Of a stretch of 64,000 bases of DNA, positions 1-64,000 are shown one piece after another. The DNA lies in NCBI GenBank assembly GCA_023253175.1, contig JALRHH010000002.1, positions 128,199-192,198 on the forward strand, written 5' to 3'. The DNA comes from Candidatus Saccharimonadia bacterium (lineage in GTDB: Bacteria; Patescibacteriota; Saccharimonadia; Saccharimonadales; JALRHH01). A program made the position numbers and the translations under genes. The notes beneath the pieces are model-generated. The model saw only the letters and a list, made by a program, of their open reading frames with translations. It had not been told where the DNA came from and searched no databases. How positions within the stretch are numbered: the stretch's first letter is position 1; the number at the start of each line of letters is the position of its first letter.

Positions 1-131
1 TCGAGCAGCTGCGCCTTCATGTCGCGCTTCTGGACGGTGCCGGTCATTTCGAGCAAACGGTCAGCTAAAGTCGACTTGCCGTGGTCAATATGGGCAATAA
101 TACAAAAATTACGAATATGAGATTGATTCAT
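1..131 (-). CDS. lepA: Translation elongation factor 4 (LepA), first 43 codons only; gene runs off the left edge
   Basis: Hand translation of the reverse strand from ATG at 131-129 gives [43 protein letters not shown]. This matches the LepA N-terminus with the GTPase G1 motif AHIDHGKST. Confidence 0.85.
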
Positions 132-177
132 TACTGGCCAAGTATACGCTACTTACCCCTGTTATACAATGAGGCAA

Positions 178-1800
178 CTACTGGACGCGAATTGGTTTGA
201 GGATAATTTGCTTGGCCTTAGCCACAACTGGCTTGGCTTCGCTCAGTCCAAAGAGCAGTGAAATGCCGAGGTGCACTGCAAATGTCACGCCAGCAATTGC
301 AGTTAGCTTAGACGCAAAGGTGATGAAACCAACATCGCTAGAACTAAGTGGTAGTACCGAAATCATCGTATATGCTGCGATCACGCTAAATCCAGTGACC
401 GACATGATCTTAACCAAGGCACCCCAGAATTCCATATTAAATAATTTATGATCGCGGATCAGCATAATTGCGACGAGGATCGCGACTTCAACCGCCGCAA
501 CAATTGACTGTGCCATTGCAAGCCCTGCAATGCCGTACGAATCTGGTTGCGACAGATTGTACGCAAGGTAAATATTAAGTCCAATCGTAAACAGTGACAC
601 AAATAGCGGGGTACGCGTATCTTTCTGGGCATAAAACCAACGAGAAATAATTGCGTAAATCGTGCGGAAGAAAATGGCTCCGGCCAGGTACCCAAATATC
701 AGCGTAATTTGCGATACACCCTCCGCGAAGATAACACGGGACAGGTAGCCACGCGCAAAGTAACAAATAACCACGATTGGCATCATGACCCAGATCATGG
801 CACGGAGCACCATCAAGAAATCTTTACGGAACAAGTCTGTCCTGCCAGAAGATAGCCGCTGCGTTAGACGCGGAAATGCTGCGGTTGCAACAGTCGTTCC
901 GACCAGCTGAATTGGCACGGTATGCAGTGTATAGGCATTTTCATAGTATGAGATATTTCCCGTACCGAGACGACTCGCAAATCTTGTTTCAACCATACTG
1001 TTAATAGAATCAATTCCTTGGTCAATTGAACGGGCGGGCAGGCGCTGCAAAATCATCTTTAGGTCACTTGTCTTGAATATCTTTGGTCGCCATTTGAACT
1101 GAGTTCCCTGCATGCCAAACAATACAACCAACAGCTGCAAGATTGCACCAGCGAGCGCACCAATACCGAGTCCGACTAACCCAATTCCACCAGGGCCGCC
1201 ATCATTTGGCTCAATTGAGCTGAATATCAATGCACTTACAATAATTGCCCCGTTATAAAAGAATGGTGCAATCGCAAAGAAAAAGAATCTGCCCATGGTC
1301 TGCTGCACTGCGGTCACAAGCCCCGACAGCGTAAAGAGCAGCGGGTTGAACGCGATAAGCCGCATGATTGTTGCGGCAGTATGTGCCTGCTCAGAAGTAA
1401 GCCCCGGAGCAACCAATTCAAGCAGCTGATCTGCAAAGACTAAAATAATAACACCGACAGCAAACATAAAAATCGCCAATAGGTTCAAAAGACTGACCGC
1501 AAGATCCATTGCCCGGCGGCGGTCTTTCTTTTCAAGCAAATCGGTAAAAACAGGAATAAAGGCTACACCAAGCGCACCAGCGGTAATGGTATAGAAGAAA
1601 AAGTCTGGGATTTTAAATGCTGCAAAAAACGCATCGGTGCTCTGCGGACCGAACTCATCAAAGTTGGCGTTAATAAGCTTAATCCTAAGGAATCCTAGGA
1701 TCTGTCCAAACAATGCAGCACCAATAAGTAGTGCAGCAGCACCGCCGAGTGATACACGCTTATTTGCTCGCCGTAATAATTTTTTATGTGGACGTTCCAT
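178..1800 (-). CDS. murJ: Lipid II flippase, MurJ/MviN family
   Basis: 540-aa polytopic membrane ORF. The N-terminus (GQILGFLRIKLINANFD) and overall layout are typical of MurJ/MviN (MOP superfamily). Confidence 0.8.
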   Translation of the reverse strand: MERPHKKLLRRANKRVSLGGAAALLIGAALFGQILGFLRIKLINANFDEFGPQSTDAFFAAFKIPDFFFYTITAGALGVAFIPVFTDLLEKKDRRRAMDLAVSLLNLLAIFMFAVGVIILVFADQLLELVAPGLTSEQAHTAATIMRLIAFNPLLFTLSGLVTAVQQTMGRFFFFAIAPFFYNGAIIVSALIFSSIEPNDGGPGGIGLVGLGIGALAGAILQLLVVLFGMQGTQFKWRPKIFKTSDLKMILQRLPARSIDQGIDSINSMVETRFASRLGTGNISYYENAYTLHTVPIQLVGTTVATAAFPRLTQRLSSGRTDLFRKDFLMVLRAMIWVMMPIVVICYFARGYLSRVIFAEGVSQITLIFGYLAGAIFFRTIYAIISRWFYAQKDTRTPLFVSLFTIGLNIYLAYNLSQPDSYGIAGLAMAQSIVAAVEVAILVAIMLIRDHKLFNMEFWGALVKIMSVTGFSVIAAYTMISVLPLSSSDVGFITFASKLTAIAGVTFAVHLGISLLFGLSEAKPVVAKAKQIILKPIRVQ

Positions 1801-1889
1801 ATCTGAAGCATATTATAGCTGCTGATAGTCATCAGGGATACTAAAAAATGCGCCCATATTGGACGCATTTTTTATAAGGGAATCACCTT

Positions 1890-3764
1890 CTAGTACAGTG
1901 CGGCTGCTTTTGGAAGAATTGATCCGTTCAGGATTTCAATGACTTCTTCAGCTTCTACGGTTTCCTTCTCAAGCAAGGCCTTCTTTAGCTCCTCGAGCTT
2001 TGGCTTATTCGCCTTGATCACTTCGCGGGCGCGCACGGCAGCCTCGGTAATCAATGCTTCAACCTCATCATCAATAACCTTGGCTGTTTCATCGGAATAT
2101 TGCTTTTCGTGAACCATGCGCTCCAGCATCATACCTTCTTCAACATGGAATACCTGATCACGAAGCTTTTGACCCATTCCTTGGTTAACAACCATTTCCC
2201 GGGCTAGTTCAGCCGCTTTCTGAAGATCAGACCCAGCACCAGTCGTTACTCGGTCCTTACCATACATAACTTCTTCGGCGATACGACCACCAAGCATACG
2301 CGCGAGCACATCCTTGTATTCAACAATACTGTGGTAACTCTTGTCTTCTGGTGGAATAAACCATGTTACGCCACCAGTACCACCACGTGGAATAATTGTC
2401 ACCTTGTGCACCATGTCGCTGTCAGGAAGTACATGACCAACAATCGCGTGACCAGCTTCGTGATACGCAGTCAGCTCCTTTTCCTTGTCGCTCATGATCT
2501 TGCCCTTGCGCTCTGGACCAATCGCAACCTTCTCAAAGGCTGCAGTTACGTCAGCTTGGGTAATTTCTTTACTGTTGTGACGCGCTGCAACAATTGCAGA
2601 TTCGTTTGCAATATTTGCGAGATCAGCACCAGATGAGCCAGCAGTCTTTGCAGCCAAAGCATCAAGATCAACAGACTTAGATGCAGGCTTTTTCTCAAAG
2701 TGCTTCTTAAGAATTGCCTCGCGCTCCTTGCGGTCTGGCAAACCAACGGTCACACGGCGATCGAAACGGCCCGGACGAAGCAGTGCTGGATCAAGCACGT
2801 CAACACGGTTGGTTGCAGCGATCACGATAACATTCGCACCTTGCTCGAATCCGTCCATCTCGGTCAAGATCTGGTTAAGTGTCTGTTCACGCTCGTCATG
2901 TCCACCGCCCATTCCAGAACCACGGCGACGTCCAACCGCATCAATCTCATCAATAAAGATAATGCACGGTGCATTCTTTTTGGCCTTCGCAAATAGGTCA
3001 CGAACACGGCTTGCACCCACACCAACAAACATTTCCACAAATTCTGAACCAGAAATACTAAAGAATGGTACGTCAGCTTCACCAGCAACTGCGCGGGCGA
3101 TCATCGTCTTACCGGTTCCAGGAGGGCCAACTAACAGCACTCCCTTTGGAATCTTAGCGCCAACAGATTCAAATTTTTTAGGGAACTTCAGGAATTCTAC
3201 AACTTCTTCGAGATCCTGCTTTGACTCCTGGTAGCCAGCAATATCCTTGAAACTAACCTTACCCTTTTCGTTTCCGTATAAACGAGCTCTGCTCTTACCA
3301 AAGCTCATCGCCTGGTTACCCTGACCCTGGGCGCTGCGCATCATGAACAGCAGCACACCGATAATCAACACGACTGGCAACATGGTCAGCAGTACACTAC
3401 CCCATATCGAACCTGACTTTGATTCTTCTTTGTATTCGACATCAACCTTACCGTAGTCAACGCCTTCTTCTCGGAGACTCACGTTCGAGTTAACGCGTGA
3501 CTTTAATGTGGGCTCGTTCTTTCCCTGTTCTGTAATTTCCAGAGCAGCACCAGTAACTACGATTTTCTTATACTTACCATCATTAACTTGTTGAATTACT
3601 TCACTAAGGTCAACTTCTTTAAGCTGCTGCTTGTTATTGCCATAGGAGCCAAAAATGATTAATCCGATAAGTACGAGCAACGCGATGAAACCAGCGTTCT
3701 TAATCGTACGCTTTTTCTGGTCACCCCCACTTTTCTTTGATGTGCGAAAAGGTTTTTTATCCAT
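1890..3764 (-). CDS. ftsH: ATP-dependent zinc metalloprotease FtsH
   Basis: Walker A GPPGTGKT, Walker B IIFIDEID, second region of homology, HEAGH zinc site, N-terminal TM segments. Confidence 0.96.
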
Positions 3765-3798
3765 GTCTATCCATTATACAGATGAGATTACTTGTTGG

Positions 3799-4686
3799 CT
3801 AGCGGTCAGGATGCTCGAGTGCCAGGTACGTCTTATGGATTCGCATCTTCACGCCTTTTTGCACATCCACTATTGCGCCCGGGAAGAATGTCTTACCCGC
3901 AACGACTAATCTTTCGAGAGTCTTTTGATCAAAATCACGAATGCCCTGCTGCCTCAGCCATGCAGCCATGACTTCTCGGGAAACGGCATGAGATAGCCTG
4001 TTGAATTGGCGCCTATCAACCGTGCCCCCTTTTGATTGCAAGTGAAGAAAATGCAGCAGCTGCTCATCGAGATCATCGTTAACTTGGTGCATCCGTTTAA
4101 TAACCTCGCCGAGCCGCTGCCTGTCTTCCGGTGCAAGCTGCGGTAGAATTTTGTGCCGGATGTAATTTCTAAGCAACCGAATATCGGTATTCGTACTATC
4201 CTCGCGCCAAACAAGACCCTGGTCCTGCGCATAGCGGCGAATATCATCTTTTGCTATGTGCAGTATTGGTCGATGGATATTTGTCCGCGACCGAAGTGCA
4301 GTCAGGCCCTTCCTGTTTGTGCCGCGCAGCATATTAAGCACTGCTGTCTCAAGCGCATCGTTATGGTGATGGGCGGTAATAATAGCCTTAGCGCCACTCG
4401 CCCTCCGGACATTGTGCAAGAATTCATACCTTGCTCTACGGGCTACATCTTCACTCGCCGCTGGTCCTAGGTTGCCTTCGTGGTACACGAATGGAATACC
4501 GTACTGCTCAGAAGCGTGCTGCACAAGCTGCCTATCCAAATGTGAGTCACTCCGGATACCATGATCGAAATGGGCGGCAATAAGTTTTAGATCCGGCTGA
4601 TTTGCAAGCGCATGAAGTAGCGCCATACTGTCGACCCCACCCGACACGGCCACCACATATAACCCTGGCTGTACATCCACCTTCAT
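3799..4686 (-). CDS. tilS: tRNA(Ile)-lysidine synthase TilS
   Basis: PP-loop motif VAVSGGVDS near the N-terminus, and the conserved tilS-ftsH neighbourhood. Start placed at MKVDVQPG (ATG 4686) to avoid a 27-nt head-on overlap with the divergent gene. The track start 4737 is the alternative. Confidence 0.8.
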   Translation of the reverse strand: MKVDVQPGLYVVAVSGGVDSMALLHALANQPDLKLIAAHFDHGIRSDSHLDRQLVQHASEQYGIPFVYHEGNLGPAASEDVARRARYEFLHNVRRASGAKAIITAHHHNDALETAVLNMLRGTNRKGLTALRSRTNIHRPILHIAKDDIRRYAQDQGLVWREDSTNTDIRLLRNYIRHKILPQLAPEDRQRLGEVIKRMHQVNDDLDEQLLHFLHLQSKGGTVDRRQFNRLSHAVSREVMAAWLRQQGIRDFDQKTLERLVVAGKTFFPGAIVDVQKGVKMRIHKTYLALEHPDR

Positions 4687-4710
4687 ATCTGAAACAATTG
4701 TAGCATTATT

Positions 4711-5238
4711 ATGAAGACACTTTATTTTATGCGGCACGGATTAACCGAGATGAATGTCGCCGGCAAATGGTCGGGCAGAACCGAAACCTCTCTTACCCAA
4801 GAAGGACGAGACCAGGCAAAGCTTGCGGGCAAAGCTGCCAAAGATCTTTCTATTGATGCAATTGTCTGCTCAACGATGGGCCGCGCTGTAGAAACCGCCG
4901 AGATTGTGGCTAAGGAGATCGGTTACCCACTTGATCAAATACATAAGAGTAGCTTGCTCATCGAGCGAGATTTTGGCTCGTTCGAAGGCACGCCATGGCA
5001 ACCAGATCTGGACCTTGATGGATTTGCAGATGTGGAATCAGTGGATACCCTAAAAAACAGAGCGATCCTGGCCCTGGAATGGGTTGAATCAATCCCAGGC
5101 GATACTATACTGATTGTCAGCCACGGCGCGACCGGAAGAATGCTCCGCCATGTCGTCGATTCAAGTATCCCCTTCAAAGGAGCGAGTAGATTTAGCAATG
5201 CCGAGATCCACGAACTCAAGCGAACCCCAGAGGTTTAA
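4711..5238 (+). CDS. Histidine phosphatase (phosphoglycerate mutase) family protein
   Basis: Catalytic RHG motif (YFMRHGLTEMN) and distal SHG (IVSHGATGR). Confidence 0.8.
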   Translation: MKTLYFMRHGLTEMNVAGKWSGRTETSLTQEGRDQAKLAGKAAKDLSIDAIVCSTMGRAVETAEIVAKEIGYPLDQIHKSSLLIERDFGSFEGTPWQPDLDLDGFADVESVDTLKNRAILALEWVESIPGDTILIVSHGATGRMLRHVVDSSIPFKGASRFSNAEIHELKRTPEV

Positions 5239-5251
5239 GCCTGAAAAATAC

Positions 5252-5280
5252 TAGCCAACAGATGTAAAATCTGCTATATT
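5252..5280 (+). promoter_or_regulatory. Candidate sigma70-type promoter of the tRNA(CAT) locus
   Basis: TAGCCA (5252-5257), 17-nt spacer, TATATT (5275-5280). It lies 17 nt upstream of the first tRNA-derived base at 5297. Confidence 0.4.
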
Positions 5281-5325
5281 AACGGCTGATTCTCATGGCG
5301 GCGTAGCTCAGTTGGTTAGAGCGCA

Positions 5326-5443
5326 TTAATAATTCAGAATTTTTTTGGGGCGGCGTAGCTCAGTTGGTTAGAGCGCAGGACTCATAAGCCTGAGGTCACA
5401 GGTTCGAACCCCGTCGCCGCTACCAAAAAAGCGCTGAATTATT
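5326..5443 (+). repeat. Insert 1 of the dissected tRNA: inverted-repeat-bounded segment that carries the intact tRNA
   Basis: Perfect 11-bp inverted repeat TAATAATTCAG (5327-5337) / CTGAATTATTA (5434-5444). A T7 run (5340-5346) and an A-run (5425-5430) immediately flank the tRNA. Confidence 0.75.
5349..5425 (+). tRNA. tRNA with CAT anticodon (elongator Met or lysidine-dependent Ile2), CCA encoded
   Basis: Hand-folded cloverleaf: acceptor GGCGGCG/CGCCGCT, D arm GCTC-AGTTGGTTA-GAGC, anticodon loop CTCATAA, T arm ACAGG-TTCGAAC-CCCGT, then ACCA. There is one A-G mismatch at 31-39. Confidence 0.9.
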
Positions 5444-5673
5444 AGGACTCATATTCGAGGACGCGCGCAGGGGCTTGCGCCGAGCACGCCGCAAGAATAT
5501 ATGCAATATAAGCCTGTCGCGCCTTGCGCTCAGCATCTGTGATATATAAAGTTAACGCGTATTAGTTCGCCGACACCACTCACCCGTCCAATTAGCGTGA
5601 ACTCAGAAACTTCCCAAGTTTCTTCAGGTCACAGGTTCGAACCCCGTCGCCGCTACCATATAGAATATTTGTG

Positions 5674-5705
5674 AAAATGACGACTTTTTGGTCGTCATTT
5701 TTGTG
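5674..5705 (+). terminator. Intrinsic terminator after the tRNA locus
   Basis: Stem ATGACGAC (5677-5684) / GTCGTCAT (5691-5698), loop TTTTTG, followed by a T-run and preceded by an A-run. Confidence 0.7.
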
Positions 5706-5719
5706 TTTTTATACTACTT

Positions 5720-6736
5720 ATGGTGTTTAATATGCAATTCGTTTACAAAATAACAAGGATCGTTGCAAAGTATTTCAACCGGGCGTATATCAGAAGTAGG
5801 ACTTCTGAAGCCATGTCAGAGCTAAACAAACATTTAGAAACAATAAAAGGTCCCTTACTCACCGCTGGAATTGCCTCGGCAATTGGTGCGATTACCTTTA
5901 AAGCGGATCAATATTTCGGATCCAAAAGTGCCCACAGCGAACATGGGCCAGAATTAGACCTAGCGATTACCGAAAGACTAGGCGCCACCAAAACACTTGT
6001 CTTGCTTGGGGGCCTGTGTATGAATGGCGAGGAACTGGCATCGCAGTATCAAAAGGAGCTAGCAGATGACGTCAATCTCATTACGCCCGTATATGACAGT
6101 AATGGCTTCGACGGACCGTCGTTATTCGAGCAACTATATGACCAACTTGATAACACACCCACCGATGATATCGTCATCGCAGGCTTGTCTATGGGTGGCC
6201 TCATTGCTTGGGATATGATCGATTACGGTATAAAAAATGGCAGGCAGGACACGACCGAAAAGATATCTCATGTCATATTGCGCGGTGTGCCTGTTTGTCC
6301 AAAATCTATACGGCCCGGGCCGAGACTGTTACTCAACACAGTACAGCGCCTCGGCTACAGCTATGCACTCGATCATAGCCGACCCCTACTCCGCCGCTGG
6401 AACTGTGTCTCTCTACTCAAGGCAACACCCGCTGCGATTGTAGAACAGTGCAGATACCTCGCAGGCCCGCATACCAACAACCTAGAATCTTTACCGGATC
6501 AAGTAACTTTTGTGCGCGGAGTATTGCCGGATCCTGTCGTTGATGAAAGCATTGCAATCGGCACCTTGCAGCGACAGCTAGGCCGCCCGGTTCATGAAGT
6601 TATCGATAGTGAATACCTACTCCCTGTTCACGCGCCAACAGACAGACAGTCGGTGAGGTTCATGTTAGAGCAGCTCGGCATCGCCAAATCCCACACGCAG
6701 CAAATACCCGCTATTTCTCTACAAGTAGCAGCCTAG
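5720..6736 (+). CDS. Alpha/beta-hydrolase-fold protein (putative esterase/lipase); start uncertain
   Basis: Nucleophile-elbow motif GLSMGG within IVIAGLSMGGLIAW. Alternative starts are 5732 and 5813. Confidence 0.55.
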   Translation: MVFNMQFVYKITRIVAKYFNRAYIRSRTSEAMSELNKHLETIKGPLLTAGIASAIGAITFKADQYFGSKSAHSEHGPELDLAITERLGATKTLVLLGGLCMNGEELASQYQKELADDVNLITPVYDSNGFDGPSLFEQLYDQLDNTPTDDIVIAGLSMGGLIAWDMIDYGIKNGRQDTTEKISHVILRGVPVCPKSIRPGPRLLLNTVQRLGYSYALDHSRPLLRRWNCVSLLKATPAAIVEQCRYLAGPHTNNLESLPDQVTFVRGVLPDPVVDESIAIGTLQRQLGRPVHEVIDSEYLLPVHAPTDRQSVRFMLEQLGIAKSHTQQIPAISLQVAA

Positions 6737-6787
6737 TGTTGACACAGGGGTGTATACTCAAATGTAGAGTACATCAGAGAAATAAAC

Positions 6788-7270
6788 ATGAGTTCTCCTG
6801 AACAACCAACCATTATTTCCACCCGAGTGATCGTAGAGCACGGTCCTGACATCGCCCTGCTTCGGCGCGCCTCCACCGGTGAATTTGCAGGTGCATGGGA
6901 ATTGCCGGGTGGAAAAGTTGAACCCGGAGAAGACATTGCGGCTGGCGCGCGCCGGGAAACCGAAGAAGAGATGGGCATTAGCATTGATCTTCTTCCCTTC
7001 CAGCCAGAAATGATAGACAATCGTCCTATACTCGATGGAAAACATCGGGGTAAGTGGTACAAAGCATATGGCTTCATTGCCGCAGCCGCAAGCCGAGATC
7101 TGACACTAGATCCAGAAGAACATGAAGACAGTATATGGATACCACCGTACGAAGCGCTGGCACTTGCGACACTTTCACAGACCTCAAGAAAAGCCATCCT
7201 AGAACTGGGTGCACTGTGCAGTAGCCAAATTAAAAAGCCCTCCACGCGGGAGGGCTTTGTTATCAGTTAG
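6788..7270 (+). CDS. Nudix hydrolase
   Basis: Nudix box [24 protein letters not shown]. Confidence 0.85.
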
Positions 7271-7636
7271 CGATTACAATGTATCTTTTGGTTCTACTGA
7301 CCCGAAGTTTACGTTGTTTTTGCATGGGTTTAATGTCTTGTATCAACATAGTGGTTTATTGTTTAGCCAAAGATATCGTTTAGATCTGCATCTAATGCCA
7401 GTATCTCTTGACTCGAAGTTGGTAACAGTTCGTATGCCAACTGCGTCGAAAGCGCGAATACGCTCACGATAGTTCCTTTCTGGTTAGGACGTGCCTCGGT
7501 CAGTCAGGTAAGGTTTGTCTTTTGATTGAGTGTTATACGAGAAACACGGAGGAAAATGAAGCTTGCTTCTATTATCCGAGTATTTCGTCGTAAACTTTTG
7601 TTATAGTTTTTGTTTTACCGCGATATAACACTTACT

Positions 7637-7664
7637 ATTATACATGAAGTTGCATATTTGTCAA
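7637..7664 (-). promoter_or_regulatory. Near-consensus sigma70 promoter firing leftwards into a gene-poor region
   Basis: Reverse strand reads TTGACA (7664-7659), 16-nt spacer, TATAAT (7642-7637). No long ORF lies downstream before 7270. Confidence 0.45.
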
Positions 7665-7674
7665 TATGCTTATG

Positions 7675-7935
7675 CTATGGATTTAGTAAGAACTCTTTGG
7701 GAGACTCCCATTCCTGACGGATCAACAGCGCCACCTCTTCTGTTCTGGTTACAAAATCTATGCGCGAATCGAATAACTCATCTGCAGGAAATTGACGAAG
7801 GAAAGAAATGACTTCAGGCCGGAAATTCCACATTCTGGCTACACGCACTATTTGTGCACGATTCGCCGGGTACGAACGCACAAGCGTACTAAGCCGCTCC
7901 ATATCTCGCAAATTAGGGAGCTGTTTCGTGTACAT
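7675..7935 (-). CDS. Small hypothetical protein, DUF2795-like
   Basis: The 86-aa pattern YPANRAQIVRVARMWNFRPEVISFLRQFPADELFDSRIDF resembles DUF2795, recalled from memory. SD GGAGG lies 5 nt before the ATG. Confidence 0.5.
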   Translation of the reverse strand: MYTKQLPNLRDMERLSTLVRSYPANRAQIVRVARMWNFRPEVISFLRQFPADELFDSRIDFVTRTEEVALLIRQEWESPKEFLLNP

Positions 7936-8209
7936 ACCTACCTCCGTATTACACCATCAGCATACCAAGCAGCGGAGGCTACTTTCAGTTGGAATTATTA
8001 CAACCTATGTATTATTTGCCGCGGCGAGCAATATTACTTAGGCGCATTTTTGCCTGGGGTATTTGCGGGGCAAAACCGGTACGACCCTGCATCTTTGCTA
8101 TATTCTTAGAAAATTTGTCAGCGCTGTGTTTACCCATATTTTGCCCTTTGTTTAGTAGACAATACTATATGCCCGTAGCGTAAAATTCTCAGTGATTTTT
8201 CTCACGAGT

Positions 8210-9799
8210 TTAATGAGTAGCTTCGGACGCCATCGCATCCTTGTGATCACCGCCTAGCGGCTGCTCGCGGAGGAACAGAGCTACGATAAAGGCAGCAACC
8301 GCAAATGGGATGGCATACATAAACATATCCTGGAACGCGGACACATACCCGGCCAGTACCTGCTGTTTAACCGCATCTGGCAGGTGCGCTACGCCGCTCG
8401 CAATTACCGACCCTTCACCCCCGCCCGTGTTCACACCCGCGCCGCCAAGGTAGTGTGTTAATCGGGCAACAAGAATACTTCCAAATATCGCACCACCCAA
8501 ACTTCCACCAATACTTCTAAAGAATGTCACAGATGAGGTTGCCGCACCAAGATCAGATTTAGCGGCAGAATTCTGTACTGCCAAAATTGCAACCTGCATA
8601 AAGCTACCAAGTCCCGCACCAATTACCAGCATCCATAGCGACATCGTACGGTGGCTTGTTGTTAATGTTAGGTGACTAAAGAGCCAGAGCCCGAACGTTA
8701 AAAGTGCTGTGCCGATTAGTGGGAATTTTCGGTACTTGCCAGTCTTAGAAATGATCCGACCAGAAATGATCGACGCGCTCAGAATTCCCAGAACAAGTGG
8801 CAGCATCAATAGCCCAGATTCTGTCGGAGAATTACCGCGTACAATCTGCTGATACTGCGGGATGTACAAAATACTTGCGAACATGGCGATTCCAGAAAGA
8901 ATCGAAAGCAGAGTCGATGTGACGAAAATATCATTTTTAAATAACCGCAGTGGGATGATCGGCTCTGCGGCGCGAGATTCCTGCCATATAAACAGACCCG
9001 TAAAGACAACAGCCGTAATGGCTAATCCAATTATTTCGGCCGAAGCCCATGCGTACTGTAAACCACCCCAAACCGATACCAGTAGCAAGCTAACGGCTGC
9101 AACAGACAGCAGCGCAGCCCCCGTATAATCGATGCGGTGTGGACTGCGCCTTACCGGCAAATGCAGCTGCGTACTAATTGCGTACAGTGCCAAAAGTCCA
9201 AGCGGCACATTAATAAAGAAGATCCAGTGCCAGCTGAGGTGGTCCGTAAAGAGGCCACCGAGCAGTGGACCAGCCACACTGGATATCGCAAAGACCGCCC
9301 CAAAATAACCCTGGTACTTACCTCGCTGTTTCATTGGCACAACCTCGCCAACAATTGCAAACACAAGTGCCATCAGACCACCACCGCCCAGTCCCTGAAT
9401 TGCACGAAAGGCAATGAGCTGTTCCATATTCTGCGCCAGACCACACAGCACTGATCCAATTAGGAATATTGAAATTGCTGTTAGGAATATTTTCTTGCGG
9501 CCAAACATATCACCTAACTTGCCGTAAATTGGCGTCACGATTGCACTAGCCAGGAGGTACGATGTTGCCACCCATGACAGTTTGTCGAGGCCATGCAAAT
9601 CAACCGCAATCTGCGGCAATGCAGTCGAAACAATTGTTTGATCCAACGATGCTAGCAGCATCGCGAGCATCAATGCACCAATCACCACCATAATTTCTCG
9701 GTGACTGCGCTCGTAGTTTTCATCTGTGTGCGGGTGCGGCTCTTTTTGAGCGCGACCTGCTTCTTTGCGCCTTTTAACAAGCGCTTTTATCTTTTCCAT
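8210..9799 (-). CDS. MFS transporter, DHA2 (EmrB/QacA-like, 14-TMS) drug:H+ antiporter family
   Basis: Motif GKLGDMFGRKK and about 14 hydrophobic segments. Start moved to MEKIK (ATG 9799), because the track start 9850 overlaps the upstream marR gene. Confidence 0.85.
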   Translation of the reverse strand: MEKIKALVKRRKEAGRAQKEPHPHTDENYERSHREIMVVIGALMLAMLLASLDQTIVSTALPQIAVDLHGLDKLSWVATSYLLASAIVTPIYGKLGDMFGRKKIFLTAISIFLIGSVLCGLAQNMEQLIAFRAIQGLGGGGLMALVFAIVGEVVPMKQRGKYQGYFGAVFAISSVAGPLLGGLFTDHLSWHWIFFINVPLGLLALYAISTQLHLPVRRSPHRIDYTGAALLSVAAVSLLLVSVWGGLQYAWASAEIIGLAITAVVFTGLFIWQESRAAEPIIPLRLFKNDIFVTSTLLSILSGIAMFASILYIPQYQQIVRGNSPTESGLLMLPLVLGILSASIISGRIISKTGKYRKFPLIGTALLTFGLWLFSHLTLTTSHRTMSLWMLVIGAGLGSFMQVAILAVQNSAAKSDLGAATSSVTFFRSIGGSLGGAIFGSILVARLTHYLGGAGVNTGGGEGSVIASGVAHLPDAVKQQVLAGYVSAFQDMFMYAIPFAVAAFIVALFLREQPLGGDHKDAMASEATH

Positions 9800-9809
9800 G
9801 CTATTCCCT

Positions 9810-10238
9810 TTACTGTTCGAGCTGGCGAAGCATAGCTTCTTGAATCTCAATTCCAGCCTTTAGTTGTTTTTCACTCAGCTCGCAGACTAATTCATCAAAG
9901 ATTGCGCGGCGCTGCTTCTCAAGCCGTTTTAGTACATTGTTGCCTTTTTTAGACAAGCTAATGTGAATAATTCGCCTATCCTTTTCATCCTCTGTGCGCT
10001 CTATATAGCCAGGCTCTGCTAGGCCATCAATTAACTGCGCAACAGCACTCCGGGTAATGTGCATGTGCTTCGCCAAATCTTTACTGATGACTGACTTTTT
10101 TTCATGAATCATAAATAGTAAACCCATTTGGGCAATTGATATATGTTCGTTTTCAAATGCAGCAAGCACGCGGTGCTTCCACGCACGTTGCATTGTGGTC
10201 GACAGTGTAAAGTATTGATTTATAAGTTCTTCACGCAT
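9810..10238 (-). CDS. MarR family transcriptional regulator
   Basis: Winged-helix MarR pattern (ISIAQMGLLFMI...LAKHMHITRSAVAQLIDGLAEPGYIERTEDEKDRR), cotranscribed with the MFS efflux gene. Confidence 0.85.
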   Translation of the reverse strand: MREELINQYFTLSTTMQRAWKHRVLAAFENEHISIAQMGLLFMIHEKKSVISKDLAKHMHITRSAVAQLIDGLAEPGYIERTEDEKDRRIIHISLSKKGNNVLKRLEKQRRAIFDELVCELSEKQLKAGIEIQEAMLRQLEQ

Positions 10239-10249
10239 AACATTTACCG

Positions 10250-10292
10250 ATTAGCTACTTAACAGTTTAGTAGCTAATCTATTATTTGTCAA
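10250..10292 (-). promoter_or_regulatory. marR promoter with overlapping palindromic operator
   Basis: Perfect 10-bp inverted repeat ATTAGCTACT (10250-10259) / AGTAGCTAAT (10269-10278). On the reverse strand: TTGACA (10292-10287), 17 nt, TAAACT (10269-10264). Confidence 0.5.
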
Positions 10293-10330
10293 TAATAAAA
10301 GGACTCCCTTGATGAAAGTCCTTTTATTAT
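10292..10330 (-). terminator. Hairpin terminator after the ABC transporter operon
   Basis: Perfect 14-bp stem ATAATAAAAGGACT (10292-10305) / AGTCCTTTTATTAT (10317-10330), T-rich on both sides. Confidence 0.6.
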
Positions 10331-10352
10331 GAAGTGCCCCTGCCTGATAAAA

Positions 10353-11018
10353 CTACACCAGCGATCCATCCTTTAGGGTAAAAGTCACGTCAGTCTTACC
10401 TGCAATTGACAAGTCGTGAGTCACTGCCACGATTGTGGTGTTTTCCGATTTTGCAAGATCGTGCAGTAGATCAAAAATCATCTTACCTGTTTGACTATCC
10501 AAGTTACCTGTTGGCTCATCTGCTAAGATCAAGCTCGGCTTATTTGATAATGCGCGGGCAATCGCCACACGTTGCTGCTCACCACCCGATAAACGAGATG
10601 GCTTACGCTTTTGTTTATCTGCGGTAATCCCCACTTGATCTAGTAGTTCCACCGCACGTCGTTTACGTTCATTTGGAGAAACATGGGCGAACTCCATAGG
10701 TAACATGACGTTCTCGATCGCAGTCAGATTTGGCACAAGGTTGTAGTTTTGAAATACAAAACCAATTTCTTTACCGCGGTACTTAATAAGCCGGTGGTCA
10801 TGCATCTTTGTAACGTCATGCCCGCCCACCTCTATCTTGCCGGAAGTTGGTTTGTCGAGCGCACCAAGCAGTGATAAAAGTGTGCTTTTACCACTACCAC
10901 TTTTCCCTATGATTGACGCAAACTGACCTTCCGGGACTTCGAAACTAATGTCACTTACTGCTGTCACCTTACCGCTCGCGCCGTTAAATTGTTTTACGAG
11001 ATTTGAAACTTTTAACAT
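10353..11018 (-). CDS. ABC transporter ATP-binding protein (MacB/LolD/FtsE-like)
   Basis: Walker [10 protein letters not shown], signature [15 protein letters not shown], Walker [10 protein letters not shown]. Confidence 0.9.
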
Positions 11019-11027
11019 GCTATTCTC

Positions 11028-12410
11028 CTATTCCGCCCGCATTACTTCGGCTGGCCGAACTTTACTAATCATAAGAGCTGGCAACGCACTGCCAAGGACC
11101 GCGATCAATGCTGCCGCACCAACACCGTAGGCTACGATATCGAGACCAACGTCTGCCTGAACACTGCGCGCACTACTCAGCGCATTACCACCAACACCGC
11201 GCACAAACCGCGCACCACCAGGGCCACCTTGAACCGTCTGCGTCGTTGATGTAGAGCTGTTATTTACAAGTACCTTCGTCAGTGGGTTCGCTGCCGCTAC
11301 TCCAATAATCAGGCCAACAATCATTGCCAGCACAGTCAATGTTAACGCTTCGCTAATGAACTGGAACATGATTCGAATATTTGATGCACCGATAGCCTTG
11401 TAGACACCAATCTCTCGCCTTCGTTCACGAACGATCATAACCATGGTTAATAGAATGATGACTGCGCCCGCTATAACTGCTCCGATGAGGCTAAATGTAG
11501 AGATGGTTTTTACACTTTCAAGAGGCTCGACGGCTTGCTTTGCTGACTCCTGATTGTTCGTGACATCAGCAGTGTCGCCTAGCGCAGTTTCGATAGCTGT
11601 CGTTGCGCTATCGATGTTGTCGATTGAATCAACCGTCGCTGTTGCGCTCGTAACCTGACCGGTTTGCCCCGAAAGGCGCTGCAGGCTACTTAGTGACATA
11701 ATTACGCCGTTATTAGAGAATGTATTGCCCGTATCGTAGACACCTTTTACGGTAATCATCTTGCCGTATGCAGTAAAGGTAGAGCCGACTGACAGGTTGT
11801 TCTTTTCCGCTAAGGCCTTACCGACAACCGCAACGTCTTCATCTTTTGACACATCAATTGCCTCACCAGATGTATAGGTTATGCTGTCACCGCCATATGT
11901 GGTGGTCGACAGGACACTGGCCCCAGTGATTGTCACGGGAGGAGTGAACGTCCTCGTAATTTGCGTAGACGAACCAGTGCCGGATGTACTCGTCTCGTTT
12001 CTTATTGGCATATCCGCGGGTGGCGCCTGAAAGCCAACCCCGTTGTTGCCAGCCTGACGATTACCGAGTGAACCCGCCTCAATAGCCGACACAAGATTCG
12101 TATTAGTCGAAGTCAGGCGATCACTGAGTGTTTGCGTGACTGATGTCACATGATCTACCTTTGCAACACCTGCAAGCTGTTCACTGGTTAACGGCTCGCC
12201 TCCACCCTCAAAACCACGCGATCCTGCCGGGGAGATCGTAATCGTATTGCCAATGGAACTCTTCACCGATTCTATTTTCGTGCTCACAGACGCCCTGGCA
12301 ACGAGCATCGCTAGCGCCAAGCCAATACTTAAACCTAATATCAGGACAATCGAAAATGTCCGTATGCTATTCCGGAATGCGTTTCGCACACCACGAGATA
12401 TCACATTCAA
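11028..12410 (-). CDS. ABC transporter permease, MacB/FtsX-like with large extracytoplasmic domain
   Basis: N-terminal TM, roughly 280-aa external domain, C-terminal FtsX-type 3-TM bundle. It lies adjacent to the ATPase gene. Confidence 0.8.
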   Translation of the reverse strand: MNVISRGVRNAFRNSIRTFSIVLILGLSIGLALAMLVARASVSTKIESVKSSIGNTITISPAGSRGFEGGGEPLTSEQLAGVAKVDHVTSVTQTLSDRLTSTNTNLVSAIEAGSLGNRQAGNNGVGFQAPPADMPIRNETSTSGTGSSTQITRTFTPPVTITGASVLSTTTYGGDSITYTSGEAIDVSKDEDVAVVGKALAEKNNLSVGSTFTAYGKMITVKGVYDTGNTFSNNGVIMSLSSLQRLSGQTGQVTSATATVDSIDNIDSATTAIETALGDTADVTNNQESAKQAVEPLESVKTISTFSLIGAVIAGAVIILLTMVMIVRERRREIGVYKAIGASNIRIMFQFISEALTLTVLAMIVGLIIGVAAANPLTKVLVNNSSTSTTQTVQGGPGGARFVRGVGGNALSSARSVQADVGLDIVAYGVGAAALIAVLGSALPALMISKVRPAEVMRAE

Positions 12411-12583
12411 TGTCTTATACCTTTCTTATTTATAGCGGCAATAGTAACCCAGGAATCCTGAGAGGTTTCTGAAGTGCACGTAAGCATTTTCACTTTTGCT
12501 GCGTGACATCCCTTACAGCCAATAGTTCGTAAGCTGAATATACTAAATTACATATTTGCTAACGTTTCAAAAGGAGGATCACT

Positions 12584-12994
12584 ATGAACAAATTCATGTT
12601 GTTTATAACCTTTGTGTCGCTGGGATTCCTCACTGTCCTGAGCACTATTGACCCAAATAGCTCTGCCGTTTGGCTCGCATCGCCAGACCAGTCATTTGAC
12701 ATCCTACGGAGTGGCGTTATGGTAGTACTACTCGTATTAATGTTCACAAATCCTCCTCGCAACGTTGTACTTCGAACTATTGTAGGAATTAGTGCAATTG
12801 CCCTGACTAGTTGGAGTGGATATATGGCATATGAAAGTGCCATCCAGATCTTAGACGGTCTCGTTCTGCTAGCAGCTGGTATCACTTCCCTTGTTGCAGT
12901 ACTTGAATTTGAAGGCGAAGACGCATTTTCAAAACCAATTGTTTCTCCAAATTACAAAAAGAGCCATAAAAATAAGCACGTCCACGCTGCTTGA
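12584..12994 (+). CDS. Hypothetical small membrane protein
   Basis: SD AAGGAGG lies 7 nt upstream of the ATG. About four hydrophobic segments. Confidence 0.6.
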   Translation: MNKFMLFITFVSLGFLTVLSTIDPNSSAVWLASPDQSFDILRSGVMVVLLVLMFTNPPRNVVLRTIVGISAIALTSWSGYMAYESAIQILDGLVLLAAGITSLVAVLEFEGEDAFSKPIVSPNYKKSHKNKHVHAA

Positions 12995-13019
12995 CATATC
13001 TACCCCTGTTTGGTACTAT
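12991..13019 (+). promoter_or_regulatory. Promoter of tRNA-fMet
   Basis: TTGACA (12991-12996), 17-nt spacer containing CTACCCCTGTT, TACTAT (13014-13019). Confidence 0.5.
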
Positions 13020-13073
13020 TTGTTAGCTAAACAGCCGCGGATACATGCTCAAGGTTCTCGTATCCGCTAGTAA

Positions 13074-13148
13074 CGCGGGGTAGAGCAGTGGCAGCTCGTG
13101 TGGCTCATAACCACAAGGTCGCAGGTTCGAGTCCTGCCCCCGCTACCA
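13074..13148 (+). tRNA. Initiator tRNA-fMet (CAT), CCA encoded
   Basis: 5' CGCGGGG with a C1-U72 mismatch, D arm GAGC-AGTGGCA-GCTC, anticodon loop CTCATAA, T arm GCAGG-TTCGAGT-CCTGC. Close resemblance to E. coli tRNA-fMet. Confidence 0.9.
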
Positions 13149-13155
13149 AGAAAAG

Positions 13156-13183
13156 AGTCCGATCGAAAGATTGGGCTTTTTTC
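13156..13183 (+). terminator. Intrinsic terminator of tRNA-fMet
   Basis: Stem AGTCCGATC / GATTGGGCT (two G-U pairs), GAAA tetraloop, then a T6 run. Confidence 0.7.
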
Positions 13184-13231
13184 TTGGTCATGAAGCTGAT
13201 ACGGATCTGTGACCAACCAGCTTTAGCTGGC

Positions 13232-13321
13232 AAGGTCGTAGGTTCGGTCGACAAGCCTGCTCACAGGAATTCATTCCGAGAACAAGTGCAGTCGTGCGCT
13301 GCCTGCCCCCGCTATCACAGG
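13232..13321 (+). pseudogene. Broken duplicates of the 3' half of tRNA-fMet
   Basis: AAGGTCGTAGGTTCGGTC...CCTGC (13232-13260) and CCTGCCCCCGCTATCA (13302-13317) match the tRNA's AAGGTCGCAGGTTCGAGTCCTGCCCCCGCTACCA with 3 substitutions and inserted segments. Both parts are followed by TCACAGG. Confidence 0.6.
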
Positions 13322-13374
13322 CCTTTGACCCATGGAAATCAGGGTCTTTCTACTTTGTCTGCTATCATGTGCTT

Positions 13375-13908
13375 ATGGATGAAGAGCTAGTAGATATTCT
13401 TGATGATAGTGAAAATGTCTTGCGACAAGAGTTCAAAACAGAAGCCCATAAGCATGGATGGAAGCACAAAACGGTTATAGGTTACTTAAAGTTTGGCGAT
13501 GATTGGTCTTTAGTGAGGCAGGCAGCAGACAGACAAGATGCTGGTCAACTAGTTGCACCTGTCGGAGGTCACGTTAAAGCTGGTGAAGCAGAGATAGATG
13601 CCCTACTGCGTGAAGCAGAAGAAGAGATTGGTACTCGCAACATTACATATAAATATGTAGGCAGCAAGGTTTTTCATCGCAGTATTATCGGTAGAGACGA
13701 GAACCATTTATTCGCCATCTATGAGATAGGAACAGACGACCCTATTGTACTCAACGAAGAGTCAGTCGCGATCGAACGATTTAAGCCAGAAGAATTAAAG
13801 AAAGCCCTCGATGAACATCCTGAAAATTTTGGGGATGCTTATTATTTCGTTCTCGAATCCTTTTATCCAGATTATTTACCTGCAGGTTATACTAAGCGCT
13901 GGTCCTAG
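13375..13908 (+). CDS. Nudix hydrolase
   Basis: Nudix box GGHVKAGEAEIDALLREAEEEIGT. Start moved to MDEELV (13375), because the track start 13294 lies inside the tRNA-fragment region. Confidence 0.75.
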   Translation: MDEELVDILDDSENVLRQEFKTEAHKHGWKHKTVIGYLKFGDDWSLVRQAADRQDAGQLVAPVGGHVKAGEAEIDALLREAEEEIGTRNITYKYVGSKVFHRSIIGRDENHLFAIYEIGTDDPIVLNEESVAIERFKPEELKKALDEHPENFGDAYYFVLESFYPDYLPAGYTKRWS

Positions 13909-14076
13909 ATTGTAGTAGAGTCATTTATTTACTTGATCGCTAGACAAGCCTAGCTTTGCAGTACTTATCTCTTTAAATACTCAACGTTATACTTAAGAGA
14001 AAAATATTACAGAGCTTTATTACGGTTATCAGTTAAATACAGTGGTGGTACGCGCTAACACTGGAGAATTTCTTTT

Positions 14077-14604
14077 ATGATTCGGCCATACTCGCTCGAC
14101 AAGCCTTTGGCGGCGCTGGTTGCAAAATTACCCAGATCTATTAAGCCATTGATGGACTTTGGATCATTTATTGCCGCCCCTATTCCGATGGCGTGCATTT
14201 TACTCGTGTATATACTCTCCTCTTTCATCAGAGCAGATTATGATTACGTACATTTGTATGTATTAGTCGTACTTGCCGCCCCTATCGCAGAGCTGTCGAA
14301 ATTTATTACTCGCAGGAAACGACCTGAAACACTTTATGCAGAACAGATGCGCTTTAAGACATACAGTTTTCCAAGTGGACATACCTATATTGCAACTTTG
14401 GTGTTTGGATTTTTGACGATCGTATTTGGTAATCTCCATACCTTTGGCTTGATCATAGCAACATTACTTGTGCTACTAATTTTTATGGTCGGGGTTTCGA
14501 GAGTATATTTAGGCGCGCATTTTCCAAGTGATGTCATTGCAGGATGGCTGCTTGGAGGCATGATATTATTTACGGTCAGTGCTGTAGAAGGAGTGCTATT
14601 TTGA
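14077..14604 (+). CDS. PAP2 family phosphatase (lipid phosphate / undecaprenyl-diphosphate phosphatase type)
   Basis: Tripartite PAP2 motif: KFITRRKRP, PSGHT, SRVYLGAHFPSD. Confidence 0.85.
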   Translation: MIRPYSLDKPLAALVAKLPRSIKPLMDFGSFIAAPIPMACILLVYILSSFIRADYDYVHLYVLVVLAAPIAELSKFITRRKRPETLYAEQMRFKTYSFPSGHTYIATLVFGFLTIVFGNLHTFGLIIATLLVLLIFMVGVSRVYLGAHFPSDVIAGWLLGGMILFTVSAVEGVLF

Positions 14605-15494
14605 CAAACAAAGGCAAAAAACAATACGTTCTTGTCGTAAACCTTAAATCAAGGCAGTCTGCGGAGGCTATTGATAAAGTTGAAGAGCTTTTCATGAGTA
14701 GAGATGTACTGCTGAAGGTCATAAAAGTAAAAAATCCAAGACGTATTAAAGAGGCATTCGAGGAAGCGCTCAGTGCTAACGCTGATACGATAATTCTTGG
14801 CGGCGGTGATGGAACCTTAATCAGTGGGATAGAATATTTGTCACTGAAAGACTACCAGAAACCAATCGGCCTACTTCCACTCGGCACCGCTAATTATCTG
14901 GCGCGCAATCTCGATATTCCACTCGATCTTGACGGTAGTATTGAAAATCTTTTGAATGGCTCGACTCGTCTTATTCCTATTGGCGTAGCAAATGATAAAT
15001 TCTTTGCGCTGACATTTATCGTTGGATTAACGCAGAAAGTTGCAGCAGAAGTTTCCGACAACCTTAAACGTAAGTTTGGGCAACTCGCATACATATTAGA
15101 ACTTATTAAACAGACAAGGAAACATAAAGCTTTTAGGTATACGATTGAATCCCCTGATCTGAAAAAGCCCCTCAAAGGACTGACGCATCAGATCATTGTG
15201 TACAATTCTGATATTAACCTTCAGCTAAAGTTAGTGCCGGATCATAGCCTGGAACGCACATCACTCAAAGTGGTGGTCATTAAGTGCGGCAAGAGTAAAT
15301 TCAAACTCTATGTAGGATTTTTAGTTCACATACTCACTGCAGGAAAGCTAAAGCCATACATGAAAGTTTTCGAGACACAGTCTCTCAAGATAACCACAGA
15401 TCCAGTACTGGCCGCAGACTATGATGGTGAACCATACAATCACAGCCCTTTCAATGTAGAACTATATAAAAGAAAAGTGCACATCATCTGCTAA
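14601..15494 (+). CDS. Lipid kinase, diacylglycerol-kinase catalytic-domain family (YegS/BmrU-like)
   Basis: Motifs ILGGGDGTL and LPLGTANYLARNL. Proposed TTG start at 14601 overlaps the PAP2 stop (TTGA), and SD GAAGGAG lies 7 nt upstream. Confidence 0.8.
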   Translation: MTNKGKKQYVLVVNLKSRQSAEAIDKVEELFMSRDVLLKVIKVKNPRRIKEAFEEALSANADTIILGGGDGTLISGIEYLSLKDYQKPIGLLPLGTANYLARNLDIPLDLDGSIENLLNGSTRLIPIGVANDKFFALTFIVGLTQKVAAEVSDNLKRKFGQLAYILELIKQTRKHKAFRYTIESPDLKKPLKGLTHQIIVYNSDINLQLKLVPDHSLERTSLKVVVIKCGKSKFKLYVGFLVHILTAGKLKPYMKVFETQSLKITTDPVLAADYDGEPYNHSPFNVELYKRKVHIIC

Positions 15495-15632
15495 AAAGTC
15501 AGTTTTTATCCATACCACCATATATAGCGTGTGGATAACAGCTACACTACACCGCTACGGAAATTTTTACTGCACAAAGTCTCATGAAGGCGCATGCTAG
15601 TAGAACCATAGACCTAATTAAAGGAGGCGCAT

Positions 15633-15827
15633 ATGGCTAATAACAATCGTGGATTCGCATCAATGGACGAGAACAAGCAAAAGGAAATCGCGAGCATGGG
15701 TGGTCAAGCTAGCAGTGGTAATTTCAAGAATGACCCACAGCGAGCAAGTAAAGCCGGTAAAAAAGGAGCCGAGGCGCAACCTACCGAGGCAAAGCAACGA
15801 GGCGGACAGAATAGTCACCGCAGCTAG
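15633..15827 (+). CDS. KGG-repeat general stress protein (YciG-like)
   Basis: GNFKNDPQRASKAGKKG and RGFASMD..KQKEIASMGG match the YciG/KGG stress-protein repeats. SD AAAGGAGG precedes the start. Confidence 0.8.
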   Translation: MANNNRGFASMDENKQKEIASMGGQASSGNFKNDPQRASKAGKKGAEAQPTEAKQRGGQNSHRS

Positions 15828-15848
15828 CTTCTAATTCCTATACACGAG

Positions 15849-15878
15849 AGGAGGCTCTTCTGAGTCTCCTTTTTATTT
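15849..15878 (+). terminator. Intrinsic terminator
   Basis: Stem AGGAGGCTC / GAGTCTCCT, loop TTCT, then TTTTTATTT. Confidence 0.7.
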
Positions 15879-15937
15879 CTTGTGAAAAATCCCCTTGACA
15901 GCCACTATCCCCAGACAACTCTGATAGGATATTCTCC

Positions 15938-16786
15938 CTAAAATTCAGGGATAGGGGCATCTAGCAAATTGTTCTTTGTACTTTCTTCGTCATCCATGAC
16001 AGGCCGCTCTTGCCCGACCGTACGTGATCTCTCAGCATCAATTCCATCCCGCAGTGTATCAAGCTCTTGGCGGCGTTTTCTTTTGAGCATGTTGTTCTCT
16101 GCTGCCTCAAGGAGTGATCCATTGAACCTGTTCTGCAGGACTATTGATAAGCTGCCCAGTGCAAGTGCAGCAGACGAAACAAACTCATCATCAGTGCTGG
16201 ATTCGGGATGCATAAATCTACCGAATGTACTGTGCAACCTCTCAAGTGCATACCTACCATCAGAAATGAGCCTCAGCGGGCCTTTTGCATAGGACGGCTC
16301 CCTCAGAACAATATGCAGGCCGTCTTCAAACGGGGCAAAATCCCACATTTTCCACGTAAGATAGTCGGGTCTGTACGTCTCGGGTACCCGTCCGCCCATC
16401 TGATCAACCAAGACTCTATCTAGCCCTCCGATACTCTCATCCCAGGTCCAGGCATTTGTGCCCGAGTAGTGTTCTACCGCTTCTCGCGCAATATCCCTCA
16501 GTGCAATGTTTCGTAAAGCGCCAGCTGCCGTAATGTAGTAAAGTACGTCGCCGGCTTCTGAGATCTTATCAGCATCAAGCTGCTCCGAAACACTCTGGTC
16601 AACTTCAATGCCCCATAATTTTGAAGTTAGTTCCAACGGATATCGCTCGTCCGTTAATAATTCACCAACTTCTTCATTAAATCCCTGGTGTACAATCTTA
16701 AGCTGCTCTTTTTCTGATTCAGCCCCCAGAAAGAATGCCGTGTTACGGGCATCGTACGCGTAGTCATCAAAAGTAAGCTTGTTCAC
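15938..16786 (-). CDS. Hypothetical protein with N-terminal MazG-like NTP-pyrophosphohydrolase fold
   Basis: EEVGELLTDE ... EAGDVLYYI spacing resembles the MazG EExxE...D motif. The C-terminal half is unassigned. Confidence 0.45.
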   Translation of the reverse strand: MNKLTFDDYAYDARNTAFFLGAESEKEQLKIVHQGFNEEVGELLTDERYPLELTSKLWGIEVDQSVSEQLDADKISEAGDVLYYITAAGALRNIALRDIAREAVEHYSGTNAWTWDESIGGLDRVLVDQMGGRVPETYRPDYLTWKMWDFAPFEDGLHIVLREPSYAKGPLRLISDGRYALERLHSTFGRFMHPESSTDDEFVSSAALALGSLSIVLQNRFNGSLLEAAENNMLKRKRRQELDTLRDGIDAERSRTVGQERPVMDDEESTKNNLLDAPIPEF

Positions 16787-16965
16787 TAAGTTATATTAAA
16801 CAATAAGAAGCTCATATAACCATGAGCGGCTCGTGCTAATTTGTCGATGCCTAGTCTTCCTTGGCACAAAGTATATGTCATAATATGAGATTAGTTACTT
16901 GTCAATATCTCCTGTATAGTTAATACCAGAAGTAATCAAACTACGACTCGCGAGGAGTACACAAT

Positions 16966-17019
16966 ATGTCCAGGGACAAAGGCCGCAAAGAAGCTAAAAA
17001 ACCCAAAAAGGCCAAATAG
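16966..17019 (+). CDS. Tiny lysine-rich ORF (17 aa, MSRDKGRKEAKKPKKAK)
   Basis: Hand-found, below the track cutoff. SD GAGGAG lies 8-9 nt upstream. Its stop is 2 nt before the next ATG. Confidence 0.3.
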   Translation: MSRDKGRKEAKKPKKAK

Positions 17020-17021
17020 CC

Positions 17022-17279
17022 ATGGCACAAAGTATTAAACGTAGGACTGACTTTCTGGAGTCCCAGGCAGGGATTGAGGCAAGAGAAATATTAGAGCAAA
17101 TGGTATCTGATAGCTCATACAACACTGCATCAACGTATAGTTCCAATGCAGACCTCTACCCCGACAATCTGATGCCATTCATTGATAAACACATGGATTA
17201 CATGTGTACCCACACCGAATTAAACCCGCGCCTCTATCTGTCAAACCTCAGACTTATGTCACGAAGCAGGAACGGCTAA
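17022..17279 (+). CDS. Hypothetical protein (85 aa)
   Basis: ORF only, with no recognisable motif. It lies upstream of the ABC-2 transporter pair. Confidence 0.45.
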   Translation: MAQSIKRRTDFLESQAGIEAREILEQMVSDSSYNTASTYSSNADLYPDNLMPFIDKHMDYMCTHTELNPRLYLSNLRLMSRSRNG

Positions 17280-17345
17280 GGCCGGATCTAGAGGCTTATA
17301 GTTAGGTTTTTCATTCCTATTACGTTTATCTGATACCATACATAT

Positions 17346-18236
17346 ATGGACAAGCAGAGCACTTTACTAGAAGTTACCAACCTGACGAAAGACTTTGGAA
17401 ATAGTAAGGGTATTTTTGACGTAAACTTCTCTGCTGGACCCGGCGAGATCATCGGATTTGTTGGACCAAATGGTGCCGGCAAAAGCACCACTATCAATAT
17501 CCTAACGGGCCTTATAAGCGCTGATTCCGGTAATGTGGAAATTCTTAATACATCAGTCACCCCTACTTCGGCACATCAACTCATGAAACAGCTCGGCATC
17601 ATGTATTCTGAATCTACGCTTGATGAATCAAAGACCGCCGCACAAGTATTCAAAGATACTGAAAGACTGATCGGCAAAGATTGTTCCGAGGCCTGGCAAT
17701 CCATAGCAAAACAGTTCGAGCTGGACATTACAAAACGTATTAAAAAATTGAGCCTTGGCAATAAAAAGAAGGTTGCCGCAATCCGGGCATTGATGCACAA
17801 ACCGGAACTGATCATCATGGATGAGCCAACCTCTGGGCTGGACCCGATTATTAAAGACGGGTTCATGAATATGCTCCGTAGTGCCGCTAATCAGGGCGCA
17901 ACCGTGCTACTTTCCTCCCACGATCTCTCAGAAGTACAACATATCTGTACACGAATCATCATGATAAAGAATGGCAAGATTATTATCGATGATACAACAA
18001 GTGATATTCTCGGCAAGCTGCAGCGCCGATTCAGGCTTATTAAACCAGACAAGGCGCTGGTTGACGCAATTACAAAACAGACAGGTGCCGAAGACGTACA
18101 GACCAGTGACGATCAATTAATCATTCACACGAGTGAATACCAAAAAGTTATAGAAATCATGGAAAAGGCAAAATTCTATGACTATTTTATTGAGCAGCCA
18201 TCACTGGAAGATGCCTTTAAGGAGAAATATGTTTAG
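17346..18236 (+). CDS. ABC transporter ATP-binding protein (ABC-2 subfamily)
   Basis: Walker A GPNGAGKST, signature LSLGNKKKVA, Walker B LIIMDEPTSGLD. Confidence 0.9.
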   Translation: MDKQSTLLEVTNLTKDFGNSKGIFDVNFSAGPGEIIGFVGPNGAGKSTTINILTGLISADSGNVEILNTSVTPTSAHQLMKQLGIMYSESTLDESKTAAQVFKDTERLIGKDCSEAWQSIAKQFELDITKRIKKLSLGNKKKVAAIRALMHKPELIIMDEPTSGLDPIIKDGFMNMLRSAANQGATVLLSSHDLSEVQHICTRIIMIKNGKIIIDDTTSDILGKLQRRFRLIKPDKALVDAITKQTGAEDVQTSDDQLIIHTSEYQKVIEIMEKAKFYDYFIEQPSLEDAFKEKYV

Positions 18237-19044
18237 TATCCGACTATTATTACAAGAACTCCGCGCCAGGCGGCGACTACTGATCACCTGGAGCATCATC
18301 TGGTCGCTACTGTTGGTATTTTTCACCAGCGTCTTTAATTCCTTTAGCAAGGATGCAGCCCAGAACGCACAGCTCTTCGAACAGCTACCAAAAGGATTCT
18401 TTGACGCACTCAATATCAACCCGTCACTGTATTTGTCGCAAATTGAACAGTTTATATCAGGACAATTCTTATTCGTATACTTACTAGCCGGCTGTATCTT
18501 TGCATTTAGCATGGGCGTTGGAGCCATCGGTAAACGCGTAGACAACCGCACCATCGCACTGCTCCTGACATCACCGCTATCACGGGGCAAAATATACATG
18601 ACGCAGCTTGTCGCCAACCTACTCTTCTTTGTAGTTAGCGGTACACTCCTTTGCGTCGTTTCTCTACTCGCCATGAATAACCTTTTAAGCCATCAGGAAG
18701 TCGTATCAATGGCCTATTTTGTGTGCCTATTTGCAGGCTCTAGCCTGCTGTTCAGCACTTTTAGCGCGCTTGGGCAGCTTATAGGTCTGCTTACCAACGG
18801 AGAACACGCCACGCAGATTGGTGCAGGCATCGTGGTGGTCAGCTGGTTTACAACAAGCCTAGGAAACCTGGTAAACATTCCAGCAGTATTGCAGCATCTG
18901 TCACTCTTTCAGTATTTTGATACGACCTTATTACGAGACAACTTCACATTAAGCACGAGCGGCAGCATAGTGCTATTTTCTGTAATTATTGCCCTGGCAG
19001 TGGCTGGCACGATTGCATTCCGAAGGAAAAATATATACTTATAG
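18229..19044 (+). CDS. ABC-2 type transporter permease
   Basis: Six-TM hydrophobic protein. Start ATG 18229 overlaps the ATPase stop by 8 nt. The track start 18178 lies inside the ATPase gene. Confidence 0.75.
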   Translation: MFSIRLLLQELRARRRLLITWSIIWSLLLVFFTSVFNSFSKDAAQNAQLFEQLPKGFFDALNINPSLYLSQIEQFISGQFLFVYLLAGCIFAFSMGVGAIGKRVDNRTIALLLTSPLSRGKIYMTQLVANLLFFVVSGTLLCVVSLLAMNNLLSHQEVVSMAYFVCLFAGSSLLFSTFSALGQLIGLLTNGEHATQIGAGIVVVSWFTTSLGNLVNIPAVLQHLSLFQYFDTTLLRDNFTLSTSGSIVLFSVIIALAVAGTIAFRRKNIYL

Positions 19045-19049
19045 GTCAT

Positions 19050-19676
19050 ATGAAGATTATTGTTTTTGGGGCAAATGGTAGGGTTGGCAGCTTAGTAGTT
19101 AAACGTTGTCTTGAGCAAGGCCATAACGTCACCGCATTTGTACGCGGTAACCATACATTTCAATCCAGTCCCAATCTATCAATTGTGCAAGGTGACATAT
19201 ACGACTCGTCATCAATTGAAAGCGCCATACCTGGTCACAATGCAGTAATAAGTTGCCTAGGCAGTTGGGGCACACCAAAGAAAGACATCCTTGCTACGGC
19301 AATGCGAACCATTGTGCCGACAATGGAAGCGCATGGCGTACAAAGGCTCGTATCTTTAACTGGTAGCGATGCAAGAGCATCGGGTGATACCATTGATCTG
19401 ATCAATAGAATCACGCACCCTATCTTTTCACTACTTGCACCTAAAATCATGCGTGACGGCGAAGAACATATACAGATAATCAGCAAGAGTAATCTCTCTT
19501 GGACCGTTTTGCGGTCGCCAGTCATGAATGATAAAGGACGCACCATGTACAAACTACGAGACCGGCGACCAAAGCCGTGGCACACGATTAATCGAAATGC
19601 CGTTGCTCATGCGCTCGTTGACCTAGCAGCAACGAATGACCATCTGAAATCTTCGCCCTACATATATAGGGACTAG
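19050..19676 (+). CDS. NAD(P)H-binding oxidoreductase (atypical SDR / NmrA-like)
   Basis: N-terminal Rossmann motif MKIIVFGANGRVGSLVV. Confidence 0.8.
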   Translation: MKIIVFGANGRVGSLVVKRCLEQGHNVTAFVRGNHTFQSSPNLSIVQGDIYDSSSIESAIPGHNAVISCLGSWGTPKKDILATAMRTIVPTMEAHGVQRLVSLTGSDARASGDTIDLINRITHPIFSLLAPKIMRDGEEHIQIISKSNLSWTVLRSPVMNDKGRTMYKLRDRRPKPWHTINRNAVAHALVDLAATNDHLKSSPYIYRD

Positions 19677-19921
19677 ATATTCAGAGCTTGCTTGAACTTT
19701 GCTTGATCAAATCCCATGATTTTTGTCTGCGTCCCGTCATCGGCCGTTATGACCGTAAAAGGCACACCAATCATGCCGTCATTTACTGACATAAATTCAT
19801 CCATAGCCGGTTCGTCAACATCTGTATTCTTCTTGACGAAAGGCACCTGATTTTTATCCAACCAGTTCGTTACAAGGTGACATGTTGCACAGGTTGTTGT
19901 TGAGTAAATTGTTACGTTCAT
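19673..19921 (-). CDS. Glutaredoxin-like protein (NrdH/thioredoxin fold)
   Basis: 82 aa with VTIYSTTTCATCHLV, a CxxC after beta-1. Confidence 0.75.
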   Translation of the reverse strand: MNVTIYSTTTCATCHLVTNWLDKNQVPFVKKNTDVDEPAMDEFMSVNDGMIGVPFTVITADDGTQTKIMGFDQAKFKQALNI

Positions 19922-19931
19922 AGTTTCTCCT

Positions 19932-21632
19932 TTAACTTCCGAATGTAAATGCGTTTAGTTCGACGCCGTTTGGAACCCTAAGCTCCAGTATGCCGCCCTC
20001 TTTGAATGAATCGTATTTGACGATCCGGTACAGGCGATATTCGCCGACCATGACATTGCTCTGCTTAACATCATCACCGCCAACGCCATCCATACTTATT
20101 GGTTGATTGTTCAACTGAACAGCTACCTTCGCTGGGTCCATTGAACCCATTACTACATACGCTTCTTTGGCTGAAATATTAAACCGAAGGATACTATCGC
20201 CGCGCGCAATAATCTTTTTATCCTGTACCTCCCATGTGCCGCCAAGTGTCCAGTGATTCTTGGTCAGATTATCGGCTGCCGTGAAGGTCTGCGTTTTTAC
20301 TGCACCCAGTGCTTTGTCGTTCTGGAAGTTACTTGCCCTGGTAAGGCCGAGGTAGGTTTCGGGCGTTTGGCGATTTGTGACCGGGACATTACTTGAGCCA
20401 CTGGTTGTATTCACCCCCTTTAGATTTGTACCCTTTTCTTCAAGTAGCAACCTAATTGCCTGTTCGGTCTTGTCGTACTCGCCTTCACCTTCGTGAATAC
20501 GACGTACCTTCCCTTCTGCGTCAATCAAGTATCCAGCCGGCCAAGACCTATTCTGGAAAGCAGCCCAGGTAGAAAAATCATTATCAAGTGCAACTGGGTA
20601 CGGAATCTTTTGGTCTTTTACGGCCTTTTGCACGTTGCTAGCGTTTTTCTCAAAAGCAAACTCTGGTGCATGGACTCCGACGATCACAAACCCTTTGTCT
20701 TTATAGGTGTTATACCACTCAATAAGATACGGATTATTTCGGATGCAGTTTATGCAGCTGTACGTCCAAAAATCGACTAGTACAACTTTGCCCTTAAGAT
20801 CATCTTTTGTTAGTGGCTTACCATTAATCCAGTCTGTCAGTCCTGTAAATTCGGGGGCTGCATATGGATCAGACACATTCAAAACTTCACTATTAGTTTC
20901 CCTGCCGGACGGCAGTAATTTACTACTAAGGCTATCGAAATTAAACGGTGTATGAGTGGATACCCAAGTTTGGAATCTTTTGTCATACCCAGTGATGATG
21001 AAAATACCCACCACAATAAACAATATCGCAATTGCCCGTTGGAACTTACCCTTAGGATCGCTGGCAAACCGAATCTTTGATACAAACCGCTGACCATAGT
21101 AACCGATAAGCAATAACACCAAACTTAGGCCCAGAATATAAAAGACAATGTAGGCCATAGCCTGCCCAAAATTAACTGGCAAAACTGTCGCAAGAATATA
21201 TGCATACACGGGGCTGCAACTAGAAAATACCGGGCCAAGTGCTGCACCAATTATGATTGGACCGAGGTATTTGCGCTGATCTTTATAACCTTTACTGAGC
21301 GTAGTTTGTGCACGCTGTTCAATACCAAGTCTCGCAATGATCCTGGCATACACTGAGGGGAACAGCGTGAGCAGACCAAGCCCAATAATGATGACGCCAG
21401 ATGCATAGGTAAATGTGAGTGGAGAAACATCAATGAAAAGTGTTGTTGCCTTTAATGCCAGTGTGAAAATAAATAATGAGACAGCTAATGATAGCGCGAT
21501 TATTATTGGACGTTTCTTGTCCTTAACATCTCCACTTACCGAACCTCCGATAATGATAGGCAATAGCGCCAGCACACAAGGTGCTAAAACAGTTAGCACA
21601 CCCGCGATAAATGAACCGAATAATAGCAACAT
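19932..21632 (-). CDS. DipZ-like fusion: CcdA/DsbD membrane thiol-electron transporter + TlpA-like thioredoxin + C-terminal beta domain
   Basis: TM cysteines (LAPCVLALLP and SSCSPVYAY), thioredoxin motif FWTYSCINCIRNNPYL, 566 aa. Confidence 0.85.
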   Translation of the reverse strand: MLLLFGSFIAGVLTVLAPCVLALLPIIIGGSVSGDVKDKKRPIIIALSLAVSLFIFTLALKATTLFIDVSPLTFTYASGVIIIGLGLLTLFPSVYARIIARLGIEQRAQTTLSKGYKDQRKYLGPIIIGAALGPVFSSCSPVYAYILATVLPVNFGQAMAYIVFYILGLSLVLLLIGYYGQRFVSKIRFASDPKGKFQRAIAILFIVVGIFIITGYDKRFQTWVSTHTPFNFDSLSSKLLPSGRETNSEVLNVSDPYAAPEFTGLTDWINGKPLTKDDLKGKVVLVDFWTYSCINCIRNNPYLIEWYNTYKDKGFVIVGVHAPEFAFEKNASNVQKAVKDQKIPYPVALDNDFSTWAAFQNRSWPAGYLIDAEGKVRRIHEGEGEYDKTEQAIRLLLEEKGTNLKGVNTTSGSSNVPVTNRQTPETYLGLTRASNFQNDKALGAVKTQTFTAADNLTKNHWTLGGTWEVQDKKIIARGDSILRFNISAKEAYVVMGSMDPAKVAVQLNNQPISMDGVGGDDVKQSNVMVGEYRLYRIVKYDSFKEGGILELRVPNGVELNAFTFGS

Positions 21633-21650
21633 TTGTTTCCTTACTAGCTA

Positions 21651-21684
21651 TTATTGGCCGCGCTAGTGAGGGCGCGGCCAATAA
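21651..21684 (-). other. Strong intergenic hairpin between the fasciclin gene and dipZ-like gene
   Basis: Perfect 13-bp stem TTATTGGCCGCGC (21651-21663) / GCGCGGCCAATAA (21672-21684), 8-nt loop, no U-tract. Confidence 0.5.
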
Positions 21685-21697
21685 ATATCTGGGTATT

Positions 21698-22333
21698 TTA
21701 TAGAGTAGATGGGTCTACTGGGAGTAATACGTTCTTGATCACATGGGTCACACCGTTGCTTGAGATAACATCTGCTGTCTCGATTTCAACTTGCTGACCA
21801 GCTACATCAGTAATGTAAACTTTGTTGTCCTTGACGACGAATCCAAGTTCAGCACCCTGTACGGTCTTAACTTTTTCGCCCTTTGCAGCCATTGCACGAA
21901 GATCTGCAGTTGTGTAAGTACCAGGAACAACGTGGTATGTAAGTACCGTTGTTAGGAGATCGTTGCTGCCTGCAACCTTATCAAGTGTTGCCTTTGGTAC
22001 TGCTTCAAACGCAGCGTTATTTGGACCAAATACCGTGAATGGACCTGTGCCCTTAAGCGTCTCAACAAGGTTCGCCTTCTTAACAAGATCAACGACCGTT
22101 GTGACGTTCTTTGCGTTAGCTGCGTTATCGACGATATCAAGATTAGAAACCATCTTTGCGCCGCCAACAGTTACACCGTCACCGCTCATTGATGTATCGC
22201 TTTTCATGCTCGTTTCAGAAGACTTAGAGTCATCTGATTTGTTGTTACCGGCAGCGTAACCAATACCACCACCGAGTAGCACGCCAACTACTAATGTAAT
22301 GATTACTGCGCCCATTTTATGTGAGTCTGCCAT
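21698..22333 (-). CDS. Fasciclin (FAS1) domain protein, membrane anchored
   Basis: FAS1 H1/H2 motifs TVFGPNNAAFEAVP and VLTYHVVPG. Start placed at MADSHK (22333), with SD AAGGAGG just upstream. Confidence 0.85.
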   Translation of the reverse strand: MADSHKMGAVIITLVVGVLLGGGIGYAAGNNKSDDSKSSETSMKSDTSMSGDGVTVGGAKMVSNLDIVDNAANAKNVTTVVDLVKKANLVETLKGTGPFTVFGPNNAAFEAVPKATLDKVAGSNDLLTTVLTYHVVPGTYTTADLRAMAAKGEKVKTVQGAELGFVVKDNKVYITDVAGQQVEIETADVISSNGVTHVIKNVLLPVDPSTL

Positions 22334-22367
22334 ATATCCTCCTTGCAACCTTTGCTGCATTAATTAG

Positions 22368-22402
22368 GTTTACTTGACTCAGTAAACTATATTTGATAGT
22401 AT
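22368..22402 (+). promoter_or_regulatory. Promoter/operator of the MarR-like gene
   Basis: TTGACT (22374-22379), 17 nt, TAGTAT (22397-22402). A 7-bp inverted repeat GTTTACT/AGTAAAC (22368-22387) overlaps the -35. The ATG lies only 10 nt after the -10. Confidence 0.4.
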
Positions 22403-22412
22403 AATAGCTGTA

Positions 22413-22883
22413 ATGAGTGTGTCAAATGGAAAATTTCACAATGTGAATTCCCTCAGTGAGCTACAAACGTATCACGTGGGGGTTATTGAAGCTGCTGCAC
22501 ACAGGGCCCTCAGGCAGCATAAAGATTCCCTACTCAAGGGTTACGACTTAACAGGTGTAGAATGGTATATTATCGGTACCGTTGCCGATGCCGGTACTTC
22601 TGGAATCCGTACCACCGATCTTGCGAATATACTGGGCACCACACTGGGATTTCTAACGAAGACGATTGCCCTACTCGAAGCAAAAGATTACCTCTTTAAA
22701 AAAGCGAATGCCGAAGATGCGCGGTCAAGCTTCATTTGTTTCAACGAAAAGAAACGTAAAGTCATCGATGAAATAGAAATTGCACTGCGCGTTAAGCTTC
22801 GAGAATCTATTTACGATCAAGTTTCGCCCGAAGAGCTCATGACATACATAAAAGTCATGCAAAAGTTCTCTCAAATCAAATAA
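22413..22883 (+). CDS. MarR-like winged-helix transcriptional regulator
   Basis: Size and the pattern LTGVEWYIIGTVADAG..IRTTDLANILGTTLGFLTKTIALLEAKDYL. Confidence 0.7.
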   Translation: MSVSNGKFHNVNSLSELQTYHVGVIEAAAHRALRQHKDSLLKGYDLTGVEWYIIGTVADAGTSGIRTTDLANILGTTLGFLTKTIALLEAKDYLFKKANAEDARSSFICFNEKKRKVIDEIEIALRVKLRESIYDQVSPEELMTYIKVMQKFSQIK

Positions 22884-22905
22884 TTCTGTTTTAAGACAGT
22901 TATTG

Positions 22906-23340
22906 CTACATAGCCTTAGATCGGGTACATAGTTGGCAGTAGCCTTCTATTTCGAACAAGTGTCCCTTCACGGCAAAATCGTGCTTCCCAGCCACGCTAG
23001 TAATAAAATCTTCGATATGTTGCTCGTCCTCGATATCAGTAACCGAGCCGCACGATAGACATACCAAGTGATGGTGGTGATCAGTAAAAATATCTGACAG
23101 CTCTACTTTATATTTCCAGCCAATATAGACCTTCCGGGCGATACCGAGTGACTCAAACAGTTCGATATTGCGGTAAATACTCACTCGATCAACATCACCG
23201 GAAGCGCGCGAGATAAGCTGATTCATTGACTGCGGTTCACTGCCGAGCAGCAACTCGAAAGTCTTCAGCCGCGCCTTCGTAAGGCTTTGCTTATTATCAG
23301 ATAAAATCTGTTTAAATTTCTGTAGTTTATCTTGTGACAT
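22906..23340 (-). CDS. Fur family metalloregulator (Fur/Zur/PerR)
   Basis: DNA-binding helix plus HHHHLVCLSCG...CQLC metal sites. Start moved to MSQDKL (23340) so that the palindrome at 23355-23379 is upstream. Confidence 0.8.
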   Translation of the reverse strand: MSQDKLQKFKQILSDNKQSLTKARLKTFELLLGSEPQSMNQLISRASGDVDRVSIYRNIELFESLGIARKVYIGWKYKVELSDIFTDHHHHLVCLSCGSVTDIEDEQHIEDFITSVAGKHDFAVKGHLFEIEGYCQLCTRSKAM

Positions 23341-23354
23341 GACGCCAGTATCAT

Positions 23355-23379
23355 ATATATGCAACAAAATTGCAAATAT
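23355..23379. promoter_or_regulatory. Candidate Fur-type operator
   Basis: ATATATGCAA-caaaa-TTGCAAATAT, with 9 of 10 arm positions complementary. It lies in the divergent intergenic region. Confidence 0.4.
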
Positions 23380-23424
23380 ACTCACTCTATGCCAGCAAAG
23401 CTAATCTGAGTTATACTATCTGTA

Positions 23425-23670
23425 ATGACAGGTGAGTTTGCACATCAACCAGAAATAGACCCGGAACTACTCGAAGACGCACAAGCGGTTTTGGACGATG
23501 CCGGAGTTGGGCACCTTGCAAATGTACTGATCAACAAGGGCGGTGAAACGAGCACTGTACTACATGGCCTGGCAGAGCGAATTGACAGGATTGAGGAAGC
23601 CGGCATGACAAGTAGACAAGTAGGCCAGTATGTTGAAGATCTTGTTGAAAAGTTCCGCGCCGAATCTTAG
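23425..23670 (+). CDS. Hypothetical acidic protein (81 aa)
   Basis: ORF only. TATACT lies 7 nt before the ATG, a leaderless-type arrangement. Confidence 0.4.
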   Translation: MTGEFAHQPEIDPELLEDAQAVLDDAGVGHLANVLINKGGETSTVLHGLAERIDRIEEAGMTSRQVGQYVEDLVEKFRAES

Positions 23671-25043
23671 GCAGGAGCGTATCTTTTGCTCAAAAGCGCA
23701 AGTAAGTAGCGGCTCGCTTTCTCTTTGATCGGCAACTGGGATTGGGGCTTGTGGTGGAAAAACTTAAATTCATGTGTCCCCAACAGGTTAAACGACTCTC
23801 GTTGATCTATTACTTCGTCTACCGCTAAGATCAGCTCACTTACTTTTACTTCAATTATCGTCAAAAACTCTGCACGCATTTCTTCGGGCAATTCCCTTAC
23901 TAAATGCTCCACGATCGGTGTAATTTCCTCCATGACAGTTGCCTGATCATGACCCCGACCCATGATCTCAACTATAGTTTCATTTAGCTTAGATACAGCA
24001 TCCATAATCACCTGCGTTTCGTGGGGTATACTCTCAACATAAGGCAACAATACATCTTGGAGAACAGTCGTTTCTTCTTTTGGCCGCTGTTCATCTGGTC
24101 CTAAGATTTCATTTATAGACCTTGCGGAAATCTCTGACTCGGGCAGCATATTGCTATCAACAGATATGACCTCTACAGGAGAGTCCTTACGTGGCGCCAC
24201 ATTACTTGCAGTTTCCGTGGTTATGTCTGACACCAACTCCTCGGTATGCTGCGGAGCATTCACCTGGGGTTGAGCTCTGTCTGAAAGTTCGAGAAAATCT
24301 TGCTCTGTCGGTAACGTGCGTTCGATAGACGATGCCTCATTACTAGGTTCCACGTGTATGGTCATCGCCGGAGCTAATGCGTCCACCAACTTTTCATCTA
24401 TATGGCGAACAGGCGGTAATTTTAGCTCATGAGAAGTACTGCCACCTTGGAGTCCATAATCTTTGTTTTTGCTGCCTTTCGTGGCTACTTCTTCCTGTAC
24501 ATCCAAGGGTTTCGATACGGACAGTTCCAAAGCTAGGGTCACTTTTCCACTAGATTCCTGTTCTACGGGCGTAGATACTGTCTGCATTTCTAGAAGGGCT
24601 CGATCTGTCTTGGGCTCAAAAACATTTCGGGCAGCCTCCAGAACACGGCCTTCAGCAAGACTAGCCGCGGGTGTCGGCTCTGGTCGTGCTTCCCCTAACT
24701 GGGCACGCATACGACGACGCTCTTCGCGGATCTCCTTAACCGAACGACCTTCTTGGATCGTCGGCACACCCCCAATCTCCACATGTTGTCCGACACCAAG
24801 CTTACCCATGAGAAATGGGCACTTGCTTGGGTCACCCTTCATGGCGTGCGCTTCAATCCCACCGTCAGCTACAACCCGTTCGAGTACATCACTTGTCTCC
24901 TGCGTCTGAGCTGCCTCTACCTTGCGTAGTAAAGTCTTGATCTCATCCGCAGATATGGCTTCCTGATGCGCCATAGCCTCACGAGCCTCATCAAGTTGCC
25001 TGCTATCATTTGCTTGAATTTCAGCACTAACAGTATCCATCAT
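23667..25043 (-). CDS. Hypothetical highly acidic protein (458 aa)
   Basis: Long ORF rich in E/D/P/S/T with no recognisable motif. Start placed at MMDTV (25043) to clear the upstream ftsB-like stop. Confidence 0.55.
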   Translation of the reverse strand: MMDTVSAEIQANDSRQLDEAREAMAHQEAISADEIKTLLRKVEAAQTQETSDVLERVVADGGIEAHAMKGDPSKCPFLMGKLGVGQHVEIGGVPTIQEGRSVKEIREERRRMRAQLGEARPEPTPAASLAEGRVLEAARNVFEPKTDRALLEMQTVSTPVEQESSGKVTLALELSVSKPLDVQEEVATKGSKNKDYGLQGGSTSHELKLPPVRHIDEKLVDALAPAMTIHVEPSNEASSIERTLPTEQDFLELSDRAQPQVNAPQHTEELVSDITTETASNVAPRKDSPVEVISVDSNMLPESEISARSINEILGPDEQRPKEETTVLQDVLLPYVESIPHETQVIMDAVSKLNETIVEIMGRGHDQATVMEEITPIVEHLVRELPEEMRAEFLTIIEVKVSELILAVDEVIDQRESFNLLGTHEFKFFHHKPQSQLPIKEKASRYLLALLSKRYAPA

Positions 25044-25069
25044 TACTCTTATGGTAACAGAATACGGCG

Positions 25070-25519
25070 CTACTCTGAACGGTGAGTAAAGAAATCCACC
25101 CAAGCTTCGATATTTTTCTGGATGAATGGTTTTTTCAAGGTTGGAGTGGCTGTTTCGGCCACCACTTCTTTTGGAATTTCTGGCGCGTATTTCAGTGCTA
25201 CGCTTTCGGGTACAAGCAGCAGCTTCTCACCCGGCTGTCCTTTTCCAAACTGGCGGCGCGCCGTTAGCTCCAAGTATTGATCAGTATTGTAGTAGTCATT
25301 TTGAAGTTTCAGATTATTGTTTTCAAGCTGGCGGACCTGATTTTCTTGCTCTAGTTTTGAGACCTGTTTCTGCAGTTCGTAGTTAGTTTCAATGACTGAA
25401 ATACCACTCCATGTGACCAGTAGCACGAGTACGCCAAACACCACAAATCCCGTGAAACGTACGTCCCGGAATTGCTGCACGAATGCGTGATTATAGTATT
25501 TTTGTATTTTTTCTAGCAT
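25070..25519 (-). CDS. Septum formation initiator, FtsB/DivIC family
   Basis: N-terminal TM followed by a leucine-zipper coiled coil (LQKQVSKLEQENQVRQLENNNLKLQNDY), then YLELTARRQFG. Confidence 0.75.
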   Translation of the reverse strand: MLEKIQKYYNHAFVQQFRDVRFTGFVVFGVLVLLVTWSGISVIETNYELQKQVSKLEQENQVRQLENNNLKLQNDYYNTDQYLELTARRQFGKGQPGEKLLLVPESVALKYAPEIPKEVVAETATPTLKKPFIQKNIEAWVDFFTHRSE

Positions 25520-25590
25520 GGACTATCGTTCATTATACATGAAATGGTATACTCACATCTGTTACCCAGAGAGAGTACACATCACACCAT

Positions 25591-25666
25591 GGGGGTGTAG
25601 CTCAGGGGTTAGAGCAGTCGGCTCATAACCGATTGGTCGCTGGTTCGAACCCAGCCACCCCCACCA
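25591..25666 (+). tRNA. tRNA with CAT anticodon (elongator Met or Ile2), CCA encoded
   Basis: Acceptor GGGGGTG/CACCCCC, D arm GCTC-AGGGGTTA-GAGC, anticodon arm GTCGG-CTCATAA-CCGAT, T arm GCTGG-TTCGAAC-CCAGC. Confidence 0.9.
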
Positions 25667-25735
25667 AAAAATCTTTTGCTCATAACTCATTAGTTATCGA
25701 TCAAGTAAGTATCGCCAATACTATCAATTTTTATT

Positions 25736-26440
25736 TCAGTAAAGGGCACCTGTCTTCGTCAACTTAAGGGCACCAAAATCAGGAATCTCTTCCTCTACTT
25801 TACGATAAAAGTCGACCATAATACCGCACAACCCTTCTGGACTAATTGGCCGAATACCTATGGATTGAAGCATTTGGTATATTTTAAGGTAATGCTCGAC
25901 TTCTTTCGAATACCCGTGACTATTGAATTCTTGCTTCTGAGTATTATTCACTATTCTCATGAAACACGAACCAACCACCTGAAGCCAGGGATAATCAGCA
26001 CGGTCATGACTGAACTTGGGATACCAATCTCGTAAACCAAGAAGGCGCTCGGTTTCAAGCAACAACCCTTCAATAGAATTAAAATGCACTATACTTACTA
26101 GGCGTGCCGGATGATCCCATAGCAACGAATCCTCTGAGGCAACATCATGAAAAGGGTCGGCCGGTATGTCCGGAATACCTACATAGGGTCTCATCGACTC
26201 ACCTATCATGACTCGCCCCCACTTGCTGAACTTTTGCAGTCCTCTGTTCCACGAGTCGTCTTGGAATTTCTCTGCGATCTCCTGAGTAGCAACAACCAGA
26301 TCCGTGCTATTATTCGGAACAAAATCGATGCACACATCATACCCAAGATGCTGCAGAGCCTCTAGCTGAATAAGCCCATCATTGTATGGGTCTGCTGGAT
26401 AAAATCCTATTAGCGCCTCACGATCCTCAATAAAGTTCAT
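25736..26440 (-). CDS. Hypothetical protein
   Basis: ORF only. Start moved to MNFIED (26440), because TTGCTT-18-TATAAT lies within the track's N-terminal extension, 9 nt from this ATG. Confidence 0.5.
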   Translation of the reverse strand: MNFIEDREALIGFYPADPYNDGLIQLEALQHLGYDVCIDFVPNNSTDLVVATQEIAEKFQDDSWNRGLQKFSKWGRVMIGESMRPYVGIPDIPADPFHDVASEDSLLWDHPARLVSIVHFNSIEGLLLETERLLGLRDWYPKFSHDRADYPWLQVVGSCFMRIVNNTQKQEFNSHGYSKEVEHYLKIYQMLQSIGIRPISPEGLCGIMVDFYRKVEEEIPDFGALKLTKTGALY

Positions 26441-26547
26441 ATTGAAAATATTATAATAACTAATTTGTATATTAAGCAATGTTATTACTAAATGTGATGT
26501 TGTAAAAAGTATTTTCTGATCAGAGCGAAAAGTGTACAATACTGCTT

Positions 26548-26853
26548 ATGAATACAATTCCACAGATAGTGGCGGCCAGCAACGCTACGGCAGACATTGC
26601 ATACTACGTATGTATTGTTTCGTTCTTTATTGCTGGCGGGGTGGCAATTTTTCTACTCTGGGATAAAGTACAGGAGCACAACAAGCAAAGCGGCAAGAAA
26701 ACTGCTCGTGTCGTAAAGCCAAGTGCCAAAAGAGCACCTGCGAAGAAAGCTGCGGCAAAAGCAGCACCAAAGAAAGCCGTAGCCAAAAAGGCACCTGCGA
26801 AGAAGCCTGCTACTAAAAAGGCACCTGCAAAGCGCACAGCTAAAAAGAAATAG
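26548..26853 (+). CDS. Membrane-anchored protein with histone-H1-like Lys/Ala/Pro-rich tail
   Basis: One TM (YYVCIVSFFIAGGVAIFLLW), then about 55 aa of AKKAAAKAAPKKAVAKKAPAKK repeats. Confidence 0.6.
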   Translation: MNTIPQIVAASNATADIAYYVCIVSFFIAGGVAIFLLWDKVQEHNKQSGKKTARVVKPSAKRAPAKKAAAKAAPKKAVAKKAPAKKPATKKAPAKRTAKKK

Positions 26854-26872
26854 GTAGAGAAAACCTATCTAC

Positions 26873-26905
26873 GAAAATACGGCCTCCAACGGGCCGTATT
26901 TTTAT
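26873..26905. terminator. Bidirectional intrinsic terminator
   Basis: Stem ATACGGCC (26877-26884) / GGCCGTAT (26892-26899), with an A-run before and a T-run after, between convergent genes. Confidence 0.7.
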
Positions 26906-26924
26906 GGGATGAGGGGGACAGTAT

Positions 26925-27281
26925 TTAAACGGGGTCTCGGCGGCCAATACTGACAAGTCGTACCGCGATACCTATAATTACCGCATAGAACAACATGGCG
27001 ATCAGCGTCTCAAACTCAAACCTTGAGACTCCGAACTGAGGAGTGTAGTTAAATAAGCCAAAGAATGGTGCTACTAATGGATGACTTGTATCATATATGA
27101 AATTCGCGAAGGCGTTTGTTTGATTTGCCCCGAACAGTGACAAAACAAATCGGAATGCCAAAAGTGCAAAAATAATAAATCCAGCTAGGCTGATGAGTCT
27201 CGCCAACATATTAGATCCGCGGCTCACCCCATCTTCCCTATCAACTAAAACTGCTCTGTCTGCATGATGTGCGTGTGCCAT
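26925..27281 (-). CDS. YggT-like small membrane protein
   Basis: Two TM segments flank a segment (IYDTSHPLVAPFFGLF) reminiscent of YggT. SD AAGGAGG lies 5 nt upstream. Confidence 0.5.
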   Translation of the reverse strand: MAHAHHADRAVLVDREDGVSRGSNMLARLISLAGFIIFALLAFRFVLSLFGANQTNAFANFIYDTSHPLVAPFFGLFNYTPQFGVSRFEFETLIAMLFYAVIIGIAVRLVSIGRRDPV

Positions 27282-27345
27282 GTAAACCTCCTTTAGTTAC
27301 TACTAAAAGTCTACAGTTATCTAACTATTCACGCTGTGAGGTTTT

Positions 27346-28350
27346 TTACGCTGACTGCAATGCGAGGGCTTCGTTGAGCGTATCAATCAGTTGCTGCGCG
27401 GATTCGGCAGCCATCAGTACCTCACGGAGCTCTTTTGCTCCATCAAAGTCACTGATGTACACCTTGCAGAACTTATTCAATGTGTGAATTGGGCGCTCAC
27501 CATCCTGCCACTGCGCCGCGAATAATGTCACGTGCTGCTTATACAGATTAATCCTCGTCTCGCGGTCAATATCTGCCCACGGTGACTGCGGCGCAAATGC
27601 ATATGGATCTTGGAAAATACCACGGCCAATCATCAGTCCATCAAGACCATACTTCTGAGCGAGTTCCAGGCCATGCTCATGACTCATCACATCACCGTTT
27701 CCGACAATAATGGTGTCAGGGGAGATGCGATCACGGAGCTTCACGCCCTCTCCAATAAGTTCCCAATTAGCTGGTACTTTGCTCATTTGTTTCTTGGTCC
27801 GGCCATGAATCGTTAACATGTTAAGCTTTTGTTCAAGCAAGAACTCAATCCATGTCATGTCGACTTCGTTGAAGCCCACACGTGTCTTCACACTGATTGG
27901 CAGCTGGCCAGCAAGCCCCGCCTTAGTAGCATTAATGATCTCAAGCGCCAGTGGCCTATTTTTGATGAGTGCACTACAGGTACCGTTTTTGACCTCTGAT
28001 TTCGCAGGACAACCCATATTAAGATCCACGCCCGCAAAGTTTACGCCCTCCGGCAAGCCCAACTCACGCGCCAGACTGCCATCAGCCACCTGCTCTGCCG
28101 TTTTACGGAAATTTTCGGGGTTCTTGCCCCACAGCTGAATAACAAGCGGTCCTTCTGTCTCTGTAAAACGAACTTTTTTGAGCAGCTTTGGGCGGCCAAC
28201 GCTCTGCAGACCGTCAACATTTACAAACTCAGTAAAATATAGGTCTGCCGGCGCGGTTGCATGCACCATACGGCGAAACACCGTGTCAGTCACATCATCC
28301 ATAGGTGCCAAAATAAAAAAAGGCTTCGGTAAGGTTTCCAATAAATTCAC
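27346..28350 (-). CDS. tRNA-dihydrouridine synthase (Dus family)
   Basis: FILAPMDDVTDTVFRRM, the NMGCP catalytic-Cys region, TIM-barrel length. Confidence 0.9.
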   Translation of the reverse strand: MNLLETLPKPFFILAPMDDVTDTVFRRMVHATAPADLYFTEFVNVDGLQSVGRPKLLKKVRFTETEGPLVIQLWGKNPENFRKTAEQVADGSLARELGLPEGVNFAGVDLNMGCPAKSEVKNGTCSALIKNRPLALEIINATKAGLAGQLPISVKTRVGFNEVDMTWIEFLLEQKLNMLTIHGRTKKQMSKVPANWELIGEGVKLRDRISPDTIIVGNGDVMSHEHGLELAQKYGLDGLMIGRGIFQDPYAFAPQSPWADIDRETRINLYKQHVTLFAAQWQDGERPIHTLNKFCKVYISDFDGAKELREVLMAAESAQQLIDTLNEALALQSA

Positions 28351-28359
28351 AGCAGTTTA

Positions 28360-29541
28360 TTATACCGCCATAGAGTGATTTGGTACAGGTTCGTAAATCC
28401 TATTCAAGGTATCTGCTGCAAGCTGGCTAAATCCATCCTGCTTATTAACACTTTGGAATACTTTTTGCCAGAATAGCTCGCGGAGCGCCTGGTCTTTGAT
28501 TGCATCAATAATAATGGGACGCGCCTTATGCACAGTTGTCTGCATGCTAACAGCGAGTATATGTGCCGCCGTCTCTTCATCAGGAGCCAGCAGTGTGTAC
28601 TTGTCACCGACTGTCTTGTGTTTGGCCATGTCATCAGTTTGTCGATCAGTTTTCGTGCGCAGTGGGTCAGAACTAAAGTGAGCTGGGTGTTCCCTAAAGT
28701 CGATTAGGTCTACATAGCGTACAAGCGCTGCGATATCGTAGGTTTGCCCGTCCCGCGGCTTAGTCGCAGCCCGTAGACTAGAACTCTGGTTGGCAGTGCG
28801 CGCCATAAACTGCAACTTACGAAGCTCCATCTGAGAATGACGAGCATTCTGCAGATAATCCGCCCACTCATTCACTACACTCATGACAGCATTCATGCCA
28901 GAAGTCTTGATTTCCTCACCCTTTAATCCATTGTTTTGGGCTATTTTCTGCTGCCTCATAAAGATCATGTTCAGGTATTCATTAATACCCTCTGGATACC
29001 TTGGATTATGGACGAACTCGAGTAGTTTTACAGCCTGGTTCTTTTCCTGATTGGTTGTCGGCAAGAAGCCAGCCCGCTCGTCATCGCGTAAAATAATAAG
29101 TTTGTCACTTGGATCCCTTATGGGTTCTACTTCAGCAACTAACTCACGGGGGAATATAGGTGGGTTAGTACGTTCATTGATACGTCGGGCTGAATCAAGC
29201 TGGGCTGCTCGTAACTTAGCTGCCTCCCAATTACTGTCCTTCACTGGACCAAAATCAGGCAAAAAATCGCCGGGCCGCAGACCCTCTAAGTAACTTTCAC
29301 CTCGAGATAGTGGTGAGTGCTTACCAGCCTGTCCCTCCCTGCGGTGCTGTGTTTTAAGCCTTTCGGCAGCAACTGCCTGCGTAGTCCCTTCAAGCGTCAA
29401 CGCTTCAGGCTGTACGGTTACTTCTGCAAATGACCCTTCCGGATACACACCAATAATCTCAGCAGGAGCTGTTCTACTTATAGCGACATGTAATAATTCG
29501 CCTTGTTCAGATGATTCTTCCTGTTGCCGAGGAGAGGTCAT
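28360..29541 (-). CDS. Hypothetical protein (393 aa)
   Basis: Long ORF immediately upstream of dus. No motif recognised. Confidence 0.55.
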   Translation of the reverse strand: MTSPRQQEESSEQGELLHVAISRTAPAEIIGVYPEGSFAEVTVQPEALTLEGTTQAVAAERLKTQHRREGQAGKHSPLSRGESYLEGLRPGDFLPDFGPVKDSNWEAAKLRAAQLDSARRINERTNPPIFPRELVAEVEPIRDPSDKLIILRDDERAGFLPTTNQEKNQAVKLLEFVHNPRYPEGINEYLNMIFMRQQKIAQNNGLKGEEIKTSGMNAVMSVVNEWADYLQNARHSQMELRKLQFMARTANQSSSLRAATKPRDGQTYDIAALVRYVDLIDFREHPAHFSSDPLRTKTDRQTDDMAKHKTVGDKYTLLAPDEETAAHILAVSMQTTVHKARPIIIDAIKDQALRELFWQKVFQSVNKQDGFSQLAADTLNRIYEPVPNHSMAV

Positions 29542-29583
29542 AATAGGCGTATTATATCACGCTTATGCAGATTTTGCAATAGC

Positions 29584-30318
29584 TTAGTTGTCGACTACTC
29601 TATTGTAGCCGCGCTTTTCCAGGCCAATACCGATCCCTGGCAGGTGAGCCAACCCCCATATTAACGTAAATGAAGCATCGGCATTATCCTGCAGTGCTCG
29701 TTCAACCGCCTGAAGCGCCACCTCATTCCGGTCGCCAACAATCACCTTTTCATATACGGCGGCGTGAGGATCATCCGGGACAGGATCATCAAGTGTTCCC
29801 TCTTCCAGAATGAATTCACGCAGTCCTTTTCGTTGGTCGGGTCGGAGTCCCCGAACCAAAGATAGCACTTCCGTCATACGCCGAGCCCTTTCCGTAAGGC
29901 ACTGAGATGGTAGTCTCTGGACAATTTCCAGCGCAGTCAAGTCATGGTTTTCCCAGCCTCTCGTATCCATATTGTCATTGCCATGGTAGCGAAAGCCCTG
30001 GTGATCAGTCTGATGAGTGAGCTCAAGTAAGTCAGCAATGTGCCGTGCGGCACGTTCGCGGCGCTGTAGGGCATCGTATTTAAGCTTTGTGAGTCGATCT
30101 ACCTGCTCCAGCTCGTCTTCTTCGGCGGAAAGGATGAGTTCATAATGAATGGTACTGCCGGCATCCTGCCTGGCAGCGATATATTGATAAGCCTCATCAT
30201 ATGGCGTCGGATCTGGCAGCCAGTGAACCATGCCAACAAGCGCTACATCACCGGCTCTTTCGGGATGCTGATATCGTACAATCGGTAAGCCACTTTCAAT
30301 CTGAAGTCTATCTGACAT
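29584..30318 (-). CDS. TraB/GumN-family-like protein
   Basis: N-terminal VALVGMVHWLPD and C-terminal VGDRNEVALQAVERAL...LIWGLAHLPGIGIGLEKRGY resemble the TraB/GumN pattern, recalled from memory. Confidence 0.5.
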   Translation of the reverse strand: MSDRLQIESGLPIVRYQHPERAGDVALVGMVHWLPDPTPYDEAYQYIAARQDAGSTIHYELILSAEEDELEQVDRLTKLKYDALQRRERAARHIADLLELTHQTDHQGFRYHGNDNMDTRGWENHDLTALEIVQRLPSQCLTERARRMTEVLSLVRGLRPDQRKGLREFILEEGTLDDPVPDDPHAAVYEKVIVGDRNEVALQAVERALQDNADASFTLIWGLAHLPGIGIGLEKRGYNRVVDN

Positions 30319-30343
30319 ATATTGTATATATTATACAATATTT

Positions 30344-31459
30344 TTACTCCCAGCGGAAGACCTTGAAGGCAATCAGGTAGATGATGACCGTCCAGCCGAG
30401 CATAATACCGATCTCTGGGGCAAGATCAATAAGGTTGGCATTCTCTGTAATTGTCAATCGAACCGCATCAACAACAGAGGTAAGCGGAATGAACTGCGTA
30501 ACCTTTTGAAGAAGCTCCGGCATGAGGAAGGTCGGGAAAAATACCCCCGACAGAAACATCATTGGAAGGGTCACAAGCTGCGCGAGTGGTGCCGCCTGGT
30601 TTTCGTTCTTTGCCCATCCACCAAGTGCTAAACCAATTCCAAAGAGCATGACTGTACCCAGTATAACCACCAGTGCAAGCACCAGATAATTACCGCGCAT
30701 ATTGAGATCGAACATCGTGACCGCCACGGCGAACATCATACCGACCGCGAGCAGACCAATGAAGGCATTAGATATAACATTGGCCACAAAGTACTGCCAC
30801 ACCTTGAGGGTAGTCGTGTGGTATCGACGTAGTACGCCGCGCTGCTTTAGCCGCGGAAATACCTGCGTTGGGCCAAAGATGCCAAGCGACAATAACGTAA
30901 ACCCAAGAATACCAGAGAAGGTGTAATCGAACTTGGTCAGCCCCTTTGTATCGGTTGTTTCCGCCTTCACAGAAAACGGTACGTCATGTGGCACCAGTTT
31001 ATCGTTTATCTCGCCAAAGATACTCTCCATTATTGAGGTAAGGGTCTGAGCGGCCTGCTCATTACTCTTGTCATACAAAACCTGTGCCTGTCCGGCTGGA
31101 TACTTGTTATTCTTTATCTGTCCAAAGGTATCAGGCAAGATGATTGTTGCGTCCAGCTGTCCTCTGTTCATCTTCTCGCGGGCGTCATCAACCGACACGA
31201 CCTCTTTATCAATATCGAACACATCGTTTGAGCGTAGCTGCTTTTCAAAATCCTTTGCAAAGTCTGCTTGTGACTGGTTGACGAGACCAACCTTGAAGGA
31301 TACATCACTGGTGTTATTGAAAATACTTCCAAAAATAATTAAGAAAATCAGTGGAAAGAAAAAGACAAAGAAAATAGCCACTTTGTCACGAAATAGACGT
31401 TTAATATCAATTTTTGCAAACACAATAATGGGTAAGAGTGCTTTTTTAATACGATTCAT
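30344..31459 (-). CDS. ABC-2 type transporter permease
   Basis: N-terminal TM, external domain, C-terminal 5-TM ABC-2 membrane domain. Its start lies 1 nt after the ATPase stop. Confidence 0.8.
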   Translation of the reverse strand: MNRIKKALLPIIVFAKIDIKRLFRDKVAIFFVFFFPLIFLIIFGSIFNNTSDVSFKVGLVNQSQADFAKDFEKQLRSNDVFDIDKEVVSVDDAREKMNRGQLDATIILPDTFGQIKNNKYPAGQAQVLYDKSNEQAAQTLTSIMESIFGEINDKLVPHDVPFSVKAETTDTKGLTKFDYTFSGILGFTLLSLGIFGPTQVFPRLKQRGVLRRYHTTTLKVWQYFVANVISNAFIGLLAVGMMFAVAVTMFDLNMRGNYLVLALVVILGTVMLFGIGLALGGWAKNENQAAPLAQLVTLPMMFLSGVFFPTFLMPELLQKVTQFIPLTSVVDAVRLTITENANLIDLAPEIGIMLGWTVIIYLIAFKVFRWE

Positions 31460-31460
31460 G

Positions 31461-32228
31461 TTAGTCCCTCAATGCCTTTCCTGTCAGATCAATAAAGACA
31501 TCTTCAAGGTTAGCCTGTTCGACATGCTGTTCCTTTTTGAAGCCACGCCTTAAGAGATCTTTGACTAAATTCTTTGGGGTATCGAGCGCAATGATCTTGC
31601 CATGATCCATAACTGCGATACGGTCACAGAGCAGCTCCGCCTCGTCCATGTAGTGCGTCGTGAGAATGACGCTGACGCCGCGGTCTCGCACCTCTTTGAT
31701 CAAATCCCAGAGGTTCCGGCGTGCCTGCGGGTCAAGGCCTGTTGTTGGCTCATCAAGGAAGAAAACTTTTGGACCGTGCACCAGCGCTGCCGCAATTGAG
31801 AATCGTTGGCGCTGGCCGCCGGATAGCTGTTCTGGATATGCATTGGCTTTCTCGAGAAGTTGTACGTCCTCAAGGAACGCTTTGGCATCGACTTTTTCGC
31901 CATATGTTGCGGCGAAGAATTCAATCAGTTCGACCAGTTTTGTTTTTTCTTCGAAGGAAGGAGTTTGCGGTTGCACGCCAATGAGCGCCCTAATCTTGTC
32001 TGGATTTTTGGCGACATCGATACCCGTAATGGTGGCTGTGCCGCCATCGATTGGCCGCATCGCCTCAAGCATTTCGAGTGTCGTAGTCTTACCCGCCCCA
32101 TTAGGACCGAGGATTCCAAAGACTTCTCCCTCTTTTACATCAAATGAGATCCCGTCAACAACGTTCTTTTTGTCATACGTTTTGACGAGATCGGTTACTG
32201 TTACGATCGTTTTATCAGTTTTTCCCAT
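31461..32228 (-). CDS. ABC transporter ATP-binding protein (ABC-2 subfamily)
   Basis: Walker A GPNGAGKTT, signature LSGGQRQRFSIA, Walker B VFFLDEPTTGLD. Start placed at MGKTDK (32228), because the terminator at 32267-32289 overlaps the longer version. Confidence 0.9.
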   Translation of the reverse strand: MGKTDKTIVTVTDLVKTYDKKNVVDGISFDVKEGEVFGILGPNGAGKTTTLEMLEAMRPIDGGTATITGIDVAKNPDKIRALIGVQPQTPSFEEKTKLVELIEFFAATYGEKVDAKAFLEDVQLLEKANAYPEQLSGGQRQRFSIAAALVHGPKVFFLDEPTTGLDPQARRNLWDLIKEVRDRGVSVILTTHYMDEAELLCDRIAVMDHGKIIALDTPKNLVKDLLRRGFKKEQHVEQANLEDVFIDLTGKALRD

Positions 32229-32266
32229 GAGTTCTACTGTATCAGATGTTTCCACTGAATAGAAAA

Positions 32267-32294
32267 ACACCCCGTGCGAGCCAGGGTGTTTTCG
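32267..32294. terminator. Hairpin terminator after the 65-aa gene
   Basis: ACACCC (32267-32272) / GGGTGT (32284-32289), flanked by A- and T-runs. Confidence 0.5.
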
Positions 32295-32315
32295 GTTGTG
32301 CTATTTAGGGCTAAA

Positions 32316-32513
32316 TTAGCCGCGCTTTACAGTCAAGAAACCGTTGCGTGGGTTTTCGTTAACTACAAAACCTGCAGGAAGGTCAGTCGCTTCTGGGCGC
32401 TCGTCCTTGCTGAAGTAGTAGATTGTCTGTTCCTTGCCACCACGAAGAACAACGTTCTTTGAGTTTAGGTAGTAAGTAACACCCTTCGAGTTCGTGTGCT
32501 TGTATCCAGCCAT
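32316..32513 (-). CDS. Small conserved-looking hypothetical protein (65 aa)
   Basis: ORF with upstream TTGACA-18-TATGGT on the reverse strand. No function recognised. Confidence 0.55.
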   Translation of the reverse strand: MAGYKHTNSKGVTYYLNSKNVVLRGGKEQTIYYFSKDERPEATDLPAGFVVNENPRNGFLTVKRG

Positions 32514-32604
32514 GTAGATTCCCTCTCTTACATTATGTGTTGGTACTTCCTACCATACTCTGGGGTAATTTTATTTGTCAACAATTTTTACAGATAATAA
32601 CACC

Positions 32605-32633
32605 TTGAGTCATCAGCCTACCCCTGTTATATA
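32605..32633 (+). promoter_or_regulatory. Candidate promoter of the 32749 gene
   Basis: TTGAGT (32605-32610), 17-nt spacer containing CTACCCCTGT, TATATA (32628-32633). Confidence 0.4.
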
Positions 32634-32748
32634 ACAAAACATTTTTATTGCATGAATACTGTATCCACAGGAATTTAGAGATAGATATTGCACAGCATGG
32701 CGCTTATGCATTACACTACCCCTATTGTTAAGGAAAGGTGGATAACAC

Positions 32749-33402
32749 ATGGAGTGGATGAATCGCGGCGATCAGCGCCAAGGTCAACCTGCTGGGCAGC
32801 AAAGTGCCCCCGCAGCTCAAACAGCTGCAAAACAAAAAGTAAGTCTTAAGGCGATTAGGTCGCTTAAGATTGCACAAGTTGCATTACTCTTCAGCGTAAC
32901 GGTTCTTATCGTTGCAGTTGTATGGTTTGTGGCTCTTGGCAATAGTGGCAGCAAAGAAGCTGGCTACGTAGATAAGAGTAAGCTTCAGGCAGTCTTCCTA
33001 AACGGCGGACAGGTTTACTTTGGCAACATCAACGATCTTAACGGCAAATTCCTCAGCATGGAGAACATTTACTACCTCCGTGTTAATCAGCAGGTTCAGC
33101 CTAACCAGTCTAACAACACAAGTAACGACATTTCACTTGTAAAGCTTGGTTGTGAGCTTCACGGTCCACAGGACAGTATGGTCATCAACCGCGAACAGAT
33201 TATCTTCTGGGAAAACCTAAAGGATGACGGCCAGGTAGCTAAGGCAGTTGCTAACTACAAGGAACAGAACCCTGGTGAGCAGAAGTGTGAAACAAACAGC
33301 GGAAGTAGCAGTACTAACTCTACAACTACAAACAGTAGTTCCACTGGTAACAACACAACTACAAACTCAAACAACTCTACTACAAACAGCTCTAATCGCT
33401 AG
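32749..33402 (+). CDS. Hypothetical membrane-anchored exported protein with Asn/Ser/Thr-rich tail
   Basis: N-terminal TM (VALLFSVTVLIVAVVWFVAL), globular domain, C-terminal low-complexity NSTTTN repeats. Confidence 0.6.
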   Translation: MEWMNRGDQRQGQPAGQQSAPAAQTAAKQKVSLKAIRSLKIAQVALLFSVTVLIVAVVWFVALGNSGSKEAGYVDKSKLQAVFLNGGQVYFGNINDLNGKFLSMENIYYLRVNQQVQPNQSNNTSNDISLVKLGCELHGPQDSMVINREQIIFWENLKDDGQVAKAVANYKEQNPGEQKCETNSGSSSTNSTTTNSSSTGNNTTTNSNNSTTNSSNR

Positions 33403-33417
33403 TTCGTAGAATCTACC

Positions 33418-33453
33418 AAAAATATCCCCGATCTACGGGGATATTTTTATTAT
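33418..33453. terminator. Bidirectional intrinsic terminator
   Basis: ATATCCCCG (33422-33430) / CGGGGATAT (33436-33444), loop ATCTA, with an A-run before and a T-run after. Confidence 0.75.
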
Positions 33454-33563
33454 TCAGGTGAAACACCCTAATCTGGCTGGATGTAAACCAGTGAAACTGG
33501 GACAGACTGAGATTAGCCCGGATGGCCAGGTAAAGATATACCGGGCGTAAGCTAAGGGCATCT

Positions 33564-34166
33564 TTACTGCTGCAAGTTATGCTTGAGCCACAGCACTGAT
33601 AGTGACCGCACTATCGCCAGAAAGACAAGGAACGCGAGCAGTACAATACTCCATCCAGCCAGATCAGGCGACCATGCTGGTGAAGCAAAATCGAACTTAT
33701 ACAAACTATCAGGGATCGGTTTACTACTCATGGTCCCATGGGTTGTCATATAGTCCTCAATACACTGGATACGATTGAGCGAACGGCCAGTTGGGATTTG
33801 CGACTCACAGTAAGCCTGGGCCTGAGTAGCAAGCGCGCCGTTATTGGGCTCTGCAGCTTTTTGCGCAGCCATGAGCCTTTCGTATCGATACTTGAGCTGA
33901 ACGGGAGGATACGCGCCGTTAGGAGATGATAGCTCCGTATTCATGTGAGCATACACATATTCTCGTAGGTCGCGGAGCGCCTTCTCGACATCGCCATTTT
34001 CCTGATCCACCTTCAAAACCTCATCGCGGAGCGCTATGGCATTAAGATTGTTTTGACGCAGCGAATAGACGGCAACACCGGCAGTAACAATGATAGCAGC
34101 CACGAAATACCATGCCGAAACGCGCTTTATCTGCTTAAGCAAGTGATGTAAGTGTCTTTTATGCAT
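33564..34166 (-). CDS. Hypothetical protein with N- and C-terminal TM anchors
   Basis: ORF with hydrophobic segments at both ends. No motif recognised. Confidence 0.6.
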   Translation of the reverse strand: MHKRHLHHLLKQIKRVSAWYFVAAIIVTAGVAVYSLRQNNLNAIALRDEVLKVDQENGDVEKALRDLREYVYAHMNTELSSPNGAYPPVQLKYRYERLMAAQKAAEPNNGALATQAQAYCESQIPTGRSLNRIQCIEDYMTTHGTMSSKPIPDSLYKFDFASPAWSPDLAGWSIVLLAFLVFLAIVRSLSVLWLKHNLQQ

Positions 34167-34174
34167 AATTTCCC

Positions 34175-35383
34175 CTACTTATGGTTATACACCGCAAATC
34201 GTTCTTTTGTTATACCCAGTGATGCAATCGCAGCTATGAAAAATGACAAAATCAGTACTGTCTGCAGACTCATCACCGTTGCAAGCAGTGCCAGAATGAA
34301 CCAAACCGTAGCCTTAACGATACTGCCGGCGCACTCCAAAGAAGCGATATAGGCAATCCTATGACCCGGTAAATCATCAGCTGCCGCATATAAACCTTTC
34401 ATAAACGGCATACGATAGCCAGACGTAACTGCTTCGTTAGCGATGTTCACCGCAAGAACACCCGGCACCGTACTAACCAGGGGCCTGAAACAGTGGATAA
34501 GTGCATTTAAGATCAAGTTGATTCTCATCACTGGGCGGGCTAAATACGTATCAGATACTCTGCCGATGAGTTTTGCAGACACAATGGCAATCAGCACGCC
34601 AAGCGCCGTCAAAAGCCCGAGCTGTGCATACACCGCACCTGATAACACAAAGATCGCAACATAAAATGGCCAAGTGTTTTGACACAGCGTGTTCTCTATG
34701 CCCAGACAAGCATTCGCAAAAATATCACGCTTAATCTTCTCAACAGGCAGTGTCTTGAAGCTTATTTTTTGATGTGTCTTGGTTGGCTCGCTTGTCATAA
34801 AGAGCGGCCATAGACTGAGTGCAAGGAGCAGCGAAGCTGTCATAAAGATGTACTCTGCCCCAAGAACCGACCCGACGACACCACCTACGAGCGGTCCAAG
34901 CATAAATCCAATCTTTTCAAAAATTTGCATATGACCCAGCTCTGCCCCGGCTTTTGGGGTGTGCTTTATCTTTGAGAAACTGACGTGATACGAGATAAAG
35001 AAGAAGCTCTGTGCAATGCCAAACGGTAGGGCAATCAACGCCACGTGCCAGTGCTGCTGCGGAACAGTCAAAAGTAATGAAGCGCTGATAATCTGAAAGA
35101 TATTACTTACAATCATTGAATGCTTTGGGCCAAACCGTGCAACAAAAAAGCCAGCAGTAATGTCAAAAACTGCACGAACCATAAAAAAGAGGCCGTAGAA
35201 ACTCAGTATTGCAGCCGGACTATAGCCATGCTGATACAGATAAAACGGGATAAACACGAAGAAAATCGTGAGCGCAACACTTCGCAGCATATTGCTGATA
35301 TACAGCTCACTTAATTCATCAAAACCGGCATCACGCCAGAAGTGGGACTTCCGCAGGAATGAATGGACTGCTCTTTTTAACAT
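34175..35383 (-). CDS. MFS transporter
   Basis: 402 aa with about 12 hydrophobic segments and MFS-like loop patterns. Confidence 0.75.
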   Translation of the reverse strand: MLKRAVHSFLRKSHFWRDAGFDELSELYISNMLRSVALTIFFVFIPFYLYQHGYSPAAILSFYGLFFMVRAVFDITAGFFVARFGPKHSMIVSNIFQIISASLLLTVPQQHWHVALIALPFGIAQSFFFISYHVSFSKIKHTPKAGAELGHMQIFEKIGFMLGPLVGGVVGSVLGAEYIFMTASLLLALSLWPLFMTSEPTKTHQKISFKTLPVEKIKRDIFANACLGIENTLCQNTWPFYVAIFVLSGAVYAQLGLLTALGVLIAIVSAKLIGRVSDTYLARPVMRINLILNALIHCFRPLVSTVPGVLAVNIANEAVTSGYRMPFMKGLYAAADDLPGHRIAYIASLECAGSIVKATVWFILALLATVMSLQTVLILSFFIAAIASLGITKERFAVYNHK

Positions 35384-35459
35384 TTCTTTATTTTGTTTAC
35401 GTTTACTTCAGTGTACAACAAAACACTGCCCTGGACTAGGATTCGGTTATACTACGTAC

Positions 35460-36749
35460 ATGCATATTTACTTCTCAGGAATTGGCGGGGCTGGCATTGG
35501 ACCACTCGCACTCGTCGCAAAGCAAGCTGGATACGAAGTGTCAGGCTCGGATAAACAAATGTCGAGCTACATTGAATACTTGCAGGGTCAGGATGTTACT
35601 AATATTCATATCGGTCAAACTACTGAGGATATTGCGAGTGTTAACGAACGAAATCCAATTGACTGGCTGGTGTACAGCTCGGCACTACCGATGGAAAATC
35701 CAAACCATCCAGAACTGGTGTACGCGCGTGAAAATGGCATTAAGGCAACCAAGCGTGACGAATTTATCACCCAGTTCCTGAAGGATACGGGCTTGAAGAT
35801 GATCGCTATCGCCGGAACGCACGGAAAAACCACTACCACCGCTATGACGGTATGGCTCATGCAGGAGCTTGGGCTGCCGATCAGTTATCTACTGCCCGCC
35901 AAGACTTCTTTCGCGAGTCTCGGTGCCTATGACTCCAGTTCAGAGTATTTTGTCTATGAATGTGATGAATACGACCGCAACTTCTTGGCATATTCGCCTG
36001 CCCTAAGCCTTATTACAGGTATCGATTGGGACCATCCTGATATTTACCCTACCCGAGAAGAATACAATAAAGCATTCCAGGATTTTATTAGCCAATCCGC
36101 CTACACTTACATATGGCAACCCGATGCCGAACGCGCCGGCATCACGGAATCAAGCAGTTGTTCCATCATGCATATTGAAGATTATCCTGGTAGCACCCTG
36201 CCAGGTGAGGTTAATCGCCAGAATGCAGCCTTGGTTGCCCAAGGAGTGCTCGATATTACCAAGCAGGATGATATTACTGCCTTGTTTGATATCCTGAACC
36301 GTTTTCCAGGTGTTTCAAGACGATTTGAGCAGATTATACCTGGACTATACACCGACTACGCCCATACGCCGCCAAAAGTCGCTGGGGCCCTCCAGCTGGG
36401 CAAAGAAGTTGCGGGTGATCGGCTTGTCGTTGTCTACGAAGGCCTACACAACACCCGTCAGCACTTTATCAAAGATGAACTAAAGCACTTATTTGATGAC
36501 ATACAAAGACTCTATATCGTACCAAGCTATCTTGCACGTGAGGATGAGTCGCTACCGCTCTTATCACCTGCGGACCTTAAGAGCCTCTTGTCCGAAGAAG
36601 CCCAGAGATTTACCGTCCCAAGCCAACTTGATGAAAATTTTGAGAATGCGCTACGAGAACATATAGAGTTTGGTGATACCGTGCTCTGCCTCACTGCCGG
36701 TGGTGGTGGTAGCCTCGATGAGTGGCTCCGCAAAACCTTTTCTAATTAG
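35460..36749 (+). CDS. murC: Mur ligase family, UDP-N-acetylmuramate--L-alanine ligase-like (MurC/Mpl)
   Basis: N-terminal HIYFSGIGGAGIGPLA and ATP-binding IAGTHGKTTTTAM. Start placed at MHIYF (35460). The track extension overlaps the divergent MFS gene. Confidence 0.75.
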   Translation: MHIYFSGIGGAGIGPLALVAKQAGYEVSGSDKQMSSYIEYLQGQDVTNIHIGQTTEDIASVNERNPIDWLVYSSALPMENPNHPELVYARENGIKATKRDEFITQFLKDTGLKMIAIAGTHGKTTTTAMTVWLMQELGLPISYLLPAKTSFASLGAYDSSSEYFVYECDEYDRNFLAYSPALSLITGIDWDHPDIYPTREEYNKAFQDFISQSAYTYIWQPDAERAGITESSSCSIMHIEDYPGSTLPGEVNRQNAALVAQGVLDITKQDDITALFDILNRFPGVSRRFEQIIPGLYTDYAHTPPKVAGALQLGKEVAGDRLVVVYEGLHNTRQHFIKDELKHLFDDIQRLYIVPSYLAREDESLPLLSPADLKSLLSEEAQRFTVPSQLDENFENALREHIEFGDTVLCLTAGGGGSLDEWLRKTFSN

Positions 36750-37078
36750 CGATTATCACCTGAGCCCTTTTGAACTCCACGCTCCTTACGGCTTGCTAGC
36801 TTATCAAGATTTAGCTGCGCAATGTCTTCTAGTTTCAACCCTAAGCTCTCAGCGAACAGAGCAATATACCAAAGCACATCGCCGAGCTCTTTTTTCAGCT
36901 CTTCAATATCTTCGCTTGTTATGACACCATCGCGATAGGCGACAAGCTTTTTCCATTTTTCAACAACTTCACCTGCTTCCCCGACAATACCAAGTACCCA
37001 AATAGTCTTATCCATCAAATCATCAGGATGATTAAGCGCAGTTGTTAGCGCTTTGTTCTGATAGTCATTAAATTGCAT
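36746..37078 (-). CDS. MazG-like nucleotide pyrophosphohydrolase (single-domain)
   Basis: GEAGEVVEKWKK ... ELGDVLWYIA motifs. Start placed at MQFNDYQ (37078). Confidence 0.8.
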   Translation of the reverse strand: MQFNDYQNKALTTALNHPDDLMDKTIWVLGIVGEAGEVVEKWKKLVAYRDGVITSEDIEELKKELGDVLWYIALFAESLGLKLEDIAQLNLDKLASRKERGVQKGSGDNR

Positions 37079-37652
37079 GTGTGTCCACCTCTCCTGATTT
37101 AGTAATAATAGCTGCACCCTGCCTGAGCACTTCTATGGTGTCGTCAACCACTCTGATAATCGTTGACGGCTCTCTGCCTGATAGATCACCACCATCTTGA
37201 TAAAAATCAACGGTGTCAGAGAAATAATGCTTTGCTTCATTAATGTTTACGGCTGGAGTTTCGCCTGGCTGGTTGGCACTACTTGTCAGGAGTGGACCTG
37301 TTTGGAGTAGTACATCCCTAAACTGTTCATCACCTGGCACACGAACTGCGATTGAACCCTTTCCTTGATGAAGGTATGGCAATTTTAGCCCGAGTGGGAT
37401 GACGATACTAATTGCCCCAGGCCAATAATCCTGGACAGCAACAAGATAGCGCCTGGGAATACCAAGCTCGACTAACTGATCTACGCTTGCGGCAACAAGC
37501 GTCCCGGGTTTCATTTCACGGGATTTTAGTTGATAGAGTCGCTGCACAGATTGCTCCTTAGCGGCGCTACAAACTAATCCGTACACAGTATCTGTTGGCA
37601 AGACGCCAACCGCGCCGTGTTTAATCGCTTCTATGACTTCGGTATTATTCAT
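37068..37652 (-). CDS. tsaC: L-threonylcarbamoyladenylate synthase (TsaC/YrdC/Sua5 family)
   Basis: VLPTDTVYGLVC and SIAVRVP...LLTSSANQPGE motifs. Confidence 0.85.
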   Translation of the reverse strand: MNNTEVIEAIKHGAVGVLPTDTVYGLVCSAAKEQSVQRLYQLKSREMKPGTLVAASVDQLVELGIPRRYLVAVQDYWPGAISIVIPLGLKLPYLHQGKGSIAVRVPGDEQFRDVLLQTGPLLTSSANQPGETPAVNINEAKHYFSDTVDFYQDGGDLSGREPSTIIRVVDDTIEVLRQGAAIITKSGEVDTHAI

Positions 37653-37676
37653 ACCAAACTAGTATATCAGCGCTGG

Positions 37677-38198
37677 CTATAAACCGAGTGTTGTATCACT
37701 CACGGCATTGTCGTTGTAATCAGCCGTGTCGTCAATCGTCTTCAAGCTATCGTCAATGGCAGCATTGGTACTGTCGACATCATCTGTCGTAGCTTTAGAA
37801 GCGGCTGCTGGTTGCTGGCTCGCTTGGGGTGCTGTAGTGGTATCCCTTGGCTCTTGACTCCCTAGAAAGGCATAGACAGCAAGCGCAGCAAAAGTGCCTG
37901 CTACCACTACTGCACATACAACCGCCAGAATTGGGGTACGATGCTTTTGCTTCGGCTGCGCAACAGCTGCAAGAACTGGGGCTTCAGGAACAGCAGCTTC
38001 ATTACTCGTCTCTACGTCTTGATCCCGTGGTGCTTCTTGCACCTCATTTACCTCTGTTGGTGGTGCATTCACCTCTTCAACTGACTGTACTGAGACAGGC
38101 TGAGATACTTGAGCATCAGATTGTGGCACCTGTTCGGGCTGCTTAGGAGGCTGAATGTCCATAACTTGATTTGGCTTTGGAGTGTTGTTTTCTTCCAT
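37677..38198 (-). CDS. Hypothetical Pro/Gln/Glu-rich membrane protein
   Basis: Low-complexity N-terminal region with one TM (ILAVVCAVVVAGTFAALAVYAF). The upstream gene's stop overlaps this gene's ATG (TAATG). Confidence 0.5.
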   Translation of the reverse strand: MEENNTPKPNQVMDIQPPKQPEQVPQSDAQVSQPVSVQSVEEVNAPPTEVNEVQEAPRDQDVETSNEAAVPEAPVLAAVAQPKQKHRTPILAVVCAVVVAGTFAALAVYAFLGSQEPRDTTTAPQASQQPAAASKATTDDVDSTNAAIDDSLKTIDDTADYNDNAVSDTTLGL

Positions 38199-38854
38199 TA
38201 TTCTGCCTTTGCCTCTGCTAATTTAGTTTTGGCTGCAACTAATGCTGGCTTGACCTTTTGGTTGGTAATGGTGCGGATATTTGTAGCATCACTGCGAACT
38301 TTCTGAAGAGCAGTTCGTGCGCTTGTTAGTGAAGCCTGAAACGCAACCGAGTCGGCCTGACAGTCTAGCTCGGCCGCATCTTTCACTGCCTGCTCATAAG
38401 CACTACTGTTTGTTTTAAACGATTCGATTGCAGCCTTAAGCTCTGTTACAGTGGCATCAATTTGAGCTGTGTCAACGTTGGCTGCGGTTAGCTTTGGCTG
38501 GAGTTCAGCAATTCGATCAAGCAGCTTAGTGTAAATCTTTTCTCGATTTTGTTGTACAGCGGCAGTCCTCTGCGTTACTGACTGCAGCTTACCCTGTGCG
38601 TTCTTACACCTGTTTTGGAGCCTTGTCTGCTGCGCATTTGTGAGTTTCGTTTTAAGTTCTGCTTTGCGCTTTTCAATGCGGTCTTTCATAGCAGACTGAG
38701 TGGTTGTATTTGTCGTTGTTTGTTGCGTTACCGGGGTCGGCTCTGCAGTTTGTGTCTCCGCGTCCTCGCTAACTTGAGCGTACACCGGCACGGTGAATGC
38801 AAGCACAGCTACAAAAGCAGCTGCACCTACTGGTAAAAATTTCAATGTCTTCAT
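38198..38854 (-). CDS. Hypothetical secreted coiled-coil protein
   Basis: Signal-peptide-like N-terminus (MKTLKFLPVGAAAFVAVLAFTVPVYA), then helical heptad-rich sequence. Confidence 0.55.
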   Translation of the reverse strand: MKTLKFLPVGAAAFVAVLAFTVPVYAQVSEDAETQTAEPTPVTQQTTTNTTTQSAMKDRIEKRKAELKTKLTNAQQTRLQNRCKNAQGKLQSVTQRTAAVQQNREKIYTKLLDRIAELQPKLTAANVDTAQIDATVTELKAAIESFKTNSSAYEQAVKDAAELDCQADSVAFQASLTSARTALQKVRSDATNIRTITNQKVKPALVAAKTKLAEAKAE

Positions 38855-38884
38855 AATAGCTAAATTGTACCATAAGCGGTAAAG

Positions 38885-39697
38885 CTAAAGATGCAGTATA
38901 TTACCAGAACGACCAACCAAACCTTCTGTAGTTAAGTCAGATAAAACCGCTTCAAAACGATCGTCTGCAATTTCTTGTTTTACTGATTCATAGTCGTGTG
39001 GACCCGCAGTAAGAAGTTTAATAACCCTTCCTCTTATCTGCCGCTTGGACCCCTCAAATTTAGATTGCTTAACATAATGAGTGCTGTATCTTGAGCCATT
39101 ACCAACTGTTTTCTTTAGGAATGTGCCGTAATCCATAAGGGCCCAGTACCACTCCCTGGGATGCTCGTGATCAACGGTATCTACAATGAACGGTAATAAT
39201 TCTTTATCATGAACAGCCTCAGCGCCTTGGAAAAAGTGATGAATATAGACCGTTCTAATATTTGTTTCGACAAACGTTACAGGTTGGTTATAGGCATACG
39301 CAAGCACGGCACGTGCCGTGTTCACCCCAACGCCAGGCAATGACGTGAGCTCCGAATCGGATGCTGGTACCTGGCCGTCAAAATCATTCACGACGGTCTG
39401 AGCAGCCTGCCACAAAAACTTGGCGCGCCGGTTGTAGCCCAGACCACTCCACTGCAGTAGCACCGCTTCAAGTGGAGCTGCAGCTAGCGACTGTACGTCA
39501 GGAAAAACACGCAGGAAATCTAGGTACTTAGGAATAACCCGTTGAGCTTGAGTTTGCTGCAGCATTATTTCACTAACCAAAATTTTGTAAGGATCTATTT
39601 GGTCGTTACCATCGACATGTCTCCACGGTAAATCCCTACTGTTCTTGTGATAGAAATCCCAGACTATCTCGATAAATTCGCGCAATTGGTCGTTCAT
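38885..39697 (-). CDS. HhH-GPD DNA glycosylase, MutY/Nth-like, apparently without Fe-S cluster loop
   Basis: PYKILVSEIMLQQTQAQRV, the HhH LPGVGVNTARAVL, and a catalytic-Asp region. The Cx6Cx2Cx5C motif is absent, with no Cys in the C-terminal half. Confidence 0.75.
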   Translation of the reverse strand: MNDQLREFIEIVWDFYHKNSRDLPWRHVDGNDQIDPYKILVSEIMLQQTQAQRVIPKYLDFLRVFPDVQSLAAAPLEAVLLQWSGLGYNRRAKFLWQAAQTVVNDFDGQVPASDSELTSLPGVGVNTARAVLAYAYNQPVTFVETNIRTVYIHHFFQGAEAVHDKELLPFIVDTVDHEHPREWYWALMDYGTFLKKTVGNGSRYSTHYVKQSKFEGSKRQIRGRVIKLLTAGPHDYESVKQEIADDRFEAVLSDLTTEGLVGRSGNILHL

Positions 39698-39732
39698 GAG
39701 ATCTTATTGTAACAGCGTACAGCAGGGAGATT

Positions 39733-41931
39733 CTAGTAAGACCAAGCCTCGATGCCATCGCTATTTGTAACATCAACGATCTTATGGCTCGTACCACCAG
39801 TCACCGACAGTACATAGTCTGCCGTCTCTTTAGCAGAACTGACCCTATAGACAATGGTTGTCTCGTTAATCCAGCGCACCGGACCGCGCAAGCCGGATTC
39901 AGACAAGACTACGTTATCTGACTTTTTCGTTTGGTCATAAAGCATAAGCGTGCCCTTGCCATCATGGTTATCAATCCAAATACTGTACTTGCTATCAGGG
40001 CTATCGGTGTAAAGTCTTGATGTTGTATCAGTTGGTTGTCCAGAAAGCTTCTCTGGCTCGTTTTTACCAGCAGTTAAGCGGTACCATTCTTGCTGCACCG
40101 CAATAGCCAACGTATCATGACCAGTTCTAAACATGTTCCAAGCTTCCTTATCAAGGATAGCGTCTTTACCACTACCATCTGCATGAACGGCGAATACACC
40201 ATTATTGATACCATTTTGATATGCACTCGATGGTGCGTAGAATATTTTGCCGCTCATCGGGATAACACTATTGAAGTAGTTTGCGGCGGCAAGTTGGCGA
40301 TTGTCACCAGAGGTAAAGTCATAGCTCATGAGCTTGTACCTCGACGTGCTGTCTTGTGCGGCCGAATCATCCAACATAACATACACGAGCCGTGTACCGA
40401 TCCATTCAATTGGCTTGAGCTGCGATGAACTCGTGACCGTTTTGGTGATACTGTCTTTGAGGTTAACGTACGTTAATGCCTGCTTGAGTGTTCCGTCTGC
40501 GCCGTAGCTTCCATCCCTTGTTGATAACAGTACTGCGGCGCTGTGTGTTGGGTGCTGAATAAGCGTGATATTGTTCGATTCCTTGCCACTACCCTTTAGA
40601 ACCAAAGACTCATTTTTACCATCAACGTCTGTCTTGTAGACGTCGTAGGTACCGGTACGCTTTGATACGAAGGCCACCTGACGTGACGGCGTCATGGTGA
40701 CGGTTGCCGGCTCCTTGTTCGAAAGCTTGAGCTTGAGCTCTTGCTTGCGGTAATCCTGGGCGGTAAATACCACCGTAACCTCATCAGCCTCGACTTTATC
40801 AAGGGCAAGCTTGATTTCACCTTTTTCATTGGCGGTTGCGGTAAACTCACCAACTGCGGCTTCAACTTCAGTTATTGGCTTGCCTGAAAAGACATCATTA
40901 ACCTGGAATGTGTACTGAACGCCCTGCGGCTTTAATGTGACATCCTTGAGCGGATTGCTGCCCCAACCGACGGTTACTTTTTGTCTTTCGGTTGCGTATG
41001 CTCGCTTCTCAATGACAATCTCGCTTGGGCCAAGTGCTAGATTACTCAGACTTGCCTTGCCATTTTCGTCAGAAGAAACTGTTTGACCAGCCAAGCTTAC
41101 CTTTACATTCTTAAGTGGCCTGAGGGTACTCTGATCCGTAATGACCACTGATGCAGTACTCTTCACACCTGCTTTGTTAAGCAGTAGGTAGCGGGTCTTT
41201 GGATATGCGCCCACAAAGATTAGTCCGATCACGATGATCGCGAATAAGGTCCAGCGGAACGATGGGCTCCGAAGGATGAGGCTCAGGAGACTGGGCGAAT
41301 CTTTTTTAGGCCTGTTTGGCGTGCGATCCGGCAAGGGCGCACTGTCCTGAACGGCAAGCAGCTCATCACCTTCCTGGGCAATAATATCTGAAACTGCTTT
41401 ATTGGTAGCCTCCGACTCTATCTCTGGCTCGAGCGGTGACGAACGCTCCATGAGCTCGCCAACCGTAGCGCTAGTGTCTACTTCCTGAATCGCTTCTGAT
41501 GCCTGAGCCTCAGATTCAACGGCTTTTAGTTCGCTAACTGGTTCTTCGGTTTTTTCGGGCTCAGCTAGTGTTTCAGCTGATTCCTCAGGAACAGCCTCTT
41601 CATCATCATGATGCACAACAGTAAGTTTTATGGGTGCCTTTTTAGTCTTTTGACTAGGTACTAACGGAGCGGTACCCACTTCGCGGGCGAGCTGCTCATT
41701 GGCGGCATCAATCGCTGCTGCAAGCTCAGCATCATTTACTTCTTCTTTTGCAGCTTCAACAGGTGCATCATCGGCATGTGTAATTGCGATTGATTTTGAT
41801 TTTTTGACTGGCTCTTTTGATGCCTCAACTTTTGGTTCATCAGGCGCGTTAATATCCATCATATCGTGGACATGTTGTTCGAGTGCCGCTTCTTCGGGAC
41901 TCTGTAAATCTGGTTTTCTTTCTTTGGCCAT
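39733..41931 (-). CDS. Large hypothetical envelope protein: acidic N-terminal region, one TM, beta-sandwich repeats, beta-propeller-like C-terminus
   Basis: TM WTLFAIIVIGLIFVGAY, two CarboxypepD_reg-like segments (VKVSLAGQTVSSDENGKASL..., ATANEKGEIKL...), and TolB/PD40-like repeats towards the C-terminus. Confidence 0.6.
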   Translation of the reverse strand: MAKERKPDLQSPEEAALEQHVHDMMDINAPDEPKVEASKEPVKKSKSIAITHADDAPVEAAKEEVNDAELAAAIDAANEQLAREVGTAPLVPSQKTKKAPIKLTVVHHDDEEAVPEESAETLAEPEKTEEPVSELKAVESEAQASEAIQEVDTSATVGELMERSSPLEPEIESEATNKAVSDIIAQEGDELLAVQDSAPLPDRTPNRPKKDSPSLLSLILRSPSFRWTLFAIIVIGLIFVGAYPKTRYLLLNKAGVKSTASVVITDQSTLRPLKNVKVSLAGQTVSSDENGKASLSNLALGPSEIVIEKRAYATERQKVTVGWGSNPLKDVTLKPQGVQYTFQVNDVFSGKPITEVEAAVGEFTATANEKGEIKLALDKVEADEVTVVFTAQDYRKQELKLKLSNKEPATVTMTPSRQVAFVSKRTGTYDVYKTDVDGKNESLVLKGSGKESNNITLIQHPTHSAAVLLSTRDGSYGADGTLKQALTYVNLKDSITKTVTSSSQLKPIEWIGTRLVYVMLDDSAAQDSTSRYKLMSYDFTSGDNRQLAAANYFNSVIPMSGKIFYAPSSAYQNGINNGVFAVHADGSGKDAILDKEAWNMFRTGHDTLAIAVQQEWYRLTAGKNEPEKLSGQPTDTTSRLYTDSPDSKYSIWIDNHDGKGTLMLYDQTKKSDNVVLSESGLRGPVRWINETTIVYRVSSAKETADYVLSVTGGTSHKIVDVTNSDGIEAWSY

Positions 41932-41977
41932 ATTTCTGTGTATAAACGCTTATGCTATTTGCACACAGTGTACCACG

Positions 41978-42409
41978 TTAGCGCTTCGCTTGTCGCTTGC
42001 GCCGCGATGTTTTTTTACCTGTTGGCTTTGGTTTTGCTGTAGGCTTTTTAGGTTTCTCAGTGGCAGCCGGTTCTGACTCCTCGACAACCTCTTGGACGGT
42101 ATCCCAGACCTGATTACGAATTCTGATCCATAGTACTATCGCAACAACCACTGCAAATACGAATGCAAATGGAACGATCCAATCTGTAGGTGATGTGCCT
42201 GGGCTATATGTTTGAGATTTGATACTCGGATCGGTCTGAGCTGACTGTACCCGCAGTCCGGTGCTCGGTGCGTTTTGGCTCAGTGTCGTGAAGACATTTG
42301 ATGACGTAGCCGGGCTGCCACTTTGTTGAAGATTAGAACTATTCTGCTGAAGGCCGCCGCCAACTTGTTGCTGCAGCGAAGTCTGTCCCGAAGTAAGTTG
42401 ATCTTGCAT
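41978..42409 (-). CDS. Hypothetical low-complexity membrane protein
   Basis: Gln/Ser-rich N-terminus, one TM, Lys-rich C-terminal tail. Confidence 0.5.
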   Translation of the reverse strand: MQDQLTSGQTSLQQQVGGGLQQNSSNLQQSGSPATSSNVFTTLSQNAPSTGLRVQSAQTDPSIKSQTYSPGTSPTDWIVPFAFVFAVVVAIVLWIRIRNQVWDTVQEVVEESEPAATEKPKKPTAKPKPTGKKTSRRKRQAKR

Positions 42410-42470
42410 ATATAAAAGTATTACAGGTTTGGCAGTTCATGCAAAGCCGAATCTAGGCTAGACTAACAAT

Positions 42471-43103
42471 ATGAGCAATGACTGGCAAACTACCCTTCGG
42501 AATGCAGAAGACGCCCTTTCAAGGGTGGATCCGGTCATAGCGTCGCTCATCACCATACATGGGCCCTGCCAGCTGTCACCACATACCGATTACTACCAGC
42601 AGCTCGTTCGTTCAATTATTGGCCAGCAGCTGTCCGTGAAAGCAGCCGCCACGATATATAATCGCTTTCTGGACTTATTCGATGGCAGTATGCCAACACC
42701 AGAACAAATCATTACGACAAGCGCAGAGGAGTTTCGTGCCATCGGTTGCAGCTATTCAAAGGCTAGTTATATCCATGACCTTGCCCTACATATATTGGAT
42801 GGGCGACTTGATTTAGCTCACATTGCCACACTTCAAAACGAAGAAATTATCAGACAGCTTGTTGCAGTCAAAGGCATCGGCGAATGGTCTGCGCACATGT
42901 TCATGATGTTTAGCCTCGGCCGCCTAGACATCCTACCCACAGGTGACCTTGGCATCAGAAAAGCAATGATGATTCAGTATGAACTCGCTGAGCTTCCAAA
43001 ACCTGCCGAGATGCTAGGATTAGCGCTCGAACATGGATGGTCACCGTATCAGTCCGTTGCGAGCTGGTACTTATGGCGCAGCTTGGACAACGAGCCGGCA
43101 TAG
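42471..43103 (+). CDS. DNA-3-methyladenine glycosylase II-like (AlkA, HhH-GPD)
   Basis: IIGQQLSVKAAATIYNRF, the HhH VKGIGEWSAHMFMMF, and catalytic D in PTGDLGIRKA. Confidence 0.8.
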   Translation: MSNDWQTTLRNAEDALSRVDPVIASLITIHGPCQLSPHTDYYQQLVRSIIGQQLSVKAAATIYNRFLDLFDGSMPTPEQIITTSAEEFRAIGCSYSKASYIHDLALHILDGRLDLAHIATLQNEEIIRQLVAVKGIGEWSAHMFMMFSLGRLDILPTGDLGIRKAMMIQYELAELPKPAEMLGLALEHGWSPYQSVASWYLWRSLDNEPA

Positions 43104-43119
43104 CGGTATCATAACGGTA

Positions 43120-43785
43120 ATGTTTATATCAAAACTCCCGCATGTAACCAGAAGCGAACTATTCTTAGCTCAGCTTGTGCTGTACATTGCTGTCGGACTA
43201 CAGGTTACGACCTGGGTAACAAGCGGTGATCTTTCATACGGCCCACACCCTTTGATCATTATCAGTGAATTGGTGCTTGTAACCGTTCTGGGTCTCAGTG
43301 CCCGGCACCCAGAAACACTCAAACGATCAACATACCGCACCTTGTCCTTCGCAATGCTTGGCCTTATTTCTGTCGAGAACATTAGCTCCATGATCATCGT
43401 TCTTCGACTACTGATTACAGAGGCTGATATTATTAGCGGCTATAACCTACTCGCCTCCGCACTGGCTATATTCCTCACTAACATCATCGTGTTCTCGTTG
43501 TGGTACTGGGAGATAGACAGTCCGGGCCTTTCTGGAAAAAAATGGTCAAAACACGACAAAGATTTTCAGTTTACGCAGCAGGACCACCCGACAGAATTCA
43601 AAAACTGGCAGCCTTCATTTCCTGACTATCTCTATCTTTCTGTAACAAATGCAATCAACTTTGCCGCGGCCGACGCGCGGCCAATCACCCATCAGGCGAA
43701 GCTACTCATGGGTATTCAAGCACTCGTTTCTTTAGCGACACTTGCACTCGTTATTGCCCGTTCTGTCAGTATTCTTGGCCAATAA
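43120..43785 (+). CDS. Hypothetical polytopic membrane protein (DUF1345-like)
   Basis: About 5 TM segments. The FPDYLYLSVTNAINFAAADA segment is reminiscent of DUF1345, recalled from memory. Start placed at MFISK (43120). Confidence 0.5.
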   Translation: MFISKLPHVTRSELFLAQLVLYIAVGLQVTTWVTSGDLSYGPHPLIIISELVLVTVLGLSARHPETLKRSTYRTLSFAMLGLISVENISSMIIVLRLLITEADIISGYNLLASALAIFLTNIIVFSLWYWEIDSPGLSGKKWSKHDKDFQFTQQDHPTEFKNWQPSFPDYLYLSVTNAINFAAADARPITHQAKLLMGIQALVSLATLALVIARSVSILGQ

Positions 43786-43917
43786 TCATTTCTGTGATTC
43801 AATAAGGTTAATGTAGCGTCATCAACGGATATGCACTTTGGCCGTATCAAGTGAACAACATATTCCAAGACAACCATGCTACGAACGGCTCTTTACAACG
43901 TAATAAGGAGTCATCTT

Positions 43918-44085
43918 ATGGCAAAAATGTCACAAGAAGAACAGCTCGATTGGTATGACCGTACGCACAAACATTGGCGAGCGTGGGGATCATGGTTCAG
44001 CTGGGGTTCACCTGTAGGGCTTGGATTATTCTTCCTAGCCTGCGCAGGAACAATCTGGATCCTCGCCCAAGCCTTCGGCTGGTAA
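43918..44085 (+). CDS. Small Trp-rich membrane protein (55 aa)
   Basis: SD AAGGAG lies 7 nt before ATG 43918. One C-terminal TM segment. Confidence 0.5.
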   Translation: MAKMSQEEQLDWYDRTHKHWRAWGSWFSWGSPVGLGLFFLACAGTIWILAQAFGW

Positions 44086-44110
44086 TAAATAGCACCCTAA
44101 GACCAGGGTG

Positions 44111-45652
44111 CTATTTTATTTCTATGTCTTCGCCGAAGTGTTTTTCTAGTCTCTTTTTGATGCTGCCTGGATGGCGGCCGAAATGATTACTTAACATGTT
44201 AAGTGTTTCTTTGTTTTCAAATCTTGACTTCAACTCTTCATCGTCCGCTTCTTTCCACGGCATGTAGGCATTTGGGAATTCTTCGCGCATTTTGGCGAGC
44301 TTTTCCGACCAATCAGATTTTGGCTTTTCAGGTACCTCTTCTTCTGGCTGATCCTTTCGCTTTTCCTCGTCCTGGTGCCACTTTTCAATGACCGCAGCAT
44401 AGGTTGCCAGCGCATCATCGCTGCGTTTCCGCAGTTCACTGTCAATTTGCCTTGCGAGCGGGCTTGTCTTTAGTGCCATACCATTCAGTCCATCCAGCGC
44501 CAGCTGTTTCATGCTCTTCACACGAGAAAGCGCAACATACCCCATGCCTTCGACAAACGCGCGGCGCAGGTCAATATGTGCTGCATCCAACGTCATGCCC
44601 TGGCTCTTGTGCACTGTGATCGCCCATGCAAGGCGAATTGGTAGCTGCGTCAGTGTTGCCCGGCGCTTGTCGCCATCAACGAGCTCCCAAGTCTCAGGTG
44701 AAATCGTTAGCTTGCGGCCATTATTTAGTTGCACAATTGGATACTCAGTTTCATCATCAAACCCTACCACCACACCAAGCGATCCATTCACGTATTTGCG
44801 GTCCTGGCTGTTTTTAATACACATGACGTGCGCGCCTTTTTTCAGGAACAGAACTTCGGGCGCCAAGCATGATCGCATTAACTGCTCTACATATTTTTTG
44901 CCGCCACTTGTTTCCATGCTGTATTCGTACATGTCACCATCAAGTCTCTGCAGTTCGCCGTCATTAATGCGATCAACATCAGCATTGGTTGTCAGCAACC
45001 TTGTACGAGGCGTGAATGGATCAAGGGCAACTTCAATCCTATCCTGCAGAGCGGTTAGTTGATTACGCGTCAGTACGCCGCCACGGATGCCGTTTAGGAT
45101 TTGGGCATAGGTGTCGTCTTCACTCTGACGATACTGCTTCTCCAGGTAGCAGACTGCAAAATCCCCATCTTGCCATGCACTCGAAGACAGCACAAAACTA
45201 CCACTGCGGCCCTCTGATCGGTTTACTGGAGGCAACTGGAAGAAATCACCGACCAGCACGACCTGTAGCCCGCCAAACGGCTCGGCATTTCCGCGGACGT
45301 ACCGAGTAACTTCCTCGATCATGTCCAACCGAAAGTCATGGAGCATACTGATCTCGTCGATAATTAGAATATCTGCCTTGGCTATCAAACCTTGCCGCTG
45401 CTTACCAAGCTTCTGAAAAAAGAGCTGCGGAAGCTCGTCATGTACACCGATGCCTGCCCATGCATGAATAGTGGCACCGTTCAGGTGCGTCGCAGCCAGT
45501 CCGGTCGTGGCTGTTACGGCGATGCTCTTGCCCCGGCGTTTGCTACGACGAATAAACTCATTCATGAGATACGTCTTACCGGTACCAGCTGCACCTGTTA
45601 ACAGGACCGACTGGCCCGACTCTAAAATAGCTAAAGCTTCTGCCTGCGTCAT
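44111..45652 (-). CDS. PIF1/RecD-type superfamily-1 DNA helicase
   Basis: Walker A LLTGAAGTGKTY, Walker B ILIIDEISM, LVGDFFQLPPV, and C-terminal ITVHKSQGMT motifs. Confidence 0.85.
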   Translation of the reverse strand: MTQAEALAILESGQSVLLTGAAGTGKTYLMNEFIRRSKRRGKSIAVTATTGLAATHLNGATIHAWAGIGVHDELPQLFFQKLGKQRQGLIAKADILIIDEISMLHDFRLDMIEEVTRYVRGNAEPFGGLQVVLVGDFFQLPPVNRSEGRSGSFVLSSSAWQDGDFAVCYLEKQYRQSEDDTYAQILNGIRGGVLTRNQLTALQDRIEVALDPFTPRTRLLTTNADVDRINDGELQRLDGDMYEYSMETSGGKKYVEQLMRSCLAPEVLFLKKGAHVMCIKNSQDRKYVNGSLGVVVGFDDETEYPIVQLNNGRKLTISPETWELVDGDKRRATLTQLPIRLAWAITVHKSQGMTLDAAHIDLRRAFVEGMGYVALSRVKSMKQLALDGLNGMALKTSPLARQIDSELRKRSDDALATYAAVIEKWHQDEEKRKDQPEEEVPEKPKSDWSEKLAKMREEFPNAYMPWKEADDEELKSRFENKETLNMLSNHFGRHPGSIKKRLEKHFGEDIEIK

Positions 45653-45666
45653 TACTACTTATTGTA

Positions 45667-45728
45667 CTGAAATTCACCGAAGTTTACTGATGTAATTTCA
45701 GACATTAGCACTTTTTATTTCCTGAAAT
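45667..45728. promoter_or_regulatory. Inverted and direct CTGAAAT(T) repeats in the helicase / PafA-like divergent intergenic region
   Basis: CTGAAATT (45667-45674) and its exact complement AATTTCAG (45694-45701), plus a third CTGAAAT (45722-45728) next to SD AAGGAG. Confidence 0.4.
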
Positions 45729-45748
45729 AAGGAGTATGGTGCGTAATT

Positions 45749-47110
45749 ATGAACGTTTTTATGGATCGTATTCACGGTACGGAGATGGAATGGGGAGCAA
45801 TGGTGGTCCACCCCAAGCAGAGTATGCAATTCCAGCTTAACGGCAATGTCCTCGAGGATCATGTCAAAGAAGCGATGACCAAAAATGGAACTGCTTTCAT
45901 CGGCCGAAATAATGACCACTATCTAGAAAATGGAGCACGTCTTTATCGTGATGGCTACGAGCGCTGGGAATATGCCACTCCGGAAGATATATCTTATGCA
46001 GGCACAACCGCAAACGAGTTTGCGGGCGAACGTTATTTAGCAGACACTGCCGCCCTGTACAAAGAAGAGACGGGGAATAATATTTCGTTTACTAAGCGAG
46101 TTATTGATGATAAGGAACGAAGCTGCGGGTATCACGTCAGCTATTGCCTAGACGCCAAAAAAGTTAAGATCACCGAGGATGCGCTTGCCTTGTATGGCGT
46201 ATTTGCGGCCACTAGAAGTGTGGTATTTGGATCAGGCGCTCTGCTCCCTGGCGGAAAATTCATACTCGGCCAAAAGGCGTTTACTGCAAACTGCGATTAT
46301 AGCCCCCACACCATACGCCAAAAGCCAGTTGTTAACCTCAGGGATGAACCTCTTGCAAACCCTGATAAATTTACCCGTTTTCATGACACCCTAATTGATC
46401 CGAGCATGTCCCCCTGGTCATCACGTGTAAAGATTGCGGCCGGATCGATTGTTGCTCGTATGGTTGAGGCCAACGAACACATGCCCTGGCTCAGGTTCGA
46501 CAGCCCGCTTTGTCTGGTTGCCCGCAATACCAGTGCCGATAACAGGCTTGCACTTCAACATCGACTCATCAGTGGCAACTACATATCTGCCATTGATGTA
46601 CAGCAAATTATAGTAAAACACGCTCGACACCTTGCAGAAGAGAGCACTATCAGCTTGAACGATGAAGAACAATGGGCACTCGAAGAGTGGGAGGGCGCGC
46701 TCAAAGACTTGGCGCAAAATCCCGCACTTACTAACAGAAGAATAGAGTGGATTGATAGGCTGAAAATCCTGGACCGCCAGCACGAAAGGCATGGATACGG
46801 CTGGGATAGCGAGTATTTGCGCTACAAGGACAGGCAGTTTAGTGAAATTGCCACTCAAGGAATAGCTAAGGCGCTCCGGGAAACTATCTGGTCAGAATAC
46901 ATGCCAGAAAATTCACTCATTAAAGAAAGAATGCATCGTCCACCCGCAACGCGGGCAGCCATTAGGGGCAGGTTTATACAGAAAGTAGCAGACCGGCCCA
47001 ATGCTAACTTATCAAGAATTATGTGGAGTAATATTCGATACAGGGGCGTGGACTATCAACTGTCCGACCCGTATCAGTCCACCGACCAAGACCTTGATGC
47101 TATTGCGTAA
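45749..47110 (+). CDS. Pup-ligase/deamidase family protein (PafA/Dop homolog)
   Basis: [53 protein letters not shown] and [12 protein letters not shown] align with M. tuberculosis PafA segments [51 protein letters not shown] and TTRARLRGEFI, recalled from memory. Alternative start 45761 (MDRIHG). Confidence 0.8.
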   Translation: [453 protein letters not shown]

Positions 47111-48857
47111 CGATCGCCATCGATAGTTCGTCGAGTTGCTGCTCATCAACAACGCTTGGGGAGTTCATCATGAGGTCAACACCTGAGCCGTTCTTTGGGA
47201 AGGCTACAACTTCACGAACATTGCTTTCGCCGACTAGTTCCATCAGCATACGGTCGATACCAAATGCACAACCAGCGTGCGGAGGGGCACCAAACTTAAA
47301 TGCGTTAATCATCGCGCCGAAGCGGTCTTCTACGTACTGCTTGTCATACCCTAGTACACCGAACACTTCATACAGCACTTCTGGGTTGTGATTACGGACA
47401 CCACCAGAACAGATTTCGTAGCCATTCATGACCATGTCGTACTGGTCGGCTAGAATTGCCTGCTTGTCCTCTGCCGCCAATGACTCAAGGCCGCCCTTCG
47501 GCATGCTGAATGGGTTGTGACCAAAGTCGAGCTTTTTAGCCCTTTCGTCGTATTCGTAGAATGGGAAATCAACAATCCATGCTAATGCGATAACGTTTGG
47601 ATCCTTCAATTCAAAATGAGTAGCAAATTCATTCCGAAGCCTTCCGAGCACTTTGTTGACAACGGCCCTAGTGTCAGCGCCGAAGAATACGGTGTCGCCA
47701 TCCTGGGCGCCAGTCTTTTGTTGAATTGCAGCGAGTTCTGATTCGGTTAGGAACTTGGCAATCGGCGATTTAACCTCACCGTTTTCATATGTGATGTACG
47801 CGAGACCACCAGCACCCTCTGATTTAGCGATATCAGTAAACTTATCAATCTGAGAGCGTGAAAGTGAAGCACCATTTTCTACGCGAATCGCTTTAACCGC
47901 GCCGCCACTTGTCAGCGGGTTCTTGAATACACCAAATTCACTTGCAGACAGTTCTTCGGACAGATCAATTAATTCCATGCCAAAACGTAGATCTGGTTTG
48001 TCGGAACCAAATCGTTCCATCGCCTCTTGATACGGAATACGTGGCACTTCTTCTGAGAGTATTTTTTTGCCAGCAAAATCAGTTACTAAATTCTTGATAA
48101 GCGGGTCCATTAGGCTACGGACTTCTTCGCCGTCTTCGACAAACGACATTTCAAGGTCAAGCTGATAGAACTCGCCGTAGAGGCGATCCGCACGCGGGTC
48201 TTCATCGCGGAAACATGCGGCTAGCTGATAGTACCGTGGTACGCCGCCAACCATAAGTAGCTGCTTGAACTGCTGTGGGGCCTGAGGTAATGCGTAGAAT
48301 TTACCAGCCTGAAGTCGTGATGGAATTAAGAAATCACGTGCACCCTCTGGGCTGCTGTTAGCAAGAATTGGCGTAGTGACCTCTGTAAATTCTTGCTCTT
48401 CCATGTAAGTACGCATAACTTTGTACATTTGGGCGCGTTTTTTGAGCATAGACTGCATCTTGTCGCGGCGCAGGTCAAGGAATCGGTACCGAAGGCGCTG
48501 TTCCTCACTGCTAATGTTTTCGCCGTGCAGCTGAATCGGAAGTGGCTCTGCTCTGTTTAAAATACTTAACTTGTTAAGTATTATTTCAACACCGCCTGTT
48601 GGGATGTTTGGATTCTTCAGTCCGTCCTCGCGTTCGGCAACTTGGCCGGTTGCACTAATCACGAACTCGTCACGGAGCTCTTCCGCGATCTTGAAGCCCT
48701 CTTCGTTGTCTGGACGGATCACAAGCTGGACAATACCAGTATGGTCGCGCAGATCAATAAAAATAAGCCCACCGTGATCACGACGTGACTGTACCCAACC
48801 TTTAACAGTAATTTCAGAACCAATCTGTTCTGGTGCAGCAACTGCGTATGTTCTCAT
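47100..48857 (-). CDS. aspS: Aspartate--tRNA ligase
   Basis: 585 aa: OB-fold N-terminus (VKGWVQSRRDHGGLIFIDLRD), class II motifs (FRDEDPRADR, GAPPHAGCAFGIDR), bacterial insertion domain. Confidence 0.95.
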   Translation of the reverse strand: MRTYAVAAPEQIGSEITVKGWVQSRRDHGGLIFIDLRDHTGIVQLVIRPDNEEGFKIAEELRDEFVISATGQVAEREDGLKNPNIPTGGVEIILNKLSILNRAEPLPIQLHGENISSEEQRLRYRFLDLRRDKMQSMLKKRAQMYKVMRTYMEEQEFTEVTTPILANSSPEGARDFLIPSRLQAGKFYALPQAPQQFKQLLMVGGVPRYYQLAACFRDEDPRADRLYGEFYQLDLEMSFVEDGEEVRSLMDPLIKNLVTDFAGKKILSEEVPRIPYQEAMERFGSDKPDLRFGMELIDLSEELSASEFGVFKNPLTSGGAVKAIRVENGASLSRSQIDKFTDIAKSEGAGGLAYITYENGEVKSPIAKFLTESELAAIQQKTGAQDGDTVFFGADTRAVVNKVLGRLRNEFATHFELKDPNVIALAWIVDFPFYEYDERAKKLDFGHNPFSMPKGGLESLAAEDKQAILADQYDMVMNGYEICSGGVRNHNPEVLYEVFGVLGYDKQYVEDRFGAMINAFKFGAPPHAGCAFGIDRMLMELVGESNVREVVAFPKNGSGVDLMMNSPSVVDEQQLDELSMAIVTQ

Positions 48858-48865
48858 ATGTAATT

Positions 48866-48948
48866 CCTCGGGGAGTTAGTTAGTTCAGGCTGTGATTTCA
48901 GGGTCGATTGCAGCAAAAATCGCTCGGCTAATTGCTGCCGACCCGAGG
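48866..48948 (-). promoter_or_regulatory. Nested inverted repeats in the aspS leader (possible SD-sequestering structure)
   Basis: Outer CCTCGGG (48866-48872) / CCCGAGG (48942-48948); inner GGGTCG..GCAGCAA (48901-48916) / TTGCTGC-CGACCC (48932-48944). The outer arm nearest the ATG contains the GAGGA SD. Confidence 0.4.
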
Positions 48949-48983
48949 ATTACTGTTATTATTCGCCTGAAGAGTCATTACGG

Positions 48984-50054
48984 CTATTTTACCACCTCTG
49001 TTACTTCCTGTACACTCTCGATGTTTTCGTGCGGTGTATCGTGCACTATATGCGCTTTGTGCTCTTTTTCGGCCATTTTGGCTGCTACGGCGCGGAGATC
49101 TTCATATTCGTCAAACTCGTCAACGATCTGCTTGCCAATCGCTGCCTCCATAACATCTTCGATCGTAATAATACCGACATACTCCTCAAAGCTATTTACT
49201 ACTACAAAGAGTTGCTGGTGCGTCTTAAGGATTGCCTGGAGCGCCTCTGTAAGCGGCTGGTCTTCATGCACATAACAAACCTGCTGGCTCATTGATTTCT
49301 GGATAGCGCCACCAGATTTAGCGCGAACTGCTTGGCGCAAAAATAGAATTCCCACGATATTGTCATGCTTGCCGTCGTATACCGGAAACCTCGAGTGACC
49401 ACTCTTGTGTAAATCATCCAGAAGCAGTGGACCGATCTCATCATTGGCAGATACGGCCTTGACTACCCTACGAGGCACCACAATGTCCGATACTTTCTTG
49501 CCACCGAATGACAAAGCTTGTTCGACAATTGCCAGCACATCCTGCCCGATGCGATTATCGGATTGGACCTTCTGACGGGCAAACAGATCCTGCAAATCCT
49601 CTACATCATACAAGCCCGTATGCACAGATACTGGACGATGCTTTAACACAAAACGACTGACCTTTTGAAAGAGTGGGTGCAGATATTCCAGCAACTTGGC
49701 AAATAGTGGTGCTAATTGCTCTGCCAGCCAGAGGCTGAGCCTTGTAGCCTCGCGGGCAGGCAACCACACAAATCCGAACCAAAGGACGAATCCAATAGCT
49801 AAAAAGGCGAACCAGGCCGCCGTTTCCTTAGATAAAACGAGAAAGAGTAGCGAACCAAAGCCCAAGATAAGTGCCCAAAGGAGCGCCCGGAGGCTCGACC
49901 CATACGCCGCAGCCTTGAACAGAGCAGCCGCAACCACATCACCCGACCTCGCACGCTTTCGCAATTCCTTAACAGGCAGGCTTCCGTAGCTCCTCTGCAA
50001 GCTAATAGTCAGTAATGTAACGCCGGCCAGTAGGATAATGCCAAGAAATGTCAT
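48984..50054 (-). CDS. DUF21 + CBS-pair domain protein (CNNM/CorC/HlyC family, putative Mg/Co efflux)
   Basis: 4-TM DUF21 N-terminus, then tandem CBS (VSDIVVPRRVVKAV ... GIITIEDVMEAAIG). Confidence 0.85.
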   Translation of the reverse strand: MTFLGIILLAGVTLLTISLQRSYGSLPVKELRKRARSGDVVAAALFKAAAYGSSLRALLWALILGFGSLLFLVLSKETAAWFAFLAIGFVLWFGFVWLPAREATRLSLWLAEQLAPLFAKLLEYLHPLFQKVSRFVLKHRPVSVHTGLYDVEDLQDLFARQKVQSDNRIGQDVLAIVEQALSFGGKKVSDIVVPRRVVKAVSANDEIGPLLLDDLHKSGHSRFPVYDGKHDNIVGILFLRQAVRAKSGGAIQKSMSQQVCYVHEDQPLTEALQAILKTHQQLFVVVNSFEEYVGIITIEDVMEAAIGKQIVDEFDEYEDLRAVAAKMAEKEHKAHIVHDTPHENIESVQEVTEVVK

Positions 50055-50141
50055 GCCTAAAGTGTAAAACAGGTAAGACGCTTTTGAAAGAGCCGAGCAA
50101 ATTGCTACAATGTGATGTATCAGACTAATAAGTGAGGGAAC

Positions 50142-50786
50142 ATGAAATCACGTTTTGGGTTTATACTCATCGCCTGCGTTGTGGTATTCGGCGCTATTTT
50201 ATTTTTACAAAAGAAGGATGCATCTGCGCCTAATGATGATGGCAAGGCCGGAAACACGACCAGCCAACACGTAAAGGGAGAGAACGCCAAGAAAGTTACA
50301 CTTACTGAATACGGTGACTTCCAATGTCCTGCGTGTGGCGGTTACTACCCGATTGTTGAATCAGTAGTCGAGAAATACAAGGCTGACATTGAGTTCCAGT
50401 TTGTAAACTTCCCACTCACCCAGATTCACCCTAATGCCATGCTTGCGCACCGCAGCGCAGAGGCAGCCAGCAACCAAGGTAAGTTCTGGGAAATGTACAA
50501 ACTTCTTTACGAAAACCAGACAACCTGGACTAGCATGGCCAGCACACAGGCAGCTTCTGCATTCCGAAGCTATGCAGAGAGCCTCAACCTAGACATGAGC
50601 AAATTTGACACTGACCAGAAGAGCTCAGCAGTTAACGAGCTTATCAACGCCGACATTAGCAAGGGCAAGGGTCTCGGCGTGACGAGCACTCCTTCATTCT
50701 TCGTAAACGGCAAGAAAATTGAGAATCCAAAGGATCAGGACGCCTTCAATAAAGTCATCGAAGACGCGATCAAAGCAGCTCAGTAA
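50142..50786 (+). CDS. DsbA-family thiol:disulfide oxidoreductase, membrane anchored
   Basis: N-terminal TM, thioredoxin-fold CPAC active site (YGDFQCPACGGYYP), C-terminal GVTSTPSFFVNG. Confidence 0.8.
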   Translation: MKSRFGFILIACVVVFGAILFLQKKDASAPNDDGKAGNTTSQHVKGENAKKVTLTEYGDFQCPACGGYYPIVESVVEKYKADIEFQFVNFPLTQIHPNAMLAHRSAEAASNQGKFWEMYKLLYENQTTWTSMASTQAASAFRSYAESLNLDMSKFDTDQKSSAVNELINADISKGKGLGVTSTPSFFVNGKKIENPKDQDAFNKVIEDAIKAAQ

Positions 50787-50802
50787 GCAGCCGCAATAAA
50801 CT

Positions 50803-50840
50803 AAAAACCAGTCACCTCGCTATCGTGACTGGTTTTTTAT
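50803..50840 (+). terminator. Intrinsic terminator
   Basis: CCAGTCAC (50808-50815) / GTGACTGG (50825-50832), with an A5 run before and a T6 run after. Confidence 0.75.
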
Positions 50841-50858
50841 TTGTTTTGGTCTACTTGG

Positions 50859-50951
50859 CTAGTACTGCAAAAATTGCTGCCAAGAGGGACGTCGTACTCG
50901 TACTTCCACGCGTGTTCCCCTGGAATTCATTACTTTTATTTTTACGGGCAT
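50859..50951 (-). CDS. Candidate 30-aa ORF (MPVKIKVMNSRGTRVEVRVRRPSWQQFLQY)
   Basis: Strong SD GGAGGTGA lies 7 nt upstream of ATG 50951. This is the shorter version of track ORF 50859..51044. No homolog recognised. Confidence 0.3.
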   Translation of the reverse strand: MPVKIKVMNSRGTRVEVRVRRPSWQQFLQY

Positions 50952-51101
50952 GCCGTTATCACCTCCGAAAACCTCGCTAGTACCACTCCACGTAAGTACC
51001 ATCAGTTTTTGTGTTTTGTTGTTTTTGTGTTCGCTAAGTAGCAACCTACTCGTTGAAGTAAGTGGATTTTCTCATAAGCATGAGCGTATTGTCAAGAAAA
51101 T

Positions 51102-51668
51102 TTACTGCTGGTTTTTGGGATCGAGTTCTTGTTCGAGCTGCCTAATAAGCTCGGCGCTATCAATTGGCTTGAGCATTTTCTGAAGCTCTGGGTCATCCTT
51201 GATGTTCACACCCTGCTTTTCAAGCAGTACTGCCATAAGATTCATCAGCTTTGTGAGCTCGCCCTCAGAGATAGTATTAAGCTGCAACTCGATCTCTTCA
51301 CGGAGCTCATTAACACGGCCTTCTCTGTTCTGGGAAATCAATACGATAATTGCCAGGACAATCGCCTCTAGTGACACTACCATCGTCAGAAAACCAAATG
51401 GGTATGGATCGAACGGCTTAATACCTGGCACGTGACCAGTGTTAATCAGTATCCAGGCCGCAAACCAAAGTACATTGATAATCAAAAATGCAATTGAACC
51501 AAATTTTACCGTCAATAGATCTGCAAACTTCTCGGACTTTGATCGCTTTGCGTCAGCCTTTGCCTTGAAAGTACGAATCACCTTACGGCGGCGGCGCATC
51601 GTCTCCTGGTGCGATAGCAGCGGAGATATAACATTCAATGGATTGAGGGGGTTAAGTGGGTTCTGCAT
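51102..51668 (-). CDS. DUF1003 family membrane protein
   Basis: FGSIAFLIINVLWFAAWILIN...FDPYPFGFLTMVVSLEAIVLAIIVLISQNR, followed by a coiled-coil tail. Confidence 0.7.
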   Translation of the reverse strand: MQNPLNPLNPLNVISPLLSHQETMRRRRKVIRTFKAKADAKRSKSEKFADLLTVKFGSIAFLIINVLWFAAWILINTGHVPGIKPFDPYPFGFLTMVVSLEAIVLAIIVLISQNREGRVNELREEIELQLNTISEGELTKLMNLMAVLLEKQGVNIKDDPELQKMLKPIDSAELIRQLEQELDPKNQQ

Positions 51669-51730
51669 AAATTGCCTAAATGGTTATCCTTACGTATAAT
51701 ATACGCTATAACAATTACAAAAACGAACAT

Positions 51731-53488
51731 ATGCTAACAAACATTCTCGGCTACCTAGGACAACCATTAAATTTATCGGAAGTTTTACACGGCAATGTCT
51801 TTGCTGAGCTGAGCTTTGCAATCGGTATTGCAGCGATTATGGCGCTGATTATGCGGCTAATAAAACAGCCATTACTGCTTGGATATATTCTTGCCGGGCT
51901 GATCGTAGGACCGTCCGTACTGGGAGTAATTAGCCCCGCAAACCAGGAAATGTTCGACACATTCTCTCATATTGGCATTGCCCTACTACTCTTCATTATT
52001 GGCCTGGGCATGAATGTATCCGAGCTCAGAAAACAAGGTAAATCAGTACTTCTAACGGCAATTGTCGCGCTCATCACTATGGTATCGCTTGGATTTACCG
52101 CTGCGTCACTGCTTGGCTTCATGCATACCGAAGCACTGATTATCGGATTCGCTCTGTTCTTTAGTAGCACCATTGTGATCGTCAAGGTCCTGAGTGACCG
52201 CAAAGAAACCAACCGACTTCATGGGCACCTTGCTATTGGTGTCATTCTATTTGATGACCTTGTGGCAACACTGGCGCTGGTCGTCATTGCGGCCGGCAAG
52301 GGTGGTGGGCTTGAGCTAGAGCAGTTTGTATTCTTATTCCTTAAGGGGATCGCTCTTATGGCACTCCTTGCCTTCGCAAGCATGAAACTACTCGGCAAAA
52401 TTACCCGTTTCATGGCCTCTTCACAGGAGCTGCTGTTCCTATTCGCCCTTGCTTGGGGGTTCGGCGTTGGAACGCTGTTCGAGTTTGCAGGATTCTCACT
52501 TGAAGTCGGTGCATTGTTTGCCGGTGTTGCCCTCGGATCTGTACCGTATGCCCAGGAGATCACCGCTCGCCTCAAACCGCTTCGTGACTTCTTTGTCGTA
52601 TTGTTCTTTATTACGCTCGGCGAAAGCCTTGACCTTGGCGGCCTCAGTGGTGTTATCCTGCCGGCGCTACTATTATCAGTGCTCGTCATGATTGCTAAGC
52701 CAACAATTATTACACTGACCCTCGGCCTGCTTGGCTACACCAAACGCGTCAGCTTCAAAGCTGGCGTTAACCTATCCCAGATTAGTGAATTCTCTATTAT
52801 TATGACGGTACTTGCCGCCTCGAGCGGTATGGTTAGTGAAGATGTCGCTGCGGTTATAACCTTAGTTGCAATGATAACCATCGCCGCTTCTACCTATCTG
52901 ATGCACTACGACGAAAAACTCTTCCTGCTGTTTGATAAGATCAACTTCAAGCTATTTGACCGTGAATCAAAATACAAAGAGCACATTAGGCGCAAAAGCT
53001 ATCCGTTCGTCTTATTTGGGTACCACAAGGGCGGCCATCAGTTTATTAATACTTTCCAAAATATGAACAAGCGCTTCATCGTCGTTGATTATGACCCCGC
53101 TGTCGCAGAAACCCTCGAACGACAAGACGTACCGTATATCTATGGTGACGCAACCGATCCAGAACTGATGGAGGAGGTCGGCGTCGAGCATGCCAAGGTA
53201 ATTATTAGCACCTTTACTGACTTCACGATCACTGAGCAGCTCGTGAGCTACGTCAGCAAGGTTAATCAGAAAGCTGTAATCATCTGCCATGCAACTAACC
53301 AAGAAGAGGCCATTAAGTTATACGAGCTTGGTGCCACTTACGTCATGATTCCGCACTATATCGGCAGTGAAAAAGTCAGTTCATTCCTCAAGAAAAATGG
53401 CGGCGACAAGGCTGAATTTGATCAGTTCAAAGAAAAACATCTCAATTACCTAGAGAACCATTTTACGCAGTCTGCGCCAGACATGTAG
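51731..53488 (+). CDS. Cation:proton antiporter (CPA2/Kef-type) with C-terminal TrkA-N (RCK) domain
   Basis: About 12 TM Na_H_exchanger-like core (LLLGYILAGLIVGPSVLG), then a Rossmann-like VLFGYHKGGHQF segment. Start placed at MLTNIL (51731). Confidence 0.85.
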   Translation: MLTNILGYLGQPLNLSEVLHGNVFAELSFAIGIAAIMALIMRLIKQPLLLGYILAGLIVGPSVLGVISPANQEMFDTFSHIGIALLLFIIGLGMNVSELRKQGKSVLLTAIVALITMVSLGFTAASLLGFMHTEALIIGFALFFSSTIVIVKVLSDRKETNRLHGHLAIGVILFDDLVATLALVVIAAGKGGGLELEQFVFLFLKGIALMALLAFASMKLLGKITRFMASSQELLFLFALAWGFGVGTLFEFAGFSLEVGALFAGVALGSVPYAQEITARLKPLRDFFVVLFFITLGESLDLGGLSGVILPALLLSVLVMIAKPTIITLTLGLLGYTKRVSFKAGVNLSQISEFSIIMTVLAASSGMVSEDVAAVITLVAMITIAASTYLMHYDEKLFLLFDKINFKLFDRESKYKEHIRRKSYPFVLFGYHKGGHQFINTFQNMNKRFIVVDYDPAVAETLERQDVPYIYGDATDPELMEEVGVEHAKVIISTFTDFTITEQLVSYVSKVNQKAVIICHATNQEEAIKLYELGATYVMIPHYIGSEKVSSFLKKNGGDKAEFDQFKEKHLNYLENHFTQSAPDM

Positions 53489-53496
53489 CACCTGAT

Positions 53497-54081
53497 TTAC
53501 TGGTGATACAAACCGTTTTTCTGAATATACTCGAATACCTCAAACGAAACCGCCTTTGGTCGTTTGCCTAACTTGAGCTGGCTTCTGATGTATGAGTTAT
53601 TGTGCGTTTCGTAATCTGGGGGCAACAAGCTATATGGCAGTTTCAGTTTCTTAGTCTCTATAAGTTCGTCAATTGTTGCCCTTGATGGCCTACCGGCACG
53701 CTGGGCAATCACAAATGTAGGAGCTTGCTTGCCAAATTCAGTTGTGTGGGGCCATGCAGCCAGACGCGTGACCGCACTATTACCCAGTAGCATATATAAA
53801 TCCTCGCCAAGAAATCTGGACGTGATCGCCGGCCAAATATAGCGCACGTCAAACTCTTGTGTCGTCAGTGATATAACACCAAATTCTGGAATATTAGCCA
53901 GTGCGAGATGCACCATGTTCGTGCGGTGCTGCAGCGCTTTTACGCCTTGCTTATGACGCGGTTTTGGTTCTGGCAGGAAATATATCTTATCAAGACTAAA
54001 CGTCTCGGCAGCGGCCCTCGCAAATGCGATATGGCCATCATGGATCGGATCAAATGCCGCAGGATAAATTCCTATGCGCAT
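53497..54081 (-). CDS. Nicotinate/nicotinamide-nucleotide adenylyltransferase-like (NadD family cytidylyltransferase fold)
   Basis: N-terminal IGIYPAAFDPIHDGHIAF (HxGH motif), 194 aa. Confidence 0.75.
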   Translation of the reverse strand: MRIGIYPAAFDPIHDGHIAFARAAAETFSLDKIYFLPEPKPRHKQGVKALQHRTNMVHLALANIPEFGVISLTTQEFDVRYIWPAITSRFLGEDLYMLLGNSAVTRLAAWPHTTEFGKQAPTFVIAQRAGRPSRATIDELIETKKLKLPYSLLPPDYETHNNSYIRSQLKLGKRPKAVSFEVFEYIQKNGLYHQ

Positions 54082-54255
54082 TTAATCTTGAGGAGCCCCT
54101 TCGCAGCATTTTGTGATTGCATGGCACGCCTCACACATAAAGTGCCCGTGCACCGGCATTAATGGGTAGTGGCCGCAGACCTCACAAAAGAATTCTGGAG
54201 ACCGCTCCTTCACGAGTTCCTGATAGATTTCATCGTCCTGTTGTATTTGATTCAT
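54082..54255 (-). CDS. Small cysteine-rich zinc-ribbon-like protein (57 aa)
   Basis: Hand-found, below the track cutoff: MNQIQQDDEIYQELVKERSPEFFCEVCGHYPLMPVHGHFMCEACHAITKCCEGAPQD. Its stop directly abuts the nadD-like ATG. Confidence 0.55.
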   Translation of the reverse strand: MNQIQQDDEIYQELVKERSPEFFCEVCGHYPLMPVHGHFMCEACHAITKCCEGAPQD

Positions 54256-54264
54256 GATTCTATT

Positions 54265-55836
54265 TTACGCTGCCAGAGTAAAAATTGACGGCTTTTGTTG
54301 GGCCTTCGGTTTCTTCTTTGGTTCAATAATTTTTGAGTCTACCTTCTTAAAACCACAGCCACAGAACGCATCTGATGTTTCAGCATTGTAATAAACCTTT
54401 CCTATGCTTTTGCAGCCAGGACACCAAGCCTTATCATATGAGACAAGCTTGCTTAATTCAGAAGGCTTAATGCCAAGCTCACGTGCCGCCGCTAAATCCT
54501 CTATGCTATTTGGGTCAGCTGCCTTAAGCCCGCAGGCTCCGCCGGCACAACCACCGCCAACCTTAACATCTTGACTAGCGATCGATCGATCGATTTCGTT
54601 TAGATTACTCATTGATGTCATTACAGAATTTACATCTTCGTGAGCAGCTTGCTTAATTCGCTGTACAGTCTGAGTATCAACCTGATCAATCACCTTAACG
54701 TTATCTGTCACAATTCCAGCCTTTGTCGCAATAATATTTCGCTTTGCCTTTTCAACTAAAGCTGCGAGCTCCCTGGTCATGATATATCTAGTACCCCGCC
54801 TGTGACTCTCTACTCTTTGTTTAATGTAATCTTCCCACTCTTGTGAAACATTATCTATAAAGCTTGTTACAGCGTCCGTGCTCATACCTTGTTCAAGGCT
54901 CGCCGCGAGCTCCAGAGATGATTCATACCATTCCTGTGAGAAAAACTTTGCTTTCTCCTCATATAGACATTGATCCTGACGGAAACGCTCAAGCTGGGAC
55001 TTTACAGAATCTCTTATGTCTTGATCGTGAATATAGGGCAAAACCGAAGAAACAATTGTCACTGGGCCTTCTTGAACCTGCTCTAGTGGCAACTCGAGCT
55101 CACTGAAAGCCTCCATGACAGATAGTGCGGAACCTTTATCCTCTAACTGGATCGATTTGCTAAATATATTCTGATCGTCTTCAAGCATTGCTACCCATGC
55201 ATCAAGTGGTATGTCGCGGACCAGCAGCGACTCCATCACTCTATAAGATTCATTTCCATGGCTATCTGTTAACAGGTAGGACGCTCGTATAGAGTCTTCT
55301 TCGTGCAAGTGCTCCGCGGCAGCAATATATGCAGGCGCATCAGTGTCAGACATGCGTGGTGATATGAAGAATTGTACGCGTCCGGGCTGCAATGTTTCCT
55401 GCGTATGGATAGCTTCAGCAACCTCAATATCAACCCGCTTAGCTGCTTGCTTTGAAAAATGAAAATCGTAACCACTCTCTGCAACGCTAGTAGCCGTACG
55501 CCCCAGCCAGCGGAAGACACGTTCCATTTTTTGAGCCTCCGGAATATATACCTGCTCCACTCTGTGCGCTGTGCGCGTCACTGCGTACGGCATTGCGATT
55601 TCGCTAAGCGCTGTTTGCTTGTTAACCAACACGTCGTCTCTAATCTCGTTAGGTACATACCCGAACTCTTTGAGAGATGATGCAAGGTGGTCAACCTCCG
55701 TCAATAAGCGGCTGATCTCAATATCGGGCAGAACTTCACTACCATCAATGGTAGCCTGCAACGTCTCGACACTAGCTACAGATACCACTCTCGGGGTTTC
55801 TTGACTTAAGGCGGCTAGCTCGACCACTGATTCCAT
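54265..55836 (-). CDS. Hypothetical protein with C-terminal cysteine cluster
   Basis: Start placed at MESVV (55836), with SD GAGGG 7 nt upstream. The C-terminus has GGGCAGGACG and WCPGCKS...FCGCGF motifs. Confidence 0.6.
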   Translation of the reverse strand: MESVVELAALSQETPRVVSVASVETLQATIDGSEVLPDIEISRLLTEVDHLASSLKEFGYVPNEIRDDVLVNKQTALSEIAMPYAVTRTAHRVEQVYIPEAQKMERVFRWLGRTATSVAESGYDFHFSKQAAKRVDIEVAEAIHTQETLQPGRVQFFISPRMSDTDAPAYIAAAEHLHEEDSIRASYLLTDSHGNESYRVMESLLVRDIPLDAWVAMLEDDQNIFSKSIQLEDKGSALSVMEAFSELELPLEQVQEGPVTIVSSVLPYIHDQDIRDSVKSQLERFRQDQCLYEEKAKFFSQEWYESSLELAASLEQGMSTDAVTSFIDNVSQEWEDYIKQRVESHRRGTRYIMTRELAALVEKAKRNIIATKAGIVTDNVKVIDQVDTQTVQRIKQAAHEDVNSVMTSMSNLNEIDRSIASQDVKVGGGCAGGACGLKAADPNSIEDLAAARELGIKPSELSKLVSYDKAWCPGCKSIGKVYYNAETSDAFCGCGFKKVDSKIIEPKKKPKAQQKPSIFTLAA

Positions 55837-56085
55837 AAAAATACCCTCATTCTCTGATGCGAAAATGAGGGGACTAAAATACTTAGGCACTTCACTCTTG
55901 CTCGAGAGATTTTATCGCTGTATCGGACTTTAACCGTTGCGGCACAGTTCAGGAATTTCACCTGCTTCCAGCTCTATGTTTTTGTAAAAGTTACGCTTAT
56001 CTTATCACGAAAATAGGACGCTAGATGTAGTAGTATACGCTACAGCTAGTGCCCTATTTGTATGTCATACACCAGGGGTGGTGTA

Positions 56086-56760
56086 TTACGGAGTTACTGC
56101 CGCTGTTGGGCCAACTAAGATTAAGAGATCAACGTCAGCTTGCTTATCTTCACCAGCAGGTAATGTACCTACGCTACCCTTTACGATTTCCGCCAGCTTC
56201 TTAGCTTGCTCGCCATTGGTACCTTTAACGTCAACAACGGTTACGCCGCTCAGCTGCGTCTTGCTTGCGCCGCCTGATGTGAAGGTTAGCTGGTTGTCAG
56301 TCAGGAGCTTTTCAATAGATGCCCTTTCGGCGTCAGAACCAACCGTGCGAATGCTCAGTCCGTTCTCTACGTTCACGGGACCAACCTTAACCAACTTCTT
56401 GGTCGCAGGACGATACAAGATAGCCAGTTTAGCTTCCTTGTAAATCAGAACGACATCGTTGTTCTCTGCCTGATCAAAGAATGGATACTGCTTCTTAAGC
56501 GCCTCTTTGTCTTTTACGGTCGCAACATCTGGCTTCTCGTTTGCGGGTAGGCTATAGAGCTTACCAACCTCACTAATCGTCTGATCAACCTGCGCTTGCT
56601 GCAGCTTTTCTGGATTCGCGTTCTTAGCGTCCTGGTACTTCTTAAAGAAAAGACCTGTTGTGCCAGCCAGTACGAGCAATGCCACGATGTTTAGCGCAAT
56701 AAGCGCCCTTTTACCTGTAAATAATTTCTTTTTTGATTTATCACTTGCCATTATATTCAC
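56086..56760 (-). CDS. Membrane-anchored hypothetical protein, LytR_C-like C-terminus
   Basis: N-terminal TM. The C-terminal VTVVDVKGTNGEQAKKLAEIV...DVDLLILVG resembles the LytR C-terminal domain pattern, recalled from memory. Confidence 0.45.
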   Translation of the reverse strand: MNIMASDKSKKKLFTGKRALIALNIVALLVLAGTTGLFFKKYQDAKNANPEKLQQAQVDQTISEVGKLYSLPANEKPDVATVKDKEALKKQYPFFDQAENNDVVLIYKEAKLAILYRPATKKLVKVGPVNVENGLSIRTVGSDAERASIEKLLTDNQLTFTSGGASKTQLSGVTVVDVKGTNGEQAKKLAEIVKGSVGTLPAGEDKQADVDLLILVGPTAAVTP

Positions 56761-56775
56761 CTTTTATGCTTACGA

Positions 56776-57603
56776 TTATGATAGCACACCGGTCGCAAGA
56801 AGTACTATCAGCACACCTCCAAGTACCACACGGTAGAGAATAAAGCTCTTAAAGGAGTGTCCAGCAATAAACTTCAGCAGCCACGCCACCGCTACATACG
56901 CAACAAAAAATGAAACAACGGTAGCTACAATCGTCGGTACCCAGCCCACGCGTTCTCCAATATCTGATGCGTGCGTCGTGACCTGTAAAATACCTGCTGC
57001 CATCAATGCTGGTATCGACAAGAAAAATGCCAACCTTGTTGCAGTCAAGCGATCAAATCCGCGCATAAACGACGCCGAAATCGTTGCACCAGACCGGGAC
57101 ACACCAGGTACGAGCGCCAAACACTGCACCACACCCACAAATAGCGTATCTTTCCATGTTACCTGCTTTTCGCTGCGGTCTTGTTTGGCGTAACGTTCCG
57201 TCACGTACATAACCGCGCTCCAGACGAGTAAACCGATTGCCACAAGCCACATACTCCTGAGCGTCGTTTCAATCTGATCCTTAAAGGTTATGCCGACAAT
57301 TGCGATAGGTATTGAGCCGATAATCACACCCCAACCCAATCGATAGTCAGCATTTCTTGCCCTTGGACTACGGAAACCCCTAATCCACGCAATAAATACT
57401 CGCTTAATATCTTCTCTAAAATAGAGCACTGTTGCGAGCGTAGCACCTGTCTGTATAAAGGCAGTAAACGCGGTGATAGCGGGGTCGTTAATGTCGTAAC
57501 CCAAAAGCCGTTCAGTGATTGTTAGGTGACCTGTGCTGGATATTGGTAGGAACTCGGTGATTCCTTCAACAATTCCGAGCAAAATTGCGTGCAGTATGTC
57601 CAT
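56776..57603 (-). CDS. uppP: Undecaprenyl-diphosphate phosphatase UppP (BacA)
   Basis: LGIVEGITEFLPISSTGHL and the PGVSRSGATI motif, 8 TM. Confidence 0.95.
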   Translation of the reverse strand: MDILHAILLGIVEGITEFLPISSTGHLTITERLLGYDINDPAITAFTAFIQTGATLATVLYFREDIKRVFIAWIRGFRSPRARNADYRLGWGVIIGSIPIAIVGITFKDQIETTLRSMWLVAIGLLVWSAVMYVTERYAKQDRSEKQVTWKDTLFVGVVQCLALVPGVSRSGATISASFMRGFDRLTATRLAFFLSIPALMAAGILQVTTHASDIGERVGWVPTIVATVVSFFVAYVAVAWLLKFIAGHSFKSFILYRVVLGGVLIVLLATGVLS

Positions 57604-57604
57604 A

Positions 57605-58051
57605 CTACGAAGCCACCTTTAGTTCAGATAATCTTGGGATAAAGGAATGTGCCGCCCCGTCCAGACCGAGCACCTTTAAAGCACCAATTAATACATATAG
57701 TTCATCGAGCTGTTTCTGGGTAAGACTAGACGATTCGGCCTCACTAAACAACAATTCAACTTTTTGCACCAGCCACTTCTCCTCTGATGGCTTTACTGAT
57801 ACCGGTGCCGCAGTCTCCTTAGCGCTTGCAACGACCTCAATAGAGCGCGCTGAATGGTCACGCTTGATTAAATGTCCCCGCTTAATCAGGCTATTTACAT
57901 GCAGCGCCACCGTAGCCACCGAGTTGTACCCAAGGCCGCTCATAATCTCACGGTAACTTGGGCTGTAGCCGTGCTCGCTAATAAAACCTTCGATATAGGT
58001 CAATAGTTCACGCTGTTTTTTAGTTGGTCGTACGTTCGTTGTATCAGGCAT
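57605..58051 (-). CDS. LexA-type winged-helix DNA-binding domain protein lacking the S24 peptidase domain
   Basis: The N-terminal 70 aa (TKKQRELLTYIEGFISEHGYSPSYREIMSGLGYNSVATVALHVNSLIKRGHLIK) match the LexA N-domain. The C-terminal 75 aa have no Ala-Gly site or Ser/Lys dyad. Confidence 0.65.
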   Translation of the reverse strand: MPDTTNVRPTKKQRELLTYIEGFISEHGYSPSYREIMSGLGYNSVATVALHVNSLIKRGHLIKRDHSARSIEVVASAKETAAPVSVKPSEEKWLVQKVELLFSEAESSSLTQKQLDELYVLIGALKVLGLDGAAHSFIPRLSELKVAS

Positions 58052-58520
58052 GGTGTTTCGTCTTTCTTATGCGCTCCTTACCCTTAAATACCCAGGCCTT
58101 GTACCAGAAATAGTTCCAAATTGTGAAGAACCCAGATGCAATAAATTGTCCGATCGCCGGCTCAATGCCAACTTGCCTCAGGCCCTCCAGGATTAAGTAG
58201 TTAAGGAGGAACGCGTTGAGTGCGGTATACACAATATATCTGATGGTTGCAACGCCAAGCTTACTCTGGCGCTTCGTCTTAAAGACCCAGTATCTGGATA
58301 TTAAGAAATTAAGAATGATTCCTACTGCATTACCCGCAAAGTTTGCCCAGAACAGCGGCACATCCTGGGCAGTCAGGACAACGATAATGATGTAACCACT
58401 CCAGAACCAGACACCACCGCTGATCATATACTCTACAAAACGAGTAACCTCTTTGCGCTGCTTTTTATTGAGTGAGTGGTGTTTCTTTGCCATTGTTTGG
58501 GTTTTGTTCAGATTATTCAT
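58044..58520 (-). CDS. GtrA family membrane protein
   Basis: 158 aa, 4 TM, motif FVEYMISGGVWFWSGY...RYWVFK. Confidence 0.8.
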   Translation of the reverse strand: MNNLNKTQTMAKKHHSLNKKQRKEVTRFVEYMISGGVWFWSGYIIIVVLTAQDVPLFWANFAGNAVGIILNFLISRYWVFKTKRQSKLGVATIRYIVYTALNAFLLNYLILEGLRQVGIEPAIGQFIASGFFTIWNYFWYKAWVFKGKERIRKTKHHA

Positions 58521-58627
58521 AGTATAACATTCGTTTACGTCGTAGTACTCGGAAAATTGAAGTAAACTTCATTTTCCTCCGTTCTATTCGTATCAGGAAT
58601 CGCCACCAGTGGTACAATGATTCTCAT

Positions 58628-60052
58628 ATGAAGAACAACGCTTCACTTGTCTACTCATTATTTCTGCTCTTTGGTGACTTCATCGCCTTGATTGCAGCGT
58701 TTGCAGCTGCGTACATACTACGTTTCCAGTATTTTGATGATGGCAAGCTGGCAGCAATTGGCGGCGAGAACTTCCTGAGGGCAATTATCAGCATTCTGCC
58801 TGTCTGGCTACTCGTGCACGCCTTCATTGGCCTGTACCGCCAAGAGATATATGAAAAGCGATTCGTGGAAATGGGCCGACTACTTGTCGGTGCATTCCTG
58901 GGCACACTCCTCATCATTGGATACGACTTTTTGTCAGAGGATCAGCTTCTTCCTGGACGACTAGTGCCATTCTATGCGCTGCTCATTGGCTTCGTACTCC
59001 TCGTGCTATTCCGAACACTTGCCCGTGCATTCCGGCATATCTTATATAGGTTTGGCGGAGGTGTCAGCAATATCCTTATCGTCGGCGATACTCGCGTGAG
59101 TGAGGACATCGCCTGGTCAATGGGAGATACCCGAAACACTGGCATTAACATAGTGGGAATTGTCGGGCGAAAATACCGTAATTACCGCAGCTTTGAGGAC
59201 TTCGAAACAGCTATCACGATGCTTAAAGACGAACAAATCCATGGCATCATCCAAACAGAGCTATACCGTGATCAGGCAAGGAACAATGCCATCCTCAGGC
59301 ACGCTCAGGAGAACCACATTGCCTACCGATTTGTACCCGGAAACGCCGATTTATTTGTTGGCAATATTACCGTTGAACTTTTTGCCGGATTACCTGTTAT
59401 TGCCGTACACCAAACCGCACTCGTTGGCTGGGGGCGCGTCGTCAAACGCGTATTCGACCTGGCTCTCACGATACCAGCAATGGTTATTGCCGTGCCGCTT
59501 ATGATCATCGTAGCTGTCGCCATGAAAATCAGCGACCCAAAATCCAGCCTCTTTTTCCGTCAAACACGCCTGACTCGCTTTAACCGTGAATTCACGGTAT
59601 ACAAATTCCGATCTCAGTACCAAAAATATGATGGCACTACCCCTGAAAAAGCCTTCTCTATGATGGGCAAACCTGAACTAGCCAAGCAGTACCGAGAGAA
59701 CGGTGATTTCCTAGAAAAAGACCCCCGCGTCACACCTATTGGCCGCTTCACCCGTGCTACGAGTCTGGATGAACTACCGCAGCTTCTCAATGTACTGAAA
59801 GGTGACATTAGCCTTGTAGGACCCCGGGCGCTCATTCCACAGGAACTTAATAAGTATGAAAAGAAGCACGCTATATTGAGCGTCAAGTCAGGCCTCACAG
59901 GACTTGCCGTTGTATCCGGAAGACGTGATATAGATTTCGACGAGCGGCGCAAACTTGACGTCTACTATGTCCAGAACTGGAGCTTCTGGCTGGATATATC
60001 AATCATCCTCCGCACCATCCGCATGGTCATTAACAGGACCGGGGCGCGGTGA
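58628..60052 (+). CDS. Polyprenyl-phosphate glycosylphosphotransferase (WbaP-type bacterial sugar transferase)
   Basis: N-terminal TM bundle plus C-terminal sugar-transferase domain ([36 protein letters not shown]). Confidence 0.9.
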
Positions 60053-61149
60053 CGGATCTCAGCAAGCTCAAGGTTGCCATAACCCATGATTGGTTAGTCG
60101 GTGGTGGTGCCGAAAAAGTCGTCCTGGAACTTCACCACATGTTCCCCGATGCGCCCATTTATACATCGTACGCAACTGATGAATGGCGCAAAAAACTAGA
60201 TAACAAAGTTGTTACTGGCTGGCTACAGCACTTTGGCAAACTTCGAAAGTTTATGGTGTTGCCACGAATTTGGTGGTTCGAACACCTTGATCTATCTGAA
60301 TATGATCTCGTCATTTCATCATCTGGCAATGGCGAGGCCTTCGCTGTTAAGACACATAAAAACACTTTACACGTTAACTATTGTCATTCCCCCACCCACT
60401 ACTACTGGAGGCACTATGACCAGTATGTTCGCGAACCTGGATTTGGTGTTTTTAATCCAGTTGTCCGCACTGCGCTAAAACTACTCCTTTCCCCACTACG
60501 AAAATGGGATTACAAAGCCGCCCAGCGCGCCGACGTCATGATCGCCAATTCAAGCCACATCCAGGCCGACATTCGACGTTATTATGACCGTGAATCAACC
60601 GTAATCTTTCCACCTGTTGATACGAAGCCATTTCAAGAGACCTCAAGCCAGAGCCGTAACGGATTTTTAGTGTTAGGCCGTCAAGTCCCGCAAAAGCGCC
60701 AAATTTTGGCCGTAGAGGCTTGTACGAACCTAGGACTACCACTAACCGTTGTAGGCAGTGGACCAGAGAATTCACGGCTCCGCACAGCAGCGGGCCCTAG
60801 CGTTTCGTTTGATACAGACGCCTCCGATCAAGACGTTCGTCAGTACATGGCAAATAGTCAGGCATTTTTATTCTGTGGAACCGATGATTTTGGTATAGCG
60901 CCTGTTGAAGCCATGGCGGCCGGCACACCCGTTATTGCATACAAGGCCGGCGGTGCCCTAGATTACGTCCAGCCAGGCATCACTGGGGAGTTCTTCGAAG
61001 AAAACTCATCTGAATCACTTTCACAAGTCCTCAGCGCATTTGATTCATCAAAATATAGCCCCGATGGTATAAAAAGAGCTTCAAACAAGTTCTCTATCGT
61101 TAGTTTCCATAAAACTTTGCAAGACCTACTCAATTCCGCGATACAATAA
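60049..61149 (+). CDS. Glycosyltransferase, GT4 (GT-B fold) family
   Basis: C-terminal EDFGIAPVEAMAAGTPVIA motif. Overlaps the upstream gene by 4 nt. Confidence 0.85.
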   Translation: MTDLSKLKVAITHDWLVGGGAEKVVLELHHMFPDAPIYTSYATDEWRKKLDNKVVTGWLQHFGKLRKFMVLPRIWWFEHLDLSEYDLVISSSGNGEAFAVKTHKNTLHVNYCHSPTHYYWRHYDQYVREPGFGVFNPVVRTALKLLLSPLRKWDYKAAQRADVMIANSSHIQADIRRYYDRESTVIFPPVDTKPFQETSSQSRNGFLVLGRQVPQKRQILAVEACTNLGLPLTVVGSGPENSRLRTAAGPSVSFDTDASDQDVRQYMANSQAFLFCGTDDFGIAPVEAMAAGTPVIAYKAGGALDYVQPGITGEFFEENSSESLSQVLSAFDSSKYSPDGIKRASNKFSIVSFHKTLQDLLNSAIQ

Positions 61150-61180
61150 AATCTCGTAACAAAGGATTTTTAGTTTATAT

Positions 61181-63010
61181 ATGTGTGGAATTGTTGGATA
61201 TATCGGTAAAACAAAAGCTGTTGATTTCGTTGTTGATGGACTGCAATCACTAGAATACCGCGGATATGATTCTGCAGGCGTCAGTACAATCATTGATGGT
61301 CAGGCCGTTACGACTAAGCAAGTCGGACGCGTTGATGCACTGCGTGTTGAACTAGAATCACTCTCGATTAACAAAACTGCCGTTGCTGTTGGCCACACTC
61401 GCTGGGCGACACACGGCATTCCAAGTGTTAACAACGCTCACCCGCACTTTAATAGTGACAAGACTATCTTTGTAGTGCACAACGGAATTATCGAAAATTA
61501 CCAAGAACTCCGCACTATGCTGCAGTCAAAAGGCTACAGCTTTGTATCGGAAACTGATACAGAGGTTATACCCCACTTGATTGATCTCAATCTGAAAACA
61601 GAAAAGTCTTTCCAGAAGGCATTTGAGAAAACTATCGAGGAATTAGATGGCGCATATGCAATTTCAGCTCTTCACGTCTCAGAACCTGATAGCTTGTATG
61701 TCGCACGTCTTTCCAGCCCTCTCGTAATCGGCGTAGGCGACGGCGAACATTTTCTCGCATCAGATGCTACCGCAATTATGGACCGGACCAAAAAGGTCAT
61801 ATATTTAGACGACTACGAGGTCGCACACATTACGCCAGATGGCCTAAAGATTCATAACATCCGGGATGCTGTGCAGGTACAGAAAGAAGCAGAACTTCTC
61901 GACTACGATGCCGAAAAAGCAGCCCTCGGTGACTACCCTAACTTTATGCTCAAGGAAATCCACGAGGCACCCCAAACTATTCAGTCAGCAATTCGTGGAC
62001 GCATCAAGCCAGAGGCAAACACCGTTAAGCTTGGCGGTCTTGATAACGTCATGGAGCAGCTTCAGTTTATTGACCGTATCGTTATTGTGGCTTGCGGCAC
62101 CTCATACTATGCCGGATTAGTTGGCGAGTACCTGATCGAGGAAATCGCCGGTATTCCAGTCGAGGTTCAACTGGCATCAGAGTTCAAATACCGTAACGAA
62201 CCGTTTTCACGCAGCACCGCTCTGCTCGCCATCTCACAATCAGGTGAAACCGCAGACACTATTGCAGCGCTTAAAAAGGTTGAAAGCTACGGTGTCCTTC
62301 GTCTGGGTATCGTAAACGCTGTCGGTTCAACCATTGCCCGTATGACTGACGCTGGTGTCTACTGTCATGCCGGTCCAGAACAATCCGTTGCCAGCACCAA
62401 GGCATTTATCGCACAGGTTACGGTACTTACCGAAATCGCGCTTAACCTCAGCGAAGGCCGTACCCCGCTATACAAGCCCCTCATGAAGGAACTACAGGCC
62501 CTTCCTGATAAGGTTAAGCAAATATTTGAATCTGATGGTGACATCGAAAAACTGGCGCATAAATATAAAGATTATGTGGACTTCCTTTTCATCGGCCGTA
62601 AATATGGCTACCCGTGCGCATTAGAAGGTGCATTAAAGCTCAAAGAAATCAGCTATATCCACGCAGAAGGCTACTCCGCGGGCGAAATGAAACATGGCCC
62701 ACTCGCTATGATTGACAAACAGTTCCCTACCTTCGCAATCGCGACAGACGGGGAGCTACTTGAAAAAACCGTGTCTAACATCGAAGAAATCCGTGCGCGA
62801 AAAGGCAAAGTCGTGGCTATTGCAACACAGGGCAACAAATCTGTCGCCAAGGTAGCAGGCGACGTTATTTACATTCCAGAAACCCTCGAGCAGACGCAGC
62901 CACTCCTCATCGCAATTGTTATGCAGCTCTTTTCATACCACGTCGCCATGGCAAAAGGTCACAACGTAGACCGCCCACGTAACCTCGCCAAATCAGTCAC
63001 CGTAGAATAA
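61181..63010 (+). CDS. glmS: Glutamine--fructose-6-phosphate aminotransferase (isomerising)
   Basis: MCGIVGYIG Ntn-amidotransferase start, two SIS domains, C-terminal NLAKSVTVE. Confidence 0.97.
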   Translation: MCGIVGYIGKTKAVDFVVDGLQSLEYRGYDSAGVSTIIDGQAVTTKQVGRVDALRVELESLSINKTAVAVGHTRWATHGIPSVNNAHPHFNSDKTIFVVHNGIIENYQELRTMLQSKGYSFVSETDTEVIPHLIDLNLKTEKSFQKAFEKTIEELDGAYAISALHVSEPDSLYVARLSSPLVIGVGDGEHFLASDATAIMDRTKKVIYLDDYEVAHITPDGLKIHNIRDAVQVQKEAELLDYDAEKAALGDYPNFMLKEIHEAPQTIQSAIRGRIKPEANTVKLGGLDNVMEQLQFIDRIVIVACGTSYYAGLVGEYLIEEIAGIPVEVQLASEFKYRNEPFSRSTALLAISQSGETADTIAALKKVESYGVLRLGIVNAVGSTIARMTDAGVYCHAGPEQSVASTKAFIAQVTVLTEIALNLSEGRTPLYKPLMKELQALPDKVKQIFESDGDIEKLAHKYKDYVDFLFIGRKYGYPCALEGALKLKEISYIHAEGYSAGEMKHGPLAMIDKQFPTFAIATDGELLEKTVSNIEEIRARKGKVVAIATQGNKSVAKVAGDVIYIPETLEQTQPLLIAIVMQLFSYHVAMAKGHNVDRPRNLAKSVTVE

Positions 63011-63013
63011 TTC

Positions 63014-64000
63014 TTAAGCAACAAGTAGACTAAGCAATTTGGCGATGAATCCTGATTCATCAAGTGCTTGGGTCACGAGGTCATCGGCACGTTCTTGGCT
63101 GTCCGCATTGGTATAGACCCTAAACTGAGGTGCATTTCCTGATGGACGAAGATGAATCACGTCACCTGACTCAAAGATCAGACGAAGCCCATCCGTAATA
63201 TCTAGCTCAGCCTTACCAAAACTAGTTCCTTCGAAAACTCTATCAGCTAGGTCCTGCATGGCCTCTTTATTACCACTCTGTACCTTGAACTGGTCAATTT
63301 GGTTTTGCGGCACATCATCGATTAAACCACCACCCGTATAACGCCTTGGCAATTCACCAAATACCTCAGAAAGTTTCTTGCCCGATTCGGAAGCAGTAAG
63401 TAGCGCACAGATAATCGGCAAGACCGCGTCCCTCGTTGGGAGCGCCTTAAGTGTTTTGCCGTTTAGCTCGATATCGTCACCCGTCAAAAAACCACCGTTT
63501 ACTTCCCATCCTACCGTTGGTGTACGGGAAGCCTGCTGCATTGCCACAATAACGTACGGTGAACCAATCTTTGTATATTCCAGGCCGATGTCATGAGCTT
63601 CGCAGAATGTGTTAACTGCATCATTAGCGCTGATTGGAACGCCAGCAAACTGCGCGCCCACGTACTTCGCCACCACAAGCCCCAGTACATCACCTCGGTG
63701 GAACGTTCCGGTCTCATCAATAACAAATGGCCTATCACTGTCACCGTCAGTTGAGACAACCGCAAAACTACCAGGATTTTGTGTTACAAAATCCCTGAAA
63801 AGCGCTGCTTCTTTTTCGGTAACGTTCTCTGTATCGATCGGTACAAACTCATCGCTTCTTGCAACAGGTATAACCGTCGCCCCTAATCTCTCGAGTAAGG
63901 TTCTGATAATATCCCTGCCAACTGCACTATGTTGATATAACACCACTTGCTTGCCAGCTAATGCGTCTTCCATGAAGACATCAGTGTATCTCCGTATATA
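63014..64000 (-). CDS. Phosphoglucomutase/phosphomannomutase family protein, C-terminal about 328 codons (5' end beyond right edge)
   Basis: Domains II-IV pattern (VSTDGDSDRPFV, GWEVNGGF, HLRPSGNAPQFRVY). The reading frame stays open from 63973 to the window end. Confidence 0.85.
   Translation of the reverse strand, partial: YIRRYTDVFMEDALAGKQVVLYQHSAVGRDIIRTLLERLGATVIPVARSDEFVPIDTENVTEKEAALFRDFVTQNPGSFAVVSTDGDSDRPFVIDETGTFHRGDVLGLVVAKYVGAQFAGVPISANDAVNTFCEAHDIGLEYTKIGSPYVIVAMQQASRTPTVGWEVNGGFLTGDDIELNGKTLKALPTRDAVLPIICALLTASESGKKLSEVFGELPRRYTGGGLIDDVPQNQIDQFKVQSGNKEAMQDLADRVFEGTSFGKAELDITDGLRLIFESGDVIHLRPSGNAPQFRVYTNADSQERADDLVTQALDESGFIAKLLSLLVA

What the first reader, a model, noticed from the sequence alone, without database searches (positions are those of the whole stretch)
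5297..5658. Intact tRNA(CAT) nested inside a base-perfect second copy of itself that is cut into four pieces at the borders of the anticodon arm
Seen directly: the 77-nt tRNA at 5349-5425 is reproduced a second time, with no mismatch, by four colinear fragments that surround it. These are 5297-5325 (nt 1-29), 5444-5453 (nt 29-38), 5508-5516 (nt 36-44) and 5626-5658 (nt 45-77, including CCA). The three interruptions (118, about 54 and 109 nt) fall at canonical tRNA positions 27/28, 37/38 and 43/44. They therefore isolate the two strands of the anticodon arm. Position 37/38 is the classical archaeal/eukaryal tRNA intron site. The only good promoter (5252-5280) precedes the outer 5' piece, and the only intrinsic terminator (5674-5705) follows the outer 3' piece. 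The whole 362-nt unit, including the intact inner tRNA, is therefore probably one transcript. The absence of any substitution across the outer pieces argues against an old, freely decaying pseudogene. I see three possible explanations. (a) It is a multi-intron bacterial tRNA gene whose first intron carries a functional tRNA, which would be unprecedented for bacteria as far as I know. (b) The resident gene was hit by small insertions, one of which brought its own replacement copy. (c) It is an assembly artefact of tandem tRNA repeats.
Basis: partly seen in the sequence, partly recalled or inferred. Interest (0 to 1): 0.9.

Follow-up and report, generated by a model that had tools for sequence, protein, structure and literature searches.

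The report
tRNA gene nested inside its relic
In this Saccharibacteria genome the working methionine tRNA gene sits inside the cut-up remains of a second copy of itself; the arrangement is real and shared with distant relatives, where the outer copy is damaged or decayed, so it looks like an old insertion scar and not a bacterial multi-intron tRNA gene.

Summary
tRNA-Met(CAT) at 5349-5425 is surrounded by four colinear, mismatch-free pieces of itself (nt 1-29, 29-38, 36-44, 45-77). It is not an assembly artefact. The junctions recur in other assemblies of this strain, and the same nested layout, with the same junctions, occurs in two distant Candidatus Saccharibacteria lineages (L013, L017).

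These relatives change the interpretation. The inner unit is a leader-tRNA-trailer module whose leader and trailer form a conserved ~21-bp helix. It also occurs alone behind the same promoter (L016). The outer copy is damaged in L013 (2-nt deletion, T-stem mismatch) and heavily decayed in L017. Insert 3 is present only in the window. No bulge-helix-bulge motif, group I or group II intron signature was found.

Best reading: an old insertion brought a replacement tRNA-Met unit into the resident gene. Only the inner tRNA works, using the outer promoter and terminator. The outer pieces are relics that gene conversion keeps similar in some lineages. In other lineages they decay or are lost by recombination.

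Unexplained: the two short pieces and part of insert 2 are conserved although neutral sites are saturated, so an RNA role for the outer shell is not excluded. Interest is moderate.

The parts
5252..5280 (+). Promoter of the whole unit (TAGCCA-17-TATATT with an upstream TG)
   Evidence: Found by the scan. The block ACTAGCCAACAG..ATAAAATCTG.TATATTA is conserved in window, L013, L016, L017 and L023 (alignment A2).
5281..5296 (+). Short outer leader (..GATTCTCAT) between the promoter and the outer 5' piece
   Evidence: Homologous to the leaders of uninterrupted genes and outer copies in relatives: GTTATTCAT in L013 and GTTCTTTAT in L028.
5297..5325 (+). Outer piece 1 = tRNA nt 1-29 (acceptor 5' strand, D arm, first bases of the anticodon stem)
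   Evidence: Exact 29/29 match. The orthologous piece is 26/26 plus a 2-nt deletion in L013. It is decayed in L017, with 5 substitutions and a 2-nt insertion.
5326..5348 (+). Leader L (TTAATAATTCAGAATTTTTTTGG), the 5' strand of the leader-trailer helix
   Evidence: At least 20/23 conserved in four lineages. It pairs with the trailer, including the CC of CCA: 21 pairs and 2 compensatory changes.
5349..5425 (+). Inner, intact tRNA-Met(CAT), elongator type, CCA encoded. This is the functional gene.
   Evidence: ARAGORN and Rfam, 64.5 bits. It is present in all relatives.
5426..5443 (+). Trailer T (AAAAAGCGCTGAATTATT), the 3' strand of the leader-trailer helix
   Evidence: The same trailer follows the tRNA in L011, L013, L016 and L017.
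5444..5453 (+). Outer piece 2 = tRNA nt 29-38 (anticodon stem 5' strand and loop with CAT)
   Evidence: Exact match. Identical in L013 and mutated in L017 (AGGACTTAATA).
5454..5507 (+). Insert 2 (54 nt) in the anticodon loop of the outer copy
   Evidence: Homologous insert of the same length in L013: 35/54 identical, last 10 nt 10/10. The 5' 42 nt are kept in L017. Folding energy does not differ from shuffles, z = -0.5. No Rfam match.
5508..5516 (+). Outer piece 3 = tRNA nt 36-44 (rest of the loop and anticodon stem 3' strand)
   Evidence: Exact match. Identical in L013, where it runs straight into nt 45-77. Deleted in L017.
5517..5625 (+). Insert 3 (109 nt), specific to the window lineage
   Evidence: Absent from L013 and L017. 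No homologue in the window or in any fetched locus. A colinear resemblance to insert 2, piece 3 and piece 4 is not significant, p = 0.17.
5626..5658 (+). Outer piece 4 = tRNA nt 45-77 including CCA
   Evidence: Exact 33/33 match. In L013 the match is 31/33, with outer-specific T-stem bases that L017's outer copy shares.
5670..5705 (+). Intrinsic terminator of the unit. It overlaps the probable promoter of the downstream hydrolase-like gene.
   Evidence: Scan: 16-pair stem followed by a T run. 48-87 nt here are 100% identical in relatives whose ORF is 76-88% identical.

Best explanation
The locus is an old insertion scar built around the cell's elongator tRNA-Met gene. It has two layers.

(1) The inner unit (5326-5443) consists of leader, tRNA and trailer. 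The leader and trailer form a conserved ~21-bp helix that extends the acceptor stem. This unit is the only functional gene.

(2) The outer layer is the resident copy of the same gene. The inner unit split it at the start of the anticodon stem. A 54-nt insert split it again in the anticodon loop. In this lineage only, a 109-nt insert split it a third time, after the anticodon stem.

The inner gene has no promoter or terminator of its own. The whole unit is read from the resident promoter (5252-5280) to the resident terminator (5670-5705) as one precursor of about 420 nt. The inner tRNA is then cut out by ordinary end-processing: RNase P at 5349, and a 3' cut in the trailer, perhaps after cleavage of the leader-trailer helix. 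The outer pieces are not spliced together.

The outer pieces match the inner gene perfectly here because the two copies evolve in concert. This is most likely gene conversion across the 29- and 33-nt repeats. In other lineages the same arrangement has decayed (L017). It has also collapsed by recombination between the repeats into a plain gene (L023, L028; possibly the L006 variant), or lost the outer pieces by deletion (L016, L011).

Shown: the anatomy, its antiquity, the helix, the defects of the outer copy in relatives, and the concerted changes. Inferred: the single transcript, the processing route, gene conversion as the homogenising mechanism, and insertion as the origin.
For: Same layout and same junctions in three deep lineages:
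- window;
- L013, a GTDB Saccharibacteria MAG with TilS 60% aa identity;
- L017, seen in four assemblies.
Four-fold degenerate sites are saturated between all of them, at 29-43% identity.

The inner unit occurs alone directly behind the same promoter in L016, and its trailer follows the tRNA in L011. The leader-trailer helix has 21 pairs. Over the whole leader-trailer plus cloverleaf structure 92.9% of cells are paired, against 33-47% in slid controls; the long stem that holds the helix is 93.8% paired and has 2 compensatory pairs in the leader-trailer part.

The outer copy is defective elsewhere:
- L013 lacks 2 nt at the end of piece 1, has a G.G clash in the T stem, and fails ARAGORN at default settings when spliced in silico.
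- L017 has 5 substitutions and a 2-nt insertion in piece 1, a mutated anticodon loop and a deleted piece 3.
- Insert 3 exists only in the window.

Concerted evolution: the D-loop T and six T-arm changes specific to the window clade are present in both copies. In L013, the last 24 nt of outer piece 4 equal the inner copy, while the T-stem 5' strand keeps AGTG, which L017's outer copy also has. This looks like a partial conversion tract on an old, orthologous outer copy.

Plain genes in the outer context exist in L023, whose neighbouring ORF is 81% identical to L017's, and in L028. A 52-nt deletion variant between the 29-nt repeats exists in this very strain.

Other split 3' fragments of tRNAs lie just downstream of two further tRNA genes in these genomes. 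They start at the variable loop or T stem and are interrupted in the T stem or loop. tRNA-associated insertion scars are therefore common here.

No BHB motif and no intron or other RNA family.
Against: Pieces 2 and 3 (19 nt) and the last 10 nt of insert 2 are identical between the window and L013, although neutral sites are saturated. The rest of insert 2 is 57% identical. Pieces this short should not be reachable by gene conversion, so some constraint, or a younger shared origin, is implied.

The arrangement has persisted with near-perfect repeats in two lineages although the repeats invite deletion.

No integrase, transposase or remnant of a larger element lies in the window: about 50 ORFs were scanned. 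No second copy of any insert exists. The inserting agent is therefore unknown.

The leader is conserved in sequence, not only in pairing.

Only three nested loci were available, and no RNA data.
Confidence: 0.55

Rival explanations
1. The outer shell is itself a selected, functional RNA. The outer pieces fold into a tRNA-like body (acceptor stem, D arm, T arm) whose anticodon arm is replaced by the leader-trailer helix and the insert-2 hairpin. Once the inner tRNA has been cut out, the two remaining halves stay annealed through that helix and the acceptor stem. The result would be a two-piece tRNA mimic with some role in processing, stability, regulation or protein binding. It would not be spliced into a tRNA.
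For: Pieces 2 and 3 and the 3' end of insert 2 are unchanged between the window and L013 despite saturated neutral sites.

The anticodon CAU pairs with an AUG in the conserved TATATGCAAT, and next to it a UU/AA pair of positions is swapped to AA/UU in L013.

The partition function predicts that outer-outer acceptor pairing (0.83) and inner-inner pairing (0.96) coexist, with no swapped pairing.

The layout resembles archaeal split tRNA halves joined by a complementary trailer and leader (PMC4090602).
Against: The outer copy is heavily decayed in L017 and absent in L016, L023 and L028. Whatever it does is therefore dispensable.

Insert 2 and insert 3 fold no better than shuffles. The consensus structure rests on two sequences only. 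The only Rfam hint, YrlA, scores 16 bits with E = 1.2, is seen in L013 only and is far below threshold. A lineage-specific 109-nt insert is tolerated.
Confidence: 0.2
2. The inner unit, together with piece 2 and insert 2, is a cassette that still spreads between Saccharibacteria. It could spread by natural transformation, with the conserved tRNA halves acting as homology arms, or through an unidentified recombinase. On this view the outer pieces are perfect in the window simply because the invasion there is recent. They would be older in L013 and oldest in L017.
For: Nested, inner-only and outer-only forms are patchily distributed on the tree of the neighbouring ORF.

The inner tRNAs of L013 and L017 are identical (77/77), whereas L017's close relative L023 differs at 5 positions.

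Other tRNA genes in these genomes carry fragment scars, and a 3.7-kb block is inserted next to the initiator tRNA.

The archaeal precedent has a 5' tRNA fragment, a mobile element and a complete tRNA (PMC3293823).
Against: The outer copies of L013 and L017 share outer-specific T-stem bases (AGTG). The outer copy was therefore inherited together with the inner one, not taken afresh from each host.

The window's inner tRNA carries the T arm of its own clade (L007, L008, L010), so it is not foreign.

No extra copies, no recombinase and no hit in viral or phage collections.
Confidence: 0.12
3. It is a true multi-intron bacterial tRNA gene. The three inserts are introns that are removed and the exons ligated, giving a second source of tRNA-Met. 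The inner tRNA would be an intron-encoded gene.
For: In the window the four pieces reconstitute the tRNA perfectly.

The interruption sites (about 28/29, 37/38 and 44/45 in sequence numbering) resemble archaeal non-canonical and canonical intron positions (PMC4090602).

The leader and trailer are complementary, as in split tRNA genes.

With insert 1 removed in silico, ARAGORN can model the rest as an intron-containing tRNA.
Against: No strict BHB motif within 3 nt of any junction in the window or L013, and relaxed motifs are no more frequent than chance.

Inserts of 54-118 nt are too short for group I or II introns, and Rfam finds none even at E <= 10.

The L013 exons lack 2 nt and break the T stem, and the L017 exons are destroyed. 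Insert 3 is not conserved.

No EndA-like or RtcB-like gene occurs in the 64 kb. The product would duplicate the inner tRNA.
Confidence: 0.03
4. It is an assembly artefact of repeated tRNA sequence.
For: Short-read contigs break inside the 33-nt repeat. One contig lacks the 52-nt repeat unit.
Against: The unit is identical in an independent MEGAHIT contig. The junctions 5325/5326 and 5348/5349 are reproduced in two Logan runs. The same layout appears in other species assembled with SPAdes and Logan. The diverged but homologous inserts in those species cannot be produced by misassembly.
Confidence: 0.01

Closest known systems
Partial tRNA duplications left by integrative elements (attL/attR scars at the anticodon-loop and T-loop sublocations of tRNA genes; established knowledge, Williams 2002 classification, cited from memory)
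   Same: An intact tRNA is followed by a direct repeat of its 3' part. That repeat begins at the 5' strand of the anticodon stem (nt 29) and runs to the 3' end. The interruption falls in the anticodon loop. Two other tRNAs in these genomes carry the T-arm version of the same pattern.
   Different: No integrase or element DNA is present. Only 18-200 nt lie between the repeats. There is also a 5' fragment upstream. The insertion carries a complete tRNA with its own leader-trailer helix. The layout is conserved across lineages with saturated synonymous sites.
Caldiarchaeum subterraneum tRNA-Thr(GGU) locus: a 5' tRNA fragment, a 1.8-kb mobile element and a complete tRNA gene (Sugahara et al. 2012, PMC3293823)
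   Same: A 5' fragment of the resident tRNA gene is left upstream of a complete replacement copy of the same tRNA. [quoted passage not shown] Alleles are heterogeneous within a natural population.
   Different: That case is archaeal and has a recombinase-encoding element and BHB-type introns. Here the organism is a bacterium, the intervening DNA is 23 nt, no recombinase is present, and the 3' part of the old gene also remains, giving a nested layout.
Archaeal multi-intron and split tRNA genes (Thermoproteales, Nanoarchaeum, Caldivirga; review PMC4090602)
   Same: Interruptions fall near 29/30, 37/38 and 45/46. Complementary sequences lie next to the 5' and 3' halves. A functional RNA can be nested in a tRNA intron, as with the box C/D RNA in tRNA-Trp.
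   Different: The defining BHB motif is absent. No splicing endonuclease is known or seen. The exons are not conserved in relatives. An intact copy of the same tRNA sits inside.
[quoted passage not shown] 2026, PMC13011429)
   Same: The same phylum-level group is involved, and the insertions lie in the anticodon loop of tRNA genes that standard annotation misses.
   Different: The inserts here are 54-118 nt and give no match to any intron model in Rfam. They have no U.G/omega-G style boundaries. tRNA-Met is not mentioned in that paper.
Leader-trailer processing stems of bacterial rRNA operons (RNase III substrates; established knowledge)
   Same: A long helix, about two turns, is formed by sequences flanking the mature RNA. 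It encloses the RNA and is conserved with covariation.
   Different: Here the helix encloses a single tRNA and pairs with the CC of the encoded CCA. Cleavage by RNase III is only inferred.

Membership tests
Bacterial tRNA gene (inner copy 5349-5425) | Cloverleaf with conserved D and T elements, detected by covariance model and by ARAGORN | tested here: met
   Rfam RF00005 at 64.5 bits against a gathering score of 29. ARAGORN calls tRNA-Met(cat). An orthologue is present in every relative.
Archaeal/eukaryal-type protein-spliced tRNA intron | Bulge-helix-bulge motif (4-bp helix flanked by two 3-nt bulges) at the exon-intron junctions | tested here: not met
   A custom scan covered both BHB arrangements within +/-3 nt of each junction. 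There were no strict hits for the three inserts of the window or the two of L013. Relaxed hits numbered 1 in total, while 39% of shuffles give at least one.
Archaeal/eukaryal-type protein-spliced tRNA intron | Exons that reconstitute a functional tRNA and are conserved among relatives | tested here: not met
   The window exons are perfect. The L013 exons lack 2 nt, carry a T-stem clash and fail ARAGORN at default settings. The L017 exons are not recognisable.
Archaeal/eukaryal-type protein-spliced tRNA intron | Splicing endonuclease (EndA) and RNA ligase (RtcB) encoded in the genome | tested here: inconclusive
   Neither is among about 50 ORFs of the 64-kb window. The rest of the genome is not available.
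Group I / group II self-splicing intron | Match to the intron covariance models and a catalytic core of at least ~200 nt | tested here: not met
   The inserts are 118 nt (77 of which are the tRNA), 54 nt and 109 nt. Rfam finds no intron family at E <= 10 in the window or L013.
Integrase-mediated integration scar at a tRNA gene | Direct repeat of the tRNA 3' part that starts at the anticodon stem or T stem and runs to the 3' end | tested here: met
   Pieces 2-4 together equal nt 29-77. T-arm analogues lie downstream of the window's initiator tRNA and of L017's Ile2-type tRNA.
Integrase-mediated integration scar at a tRNA gene | Integrase gene and element DNA between the repeats | tested here: not met
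   Only 18 nt (the trailer) separate the intact tRNA from piece 2. No integrase or transposase domain was found in the window. Viral and phage collections gave no related sequence.
Decaying tRNA pseudogene (outer copy) | Disabling changes accumulate independently of the functional copy | tested here: inconclusive
   Met in L017 and partly in L013. Not met in the window, with 81/81 identity. Pieces 2 and 3 are unchanged between the window and L013 despite saturated neutral sites.
Multi-copy miniature mobile element (MITE-like) carrying the tRNA | Terminal inverted repeats plus further copies in the genome | tested here: not met
   Leader and trailer are inverted repeats. However, the motif AAYAATTCAGAA occurs only at this locus in the window and in all fetched loci. 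The one 11-nt match, at 16654, lies inside a coding ORF.

The most novel reading that the evidence does not exclude
The nested layout is maintained by selection because the precursor yields two products. One is the inner tRNA-Met. The other is a two-piece tRNA-like RNA made of the outer halves, which stay annealed through the leader-trailer helix and the acceptor stem and carry the conserved insert-2 hairpin, in which the anticodon is paired to an AUG. This would be a bacterial counterpart of archaeal split tRNAs or of tRNA-mimicking Y-like RNAs, and it would work without splicing.
Probability: 0.17. Interest if true: 0.85.

Novelty: new variant of a known kind. Interest (0 to 1): 0.55.

Why it matters
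If the main reading is right, this is a clear bacterial example of how a tRNA gene becomes disrupted and is rescued by a replacement copy delivered inside it. It also shows how such a redundant, repeat-laden structure then evolves: by concerted evolution, decay, or collapse. All these states can be seen side by side in one small clade.

That bears on the long-running debate about the origin of split and intron-containing tRNA genes, which has so far been argued from archaeal examples.

It also identifies a conserved ~21-bp leader-trailer helix around the single elongator tRNA-Met of these reduced genomes. That helix points to an unusual maturation route.

There is a practical consequence: the repeats break short-read assemblies at this essential gene.

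If the minority reading is right and the outer shell is functional, it would be a new class of tRNA-derived RNA in bacteria.

Tried and rejected
- Assembly artefact: rejected.
- BHB introns: a custom scan gave no strict motif.
- Group I/II or any known RNA family: Rfam at E <= 10 on the window and L013 returned only the tRNA. A YrlA hit of 16 bits in L013 alone is treated as noise.
- Structured-RNA test of the inserts: z-scores of -0.5, +0.4, -0.4 and -1.4, none significant.
- Conserved small ORF in the unit: none in six frames of three lineages.
- Multi-copy element: no other copy of insert 2, insert 3, the leader or the trailer in the window or in 30 loci. The 11-nt leader match at 16654 lies inside a coding ORF.
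- Insert 3 as an older decayed copy of insert 2, piece 3 and piece 4: the alignment is colinear but p = 0.17, and 0.09 against L013, so the idea was not adopted.
- Mobile-element source:
  - Two DNA patterns and the neighbouring protein family were searched in viral contigs. This gave nothing, or four chance hits in AT-rich coding DNA.
  - blastn of the unit against 50,697 phage records gave only generic tRNA hits.
  - No integrase or transposase was found in the window.
- T-box-like or attenuator role for the downstream gene: dropped. The downstream ORF most likely starts at ATG 5813, the invariant M32, and has its own TATACT box at 5710-5715.
- Literature: no description of a nested tRNA-Met locus in Saccharibacteria or Patescibacteria was found in three searches.
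Full report
**1. The observation**

- The 77-nt tRNA-Met(CAT) at 5349-5425 is detected by ARAGORN and by Rfam at 64.5 bits.
- It is reproduced without mismatch by four pieces: 5297-5325 (nt 1-29), 5444-5453 (nt 29-38), 5508-5516 (nt 36-44) and 5626-5658 (nt 45-77).
- The overlaps (A; ATA) make the first two break points ambiguous by 1 and 3 nt.
- The two short pieces would arise by chance in this interval with p = 1.8e-4.
- A promoter-like site at 5252-5280 and a strong terminator-like hairpin at 5670-5705 bracket the unit, and no comparable signal lies inside it.

**2. It is not an artefact**
- A MEGAHIT contig from ENA sample ERZ27267698 is identical over 7 kb, including the whole unit.
- Logan contigs from runs SRR14560446 and SRR14560403 reproduce the outer 5' piece, the leader and the start of the inner tRNA, and end inside the inner tRNA.
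- A contig from SRR14560443 starts inside the outer 3' piece. This is what a k=31 graph does at a 33-nt repeat.
- A short contig from sample ERZ27267633 (L006) is identical over 2,668 nt, except that the 52 nt comprising outer piece 1 and the leader are missing. This is either a real deletion between the 29-nt direct repeats or a low-coverage collapse. I cannot tell which.

**3. Context and organism**

The neighbours are murJ, ftsH and tilS (minus strand), then a histidine-phosphatase gene, the tRNA unit, an alpha/beta-hydrolase-like ORF and a NUDIX gene.

The hydrolase-like ORF belongs to a small family of 22 clusters. The only named genome carrying it is an uncultured Candidatus Saccharibacteria MAG.

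The window holds three tRNA-CAT genes. By sequence features, 13074 is the initiator, 25591 is the lysidine-type Ile2, and the gene studied here is the elongator tRNA-Met (the assignment is my inference from acceptor and anticodon-arm features).

**4. Relatives change the picture**

Contigs around homologues of the neighbouring ORF gave the same locus, behind the same conserved promoter, in several lineages (alignment A2).

(a) L013, the Saccharibacteria MAG (TilS 60% aa identity), has the same nest:
- outer piece 1 (26 nt, with 2 nt deleted at its end);
- leader TTAACAATTCAGAACATTTTTGG;
- the intact tRNA;
- trailer AAAATGTTCTGAATTGT;
- AGGACTCATAA;
- a 54-nt homologue of insert 2;
- ATAAGCCTG running straight on into nt 45-77, with no insert 3.

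(b) L017 was recovered in four assemblies made with two assemblers. It has the same junctions, but its outer copy is decayed:
- piece 1 has 5 substitutions and a 2-nt insertion;
- the anticodon loop reads CTTAATA;
- the 3' end of insert 2 and piece 3 are deleted;
- piece 4 is barely recognisable.

(c) L016 has only the inner unit (leader, tRNA, trailer) directly behind the promoter and in front of the terminator. L011 has the inner-type trailer followed by the terminator.

(d) L023 and L028 have a plain tRNA in the outer context, with no helix and no pieces. L023's ORF is 81% identical to L017's.

On a tree of the neighbouring ORF, the nested form sits in three deep branches interleaved with the simple forms. 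Four-fold degenerate sites in tilS, the phosphatase gene and ftsH are saturated between all these lineages, at 29-43% identity. The nest is therefore old. The alternative is that it has moved between lineages.

**5. What each part is**

*Inner unit.* Leader and trailer form a helix of 21 pairs that continues the acceptor stem and includes the CC of the encoded CCA. Over the whole leader-trailer plus cloverleaf structure, 92.9% of cells are paired in the four lineages, against 33-47% when the partner strand is slid; the long stem that holds the helix is 93.8% paired, with two compensatory pairs in its leader-trailer part. The helix is peculiar to this tRNA: the other two tRNA-CAT genes have nothing like it. 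Because the unit also occurs without any outer pieces (L016), it is a self-sufficient gene module.

*Outer copy.* It carries the promoter, a short leader homologous to that of the plain genes (GATTCTCAT, GTTATTCAT, GTTCTTTAT), and the terminator. It is therefore the resident gene, and the inner unit lies within it.

All simple forms can be derived from the nest:
- The outer-only form arises by recombination between the 29-nt and the 33-nt direct repeats.
- The inner-only form arises by two small deletions that share TTA and AG microhomologies with the junctions in L016. This derivation is my inference.

**6. Is the outer copy a spliced gene?**

The evidence says no.
- A scan for both BHB arrangements within 3 nt of every junction found no strict motif in the window or in L013. 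Relaxed motifs occurred no more often than in shuffles.
- Rfam finds no intron or other family even at E <= 10, and the inserts are far too short for group I or II introns.
- Spliced in silico, the L013 outer copy is not called a tRNA at default ARAGORN settings, and the L017 copy is not called at all.
- ARAGORN in intron mode sees only the inner gene in the native sequences.
- Insert 3 is confined to the window lineage and has no homologue anywhere.
- No EndA-like or RtcB-like protein is among about 50 ORFs in the window. This is weak evidence, because the rest of the genome is unseen.

**7. Why the outer copy is perfect here**

The outer and inner copies share lineage-specific changes:
- The D-loop T and the six T-arm differences that distinguish the window clade from L013 are present in both copies of the window.
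- In L013, the last 24 nt of outer piece 4 equal the inner copy. The 5' strand of the T stem keeps AGTGG. That strand is AGTGC in L017's outer copy and ACTAG in both inner copies.

This is the signature of an old, orthologous outer copy that is intermittently overwritten by the inner one, i.e. gene conversion. Once identity falls too low for conversion, decay follows (L017). The mechanism is inferred; the pattern is shown.

**8. What does not fit**

Piece 2, piece 3 and the last 10 nt of insert 2 (29 nt in all) are identical between the window and L013. The other 44 nt of insert 2 are 57% identical, and neutral coding sites are saturated. Pieces of 9-10 nt flanked by non-homologous DNA should not be reachable by conversion.

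In both lineages the anticodon CAU can pair with the AUG of the conserved TATATGCAAT, and next to it UU/AA has become AA/UU. This suggests constraint on an RNA hairpin built on the old anticodon arm.

Against that:
- the inserts fold no better than shuffles;
- the consensus rests on two sequences;
- the whole stretch is mutated or deleted in L017.

I therefore keep a functional outer shell as the main rival (0.2) and describe it as the most novel reading not excluded. A thermodynamic model predicts that inner-inner (0.96) and outer-outer (0.83) acceptor pairings coexist in the precursor, and that the helix helps the inner fold. This is compatible with both readings.

**9. Origin**

I found no inserting agent: no integrase or transposase, no further copies, and nothing in viral or phage collections.

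However, tRNA-fragment scars are a theme in these genomes:
- The initiator tRNA of the window is followed by a split copy of its nt 41-77, at the start of a 3.7-kb block that relatives lack.
- An Ile2-type tRNA in L017 is followed by a split copy of its nt ~44-76.

The fragment starts (anticodon stem; variable loop or T stem) and the interruption points (anticodon loop; T stem or loop) are the classical integrase sublocations. This rests on my knowledge of the Williams classification, not on a test here.

The nearest published parallel is the Caldiarchaeum tRNA-Thr locus, where a 5' fragment, a mobile element and a complete tRNA gene were read as a snapshot of tRNA gene disruption (PMC3293823). 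[quoted passage not shown]

**10. Verdict**

The locus is a new variant of a known kind: tRNA gene disruption with partial duplication. Four features are unusual.
- It is a bacterial case.
- The replacement gene is nested inside the old one.
- It has a conserved leader-trailer helix.
- It has lasted long enough to show concerted evolution, decay and collapse in sister lineages.

Interest is moderate (0.55). It would rise sharply if RNA data showed a stable or spliced product of the outer pieces.

Noticed in passing
window 13231-13318 (and 13195-16872): About 85 nt downstream of the initiator-type tRNA-CAT (13074-13148) lies a split copy of its 3' part. It consists of nt 41-56 (15/16), a 53-nt insert, then nt 60-77 with one mismatch. 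It opens a 3.7-kb block (NUDIX, PAP2, DAGK-like, unknown ORF; no integrase) that relatives L008 and L009 lack.
   Followed up: partly
L017 7960-8000 (minus strand), downstream of tRNA c8134-8209: An Ile2-type tRNA-CAT is followed, after a terminator and about 115 nt, by TGTCGAAGG, a 10-nt insert, its nt 55-76 and the same ATT trailer. This is another split 3' tRNA fragment in a Saccharibacteria genome.
   Followed up: partly
L006 1133 (equivalent to window 5297-5348): A contig from a second sample of the same project is identical to the window over 2,668 nt, except that the 52 nt comprising outer piece 1 and the leader are absent. This could be a deletion between the 29-nt direct repeats or an assembly collapse.
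   Followed up: partly
window 5349-5425: The elongator tRNA-Met has a G1.U72 top pair and an A31.G39 mismatch, both conserved in all relatives. In the window clade only, it also has an A51.C63 mismatch in the T stem. The window-clade T arm looks like a mosaic of the outer-type and inner-type T arms seen in L013 and L017.
   Followed up: partly
window 5667-5716 and ORF 5720-6736: The terminator plus a TATACT box are 100% identical over 48-87 nt in relatives whose downstream ORF is only 76-88% identical. The ORF (alpha/beta-hydrolase-like, GLSMGG motif, family of only 22 clusters) probably starts at ATG 5813, because M32 is invariant.
   Followed up: partly
L007 57-890: In the closest other species (ORF 88% identical), an insert of about 830 nt lies between the tRNA-Met and the old terminator. 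It has its own terminator and an AAA_17/AAA_18 kinase-like gene. The spot downstream of this tRNA is therefore an insertion hotspot.
   Followed up: no
window 3799-4737, 5349, 13074, 25591: All three tRNA-CAT genes (elongator Met, initiator, Ile2-like) and tilS lie within about 22 kb.
   Followed up: no
window 55910-55989 (minus strand): An AdoCbl-II riboswitch (39.5 bits, above the gathering score) lies upstream of a 541-aa ORF (54265-55890) that has no Pfam match.
   Followed up: no
window 45749-47110 and 44111-45652: A Pup-ligase family protein (E = 3e-66) and a PIF1-like helicase are encoded in this Saccharibacteria window.
   Followed up: no
L013 2357-2454: There is a weak Rfam hit to YrlA (Y RNA-like, a tRNA mimic) over the outer 5' piece and the leader: 16 bits, E = 1.2, far below threshold and absent from the window. 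It was treated as noise.
   Followed up: no

Follow-up and report, generated by a model that had tools for sequence, protein, structure and literature searches.

A predicted leader-trailer helix around an elongator-type tRNA-Met gene nested in a broken copy of itself in one Saccharibacteria clade

Archaeal tRNA genes of the multi-intron, split and permuted kinds carry bulge-helix-bulge introns at the canonical position 37/38 as well as at non-canonical sites, and Williams is said to have set out in 2002 the sublocation classes for integration at tRNA genes, in which attL/attR duplications flank islands. Interrupted tRNA genes with the interruption in the anticodon loop have also been published from the same phylum-level group as the genome considered here. 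The leader-trailer helices of bacterial rRNA operons are substrates of RNase III (PMC10250234). The locus described below lies in a 64,000-nucleotide stretch of DNA from a Candidatus Saccharimonadia bacterium (GCA_023253175.1 JALRHH010000002.1:128199-192198; hereafter the window) and combines a probable leader-trailer processing helix with a tRNA gene rearrangement. We found no description, in the literature that was searched, of a nested tRNA or of a leader-trailer tRNA helix of this kind.

Three inserts of 54-119 nt split a copy of tRNA-Met, and the first of these (insert 1, 119 nt) contains an intact gene for the same tRNA (Table 1). As in the rRNA operons, a stable RNA is flanked by a leader and a trailer that pair for about two turns of helix, so that the mature RNA is looped within a longer transcript, and it is the pairing and not the sequence that is kept, by covariation. 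Unlike the rRNA helices, this one encloses a single tRNA rather than 16S or 23S RNA, abuts the acceptor stem and includes the CCA, and its occurrence is restricted to a single tRNA gene within one Saccharibacteria clade; RNase III cleavage is only predicted here. The likeness to archaeal interrupted tRNAs lies in several clean cuts, with sites in the anticodon stem and immediately 3' to the anticodon, and in complementary flanks that join the halves. However, the host is bacterial (with MurJ, FtsH and TilS), the largest 'intron' is a complete tRNA, and the interrupted copy decays in relatives. An archaeal bulge-helix-bulge intron was rejected, as the predicted minimum-free-energy fold gives a 12-bp helix without interruption, with both insert 1 junctions at its base; for insert 2, inspection of the window and of the related locus L014 reveals that nt 32-35 and the 3' end of the intron form no helix of 4 bp. 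A group I intron was rejected as well, with no Rfam match beyond the tRNA and noise in 5200-5760 at E values up to 10, and none in the relatives. The locus shares with the published interrupted tRNA genes of the same phylum-level group an interruption in the anticodon loop, but it matches no intron model (E up to 10), the positions and architecture are different, and the publication on those genes describes no nesting.

Table 1. Features of the nested tRNA-Met locus, numbered from the first nucleotide of the window.
Feature	Position	Strand	Remarks
Promoter of the whole unit (predicted)	5252-5280	+	TAGCCA, 17-nt spacer, TATATT; TG before the -10 (extended -10)
Outer tRNA copy, 5' piece (linear nt 1-29)	5297-5325	+	100% identity with inner tRNA; missing in allele L006
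Left arm, 5' leader of inner tRNA	5326-5348	+	5327-5348 pair with 5423-5444
Inner intact elongator-type tRNA-Met(CAT), CCA encoded	5349-5425	+	ARAGORN; Rfam 64.5 bits
Right arm, 3' trailer of inner tRNA	5426-5444	+	Pairs with left arm jointly with CCA 5423-5425
Outer copy, anticodon piece	5445-5453	+	GGACTCATA; repeat finder; A5444 may belong to it
Insert 2, at anticodon loop (after the anticodon), structured hairpin module	5454-5507	+	Conserved
Outer copy, third piece	5508-5516	+	ATAAGCCTG; ATA common to 5451-5453
Insert 3, at anticodon-stem end	5517-5625	+	Lineage-specific
Outer copy, 3' piece (33 nt: variable loop, T arm, acceptor, CCA)	5626-5658	+	100% identical to inner
Intrinsic terminator of the whole unit (predicted)	5670-5705	+	16-pair stem, then T run

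Read in order, the four outer pieces rebuild the full 77-nt tRNA, each identical to the inner gene (repeat finder). Insert 1 is located in the 5' strand of the outer copy's anticodon stem and interrupts that copy cleanly, in agreement with the first-pass annotation of this DNA, in which the stem would bring outer nt 29 and nt 30 together. The single-nucleotide ambiguity at its junctions (A5325 and A5444), described in the same annotation, is real, and if A5444 is counted with the outer copy the anticodon piece occupies 5444/5-5453 and reads AGGACTCATA. At its far end the outer 3' piece abuts the ancestral downstream flank; in the relative L009 the flank TATAGA..GAAAATGACGAC is found directly 3' of a contiguous tRNA. 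E. coli genes annotated as tRNA-Met, which are found at a median of two places per genome, match the inner tRNA with 85-86% identity, and we read it as the elongator species.

A consensus scan of the locus shows one promoter upstream and one terminator downstream with none internal, the upstream site being the only promoter-like sequence able to drive the tRNA locus; the motif CAACAG..AAATC.TG.TATATTA is conserved 5' of elongator-type tRNA-Met across Saccharibacteria loci. There is no ORF of 40 aa or more inside the locus. Rfam reports tRNAs (and noise) alone, both in the whole window at gathering thresholds and in 5200-5760 at E values up to 10, and it identifies no intron or ribozyme family in ten related loci. 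The genes for MurJ, FtsH, TilS and a histidine phosphatase are located upstream, and those for a 338-aa hydrolase-like protein and a NUDIX protein downstream.

The segments TAATAATTCAG (5327-5337) and CTGAATTATTA (5434-5444) had been picked out at first pass as a perfect 11-bp inverted repeat; both the sequence and the repeat finder confirm that they are exact reverse complements, and the T7 run at 5340-5346 and the A6 run at 5425-5430 are likewise present as described. The pairing between the arms extends to 22 nt (5327-5348 with 5423-5444; 86% complementary, 74 nt between). In the proximal half, the T7 run plus GG (5340-5348) pairs with CCAAAAAAG (5423-5431), with GG 5347-5348 opposite C74 and C75 of the inner tRNA; the arm helix is continuous with the acceptor stem and takes in the CC of the CCA. 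The T7 run was also considered as an intrinsic terminator or attenuator and rejected, as it has no adjacent G+C-rich stem. It is literally true, as also remarked at first pass, that GCGC precedes both arms, but the arrangement is asymmetric (C5434 is part of the arm sequence) and absent in relatives; as a signal GCGC was rejected because it is unconserved, and we treat it as coincidence.

RNA spanning 5297-5460 is predicted to fold at -56.4 kcal/mol (z = -3.35 against shuffles), with segments of 12 bp and 9 bp around a 2x2 internal loop. Perfect 11-mer inverted repeats with spacers of up to 150 nt are common in the window (22, against a shuffle mean of 2.2), and most of the 22 are short-loop terminators. 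It is conservation that sets the arms apart from chance: in seven other lineages the orthologous tRNA lies between the same arms, which have undergone compensatory changes. No leader-trailer pairing is present at the window's two other tRNAs, at 13074 and 25591, and the helix was therefore rejected as a general trait of the genome's tRNAs.

The two arms and their surroundings are not products of assembly, an explanation that was rejected because the same sequence comes from independent assemblers and samples (MEGAHIT k141, SPAdes, Logan): the locus is identical in L001/L004 (MEGAHIT) and in L002 and L003 (Logan), and the Logan k=31 contigs L002, L003 and L005 end within the repeats, as real repeats cause. 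A second allele, L006, comes from another sample and shows 100% identity with the window along 2,668 nt save for a 52-bp deletion between the 29-nt repeats. The 52 bp lost correspond to one 29-nt repeat plus the left arm, and what L006 retains looks like a plain gene, with the right arm and the remainder after it; in this allele the nest has been resolved by deletion between direct repeats. In practical terms, k=31 assemblies break at the repeats and annotation tools report the inner gene alone.

Relatives of the locus were found through neighbour proteins, a scan of 185,579 species genomes with the arm pattern, and a tRNA-anchored scan of JGI metagenomes. The synteny FtsH-TilS-His_Phos followed by the tRNA is common to the window and its relatives, and at least five related Saccharibacteria lineages have the nested architecture at this site, the named loci with the window's nest being L010, L014, L018 and L114. 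L020 keeps the arms and the tRNA with the outer pieces nearly erased, and in L048 the outer pieces are gone. In L115 and in L113+L008 (two contigs of one sample, joined by inference) the gene is un-nested and has a helix in the register of the arms with a different sequence. L118, with a histidine phosphatase 70% identical, has a plain gene without the helix, and the helix is also absent from about 75 other Saccharibacteria loci in which the first 44 nt of the tRNA are the same. FtsH is 84-86% identical to that of the window in the nest loci measured (L010, L014, L018), as against 76% or less in plain loci, and L048 groups with the nest loci by TilS (67%); by FtsH and TilS identity, the loci with nest or helix are thus the window's nearest relatives. 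Single-copy, syntenic and clade-restricted occurrence is the signature of vertical inheritance, and on this evidence the locus is inherited vertically, as a single copy at a syntenic site, in one Saccharibacteria clade.

The predicted stability of the leader-trailer duplex sets these loci apart. It is -23.9 kcal/mol in the window and ranges from -16.6 to -30.6 kcal/mol across the inner-tRNA helices, whereas at some 75 plain loci with the same tRNA the median is -5.7 and the strongest duplex reaches -11.6 kcal/mol. Among seven type-B sequences both sides have changed at four of the 22 arm pairs. With L115 and L113+L008 added, and the arms aligned in register by MAFFT with no gaps in the leader, the comparison covers eight lineages, and eight of the 22 pairs are compensatory, five one-sided and six invariant. 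Paired cells amount to 83%, against 41-46% with the partner slid, and the covariation score is reached by none of 500 shuffles, a control that ignores the shared ancestry of these eight related lineages. U5330-A5441 of the window, for example, is C-G in others, the otherwise invariant core AATTCAG/CTGAATT becomes AATTTAG/CTAAATT in L114, and the core of L115 is ATTCTG/CAGAAT. Within these alignments the arm pairing is maintained through compensatory substitutions. The proposal made at first pass of a long RNA stem that presents the whole tRNA as its loop is supported accordingly by a helix conserved with covariation.

We lean, though not strongly, towards the reading that insert 1 is the working elongator tRNA-Met, lying inside a broken copy, and that the arms are the leader and trailer of this gene, maintained as a helix of the pre-tRNA; the arms are probably kept for processing or insulation. 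The sole promoter and the terminator, which belong to the outer copy, would yield one transcript of about 420 nt, in which the leader and trailer would pair over about 22 bp, stacked on the acceptor stem and burying the CC of the CCA. Selection would act on such a helix at the RNA level, for a role in processing or insulation. The helix would isolate the inner tRNA as its own folding domain despite the identical decoy half-tRNAs in the transcript, and it would offer a double-stranded entry site, most plausibly to RNase III, whose cut would free the ends for RNase P and 3' trimming. At about 22 bp the duplex would be of RNase III substrate size by analogy with the rRNA leader-trailer helices (PMC10250234). 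A tblastn search with E. coli RNase III gives no match to an rnc homologue in the related loci or in the 64-kb window, which is a fraction of its genome, and this result is uninformative. Pairing between leader and CCA is reported to inhibit bacterial RNase P (PMC9433436); because the leader here pairs with the CCA end, the helix would have to be opened or cut before RNase P could act efficiently. As leader-CCA pairing slows RNase P, the helix could also be a tolerated cost and not an aid. It is dispensable in evolution, because L118 and most Saccharibacteria have a plain gene without it.

The comparisons also suggest how the nest arose. The helix probably predates the nest, because un-nested relatives have it too, and the exact bounding of the insert by the helix base suggests nested duplication of a helix-bounded gene unit. 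The origin may thus have been a one-off duplication of this unit into its own anticodon stem in the clade ancestor, giving the formal structure sL-a-[sL-a-b-sR]-b-sR, and the nest would have been tolerated because the insert brought a complete replacement gene.

It is unlikely, in our judgement, that the arms are a neutral by-product of DNA metabolism, in which intrastrand template switching (quasi-palindrome correction) extends the acceptor-stem palindrome outward and keeps the repeat perfect, the nest came about through a local rearrangement by chance, and both lack a function. Template switching in a quasi-palindrome can yield compensatory double changes in one step without selection. The arm sequences differ among L113+L008, L115 and type B as if the repeats had formed anew several times, L014 pairs perfectly at 20 positions, L118 shows no apparent harm from its loss of the helix, and the locus is prone to rearrangement (L006, L115). 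But mismatches persist uncorrected at the same columns: the U.G pair is kept in six of eight lineages (it is C-G in L014, and its partner column is a gap in L115), and the internal loop is at the same columns in several lineages, which argues for pairing in the RNA of the transcribed strand and against continual correction of a DNA palindrome. The arms also outlast the decay or deletion of the adjoining outer pieces in L010, L020 and L048, and where TilS identity is just 55-67% the conservation of the left arm is close to that of the promoter; the genome's other tested tRNAs (13074, 25591) have no such extension. The sense strand folds better than the antisense in seven of ten helices, and since it is not always the more stable strand these energies favour pairing at the RNA over the DNA level only weakly.

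The first-pass annotation had proposed that insert 1 is a miniature element with terminal inverted repeats and a tRNA as its cargo. On this account, which we consider improbable, the 11-bp repeats would serve a transposase, with insertion into or movement between tRNA genes. Resemblance to such elements is evident in the short length (119 nt), in the perfect 11-bp repeats exactly at the ends of insert 1 and in the clean interruption of the outer tRNA. There are direct repeats at junctions as well, of 1 nt in the window and with GCA on both sides in L010 (GAAC[GCA]TTAAC...GAATT[GCA]GGACT), ATAA flanks insert 2 in L014, L018 and L114, and the tRNA-Met gene is an insertion hot spot in L030, L066, L077, L037 and L092. 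These junction repeats are however inconsistent across lineages, and those of L018 and L114 can be read as a duplication on one side only. Nor do the repeats behave as termini: their complementarity runs 22 nt inward into the tRNA CCA, and in the un-nested genes of L115 and L113+L008 their homologues are the ordinary leader and trailer.

Further copies of the arms, with or without cargo, are not found. An exact search for the arms alone in the 185,579 species genomes recovers two orthologous single-copy Saccharibacteria loci and one chance match in a coding region; the arms occur nowhere else in the 64-kb window, and a blastn comparison of the locus with the remainder of the window detects no second copy of any insert. 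In viral contigs the arm pattern has nine matches, all by chance and without a tRNA, and the insert-2 motif has none; a phage collection gives a match to the tRNA itself only. No transposase or integrase is present among the genes within 5 kb of the locus, and the distribution of the structure tracks phylogeny and synteny. The first-pass annotation would have taken immobility to mean a repeat that occurs nowhere else and relatives with a simple tandem tRNA duplication; the repeat indeed occurs nowhere else, but the relatives carry the same nest or a plain gene and not a tandem duplication. For a locus that is single-copy and orthologous, with arms that look like the gene's own flanks, the reading as a miniature mobile element is unsupported. 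Mobility today is not supported, although an insertion-type origin is possible, the junction repeats being suggestive but inconsistent.

A scar of integration seems to us equally improbable for the nest as a whole. Integrative elements with tyrosine integrases would target this tRNA gene, and the inner gene would then be the reconstituted tRNA, with the outer pieces and inserts as att fragments and remnants. The direct repeat of 33 nt formed by the tRNA 3' end (5393-5425 and 5626-5658), with the second copy 233 nt downstream, gives the classical attL/attR picture. In L092 the tRNA is broken near nt 51 beside an ORF that by eye resembles the C-terminus of a tyrosine recombinase, and L037, L089 and window positions 13186-13316 show a tRNA, a terminator, a module and a 3' tRNA fragment, with the insert 2 motif common to the three modules. 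Like island scars, then, the locus has direct repeats of tRNA segments around inserted DNA, and tRNA-Met is a target in L092, L037 and L089. But an integrase duplicates one contiguous 3' block, whereas the outer copy is a complete tRNA with three clean cuts and overlaps of 0-4 nt. Its 5' piece is present, and ends exactly complementary to the start of the next piece, and integration leaves the inverted-repeat flanks of the inner tRNA unexplained. The nest has the form a x ab y b, in which x and y are complementary, not that of a single displaced 3' block, and there is no recombinase or integrase near the window locus. Integrase scars explain the irregularities at tRNA-Met in L092, L030/L066/L077, L037 and L089, and not the complementary flanks.

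Insert 2 has a wider occurrence than the nest, being found in L014, L018, L114, L010, L037, L089 and L063. It is a conserved hairpin with covariation (six of 11 pairs compensatory), and a covariance model built on it matches only the nest loci, L037, L089 and L063, where it follows tRNA-Asn, plus window positions 13240-13290 weakly. A related module occupies 13186-13316 of the window, just 3' of an initiator-like tRNA and its terminator, and ends in the 3' fragment of that tRNA. A three-way alignment shows pairing between the module's 5' end and the 3' fragment of the tRNA, with compensatory changes at 13 of 37 pairs. Modules of the insert 2 type may constitute a tRNA-derived structured family, or they may be relics of integrated elements.

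A more radical reading, to which we give a slim chance, is that the outer tRNA is not dead and belongs to an undescribed Saccharibacteria family of tRNA-derived structured RNAs. Members of this putative family, to be given the same slim chance, would adjoin tRNA genes, end in the acceptor and CCA of the adjoining tRNA and carry the insert 2 hairpin; candidates are 5297-5658 (tRNA-Met), 13186-13316 (initiator-like tRNA), L037/L089 (tRNA-Met) and L063 (tRNA-Asn). It is no more probable that, in the nested form, RNase P and 3' processing would release the inner tRNA ('tRNA punctuation') to leave a two-piece tRNA-like RNA held by the 22-bp arm clamp.

On the preferred reading, in which the inner gene is the working tRNA, the outer copy is no longer a functional one, and in several lineages it has decayed. 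Its acceptor and D arm are broken in L010, it is barely recognisable in L020, and it has the substitutions U8C in L114 and C32G in L018. The outer T stems of L010 and L014 have AGTG, the common form in other Saccharibacteria, and those of the inner genes have ACTAG; therefore the outer copy is the older resident sequence and the inner gene has kept evolving. The outer T arm of L014 is a chimera, old at its 5' side and new at its 3' side, which suggests that the perfect identity of outer and inner sequences in the window comes from gene conversion. L114 does not fit simple decay, as its outer acceptor has two compensatory pairs (GGCGATG / CATCGCT as against GGCGGCG / CGCCGCT) and its outer copy has a leader-trailer helix of its own. 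Insert 3 is absent in L014, and unrelated sequence is in its place in L018 and L114.

That the outer tRNA or a tRNA-like RNA is itself functional, with the inner gene as an intron-like punctuation whose excision leaves a spliced molecule or one of two pieces joined by the arms, is very improbable: the identity of the four window pieces to the inner gene, the L114 pairs and helix, structure with covariation in insert 2 and insert 3 of L018/L114, and predicted folds that close the whole transcript by the outer acceptor helix would favour it, but there is no bulge-helix-bulge motif at the junctions (predicted fold; inspection of L014 and L018) and no ribozyme or intron family so far known is matched. 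L010 and L020 have a broken outer copy, and U8C (L114) and C32G (L018) violate tRNA constraints. Insert 3 of the window is unrelated to that of L018/L114 and absent in L014; an outer copy is dispensed with in L048, L113+L008 and L118, and gene conversion explains the identity equally well. Splicing of the outer halves was rejected as unsupported, there being no bulge-helix-bulge and the outer copy being decayed or mutated in relatives.

If the helix works as proposed, a genome-reduced episymbiont would mature an essential tRNA as other bacteria mature rRNA, and a cleavage step upstream of RNase P would be needed, given the hindrance that leader-CCA pairing is reported to cause. The locus also documents, as a natural case, that disruption of an essential RNA gene present in single copy can be harmless when its replacement is carried by the insert, and it shows the fates open to such a nest, namely decay, homogenisation by gene conversion, and deletion between repeats of 29-33 nt.

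The outer, interrupted copy of tRNA-Met in L114, the locus of a relative, does not fit simple pseudogene decay, because its acceptor stem (GGCGATG / CATCGCT versus GGCGGCG / CGCCGCT in the inner, intact copy) differs by two compensatory pairs and because it has leader-trailer complementarity of its own, at -13 kcal/mol. These features are present even though the copy carries a U8 to C change. Insert 2, which lies in the anticodon loop of the outer copy in the window, is a hairpin that is kept across loci with compensatory changes (consensus AGCCACGCGCAGAAGYTYRCTTCGAGCATGGCT). The hairpin adjoins tRNA-Met, and in L063 it adjoins tRNA-Asn. No family was matched in Rfam and no match was found among viral sequences; the hairpin may be a structured RNA of small size, or it may mark where an integrative element ends.

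Positions of the features discussed (L-numbers are contigs or loci of relatives)
Feature	Locus	Position	Strand	Remarks
Insert 2 hairpin	window	5454-5507		
Insert 2 hairpin	L014	4533-4585		
Insert 2 hairpin	L018	7267-7314		
Insert 2 hairpin	L114	3723-3775		
Insert 2 hairpin	L037	2366-2425		
Insert 2 hairpin	L089	1790-1850		
Insert 2 hairpin	L063	1537-1574		
Outer, interrupted tRNA copy	L114	3567-3593 and 3860-3892		
Module, ~130 nt	window	13186-13316	+	downstream of tRNA(CAT) 13074-13148 and its terminator
AdoCbl-II (cobalamin) riboswitch aptamer match	window	55910-55989	-	39.5 bits, just above the gathering score of 36.5
Perfect inverted repeat GATCGCATTAAC / ATTAATGCGATC	window	44870-44881 / 44964-44975		spacer ~83 nt

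Insert 3, at the end of the anticodon stem, is absent from L014. The inserts of L018 (7329-7405) and L114 (3786-3859) are homologous to each other and share a UGCG loop in the first hairpin, of which the stems are wholly different (GCCTCAG...CTGAGGC versus GAAATTTGAA...TTCAAATTTC); insert 3 of the window is unrelated to either in sequence.

The window contains three tRNA(CAT) genes within 21 kb (at 5349, 13074 and 25591), comprising an elongator-type Met gene, an initiator-like gene with a C1xA72 mismatch, and a gene that may resemble E. coli ileX. Across Saccharibacteria, tilS adjoins the elongator tRNA-Met gene. The module behind the initiator-like gene is alignable with modules behind tRNA-Met in L037 and L089, and its terminal part is a 3' fragment of the initiator-like tRNA itself (CCTGCCCCCGCTAtCA), followed by a second terminator-like hairpin. 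The 5' end of the module pairs with this fragment, and 13 of the 37 predicted pairs are compensatory. Elsewhere in the window there is the riboswitch match, and just one other long-spacer perfect inverted repeat of at least 11 nt, which is probably due to chance and lies in what looks like coding DNA.

Short-k assemblies are systematically fragmented at the tRNA-Met locus. Contig ends of L002, L003 and L005, from the window's own strain (Logan, k=31), fall within the 29-nt and 33-nt tRNA repeats, and contig starts of the relatives L007-L009 fall within the tRNA.

Among the rearrangements in other lineages, L030 (~1575-1660), L066 (~726-811) and L077 (~3790-3905) carry a 5' tRNA-Met fragment (nt 1-19, with the D loop at its end) ~95-105 nt before a complete tRNA, and within the L077 spacer the motif that usually lies upstream recurs in promoter-like form. 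The tRNA-Met of L115 (3084-3320) is un-nested and has a leader-trailer helix; behind it come part of a second copy (~nt 37-65), a 95-nt insert with a hairpin, nt 68-76, and an exact repeat of the 20-nt trailer. L092 (~8207-9005) has a break near nt 51 of this tRNA-Met, and behind the broken gene lies an opposite-strand ORF, the translation of which resembles, as judged by eye, a tyrosine recombinase at its end (..LGHANISTTMQIYQH). The broken gene and its recombinase-like neighbor suggest that, in other Saccharibacteria, tRNA-Met serves as a target for integration.

Follow-up and report, generated by a model that had tools for sequence, protein, structure and literature searches.

A tRNA-Met(CAT) gene divided into four pieces by three inserts was found in the window, the whole 64,000-nt stretch of DNA that was analysed, which belongs to a Candidatus Saccharibacteria (CPR) chromosome. 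An intact copy of the same tRNA lies inside the first insert. The four outer exons join to a 77-nt tRNA-Met(CAT) that is alike to the inner tRNA at 77 of 77 positions (29/29 nt for exon 1 against 5349-5377 and 33/33 nt for exon 4 against 5393-5425), confirming the first-pass annotation, which had taken the inserts to be intervening sequences of a dissected tRNA. The inserts are interpreted here, tentatively and with confidence that falls somewhat short of even, as intron-like intervening sequences of a co-transcribed second tRNA-Met, which would be removed by some pathway.

Architecture of the composite locus

The inner tRNA was called by both ARAGORN and the Rfam tRNA model, and the arms of insert 1 around it form an inverted repeat of 22 nt with 86% complementarity in the window. 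The sigma-70-like promoter was the only promoter-like site found for the whole composite locus, and in the alignment a corresponding promoter (TAGCCA/TAGTCA-17-TATATT/TACAAT) also precedes the outer 5' piece in L073, L081 and L004, the loci of three other Saccharibacteria MAGs. No terminator was found between the inner tRNA and exon 4 of the window locus, and in L073 the terminator likewise follows exon 4. The position of the terminator, after exon 4 in the intact loci and right behind the inner tRNA in L083, a decayed locus, argues for intron-like inserts, as does the lack of any ORF, integrase or transposase in or near the locus. The only ORFs overlapping the region are of 25-46 aa, and hidden protein-coding was ruled out for this reason. 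An assembly artefact was also ruled out, since an identical locus is present in an independent ENA assembly, its first part was recovered in two Logan assemblies (the two Logan contigs of the window strain end inside the inner tRNA) and diverged orthologues occur in the three other MAGs.

Table. Features of the composite tRNA-Met locus and of a weakly similar element in the window
Feature	Position	Strand	Description
Sigma-70-like promoter	5252-5280	+	TAGCCA, 17 nt, TG-TATATT; upstream of outer 5' piece
Outer exon 1	5297-5325	+	tRNA positions 1-28: acceptor 5' strand, D arm, first 2 nt of anticodon stem
Insert 1	5326-5444	+	Arms 5327-5348 / 5423-5444 around complete inner tRNA-Met(CAT) 5349-5425
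Outer exon 2	5445-5453	+	GGACTCATA; tRNA positions 29-37, anticodon stem 5' strand and loop through CAU-A37
Insert 2	5454-5510	+	54 nt plus ATA; tRNA position 37/38
Alternative helix P0	5451-5456:5495-5500		6 bp; A35-A37 and first 3 intron nt on the 5' side
Insert-2 helix P1	5459-5463:5487-5491
Insert-2 helix P2	5465-5466:5484-5485
Insert-2 helix P3	5470-5473:5478-5481		CUUG tetraloop 5474-5477
Insert-2 helix P4	5498-5502:5506-5510		Ends at 3' junction
Outer exon 3	5511-5516	+	AGCCTG; tRNA positions 38-43; invariant in 4/4 loci
Insert 3	5517-5625	+	109 nt; tRNA position 43/44
Outer exon 4	5626-5658	+	tRNA positions 44-76: variable loop, T arm, acceptor 3' strand, CCA
Intrinsic terminator	5670-5705	+	Closes composite transcription unit
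Insert-2-like element, weak	13250-13293	+	Inside interrupted 3' fragment of initiator-type tRNA-Met

The insertion points are structural ones, which also favours the preferred interpretation: inserts 1 and 3 coincide exactly with the ends of the anticodon arm (26/27 and 43/44), and insert 2 lies in the anticodon loop with a 3-nt ambiguity caused by ATA. Insert 1 of the window was placed at 28/29, compared with 26/27 elsewhere. In an alternative parse outer exon 1 covers positions 1-26 (5297-5323) and position 27 is then U; as this 26/27 parse with C27U works too, the 2-nt 'sliding' of the window insert was dropped as evidence.

Conservation of the locus among Saccharibacteria

The same layout was found in L004, L073 and L081, with strongly diverged insert sequences. 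The exon pieces add up to exactly 77 nt in each of the four loci, and the joined exons of all four were identified as tRNA-Met(CAT) by ARAGORN, which in intron mode called an intron at insert 2 in three of them; this recovery of a complete tRNA despite diverged inserts supports their intron-like character. The search of genomes with TilS (63% identity between the window and L004) yielded two relatives only, and further ones were sought through His_Phos homologues (62-74% identity between the window and L004, L073 and L081). Several relatives reached in the latter way had no tRNA at the corresponding place, and the L072 contig ends inside the first tRNA copy, after the promoter.

Exons 2 and 3 together (17 nt, positions 27-43) were identical at 15-17 of 17 positions in all locus pairs, and U33, C34 and A38-G39 of the anticodon loop were conserved in the outer copies. 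Insert 2 was found at the same position in 4/4 loci with a length of 54-55 nt and an identity of 27-33/54 between lineages (50/54 for the close pair L004/L073). Insert 3 has its insertion point in common with L004 (75 nt) and L073 (77 nt), with unrelated sequence, and in L081, where inserts 1 and 2 are present, it is missing precisely to the nucleotide. Both the conservation of exons 2 and 3 and this exact absence speak for the preferred interpretation.

The T arm of exon 4 equals that of the inner tRNA within every genome and differs between genomes, which indicates that gene conversion homogenises exons 1 and 4, and their integrity is therefore no evidence of selection. Additionally, every interrupted copy adjoins an intact copy of the same tRNA, as would be expected if the interrupted copy were dispensable. 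Both points count against the preferred interpretation, and they bear on a rather unlikely alternative, according to which the outer pieces are a decaying relic of an ancestral tRNA-Met gene that a segment with a replacement tRNA (insert 1) interrupted at the DNA level and that the small hairpin-rich inserts 2 and 3 entered later, once it was redundant, the pieces looking intact through conversion from the inner copy and the elements keeping their own structure. The concerted evolution of exons 4 and 1 with the inner copy in every genome and the constant adjacency of an intact copy are in its favour, together with the clustering of outer substitutions at exon edges and in the short exons, beyond the reach of conversion. 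Degenerate versions, which likewise weigh against the preferred interpretation, are also known, namely L083 (a mismatched 5' piece, a CTTCCA end and a block of insert 3 in inverted orientation), L074 (an isolated 3' fragment that lacks 1 nt and carries another insert, at 65/66) and the initiator-type tRNA of the window, whose possible second insert-2-like copy hints at past mobility. Nevertheless, a neutral relic in a streamlined genome of roughly 1 Mb should lose its register, yet the exon lengths are constant and hardly any length change was found in insert 2 across the four lineages, whereas the unconstrained leader that separates the -10 box from exon 1 ranges from 16 to 51 nt in length. 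Exons 2 and 3 (11 and 6 nt) are too short for their likeness to come from gene conversion and are nearly invariant all the same, no repeat family of the inserts emerged from the 119 kb examined, and no mobile-element genes were found nearby among the window ORFs scanned. Covariation in insert 2 and the compensatory changes described next imply selection on RNA pairing, which a relic does not account for.

The outer and inner copies of L004 differ at nine positions (A5, U6, C8, A26, G31, G44, U60, A67 and U68), including compensatory changes at 5:68 and 6:67, and the outer copies of both L004 and L073 have A,G in place of G,A at the tertiary partners 26 and 44. These paired changes argue for intron-like inserts. 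Substitutions at normally conserved tRNA positions were found in three of the four outer copies (U8C in L004, C32G in L073 and G22A plus C25U in L081), which suggests relaxed constraint on decoding and speaks against the preferred interpretation.

Pairing of the inserts and the shared motif

Insert 2 was found to fold as a three-helix hairpin (P1-P3) followed by a terminal hairpin (P4). In this fold 93.8% of cells are paired, with six covarying pairs, in an alignment of four sequences of which two are close relatives; its score was reached by none of 500 shuffles, slid controls gave 20-44%, and RNAalifold independently recovered the anticodon stem, P0 and P1-P3. The insert-2 tetraloops are CUUG and UUUA, and insert 3 of L004 and L073 has UGCG, all of which are stable loops of the RNA type. 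A K-turn in the internal loop of insert 2 was considered and dropped because GA occurs on one strand only. Judged from this covariation, insert 2 is a structured RNA kept by selection. The arms of insert 1 behave similarly, with 94% of cells paired and four covarying pairs across the four loci, and together make up a long helix with interruptions, reminiscent of an rRNA processing stalk. The covariation of both elements is in line with the preferred interpretation. The duplex at the ends of insert 1 is extended, while inserts 2 and 3 have only the 6-bp P0 helix or a terminal hairpin.

The hairpin CTTGCGCCG-AGCA-CGCCGCAAG at 5474-5495, given for insert 2 by the first-pass annotation, is present, with 9-nt arms, one C-C mismatch and 89% complementarity, but it is not the conserved fold; with 64% of cells paired and no covariation across the four loci, compared with 94% for the three-helix fold, it was ruled out as the functional one. 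The ATA at 5451-5453 and 5508-5510 was likewise present, and it is better explained as part of the conserved helices P0 and P4 than as a target duplication. In insert 3 of the window, a small GC hairpin (GCGC-CTT-GCGC at 5519-5529) is followed by an AT-rich middle and by a second hairpin, (A)GAAACTT-CCC-AAGTTTC(T) at 5605-5623, which is perfectly paired and stops 2-3 nt short of the 3' piece. This terminal hairpin is kept in position, not in sequence, in L004 and L073, in agreement with the earlier statement that the inserts carry hairpins of their own. The sequence GCGCCTTGCGC, described as the start of insert 3, was found to begin at 5519, with TC preceding it.

All coordinates, hairpins and motifs reported earlier were found in place, including the CTTGCGC-NN-AGCA motif of inserts 2 and 3, for which a common origin or a common recognition element had been proposed. 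CTTGCGCTCAGCA at 5523-5535 (held by the small GC hairpin) and CTTGCGCCGAGCA at 5474-5486 match at 11 of 13 positions, and the pattern CTTGCGCNNAGCA has only two exact matches in the 64 kb, both of them these, and four with one mismatch against 1.6 expected. Each copy is part of a small GC hairpin with a CUU(G) cap. Only 3% of dinucleotide-preserving shuffles gave an 11/13 match of the two inserts (p about 0.03, for a motif length picked after looking), while 24% gave the exact 7-mer, so the sharing is marginal. The motif is kept in insert 2 of all four orthologues as YTTRCNYCGAGYA, where it consists of the tetraloop, the 3' strand of P3 and the conserved CGAG internal loop, but it is missing from the orthologous insert 3 of L004 and L073 (L081 having no insert 3), and the insert-2 covariance model does not match insert 3. 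With this absence and the marginal p value, neither a common origin nor a shared recognition element is supported; the proposal now appears improbable and, on the sequences of the orthologues, already largely refuted.

The evidence for structure is also compatible with a further alternative to which a comparatively small chance is assigned, namely that the outer tRNA is an unspliced, non-decoding RNA with a tRNA-like frame (acceptor stem and T arm). The frame would provide defined, nuclease-resistant ends for a cargo of the inner tRNA and the insert-2 hairpin, for instance as a protein-binding small RNA, with the inserts retained or freed without ligation, as in the RNase III-excised intervening sequences of rRNA. 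The structural selection on insert 2 itself, whose internal-loop bases are invariant (CRCAG opposite CGAG), and the stalk-like helix of the insert-1 arms favour such a scaffold, as do the pairing of the outer acceptor stem, kept by compensatory change while the core (U8, C32 and the D stem) drifts, and the centroid fold of the 362-nt precursor, which closes with that stem (z = -3.2). A scaffold would leave unexplained the exact 77-nt exon register, the conserved U33, C34 and A38-G39, the co-variation of 26 and 44 and the precise loss of insert 3, and no known RNA family or protein partner was matched by insert 2.

If the inserts are intron-like, as preferred here, inserts 2 and 3 would be orthologously inherited intervening sequences of the outer tRNA-Met(CAT), and the outer gene would be co-transcribed with the intact inner tRNA-Met housed in insert 1. 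The promoter and terminator would bound a precursor of about 400 nt, closed by the outer acceptor stem, in which the insert-1 arms would expose the inner pre-tRNA to the usual maturation by RNase P and at the 3' end. Insert 2, at the canonical 37/38 position, would pair with A35-A37 of the anticodon loop and form its three-helix hairpin, and insert 3 would sit at the base of the anticodon arm with its hairpin abutting the 3' junction. The inserts would then act as short protein-dependent introns that are excised, with the exons joined into a second tRNA-Met, by a putative machinery that would be neither of the archaeal bulge-helix-bulge (BHB)/EndA type nor self-splicing.

Related elements, processing machinery and known systems

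Searches with blastn-short and the insert-2 covariance model over 119 kb revealed no other insert copy besides one weak match at 13250-13293. With 21 bits and E 0.03-0.05, this was the sole non-self match of the model in the 64 kb of the window and 55 kb of related loci, and its local alignment with insert 2 of L004 gave a p value of about 0.015. The pieces of the initiator-type tRNA-Met fragment that surround it lie at 13232-13247 and 13302-13317, with CCA changed to TCA. A 16-nt exact match to insert 2 at 21189-21204, inside an ORF and with no further similarity, was attributed to chance. A metagenome scan with the pattern CTCATAN{40,70}ATATAAGCCTGTC, which was too specific, gave 66 matches, all chance and coding and none at a tRNA, and scans of viral contigs with the insert-2 core and with the exon 1/insert-1 junction gave five chance matches in ORFs.

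Palindromic elements, such as the Rickettsia palindromic elements and REP/MITE, are short hairpin-rich inserts tolerated in RNA genes, which the present inserts resemble in their hairpins and in the possible second copy in another tRNA-derived sequence. In contrast to such elements, the inserts occupy orthologous, vertically inherited positions and have no terminal inverted repeats, ATA being the only repeat; since no multi-copy family was found either, a MITE/REP family was ruled out for the 119 kb searched. The anticodon loop is a known crossover sublocation of integrase att sites at tRNA genes in genomic islands, and the partial tRNA copies adjoining an intact tRNA recall att duplications. 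Unlike these, the pieces are complementary and abut without overlap except for the repeated ATA, and the elements are of 54-119 nt. No integrase, recombinase or transposase domains were found in the approximately 50 of 65 window ORFs scanned (to 58051), and integrase scars were ruled out because extra precise deletions would be needed to give non-overlapping pieces and no integrase is nearby.

No group I or II intron or other Rfam family was found for the inserts, either at the gathering threshold or at E values up to 10. With lengths of 57 and 109 nt and no matches, group I and II introns, ribozymes and Rfam families were ruled out, and the earlier opinion that the inserts fall short of the size of group I or II introns was upheld. 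Another possibility considered was that of archaeal-type BHB introns, with an EndA-type endonuclease gained by horizontal transfer as the cutting enzyme and RtcB as the ligase. In its favour, several short introns with one at 37/38 and the others at non-canonical positions follow the pattern of Thermoproteales tRNA genes, and helix P0 pairs the anticodon to the intron. No BHB was found at the 11 junction pairs in either geometry, with the ATA ambiguity allowed; the central 4-bp helix was absent from all of them (best 3/4 pairs), and such introns were ruled out on this basis. EndA/TSEN and RtcB/Trl1 Pfam domains were absent from the approximately 50 larger ORFs, of 65 listed, that were scanned up to 58051, mostly of about 140 aa or more, and the tRNA is bacterial in type with CCA encoded. 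This origin is considered extremely improbable. No common splice-site sequence was apparent at the junctions.

Among the closest known systems are archaeal tRNA genes that are split or have several introns (Thermoproteales, Nanoarchaeum) and are processed by EndA and RtcB (PMC4090602; Kanai, PMC4390854). As in these, a single tRNA gene carries several short (about 50-120 nt), non-self-splicing intervening sequences, one at the canonical 37/38 position and the rest at non-canonical ones, the anticodon pairs with the intron, removal of the inserts restores the cloverleaf, and presence or absence varies among relatives. The locus differs in its bacterial host, in which no such endonuclease is known, in the lack of a BHB at the 11 junction pairs, in the insert holding an intact copy of the same tRNA and in the interrupted gene always having an intact twin. 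Group I introns in bacterial tRNA-Leu, fMet, Arg and Ile genes (PMC3984707; bioRxiv 10.1101/2020.01.27.920355) likewise interrupt the anticodon loop, whereas the present inserts, with 57 and 109 nt, are much smaller than a group I core, another two inserts are located outside the loop, and no Rfam intron was matched at E values up to 10.

Insertion sequences in the rRNA genes of Saccharibacteria are mostly short (64 of 66 are at most 250 bp) and are non-intron sequences with no group I/II core (PMC11270868), which also favours a scaffolded RNA. The inserts resemble these CPR sequences (Tsurumaki et al. 2024, PMC11270868) in belonging to the same phylum, in being short and in having no ORF or group I/II core, and the family definition given there (PMC11270868) agrees with the insert positions, namely the loop and both ends of the anticodon arm. 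The long terminal helix of insert 1 is similar to that of 23S intervening sequences excised by RNase III. In contrast to rRNA, a tRNA would not be expected to work in unligated fragments, and inserts 2 and 3 do not have a long terminal duplex. Inserts in tRNA genes are not reported in the CPR survey, in whose main text the word tRNA does not occur (PMC11270868), and the literature searched held nothing relevant on tRNA introns or inserts in CPR or Saccharibacteria.

Such loci currently escape annotation, since the inner tRNA is all that gene finders list. Split tRNA genes and short introns spliced by proteins count as hallmarks of Archaea and eukaryotes, and tRNA genes of bacteria are not known to be interrupted by anything other than self-splicing group I introns. 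If the inserts are spliced out, the locus would be a hitherto undescribed case of short non-self-splicing introns in a tRNA gene of a bacterium, and if splicing independent of a BHB is true, these would be the first non-self-splicing tRNA introns in Bacteria. The nine differences between the outer and inner copies in L004-like genomes make splicing distinguishable by tRNA-seq. It is possible, if somewhat doubtful, that Saccharibacteria include a clade with BHB-independent, protein-dependent tRNA splicing and mini-introns at 26/27, 37/38 and 43/44, one of them with a complete tRNA gene, the insert-2 type perhaps being mobile between tRNA loops. The locus would reveal either a new RNA processing or splicing pathway in CPR bacteria, which are poorly understood, or a natural tRNA scaffold for a structured RNA.

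Layout and conservation of the nested tRNA-Met locus

In the window, an elongator tRNA-Met(CAT) gene (the outer tRNA) is split into four exons by three inserts, the first of which carries an intact copy (the inner tRNA). The joined outer pieces match the inner gene at 77/77 positions. The locus is found in an ordinary chromosomal stretch of Candidatus Saccharibacteria (TM7, CPR), in the gene order murJ, ftsH, tilS, histidine phosphatase, tRNA locus and then housekeeping genes, with the elongator tRNA-Met two genes away from tilS. No terminator was detected between the outer 5' and 3' pieces, and the ORFs overlapping the locus reach only 25–46 aa. The same locus, with identical sequence, is present in an independent ENA assembly, and its first part in two Logan assemblies; an assembly artefact was rejected.

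Features of the outer tRNA-Met locus in the window
Feature	Position	Location	Basis
Outer exon pieces 1–4	5297-5325, 5445-5453, 5511-5516, 5626-5658		
Intact inner tRNA-Met(CAT)	5349-5425	inside insert 1	
Putative sigma-70-like promoter	5252-5280	upstream of outer 5' piece	consensus match
Putative intrinsic terminator	5670-5705	downstream of outer 3' piece	terminator-like hairpin

Syntenic loci were obtained through homologues of TilS and the histidine phosphatase. Three further Saccharibacteria MAGs (loci L004, L073 and L081) display the dissected architecture of the window, and the comparison of dissected loci covers these four sequences. The exons total exactly 77 nt in 4/4 loci and, when joined, are recognized as tRNA-Met(CAT) by ARAGORN. 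Insert 1 consists of complementary arms enclosing a complete inner tRNA, and ATA stands on each side of insert 2, in all four. The absence of insert 3 from L081 is exact to the nucleotide. For the window, where insert 1 seems to be shifted by 2 nt, insertion at 26/27 together with C27U is an alternative parse. The nested architecture, its conservation and the exact exon register are established, as are, on the level of consensus matches, one promoter-like site upstream of the locus and one terminator-like hairpin downstream of it.

Lengths (nt) of the parts of the four dissected loci
Part	Window	L004	L073	L081
Leader, -10 box to exon 1	16	27	20	51
Exon 1	29	27	27	27
Exon 2	9	11	11	11
Insert 2 before ATA	54	54	54	55
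Exon 3	6	6	6	6
Insert 3	109	75	77	0
Exon 4	33	33	33	33

Other relatives present different states. Plain tRNA-Met genes occur in L077 and L005. The elongator locus of L083 (2914-3287) is decayed, with a mismatched 5' piece, a 3' piece ending in CTTCCA and an inner tRNA directly followed by its own terminator. In L074 (2584-2830), an intact tRNA-Met precedes a lone degenerate copy of positions 39-65 with a 1-nt deletion, which carries a hairpin-rich insert of ~90 nt at 65/66 with CACCGCTACCA after it; the intact and the partial copy are each followed by a 25-nt direct repeat (CCGCTACCAGAAGTTGCAGAATGTA). Two Logan contigs from different organisms, L003 and L072, stop at the same tRNA base (...GCGCAGGACTCA); this common end point probably reflects a branch in the de Bruijn graph shared with tRNA-Met genes from other species of the sample. 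The first tRNA copy past the promoter of L072 is unbroken through position 35 and is therefore without insert 1. In the elongator tRNA-Met of the clade, inner tRNA included, positions 31 and 39 form a non-Watson-Crick A-G pair, 1-72 is a G-U wobble and 51-63 an A-C mismatch.

Elsewhere in the window, an AdoCbl-II cobalamin riboswitch (55910-55989 (-), 39.5 bits, above the gathering score) precedes a 541-aa ORF without a Pfam match. The window further encodes a Pup-ligase family protein at 45749-47110 (+) (PF03136, E 3e-66) and, at 44111-45652 (-), a PIF1-like helicase. Genes for pupylation are a typical actinobacterial trait, and Actinobacteria usually serve as the hosts of Saccharibacteria.

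The fold of insert 2 and the motif common to inserts 2 and 3

The four insert-2 orthologues align nearly without gaps and share a fold of three helices, P1 of 5 bp, P2 of 2 bp and P3 of 4 bp, with CUUG or UUUA as the tetraloop on P3 and an invariant internal loop of CRCAG opposite CGAG. Of the cells in this three-helix fold, 93.8% are paired, and six pairs are altered on both sides; its score was reached by 0/500 shuffles, and slid controls were 20–44% paired. RNAalifold independently returned the anticodon stem, P1–P3 and P0, an alternative helix in which A35-U36-A37 and intron bases 1-3 pair with intron bases 42-47. The shared structure also includes a 5-bp hairpin, P4, to which P0 is the alternative; P4 takes the final five intron bases as its 3' strand, which explains the ATA direct repeat that the first-pass annotation had correctly located at 5451-5453 and 5508-5510. 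The hairpin proposed there (5474-5495) does exist, with one C-C mismatch, but was rejected as the conserved fold, since 64% of its cells are paired with zero covariation across the four loci. Four covarying pairs were found in the arms of insert 1. Compared at the sequence level, insert 2 and these arms demonstrably evolve under RNA-level constraint.

The motif CTTGCGC-NN-AGCA was likewise confirmed at 5474-5486 and 5523-5535 (11/13 positions agree), and the 64-kb window has no other exact match to it. Dinucleotide shuffles of inserts of such composition yield an 11/13 match in 3% of cases and a shared 7-mer in 24%, so the sharing is marginal. In insert 2 the motif, as YTTRCNYCGAGYA, occupies the same place in 4/4 loci and corresponds to the tetraloop, the 3' strand of P3 and the CGAG loop. 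Because insert 3 lacks the motif in L004 and L073 and the insert-2 covariance model finds no match in insert 3, the suggested common origin or recognition element of the two inserts is unsupported.

Insert 3 lies at 43/44 in the window, L004 and L073, and the window version can essentially not be aligned with the other two. In all three it has a hairpin ending 0–3 nt short of the 3' exon. The perfect terminal hairpin described for the window holds (5605-5623), with a gap of 2–3 nt to the 3' piece; the described start is off, the first bases being TC and GCGCCTTGCGC beginning at 5519. Between L004 and L073 the internal hairpin stems are completely different and the UGCG loop is identical. Read on the strand opposite to the tRNA, their 3'-terminal hairpins (2552-2576 and 3526-3550) have the form of a putative intrinsic terminator, a stem followed by TTTT. 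This module occurs in sense orientation in L083, where a 25-nt block of L004/L073 insert 3 (GGTCAAGCAAGGAAAACGTAA) is inverted at 3201-3225. Insert 3 of the window contains TCGCCGACACCA (5567-5578, just after GTTCG), which agrees with the tRNA 3' end TCGCCGCTACCA at 10/12 positions; it is possibly left over from an earlier 3' piece, but the match alone is not statistically significant.

Possible selection on the outer gene and the proposed fate of the inserts

A single precursor of ~400 nt would have its outer acceptor stem closed, according to the predicted centroid structure, and RNase P together with 3' trimming would free the inner tRNA. The tentatively favored reading of the inserts, drawn from sequence comparison, is intron-like excision with exon ligation through a BHB-independent, protein-dependent pathway. 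A helix ends 0–1 nt before the 3' exon at 10/11 3' junctions, the sole exception being insert 3 of the window with a 2-nt gap; speculatively, an endonuclease that measures hairpins could use such spacing. Several observations favor selection on the outer gene, among them the four covarying pairs in the arms of insert 1. Neither the register nor the lengths of the exons change in the four loci, while the adjacent leader varies threefold in length. Exons 2 and 3 (17 nt) are 15–17/17 identical between all pairs of loci and are too short for gene conversion; insert 2 is identical at 27–33/54 positions between lineages and at 50/54 in the close pair L004/L073. The outer and inner acceptor stems of L004 differ by two compensatory pairs (5:68, 6:67), and in L004 and L073 the tertiary partners 26 and 44 have exchanged their bases. 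That the outer tRNA serves unspliced, as a tRNA-scaffolded structured RNA, is a less likely rival reading.

A second rival, about as likely as the first, sees the outer tRNA as a relic that gene conversion keeps in order. Within each genome, exon 4 and the inner tRNA have identical T arms, which differ among genomes; gene conversion thus homogenizes exons 1 and 4, and their intactness proves little. Against selection on the outer gene also count the intact twin that is always present, the existence of decayed versions of the locus, odd changes in the outer copies (U8C in L004, C32G in L073, G22A and C25U in L081) and the alternative parse of insert 1 in the window.

Group I or II introns, for which the inserts had been judged too short, and any other Rfam family were rejected after Rfam searches without a match. 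Archaeal BHB introns were also discarded (central 4-bp helix at 0/11 junction pairs), as were a MITE/REP family, within the 119 kb available, and integrase scars, the pieces being complementary rather than duplicated and the ORFs scanned holding no integrase. That scan took in the ~50 larger window ORFs as far as 58051 and turned up no domain of the integrase, transposase, RtcB or EndA type. The closest analogue in function is provided by the multi-intron tRNA genes of Thermoproteales (PMC4090602). Phylogenetically closest are short insertion sequences, other than introns, in the rRNA genes of Saccharibacteria; 64/66 of these are ≤250 bp without an intron core, and most lie at the top or base of a stem-loop (PMC11270868); the main text of that report does not mention tRNA. 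A literature search for such tRNA inserts in bacteria found no report.

The initiator tRNA-Met and a possible second insert-2-like element

The initiator-type tRNA-Met (13074-13148) likewise stands amid tRNA-derived pieces (13035-13317). On its 5' side, a hairpin (CGCGGATAC...GTATCCGCTAGTAA) mimics its acceptor stem; past its terminator, a 3' fragment follows as CAAGGTCGTAGGTTCG, an insert of ~55 nt and CCTGCCCCCGCTATCA. This fragment is inexact, without A58 and with CCA changed to TCA, and a CCAGC-TTTA-GCTGG hairpin adjoins its start. In L083, another Saccharibacteria MAG, the initiator tRNA likewise has its T-stem and acceptor 3' strand repeated after its terminator (TCGAGTCCTCCCCCCGCTAC; 4273-4516); the repeated part matches the tRNA of L083, not that of the window, so the two undergo concerted evolution.

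At 21189-21204, a DsbD/thioredoxin-fusion ORF contains 16 nt identical to part of insert 2 (CGCAAGAATATATGCA, 5490-5505); this is probably due to chance, because the flanks have no further similarity. The insert-2 covariance model gave one other match, at 13250-13293 (21 bits, E 0.03–0.05), which is the insert splitting the initiator 3' fragment downstream of that gene. It has RACAAGCC, CACAG, a stem-loop, CGAG and TGCAGT in common with insert 2 of L004 (p ~0.015). These resemblances are suggestive of a second insert-2-like element, not proof of one; if it is real, insert-2-like elements would have entered the loops of different tRNA-derived sequences.
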